From: Promethearchaeia archaeon
GTDB lineage: Archaea > Asgardarchaeota > Lokiarchaeia > Sigyniarchaeales > SOKP01
Direction of reading: 5' to 3'
DNA: 11,927 nt
Assembly: GCA_029856155.1 (NCBI GenBank)
Contig: JAHQWL010000008.1
Coordinates: forward strand, 1 to 11,927
Shown here in pieces: positions 1-11,927 of this stretch; within the stretch, counting starts at the first letter, position 1, and each line of letters opens with the position of its first letter. The position numbers and the translations under genes are program-made. A model generated the notes under the pieces. The model was not told the origin of the DNA, did not search any database, and was given only the letters and a program-made list of their open reading frames with translations.

Positions 1-21
1 GCCATAATTTCTATTAGACAT
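1..21 (-). CDS. 5' end of a gene running off the left edge of the window (MSNRNYG...), product unknown
   Basis: Minus-strand ATG at 21-19 with a GGTGA Shine-Dalgarno-like site (tcacc at 26-30 on +) 4 nt upstream. The frame is open to the window edge. An alternative in-frame ATG lies at 78. Only 7 codons are visible. Confidence 0.45.
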
Positions 22-506
22 ACTTTCACCAAATTTTAATTTTATACTTGAAACTTTGAAATATCTCTGTTCAAGCATGTAATATATATTTTTAAATTTA
101 ATAAACCTTGGTATTATGAAAAATACACTTCAAAATTCTGTTAGAAATTATCTTGGTTATTTCTAGTATAATAGGGTTAAATTGAGGTATTTTAAGAGAA
201 ATAAATGAGAGAGTTTAAAATTTTTGGGGAGATAGGGCTTTTTTCCTATGTGTTACATTATGTTTATTATACCTTCTTACGTATAAATTTTTAGTTATTT
301 TAGCGAATATTTCTAATCAAATTATTGAAATAAAAATCTTGATAAGTATGAGACATTTTATATAAACAATAATTTTTAACTAAAAAGTTTAAATGTCCGT
401 ATATACCATCTTTTTTAACTACTTTAAAATATTTATTAAAAATTTTTAATTCGTATTAAGAAAAGCGTGTCCCACTACAGAATATACGTTTGAATCTCTT
501 AAAAAA

Positions 507-512
507 AGGTGA
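507..512 (+). promoter_or_regulatory. Shine-Dalgarno-like site AGGTGA
   Basis: Matches the archaeal anti-SD complement and lies 4 nt before ATG 517. Confidence 0.6.
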
Positions 513-516
513 AAAA

Positions 517-735
517 ATGAAAGTAAAATGTAGCGTATGTGCAAAAGATAAACCAAAAAGAAAGGTTGTAAAAAGAATGCCATTAGTGGAAAACGAATTA
601 CCAGAGAAATACAGTGATTACAGGGAATTTATGTGCATGAATATTATTCAGGAACTTCGTAAAGATAAGAAATGGTATGATACTGTATGCGAGAATCGTA
701 TGCTCGTATTAAAAAAGAAGTTAAAAAATCGTTAG
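517..735 (+). CDS. Small basic Cys-containing protein (72 aa), possible divergent ribosomal protein eS26-like zinc ribbon
   Basis: ATG at 517 follows AGGTGA (507-512), which is a better start than the TTG at 490. The protein has an N-terminal CSVC, a C-terminal YDTVC and is Lys/Arg-rich. The pattern CxxCAxxxPKxKxxK...VE resembles eS26 (by eye). The ORF is better supported than the family call. Confidence 0.6.
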   Translation: MKVKCSVCAKDKPKRKVVKRMPLVENELPEKYSDYREFMCMNIIQELRKDKKWYDTVCENRMLVLKKKLKNR

Positions 736-988
736 ATTAATTTAAAATTAATTTTATAATCAGTTTCATTTTAAAATTAAAATTTAAATCTAATCTATTT
801 CTACTTGAGTTTTATTACCCCATAAGATTTCTTCTATAGATTTAATCCACAGAATGTAAATTTTCTGTTTTTTAGAAGTATTTTTACCTTGCCTTATGAT
901 GAAAAAATCATAAATTATTAGGAAGTAATTATAATATGTATAGATCATTATTTTTTTAAACTGAAAAATTATATTTAGAGTTGATATT

Positions 989-2902
989 ATGGAAATAGAT
1001 AAGATGAACGAAGAACAATTGGAAAAGGAAAGGTTAGAGAAAGAAAGACTTGAAAAAGAACAGCTTGAAAAAGAAAGAATTGAAAAACAGAAAATGGAGA
1101 ATAAATTATTTCCCAATAACTCACTTTTTATAATCCCAAGTTGGGGTGATTTATTAGGTTATCCTACATTAGGAACATATGTCCATCATCCAGTATCAAA
1201 TATAGTCTCAGATATAGTTATATTTTTAAGTGGTTATGATTATTCAATTGAGACCGTAAAAGGAACACTTCACTACCTCTTTGGCTTGGGATATTATTTC
1301 CTAAAATTTGAATTGGAATCCGGCAAATATATAACGGATAATAGAATTCTAACCGGATTAGTATTACCAGACTTTGTGTATGATCATATGGCTACTTCAA
1401 TAAATATCACGTTAGAAGAAGATCGTGACGTAATTATAGCAGAGAAAGTGATAAAAGTTCCTATTAATTTGTCTAATAAATCAGAGGATCATCTAACATT
1501 CATAAAGGGAGCATTGATGCGAAATGTGTTCATACCTAATAAAGATATCTTTTTAGAGATGATGGAAACAATACGGAAGGAGGATTCCTATCAGATATCA
1601 AACGAGGGTCATATGATTTTAAGTGCAGATTGGGATTTTTTTAACCAAATTTTAGTGTCTGATAAAATGTATAAATTAACTACCAATCACGATTTTACTT
1701 ACCTCAATTCAACAGCAGGATTGGATGCGATTAATTTTGCGGCAGATCAATTTTTACAAGAAACACTATCTGAAGAAAATCTTAGCATTATAGAAGGAAA
1801 TATCGACTATTTGAAAAATATTTATTCTAATCTTGAGTTTGATCCAATGTATCTATTCTCTATATTAGAAAACGCATCAAAAATGTTAATTTCTGGTATC
1901 CCTCAAATTTCTTCCAAACAGAGTGATGCAATCACTAGAAAGACTTCTAAACAATCGATTTTTGCTTCCGCAGAAGATCGACTCTATGCATATATTAGCT
2001 GGCCAATAGAATTTAAGAGAAAAGCAAAAAAAGAACCACCTGGTTTGCCTAGAATAGCAGAACAACCTATATACACTATCCAGGATGAAATACAAAGGAG
2101 CAATATTGGAACCGCAGAAATACCAGACTATAAACAAGAAGTATTTGAGTTAGAAACTTTAAAATCTGAAAAAGTTGCTTTTAAACCGTTACCTGATCCA
2201 CCTGCTGCTGATTTTAAACAAATTTTATTATACTTAAAAAATGTGATTGGGGAAAATTATGAATTACAATCTATAGGGAAAGCTTTCGAAATTGGTAGAG
2301 AATGTATGAGACAACTTGGTATTAGCGCAACTAAAACATTACAAAATAAAATTTGGGAAATGAGCAAGTATGCTAATATATACTTGAAAAAAGAACATGG
2401 TTTCGGATTATCTGTTAGAGAAAAACAGGAATTGATTCAAAAAATAGATTCATGGCTTTTTGAAATAGAAGAAGAAGAGAGAAAGGAAAAAGAAAGATTA
2501 GAAAGAATTCGATTGGAAAAAGAAAGACGAGAAAAAGAAGAAAAGGAGAGGAGGGAAAGGGAAAAAAGAGAAAGGGAAAAACTAGAAAGAGAGCGCTTAG
2601 AAAGAGAGCGTGTAGAAAGAGAAAGATTAAAACAAGAACAAGCAGAGAAAGAGCGACTAAGAAAGATAGAGGAAGAAAAGCAAGAGGAAATCAGATTAGA
2701 AAGGGAACGTTTAGAAAGTGAGAGAAAAGAGCAAGAAGCCATTGAAAAAGAAAAGCAAGAACTAGAAAGATTGAAACAAGAAAGAAAACAAAAAGAAAAA
2801 GAAGCAAAACAAGAAGCAAAAAAGCGAAAAAAGCTAGAAAAACAAAAGAAAAAAATAGAAAAAAAGAAGAAAAAAGAACAAGAAAGATTGGAAAACCTCT
2901 AG
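989..2902 (+). CDS. Hypothetical protein (637 aa): N-terminal charged pentapeptide repeats, central globular region, Pro-rich linker, small helical domain and a ~145-aa E/R/K-rich helical tail
   Basis: Long ORF with an ATG start. E(R/Q)(L/I)EK repeats sit at the N-terminus, and aa ~492-637 are almost entirely E/R/K/Q with sparse L/I/A. No catalytic motif was recognised. Confidence 0.9.
   Translation: MEIDKMNEEQLEKERLEKERLEKEQLEKERIEKQKMENKLFPNNSLFIIPSWGDLLGYPTLGTYVHHPVSNIVSDIVIFLSGYDYSIETVKGTLHYLFGLGYYFLKFELESGKYITDNRILTGLVLPDFVYDHMATSINITLEEDRDVIIAEKVIKVPINLSNKSEDHLTFIKGALMRNVFIPNKDIFLEMMETIRKEDSYQISNEGHMILSADWDFFNQILVSDKMYKLTTNHDFTYLNSTAGLDAINFAADQFLQETLSEENLSIIEGNIDYLKNIYSNLEFDPMYLFSILENASKMLISGIPQISSKQSDAITRKTSKQSIFASAEDRLYAYISWPIEFKRKAKKEPPGLPRIAEQPIYTIQDEIQRSNIGTAEIPDYKQEVFELETLKSEKVAFKPLPDPPAADFKQILLYLKNVIGENYELQSIGKAFEIGRECMRQLGISATKTLQNKIWEMSKYANIYLKKEHGFGLSVREKQELIQKIDSWLFEIEEEERKEKERLERIRLEKERREKEEKERREREKREREKLERERLERERVERERLKQEQAEKERLRKIEEEKQEEIRLERERLESERKEQEAIEKEKQELERLKQERKQKEKEAKQEAKKRKKLEKQKKKIEKKKKKEQERLENL
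1013..1087 (+). repeat. Five degenerate 15-bp coding tandem repeats (EQLEK-ERLEK-ERLEK-EQLEK-ERIEK)
   Basis: Directly visible in the translation (aa 9-33). Synonymous codon variation exists between units. Confidence 0.8.
2462..2899 (+). repeat. Purine-rich low-complexity coding region (ERLEKE-type repeats)
   Basis: A/G-rich DNA encoding repeated ERLE(K/R)E-like units and Lys runs. Confidence 0.8.
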
Positions 2903-3058
2903 TTCATATTATCTTTCCTATAATGATAATCATAAATCTCTGGAAATATTTCTGACATTTTTTCTCATCCGTTTCTAATATATGTATTCTTTTTACAACT
3001 GTAAAAATTTCTCCTTTGCTCTCAAATCTTAAAAAAATTTAAATAATAATCAACGCTC

Positions 3059-3066
3059 TTTATAAA
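3059..3066 (+). promoter_or_regulatory. Putative archaeal TATA box (TTTATAAA) of the CPBP gene
   Basis: About 31 nt before ATG 3098, with no SD site, consistent with a short-leader transcript. The AT-rich background lowers specificity. Confidence 0.4.
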
Positions 3067-3097
3067 TTACTAATAGTTTCTCTAATCTCCAAATATA

Positions 3098-3913
3098 ATG
3101 ACTTCTCTTAAAAAGTATTCGCTGTTAACATTTTTCGTGCTAAGTTATCTGATAATGATTGTTGGTGTTTTCATAATTCTATTATTGAGAGAGATCGGAG
3201 GTTTATCTCTCTTAGAATATATCATGCTTCTTGTAGCAGTCACAAGCCCTACTATCTCCGCAATATTATTAACTGGTTTAAATGATGGAAAGGAGGGATT
3301 AAAAAAGTTATTATCAGGATTTGGTAAATGGAAAGTTGGACCATTTTGGTACATAGCAGGATTTATCTTAATATTACTACCTATAATTGTTGCGGTATTT
3401 TATATAATCATTAGCGGATTTGTTCCAATAATTGCATCTAATATGACAATAGGCATCTTTTTCCTCAGTTTGTTGGAAAATCTAATTATGGGACCATTAT
3501 CAGAAGAAGCTGGTTGGCGAGGGTATGCTTTACCTCGATTAGAGACACGAATGAGCGCACTGAAATCCAGTTTAGTTTTGGGTATCATATGGGCTTGCTG
3601 GCATTTACCATTATATCTAATTGAACCAAGGATGCCATTCTATATTTACATTGTCATTGTTATCGTATTAGCGATTTTATTCACCTGGGCTTACAACAAC
3701 ACTGGAGGTAGTCTGATTATACCTATAATATTTCATTTCAGTTTTAATGCAACCGGACGCTATATTACTGGAACTATTCAATTAATGCCATTGATGATTT
3801 TTTACATAAGTGCTAGCATCATGCTTACCATCTATACAATACTTGTGATTGCTTATTATGGTCCAAAGAGACTTTCACGGAAACCTGAATCTGAATTACC
3901 TTTTGAAATCTAA
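3098..3913 (+). CDS. CPBP family intramembrane glutamic/metalloprotease (type II CAAX protease, Rce1/Abi-like)
   Basis: Signature motifs EEAGWRG, WACWHLP and IIFHFSFN, and about 8 hydrophobic segments. Confidence 0.93.
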   Translation: MTSLKKYSLLTFFVLSYLIMIVGVFIILLLREIGGLSLLEYIMLLVAVTSPTISAILLTGLNDGKEGLKKLLSGFGKWKVGPFWYIAGFILILLPIIVAVFYIIISGFVPIIASNMTIGIFFLSLLENLIMGPLSEEAGWRGYALPRLETRMSALKSSLVLGIIWACWHLPLYLIEPRMPFYIYIVIVIVLAILFTWAYNNTGGSLIIPIIFHFSFNATGRYITGTIQLMPLMIFYISASIMLTIYTILVIAYYGPKRLSRKPESELPFEI

Positions 3914-3921
3914 AATAAAAT

Positions 3922-3939
3922 ATTTTATTTCTTTTTTTT
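3922..3939 (+). terminator. Putative archaeal oligo-T terminator
   Basis: T-rich tract ending in T8, just after the CPBP stop codon. Confidence 0.4.
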
Positions 3940-4044
3940 ACTAATATTGATTTTTCCATTGTATAGGACCAATTTTGTGCTATATAGATCCAACAATTAT
4001 CGGACTCCAAATTTTTTATAATTAACTTTTTTCTAAATTCAATT

Positions 4045-4188
4045 ATGAATGTGAATTATGATGTAAACGGTCTTTATAAATTAACATCAGATGATGTTAA
4101 AGAAGCAATCAAGGTAGCAGGTGATGCTTTTCTAGACGATCCTTTAATGGTATATACTTATCCTGATAAGAAAGAAAGAAAGGCGTAG
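4045..4188 (+). pseudogene. Truncated GNAT-family N-acetyltransferase (N-terminal 47 aa only)
   Basis: Not in the ORF track. Translates to MNVNYDVNGLYKLTSDDVKEAIKVAGDAFLDDPLMVYTYPDKKERKA*. The 'A..AFxDDPL..Y.YPD..ER' pattern is typical of the N-terminus of one GNAT subgroup. A TATA-like TTTATAA lies at 4015-4021. No acetyl-CoA-binding motif A follows. Confidence 0.7.
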
Positions 4189-4322
4189 TGACATATTTTA
4201 CAAAAATGTCTATAGTTTCCTACTGTTCAAACATATATTTTTAATTCTTAATTTTTTTATAGTATCTTACTTAATTTACAATATTATTTATTGAAATTCT
4301 TTCGATCTACTCTTTGATTTTT

Positions 4323-6674
4323 ATGAAACGAAATCAAAAATTAATAATTGCTATAGTTTTAGTTATTTTTGTCGCACTATCAGGTAGCTTAGTAGCATTG
4401 TTCTTTTTTTTTAGAGACTTTCCACATGACGAAATTATTTACTATCCAGACTTGACAATTTCCGATTATTCTCTCGAAAACGATAATCTTACAGTTGAGA
4501 TTTCAAATATAGGAGATTTAGATACTACTGGGGTTATTATTATCGCGGAAATTGATTCATTGGATCTTACTCTATATAATAACTCTCAAACTCCCTTAAA
4601 TCTAGACATTAATGAAGTTTTTATCTTTTCTATTGACCTTAGTGATTACAAACTTTATTTCACTTCCGGAAATACTTATACTATCAATATTCAAGCCGAT
4701 CCTGATGATGATATTCCTGAAGAATCTGAAAATAACAATGAAATCAATGTTGATTATTATTATGAAGCAGCTCCACCTCTATTAAGTCTATTTCCTCCAA
4801 ATACGTACTCCTTGAATAGTACAATAGATACATTTGGCTATGCCGTGGTATTTAATGCAAGCCAAATTATGCTAGAAGATTCCTTAATAATCACAAATGG
4901 AACTATTAACGGTTACACAGTGGTAAATTCAACAATCTTGAAGAATACCACTATTATTAATAGTGATGTCTCAATTTCCATAGCTCTTTATGGAGCGCAA
5001 AACTTGACCATTCGAAATATATGGAATTCAAAACTTAGTGTGGTGTTATGCGATAAGAGCAAGCTCTCGCTTATAAATTGTAGTATCCTGCAAGTTATTA
5101 TTACGGCTTCTAACCACATATTTGTTTCAAATAGCTCTATAGAAATAATCAACACTATACAAACTCCGATGAATATTTCCTCTCTAAAATTTACAGATTA
5201 TTCATCAATTAATTATTGTATTATTTCAGGTCCTACATCACTAGAAATTGAATATACTTCTATACACAATTTATTGCTTTTTGCCTCAACTAATCCTTAT
5301 ACTCAACAAAAAGATTATCTTGTAATAGGACACATAAAAAATTGCTCTATCTATAGAATTCATGGTTATGGTCAAACAAATTTGGATATCTATAACACCG
5401 ATATATACCAATTTAATCTCATGGGTAATTCTAAACTAAACCTGGTTGAATGTATCATTACTGAAGCGTATGTCTATCAACATGCCTTATGTACATTAAA
5501 TAATTCTAAAGTCCTTTCTGAATTAAATTATGGAATTATTATATCCTCAGGTTCGGTCAATATAACGAATGGGGTAATTCAAGGCACAAGTTACATTAAC
5601 AACACCCTTCTCATTAATACAAATGTATCTAAAACAACTTTAATGACTGTTGTTGTTAATAATACAGGACAAGTTTTAATATCCAATTTCTCATGTAATT
5701 CCTTCTTGTATGATAATGCTAATCTAATTATTACTGATACTAATCCGGCCTCATCAGATTCATATGGAATATATCTCGAAGGATCATCTAAATTTACTGG
5801 AATAAATTCGAGTTTTGGGTTTATTATATGTCAAGAAAATAGCTCTATAGATCTTTCCAAAGATTGCTATATTCAGAGTGTATTTATCGATAGCATGAAC
5901 AATATTAAAATAAAGAATTGTACATTCGACTCAATTGCATGGTATTCTGAACCACTAGCAGTTTATAAGGCAGAAATAATTAATTCTACTGTTGAAATTT
6001 TCCAAGCGCCTCCTTCAAGTAAAGTCGATATTATAAACTGTTCAATAGAATACTTATATGAAGGGATTAAATTTCAATCAGGAGTAAATATTTATAATTC
6101 ATCAGGGATTTTTGGAGGAGGTTCAATTTTAAACTATTTAAATATTAGTGGGTCTGAAATTTCTCATAGAACTTATAAATATATAGAGATTACGGGAGAT
6201 ACTACTGTAGAAATTGAAGATCTGTATAATCTCTTTAGCATTTCTATTGATTCAGGAACGTTATCGGTAAATAATTGCACTATAAGTTCATTACAAATGC
6301 AAAATGACGCAATAGTATATTTGGATAATTGCACATCTCCAGATCAAGGTTCTATGAGTATAATATTCTTTAGTATATATGCTCCTCAAACATTTGCTTG
6401 CTTTGGAGATTCTCACCTTTATATCAATAACACAAAAATTTTAGATTATAATCAATTGATCCTTTATAATACTGCCCAATTGACTATAACCCATTCTATA
6501 ATATTCATAGTTAATATTTTCCAAGAATCAAGGGCGACTATCACAAATTCAGACCTATTTATTATATCTGTGGCAGCTAACTCTTTAGAGGATTATGCTT
6601 TGAACCTCTTACACAGTACAACTCAGAATTTATTAACAAGCGCATGGAACTTCTTACATTATCTTCCTTCTTGA
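4323..6674 (+). CDS. Membrane-anchored or secreted surface protein: N-terminal signal/TM, CARDB (Ig-like) domain, long right-handed beta-helix region
   Basis: The likely start is ATG 4323 (MKRNQKLIIAIVLVIF..., basic then hydrophobic). CARDB hallmarks are YPDLTI...VEISNIG...ADPDDDIPEESENNN. The rest is I/N/S-rich with recurring I.NC(S/T)I turns and many N-x-S/T sequons. Confidence 0.85.
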   Translation: MKRNQKLIIAIVLVIFVALSGSLVALFFFFRDFPHDEIIYYPDLTISDYSLENDNLTVEISNIGDLDTTGVIIIAEIDSLDLTLYNNSQTPLNLDINEVFIFSIDLSDYKLYFTSGNTYTINIQADPDDDIPEESENNNEINVDYYYEAAPPLLSLFPPNTYSLNSTIDTFGYAVVFNASQIMLEDSLIITNGTINGYTVVNSTILKNTTIINSDVSISIALYGAQNLTIRNIWNSKLSVVLCDKSKLSLINCSILQVIITASNHIFVSNSSIEIINTIQTPMNISSLKFTDYSSINYCIISGPTSLEIEYTSIHNLLLFASTNPYTQQKDYLVIGHIKNCSIYRIHGYGQTNLDIYNTDIYQFNLMGNSKLNLVECIITEAYVYQHALCTLNNSKVLSELNYGIIISSGSVNITNGVIQGTSYINNTLLINTNVSKTTLMTVVVNNTGQVLISNFSCNSFLYDNANLIITDTNPASSDSYGIYLEGSSKFTGINSSFGFIICQENSSIDLSKDCYIQSVFIDSMNNIKIKNCTFDSIAWYSEPLAVYKAEIINSTVEIFQAPPSSKVDIINCSIEYLYEGIKFQSGVNIYNSSGIFGGGSILNYLNISGSEISHRTYKYIEITGDTTVEIEDLYNLFSISIDSGTLSVNNCTISSLQMQNDAIVYLDNCTSPDQGSMSIIFFSIYAPQTFACFGDSHLYINNTKILDYNQLILYNTAQLTITHSIIFIVNIFQESRATITNSDLFIISVAANSLEDYALNLLHSTTQNLLTSAWNFLHYLPS

Positions 6675-6999
6675 ATACTAATCTGATTAGAACCAGTCTT
6701 AGGTAGAATTCTAAAAAAAAAAATTTTTTCCTTATTTTTTTAACCACATCATGGGACAATTTCTATAATTATTGCAATCCTTTAATTTAGAAAGAAAATA
6801 TTCCCCTCCTAATTATAAGCCTAAGTATAATCTTTAGATAAGATTTATGAATATAATTAAGATAATCTTCAAATTTCAAAAATATTATTCTTTCTAATTT
6901 AGATATTGCTGAATAAAAATAAATTGTTAAATACTAAAAAAACTATTTATTCATTAATTCTAAAATCATATAAGAAATTATCCAAAAGATATACTAAAT

Positions 7000-8049
7000 T
7001 TGAGAGTATTAATACTTAGTCATTTTAATATTATTAAGGGACCTATAGAAGTTTTGAAAATTCCAGAAGATTTTGTATTTAATGGCATTAAAACTATTCC
7101 TAAGCATCTAAATTTAGATCAAAATGATTTCTTTATTTATGACTATGAAACTTTTAAAACAGCTAATTTAAGATTTACAGTACCAAGTAAAATGGAGAGG
7201 GCGGATCGTGAAGAGCTTATGATTTCTGTGGTAATTATCAATGAACAGATATCTCCAAAAATATTCCAATCGATTTTACAAGAATTTAAAGAAGAACTTA
7301 AAAATATTAAGAATTTACATAAGGTGCTCTATACATCTTCTGAGGAGAATGCTGCTAAATTTCTTGAAATAAAAGAAATCTTATTTAAGTATTACCAAGC
7401 TATAAAGGATATAAAGGGGATACAATTGGATATTGACTTAAATTACAATTTTCCATGGGGGACGCATATGTGTTATTTTTACCAAAAAAAAGAAGATCTC
7501 ATGGACATACTAATACCCTATATCAAAAAAGGGTTAGAAGACAATCAGTTTTGTGTCTGGGTTACTTCAGAAGATCTTAATGAGAAAGAAGCTAAAAAGA
7601 AATTAAAATCTGAAATAAAAAATTTTAATGAATTCTTGAAAAAAGGACAAATAGAAATCTTTCCTTATTCAGAATGGTACCTTAAAGATGGAGAATTCAA
7701 CTTCCAAAGAGTTCTCGATGGATGGGTTCAAAAATATAATTATGCAATATCCCAAGGTTTTGATGGTATCAGAGTAACCGGCAATACTGCATGGATTGAA
7801 AAAAAGGATTGGGATGATTTTTCTGAGTATGAAGAAGAAATAAATAACGTTGTAGGAAACTATCGGATGATAGTCTTATGTACTTATTCTGCTGAAAAAT
7901 GTGGGATTAATGAGATTTTAGGAGTTATGAAAACCCATCAAGTAGCCACAATTAGAAAAGAAGGAAAATGGGAGATTCTCCAAAGATATGATCATTCACT
8001 TTTAAATTTGATTAAATTATTGCTTATTTTATTGGCAATTAATTATTAA
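7000..8049 (+). CDS. Fusion protein: N-terminal longin/uDENN (NPRL2-like) domain plus C-terminal MEDS (DcmR-like) sensory domain
   Basis: TTG start. aa 151 onward (FPWGTHMCYFY...IPYIKKGLEDNQFCVWVTS...GFDGIRVTGNTAW...YEEEIN...VLCTY) is a classic MEDS domain. The N-terminus ILSHFNIIKGPIEVLKIPEDF matches the 'F...GP' beta-hairpin of NPRL2/FLCN/C9orf72 longin domains. Confidence 0.85.
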   Translation: MRVLILSHFNIIKGPIEVLKIPEDFVFNGIKTIPKHLNLDQNDFFIYDYETFKTANLRFTVPSKMERADREELMISVVIINEQISPKIFQSILQEFKEELKNIKNLHKVLYTSSEENAAKFLEIKEILFKYYQAIKDIKGIQLDIDLNYNFPWGTHMCYFYQKKEDLMDILIPYIKKGLEDNQFCVWVTSEDLNEKEAKKKLKSEIKNFNEFLKKGQIEIFPYSEWYLKDGEFNFQRVLDGWVQKYNYAISQGFDGIRVTGNTAWIEKKDWDDFSEYEEEINNVVGNYRMIVLCTYSAEKCGINEILGVMKTHQVATIRKEGKWEILQRYDHSLLNLIKLLLILLAINY

Positions 8050-8248
8050 TCGGAATTAAAGAAAGCAACTCAAAATGTTAGCGATATCAACATAATTTAC
8101 TCTCTTTAATGTTTTAATAAGGCAGAATTATCCTTTATTTGAAGTATTTTAATAATAATTAACAATGATAACCTTCGGAGTCTCAAAATCTTTCACTTTT
8201 ATTGAGAAGGATTGAAAAATATAATTACTATAGGTATTAAATGAAAAT

Positions 8249-9037
8249 TCAAATAGGCACATAATTTTTTTGAAATAAACTAAAGAGAAAATATGCAATA
8301 CCAAAGTAATTGATTTCGATAGATTTTTCTTTTCTATCAATTGGATTTGGAAAAATGTTCAATGCAGAAATTGAAGACAACTTTTGAATAAAACCATTGA
8401 TAACACCCCTCGAAATTGTTTCATTCCTAACTTTCTCCATTGCTGTTTTCAAATCCTCTAATGATTTATATGTTTTTCTATGGTTTAATAAAGAATTTTC
8501 ATTAAAAGTTACATTAGATTTAAAAAATTGAGTATAATCTTCATAGTCATCAAAAAAGAGCCCTAAAAATTCAAACTGCTTATCGGTAAGTGGTTGAAAG
8601 GGGATTGAGGGTATTTCGACATTTGAGTAAATTCCTACCTCTTCATTTTTTTCATAGATAAAATTTCCGTGTATGATTTTTGAATTCGTAATAGAACTCG
8701 CTAAATAAAACCAAATATCCATATAACGCAAACCACCGGATATGTTTACAGTTATATTATCATAATTCAGCAATTTCTGTTGGTATATGAGATGAACTAA
8801 TTCTGCCACCGGCTTTGTTTGAATATGAAAATCAAATTTTATATCGGCCACTTCAATTTTTCGTTCCTTATAATACTTGAGAAGAGCTCCTAACACTTTT
8901 TTGGCCTCAAGTGTTCCTGGAAGCGGTTCACTTTCGGTAATAAATATGAGTTTATGAGATATTTCTTTATCGATTGATAGGATTAACTTATGGGACGTAT
9001 GCCCGACCAGTACAATTTGACAATAAGTTTCTTGCAT
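8249..9037 (-). CDS. Csa3-like / DUF6293-type CARF domain plus winged-HTH transcriptional regulator
   Basis: Rossmann-like start IVLVGHT, strand LIFIT, CARF motif VNISGGLR (compare Csa3 NLSGGMR), linker EIPSIP..LTDKQFEFL, and a C-terminal wHTH (SLEDLK...ISRGVINGFIQKL...KSIEINYFG). Confidence 0.85.
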   Translation of the reverse strand: MQETYCQIVLVGHTSHKLILSIDKEISHKLIFITESEPLPGTLEAKKVLGALLKYYKERKIEVADIKFDFHIQTKPVAELVHLIYQQKLLNYDNITVNISGGLRYMDIWFYLASSITNSKIIHGNFIYEKNEEVGIYSNVEIPSIPFQPLTDKQFEFLGLFFDDYEDYTQFFKSNVTFNENSLLNHRKTYKSLEDLKTAMEKVRNETISRGVINGFIQKLSSISALNIFPNPIDRKEKSIEINYFGIAYFLFSLFQKNYVPI

Positions 9038-9060
9038 AATAAGTGTTCCTATATTTATTA

Positions 9061-9188
9061 TATGTTCATGAAAATTAATAAATCAGTTGTTAATTTGTGA
9101 TCATACCTATTAACTTTTGAACATATATATTATCTAGGCTATATGATCACAAAAAAGTATTTAAACGAATATGGTTATTATGATCATG
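9061..9188. promoter_or_regulatory. Divergent promoter region with five TATG(A/T)TCA operator-like boxes, including a perfect 12-bp inverted repeat
   Basis: TATGTTCA 9061-9068 (+), TGATCATA 9098-9105 (-), TGAACATA 9118-9125 (-), TATGATCA 9142-9149 (+), TATGATCA 9179-9186 (+). TTTGTGATCATA 9094-9105 and TATGATCACAAA 9142-9153 are exact reverse complements. A BRE/TATA-like AAAAAAGTATTTAAA lies at 9151-9165. Confidence 0.65.
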
Positions 9189-9201
9189 TAATTTTTAAAC
9201 C

Positions 9202-9364
9202 AGGAAAGAGAAAAAAATAGGGCGAAAACCATGTCACTTCATTACCAAAAGGCAAATTTTGTCGTTAAGGGATCATTCCAAGTTTTTAGAATGACCCTTA
9301 TCTAAGGGTGGGGCAAAACGGGTGATCTTAAGCTATATGCTTAACCTATTTTCACTTTTTTCCT
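9202..9364 (+). ncRNA. Putative structured RNA (ncRNA or structured 5' leader), family unknown
   Basis: Nested complementary segments: 9202-9221/9345-9364, 9233-9239/9320-9326, 9257-9263/9312-9318 and 9266-9278/9289-9300, plus hairpin 9328-9344. It is visibly more G/C-rich than the other intergenic regions and begins ~35 nt after a TATA-like box. Confidence 0.5.
9231..9305 (+). CDS. Possible 24-aa small ORF (MSLHYQKANFVVKGSFQVFRMTLI) inside the structured element
   Basis: ATG 9231 to TAA 9303-9305, with a purine-rich upstream sequence. It is too short to prove coding. Confidence 0.25.
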   Translation: MSLHYQKANFVVKGSFQVFRMTLI

Positions 9365-9395
9365 ATTAATATCTAATAAATAGAGTGAAACAAAT

Positions 9396-9710
9396 ATGGG
9401 AAAATCATTTGGTATTGTTGCAATGATCTTTGGCTCAATTAGTATACCAATCTGCGCAGCAATGGTTGTTCTTAGTACTATAAGTAATTTCTATAGTTCA
9501 TTACTGGGAATACCTAATCTTTTAGCTCTATTATCTATGATAGGTTGGTTAATACCTGCCATTGCAATTATTTTCGGAATAATCGGTATCATTAAAGATG
9601 ATTCTAAAGGACTTGCAATGGCTGGGCTGATCCTTGGAGCCATCGCTTTAATTCTAGGTCTAATTTTACTTTTTGTGATTACAAATTCTTTTAGCGGATT
9701 AATTCCATGA
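9396..9710 (+). CDS. Small three-TM membrane protein, DUF4190-like
   Basis: GAGTGA SD-like site at 9383-9388 and three hydrophobic helices. AIIFGIIGI.K...KGLAMAGLILG is the typical DUF4190 pattern. Confidence 0.8.
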   Translation: MGKSFGIVAMIFGSISIPICAAMVVLSTISNFYSSLLGIPNLLALLSMIGWLIPAIAIIFGIIGIIKDDSKGLAMAGLILGAIALILGLILLFVITNSFSGLIP

Positions 9711-9729
9711 AATAACCAATATAAAATTC

Positions 9730-9737
9730 TTTTTTTT
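9730..9737 (+). terminator. Putative oligo-T terminator
   Basis: T8 run about 20 nt after the DUF4190-like stop codon. Confidence 0.35.
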
Positions 9738-9806
9738 GATATTTCTCAATATAATCAATAAAAGTAATTTGAAAAAGACTTAATACTAAAAATCTCATCT
9801 AAATAT

Positions 9807-10052
9807 GTGAATGAAGTGGAAGTTGTTACTATAATTTTTGGACATCTCCAAAAAGAAAATTAGCAATTCTGGATTGATGATCATTCTATTCATAAAGATT
9901 TACAATATAAAAAACATTGCCTAGTGATCAGTGAAGCTCGTCCCGATATTTTTGGCTTAAATAATGCTAAGCAAGTTTTCGCAGTAGAAGTAAAAGGTTT
10001 AACAGATTATAAAAAAGCAATTTTTTGTAGCAGGCAGGTCAAAATATCTTAA
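9807..10052 (+). pseudogene. Disrupted PD-(D/E)xK (restriction-endonuclease-like) nuclease
   Basis: Not in the ORF track. From GTG 9807 it reads MNEVEVVTIIFGHLQKEN*QFWIDDHSIHKDLQYKKHCLVISEARPDIFGLNNAKQVFAVEVKGLTDYKKAIFCSRQVKIS*. It has a motif I Glu helix, RPDI and AVEVKG. There is an in-frame TAG at 9861-9863, and similarity stops at KKAI, where a GQ..Y helix would be expected. Confidence 0.75.
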
Positions 10053-10468
10053 TTCATCCTTTACCTCAAATCTGTCAATATCTATGAAAATAAAATAGTA
10101 ATAATAATGTTTATAAAAGCCCGGTATTTTTTTTGGATTTTATTTTCTTCTTAAAATATAATAAAAAACTTACTCTTAAAATAATTCTTTCCAACTACTC
10201 TCATTCTCTATTAATAATAGTTGAATTTCAACTCCAAATATAGTTTCAGTTTTATTAATTTTTGAAAAGTAATCATCCATATCATCAAAAATATTGAATT
10301 TATTAAAAATTAACATTTTTGTAATAAAATTAACATATTTTATTTAAGCATACTCTGATATAATAAATAAACGACACTCTATTTTTTCAAAATTGTGTAT
10401 TGAAAGGTAAGCAGCATTACATCACCATTAAAATTAATGAATAAATACCATTAAAGGTTTTAAAATAC

Positions 10469-11836
10469 ATGAGTAGGACGCATGAACCAAATAGGGAGAA
10501 AACCTTCAAGTCATTATGGTTTCTAATTTTCATGATCTCCTTTTGTTTAGGGATTATGCCTGTCAATATCGATAATCTGTTATTAAACCTTCCTGGAACT
10601 ACAAAATTAGGAATTGGAATTTATTCGGTATCTTATTTACTCGTAGTATCTGTTAATCTTATGGCTTTTGGCTTTTACGAAGATAAAATAACAGAAAGGA
10701 AATTACGAAAAAAACTCTTTGTGATTACTAATCTGATATGGGTTATAGCTTATGGTTTAATCCCAATTTCACCAAATTTTCATTTTTATTTACTTTTTAT
10801 AATAATCGGTGCTATTGGTTTTGGAGCATTTATACCAATAGGGTATTCAATAATAAGCGATTTTTATTCACCCAAAGAACGAGGGAAAAAGTATGGTTCT
10901 ATACATGCAGGTTTAATCTTAGGTACTGGTGTAGGAATTATTGTGGGAGGTTTATTAGGAAATTATGCTGGTCCTAATGGATGGAGGTTTGCTTATGCTA
11001 TAGGCTTAATTTTTGGATTATTAGCAGTAATCAATTTTATTTTAAAAGCAATAGATCCTGAACGAGGTCAAGGTGAATCAGAATTAAGAGAGTTTGAAGA
11101 AAACTTTATCTACGATTACAGAATTGACATTGAAAGATTAGGTCTCCTACTAAGTAAAAAATCTGTAATATCAATTTTAATTTATACGCTTTTTTCTGGA
11201 ATTGCTGTCTCAACTATAAGCTCTTGGGGAATTTTTTACCTTACGTTAAGATTTAATGGAATTTATGAAGAATTATCCGCCACAGTATTATATCTCTTAA
11301 CTGGAGTGGGTATTTTACCTGGAACAATTCTGGGTGGAAAAATTGGAGATTTTTTATATCGTTCAGGGGAAATAAGAGGCCGAATTTATTTATCTGTTCT
11401 AGGTTCAATTTCAGGAATAATCTGTTTAATGATCTTCTATTTATTACCTATTTCTGCGACAAATCAATTGGAAATAACGCTTTCTTGGATTTTTTTTCTA
11501 ATCATTGGCTTTTTGGGATATTTTTTAGTTTCTTTGAGTACAGGAAATGTTTATGCAATTTTTTCTGAAGTTTGCGTTCCTAAAGCTAGAAGTACTGCTA
11601 ACGCACTTCATCAGGTAATGTTAAATATTGGTGGAATTTTTGGTAATGTAGTTCTCGTAAGTTTGATAGAACGCGATTTATCATTATTACCATACGCTAT
11701 GTTTTTGCTTTTATTATTTTGGCTTATAGGAACTTCACTATGGATAATAGCCTATATATATTATCCTATTGAATCTAAATATGTTCGAGAACTTATGACC
11801 GAAAGAAGGAAAGAATTAGAACAAAATTTGAACTAA
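10469..11836 (+). CDS. Major facilitator superfamily transporter (spinster-like features)
   Basis: About 12 TM segments in 6+6 arrangement with a central hydrophilic loop. Motifs include degenerate motif A (GFYEDK..ERKLRKK), ISDFYSPKERG, GWRFAY, GGKIGD and EV..PKARSTANA. Confidence 0.92.
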   Translation: MSRTHEPNREKTFKSLWFLIFMISFCLGIMPVNIDNLLLNLPGTTKLGIGIYSVSYLLVVSVNLMAFGFYEDKITERKLRKKLFVITNLIWVIAYGLIPISPNFHFYLLFIIIGAIGFGAFIPIGYSIISDFYSPKERGKKYGSIHAGLILGTGVGIIVGGLLGNYAGPNGWRFAYAIGLIFGLLAVINFILKAIDPERGQGESELREFEENFIYDYRIDIERLGLLLSKKSVISILIYTLFSGIAVSTISSWGIFYLTLRFNGIYEELSATVLYLLTGVGILPGTILGGKIGDFLYRSGEIRGRIYLSVLGSISGIICLMIFYLLPISATNQLEITLSWIFFLIIGFLGYFLVSLSTGNVYAIFSEVCVPKARSTANALHQVMLNIGGIFGNVVLVSLIERDLSLLPYAMFLLLLFWLIGTSLWIIAYIYYPIESKYVRELMTERRKELEQNLN

Positions 11837-11927
11837 AAAATAGCTATAAAGTCTTAAAATAATACTATAATAAAGAATTCCAACTAATCTTGTTATCTAT
11901 TAATGTTAATTGAATATTAGTATCATA

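Follow-up and report, generated by a model that had tools for sequence, protein, structure and literature searches.

The 163-nt element at positions 9202-9364 of the window, the 11,927-nt stretch of Promethearchaeia archaeon DNA that was analysed, is very probably an independent gene under the control of a regulator, with a circular non-coding RNA as its product. The biogenesis of the ring is well supported, since the two ends of the element pair into a canonical splice motif whose predicted product matches a circular junction recovered from environmental RNA. The locus is distinguished by the combination of a promoter-driven ring gene, an environmental RNA junction, a conserved interior that matches no family and a sensor-type regulator of its own.

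A sequence-only reading of the element had paired its two ends in a register that leaves a symmetric 3x3 internal loop. The pairing of the ends is real, but this register is off by one base and, when re-registered, the terminal pairing comprises 17 base pairs and two staggered 3-nt bulges, forming a canonical splice signal (Table 1). The central helix is exactly 4 bp long, the two 3-nt bulges are located on opposite strands, one at either end of it, and both flanking helices are present, with 8 bp in the outer and 5 bp in the inner helix. This helix-bulge-helix-bulge-helix arrangement (hBHBh', hereafter BHB) is the defining signal of the tRNA-splicing endonuclease (PMC5829648, PMC7714728), and the 9355-9216 junction of the RNA contigs displays both the symmetric cuts inside the bulges and the release of the excised piece as a circle. 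The cut rule was calibrated on the tRNA-Gly(GCC) intron of the same genome, which occupies the canonical 37/38 position and presents the same geometry (helix, 4-bp helix, 3-nt bulge, helix, on both strands), each strand being cut behind the second base of its bulge. When this rule is applied to the element, the BHB of the plus strand predicts exactly the 140-nt ring 9216-9355, as observed. An alternative register on the plus strand predicts 138 nt and a motif on the minus strand predicts 144 nt, neither of which fits the observed junction. Loose BHB-like motifs number about 3,900 in this AT-rich genome, and a quality bar of 17 bp or more, no more than 1 G-U and 5 or more G-C pairs is reached by three motifs in 4.1 Mb, the element among them; the two other strong motifs both overlap ORFs. 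The T-rich 3' strand of the outer helix could additionally act as an archaeal terminator tract.

Table 1. Features of the ring locus and its neighbours, in window coordinates.
Feature	Position	Strand	Remarks
Divergent regulator gene, 262 aa, predicted Csa3/HFX_2341-like CARF fold	8249..9037	-	Pfam and AlphaFold2/Foldseek
BRE/TATA-like promoter AAAAAAG TATTTAAA	9152..9165	+	From the sequence; in all variants and at paralogous regulator loci
Outer BHB helix, 5' strand (5' exon side)	9202..9209	+	Pairs with 9357-9364; 8 bp including G9208-U9358
Central 4-bp helix, 5' strand GAAA	9210..9213	+	Pairs with 9350-9353 (UUUC); invariant in 7 variants
5' bulge AAA, 3 nt	9214..9216	+	Cut between 9215 and 9216; RNA junction begins at 9216
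Excised circularised RNA	9216..9355	+	140 nt here, 140-151 nt in relatives; RNA-contig junction
Inner BHB helix, 5' strand AUAGG, closing the stem of the ring	9217..9221	+	Pairs with 9345-9349; invariant in 7/7
24-codon ORF inside the ring, ATG 9231	9231..9305	+	Probably not translated
Central hairpin P3	9266..9300 (9266-9271/9295-9300; 9273-9278/9289-9294)	+	Near-neutral identity, 0.40-0.80
3' hairpin UUAAGC-UAUAU-GCUUAA, stacking on the inner BHB helix	9328..9344	+	U-A to C-G in three variants
Inner BHB helix, 3' strand CCUAU	9345..9349	+	Pairs with 9217-9221
Central 4-bp helix, 3' strand UUUC	9350..9353	+	Pairs with 9210-9213
3' bulge ACU, 3 nt	9354..9356	+	Cut between 9355 and 9356; junction ends at 9355
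Outer BHB helix, 3' strand (3' exon side), T-rich	9357..9364	+	Pairs with 9202-9209
Downstream gene, 104-aa membrane protein, weak DUF4190 match	9396..9710	+	Variable neighbour

Metatranscriptome runs X19 and X20, which belong to two studies, each contain a 170-nt contig limited to positions 9216-9355 in which 9355 is joined to 9216. The joint is unambiguous and free of ambiguous letters, with 39 nt (X19) and 53 nt (X20) on its shorter side. A length of 170 nt equals 140 + 30 (k-1), which is typical of a path that closes on itself in an assembly graph with k = 31, and the two contigs are different rotations of one circle. A third RNA contig, from a variant whose base 9216 is G as in G004, displays the identical joint. 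The expressed RNA is that of a close relative of the L042 type, about 93% identical to the element. The joint is absent from DNA runs X7 and X18, which like the two RNA runs were mapped on 8900-9750, and one DNA contig spans 9076-9570 in linear order. A tandem RNA artefact is a very unlikely source of the cyclic contig because the junction coincides exactly with the BHB. In X19 the ring reaches a summed contig depth of 21.8, vs 2 for the downstream gene, values that derive from assembled contigs, not from raw reads of this strain, and are silent on strand, transcript ends and true abundance. The RNA contigs leave 9161-9189 and 9364-9392 at depth 0 and 9190-9215 almost uncovered (the depth of 2.26 in the 9190-9218 bin stems from ring positions 9216-9218), and this lack of depth outside the ring has no bearing on a precursor or a spliced leader.

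Relatives of the element were found by BLAST, covariance model and exact-pattern scans. The element is present in 6 of the 54 genomes of one Promethearchaeota genus, this one counted, and on four metagenome contigs, giving seven distinct variants (window, G005, L042, G004, G063, G030 and G018); 151 sampled genomes at class level provided no clear further case, and no match was found in viral contigs. A hit of the pattern search in a bacterial MAG (L034) was a chance match. When the window is compared with G004, G063, G030 and G018, identity is 47-58% at third codon positions in the neighbouring regulator gene, 85-95% in the two BHB arms, 74-91% over 9222-9256 and 40-80% in the central hairpin. 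Across the seven variants the BHB pairing is retained in 96.9% of cells, a share that does not exceed 61% with slid partners. The few variable arm positions are 9202, 9203, 9205, 9216, 9355, 9356 and 9358, and the differences either concern the bulge bases 9216, 9355 and 9356 or exchange G-U with G-C or A-U with G-U pairs. A-to-G changes at 9202 and 9205 create G-U pairs on the plus strand only, and T9358 is replaced by C in three variants, where G-U becomes G-C; the single A-C mismatch of the arms is at 9203 in G063. These pair exchanges are tolerable only with the plus strand as RNA. The central and inner helices of the BHB (H and h') never vary and thus provide conservation but no covariation, and the motif as a whole is strongly conserved with little true covariation.

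The sequence-only reading had proposed an unannotated and uncatalogued structured RNA on the plus strand, and this was borne out by the lack of an Rfam match and by the conserved BRE/TATA-like promoter upstream. No Rfam match was obtained at E up to 10 with the whole window, with the 201-nt stretch 9180-9380 alone or with five related loci, a negative that applies to the linear gene order used as query. ARAGORN reported no tRNA. A permuted 5S rRNA was also considered and set aside, the 5S candidate of this genome being located at C25:22635-22747 and its visible 5S motifs being absent from the element. The plus strand of the 163-nt element folds at -42.9 kcal/mol (z = -2.9), 1 of 200 dinucleotide shuffles being equally good, and z is -3.95 for the minus strand, so that the element passes the comparison with shuffled controls that had been suggested for it. 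All self-pairings described for 9202-9364 were found at the positions given for them. GTCACTT/GGGTGAT and TTTTGTC/GGCAAAA form part of the minimum-energy fold of the window, although their register is lost in the more distant variants. GGC(G/A)AA is a recurring motif within the element.

The ring measures 140, 140, 141, 140, 150, 147 and 151 nt in the seven variants. Both hairpins named in the sequence-only reading are present in its interior. The central hairpin (9266-9278/9289-9300) is kept at the same place in six of the seven variants with differing sequences, while G018 needs a weaker alternative, and its A9275-U9292 pair is replaced by G-C in G004, L042 and the RNA contigs, a compensatory change. 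Positions 9295-9300 may pair with 9304-9309 in competition with this hairpin, and the central pairings proposed by RNAalifold differ between two alignments, so that no single stable fold of the centre emerges from it. The 3' hairpin (9328-9333/9339-9344) is likewise kept in relatives, and is intact in a shifted register in G063. Common to the rings are, besides these hairpins, the stem capped by the 7-nt loop that arises on ligation, a helix around CCAUG, whose register differs between two clades, and a G-rich block, AGGGnGnGG.

An excised BHB fragment may also be a discarded intron, and the same cutting and joining chemistry would operate if the motif lay in the 5' leader of the mRNA for the downstream membrane protein, with splicing serving to mature or regulate that mRNA. 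The ORF at 9396 is on the same strand, begins 31 nt past 9364 and possesses its own SD-like GAGTGA, and the 46-nt intron in the 5' UTR of Haloferax volcanii HVO_1309 provides a precedent (PMC7714728). In four of the seven variants (window, G005, L042 and G063) the same ORF begins no more than about 40 nt downstream, but only a truncated copy exists in G030, a different small gene takes its place in G004, and no gene lies within about 300 nt in G018. Of the two possibilities raised by the sequence-only reading, a non-coding RNA or a regulatory leader, the non-coding RNA is favoured, although its circular form had been missed; the leader is the less likely of the two, given the lack of conservation of the downstream gene. 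In addition, the ring interior is under selection, with invariant blocks and retained hairpins for which a spacer intron would have no need. The exon-exon joint 9215-9356 is not among the joints of the RNA contigs, which at their low depth is weak evidence. Overall, a leader intron is an unlikely reading.

A template for a micropeptide is highly improbable. Here the ring or its linear precursor would encode MSLHYQKA... (24 aa) from ATG 9231 with GGGYGA as Shine-Dalgarno sequence. The ATG and the next codons (x-x-H/Q/Y-Y-Q-K-A/T) are conserved, G030 and G018 have GGGTGA 5 nt before the ATG, and a paralogous locus of G005 contains a 45-aa ORF with a hydrophobic helix in a matching frame. Nonetheless, neither the ORF from ATG 9231 nor the ORFs that span the junction are conserved as such: the former has 24, 24, 31, 24, 11, 33 and 25 aa in the seven variants, with unrelated C-termini, and indels and ring lengths are not multiples of three. 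The SD-like core drifts between variants (GGCGA, GGTGA, GGTCA), GGGYGA is lost in G063, the 45-aa paralogous ORF lacks its ATG in L059 and L062, and conservation runs beyond every stop codon. The wobble bases of TAC CAA AAG are invariant against about 50% identity at neutral sites, which indicates a constraint at the nucleotide and not at the protein level. The chance that the element acts as DNA alone, as a MITE with terminal inverted repeats or as a set of protein-binding palindromes, with the RNA junction an artefact of assembly or reverse transcription, is close to nil. Its ends are indeed inverted repeats, TGATC motifs recur in and around it, and loose BHB-like motifs are abundant in the genome. 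However, G-U-compatible changes fit only an RNA from the plus strand, and an identical junction is present in three contigs from two independent RNA studies, at the bonds predicted by the BHB, and in no DNA run. The MITE alternative of the sequence-only reading is refuted, as the element and its promoter motif occur once in the 4.1-Mb, 97%-complete genome, and the element is missing from viral contigs and always syntenic with the regulator. Two weak matches in the same genome, C88:81869 and C55:45105, are both located within coding genes.

The regulator, of 259-262 aa in the variants, adjoins the element divergently in all seven and is its sole constant neighbour. The Pfam scores of the regulator (Csa3_N, 23.1 bits; HFX_2341_N, 21.9 bits) are both below cut-offs, as are its NCBIfam sequence scores. 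Its AlphaFold2 model (pLDDT 86) has as top Foldseek matches in the PDB the Csa3 structures 2wte, 6wxq and 6w11 (E 2.5e-5), with other CARF proteins ranking next. The earlier assignment as a CARF regulator is consistent with this predicted fold, a Csa3-like CARF with a C-terminal helical domain, and the model points to an N-terminal CARF Rossmann-like fold and a C-terminal DNA-binding domain. Boxes with a TGATCA core at about 9098, 9143 and 9181 are conserved and recur at paralogous regulator loci. The regulator resembles Csa3 of Sulfolobales and HFX_2341 of Haloferax mediterranei (PMC11434293) both in its fold and in its head-to-head arrangement with a palindrome-flanked promoter, HFX_2341 being a haloarchaeal global repressor (PMC11434293). 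Unlike in these systems, the apparent target here is an RNA gene and not cas genes. No cas genes are present in the window, and Cas10 was not found in the genome with two NCBIfam models (TIGR02577 and TIGR02578), a result that does not exclude production of cyclic oligoadenylates.

In the proposed pathway, the primary transcript would start near 9188 at the conserved BRE/TATA promoter (9186-9190 from the usual archaeal spacing between TATA and start). This promoter is flanked by the TGATCA operator-like boxes and presumably under the control of the divergent regulator with its Csa3/HFX_2341-like CARF fold. The two ends of the transcript, purine-rich at the 5' and U-rich at the 3' side, would pair into the canonical BHB, a folding apparent in the sequence itself, and EndA would cut after bulge base 2, at 9215/9216 and 9355/9356, as the exact positions of the junction suggest. 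The excised piece, whose junction is observed, would be sealed by RtcB into the 140-nt ring, the ligation creating a 7-nt loop, UUUCACA, that would cap the stem of the ring. The ring, with its conserved single-stranded blocks and hairpins, and not the flanks, would be the stable product. Two EndA-type genes (tRNA_int_endo, 103.5 and 72.6 bits) and RtcB (569.7 bits) are encoded in the genome. The two EndA subunit genes are located at C13:4082 and C52:107149, and RtcB at C83:60896-62203.

Archaeal tRNA introns and circular pre-rRNA intermediates involve the BHB, EndA and RtcB. The element shares with them an identical motif geometry and identical cut positions, as calibrated on the tRNA-Gly intron. 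In contrast to tRNA and rRNA introns, no tRNA or rRNA frame surrounds the motif; the 5' exon would be no longer than about 28 nt, and no separate function is evident for the short U-rich flank on the 3' side. The substrates of the splicing endonuclease other than tRNA and rRNA that are counted in the cited papers are very few, comprising the cbf5 mRNA, the leader of HVO_1309 and the SRP RNA of Thermoproteus (PMC7714728, PMC4731332), and the classes listed in a recent survey of archaeal circular RNAs are tRNA, rRNA, SRP and omega-RNA (PMC12558985). The 46-nt BHB intron of the HVO_1309 5' UTR, whose excised piece was recovered as a circle (Schwarz et al. 2020, PMC7714728), similarly belongs to a transcript other than tRNA or rRNA, has a canonical BHB, yields a circular piece and is placed between a promoter and a protein gene. 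It is, however, haloarchaeal and 46 nt long with no reported conserved inner fold, whereas the present ring is from an Asgard archaeon and has 140-151 nt with conserved blocks and hairpins; moreover, the downstream gene is the point in HVO_1309, while here that gene varies and the divergent regulator is constant. The SRP RNA of Thermoproteus tenax is permuted and circularised (Plagens et al. 2015, PMC4731332). Like the proposed ring, it is made from a dedicated gene by the tRNA-splicing endonuclease and a ligase, as a stable, functional and non-intronic circle. In contrast, it is a universal RNA whose function is restored by circularisation, while the ring found no match in Rfam, searched in linear order. 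A search of the literature yielded no description of an independent ring gene under regulation, nor of this RNA family. The window contributes a junction seen in two independent RNA data sets, a calibrated cut rule, a comparison with the neutral rate and the type-2 relatives described below.

The best guess for the job of the ring is that of an RNA effector, switched by the regulator, with a protein or a second RNA as its binding partner and a long life owed to circularity. A BLAST search for an antisense target of the ring gave a best E of 0.03, and a 15-mer antisense search allowing G-U pairs gave 943 scattered matches, which amount to noise and constitute a weak test of the antisense idea. 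More tentatively, a ligand-sensing CARF transcription factor with no CRISPR partner might switch on a dedicated circular RNA effector, a rather doubtful proposal that, if true, would give Asgard archaea a signalling module of two genes, one for a sensor and one for an RNA ring. In such a module the ring could serve as a long-lived decoy or sponge for a protein or RNA. The CARF domain of the bacterial RtcR is a reported sensor of RNA ends with 2',3'-cyclic phosphate, and EndA cleavage yields such ends. Because of this correspondence a feedback of the ring on the CARF sensor is conceivable. Asgard archaea are the archaeal lineage closest to eukaryotes, where circular RNAs derived from tRNA introns use the same enzymes. 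The locus represents a testable system for the function of prokaryotic circular RNA and the control of its production, and BHB scanning together with metatranscriptome junctions reveals RNA genes that are missed by family-based annotation.

Relatives of the regulator extend beyond the loci with a ring. No convincing BHB motif was found alongside 12 further regulator homologues. In G133 and G125, regulators that are 73-79% identical face a longer, "type-2" non-coding stretch, and a third type-2 locus is present in G005 (C142), on a contig that ends before any regulator gene. The type-2 stretch is several hundred nt long, is conserved among the three loci, has no BHB and is followed by a DUF488 gene. 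The blocks that it has in common with the ring are ATAGGGCGAAA, AAAAG(G/A)CAATTTTC, CTAAAGGGTGGGGCA and TATTTTCATTTT. Thus, since the type-2 relatives are devoid of the BHB, circularity is not essential to the shared core, and this RNA core is probably older than its circular form.

A relative, here termed type-2, of the element divergent from the CARF regulator and proposed to yield a 140-nt circular RNA occurs at three loci (L049, L059 and L062) as a conserved non-coding stretch of several hundred nucleotides. It is preceded by the same promoter as the element, has four sequence blocks in common with the ring and contains a hairpin displaying a compensatory change (AGCGG/CCGCT versus AGCAG/CTGCT); the gene downstream of it encodes a DUF488-N3a protein. 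The helix-bulge-helix-bulge-helix (BHB) signal of the tRNA-splicing endonuclease, at which the ring would be excised, is absent from the type-2 stretch at all three loci. The type-2 stretch appears to be linear and to represent a second member of the RNA family to which the ring belongs.

The BRE/TATA of the plus-strand promoter is flanked by palindromic boxes with a TGATCA core, which are kept in the relatives and at the paralogous regulator loci and probably serve as operators for the CARF regulator; the ring itself contains a further TGATC. The regulator family is multi-copy within Promethearchaeota genomes, namely G018 (C68:53122-53895 plus fragments), G133 (contig C82), G076, G065 and G073. 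The paralogues display the same promoter layout and face unrelated protein genes, and judged from this arrangement the family looks like a portable control cassette. A search of the whole genome carrying the window (G000) with TIGR02578 and TIGR02577 found no Cas10 (Csm1 or Cmr2), and the Csa3-like regulator is therefore left without an evident source of cyclic oligoadenylate. Elsewhere in the window, a 349-residue protein (7000-8049) contains a MEDS domain that Pfam recognises clearly (E 2.6e-46), preceded by an N-terminal domain with no Pfam match.

Features of the promoter and ring, the type-2 relatives and other BHB-like motifs
Feature	Location	Strand	Detail
TGATCA-core palindromic boxes	window ~9098, ~9143, ~9181 (9096-9190)		flank BRE/TATA of plus-strand promoter
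TGATC within ring	window 9323-9327		
Type-2 relative	L049:1200-1760	-	no BHB
Type-2 relative	L059 and L062, upstream of regulator homologues		no BHB
BHB-like motif	G000:C4:45646-45806	-	insert 143 nt
BHB-like motif	G000:C59:4452-4624	+	insert 165 nt

Only two other motifs in G000, on contigs C4 and C59, match the BHB of the element in strength. Since both overlap predicted ORFs, they may have arisen by chance or may represent introns in coding regions. The sole 5S rRNA candidate of this genome (C25:22635-22747) scores 28.4 bits, under the Rfam cut-off of 38, despite displaying typical 5S motifs; it may be a permuted 5S gene flanked by a BHB. ARAGORN identified only 23 tRNA genes in the 97%-complete genome, 11 of them interrupted by introns, one of which reaches 529 nt. 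Heavily interrupted tRNA genes have been reported in Asgard archaea, and the intron-rich tRNA set of G000 fits this pattern.
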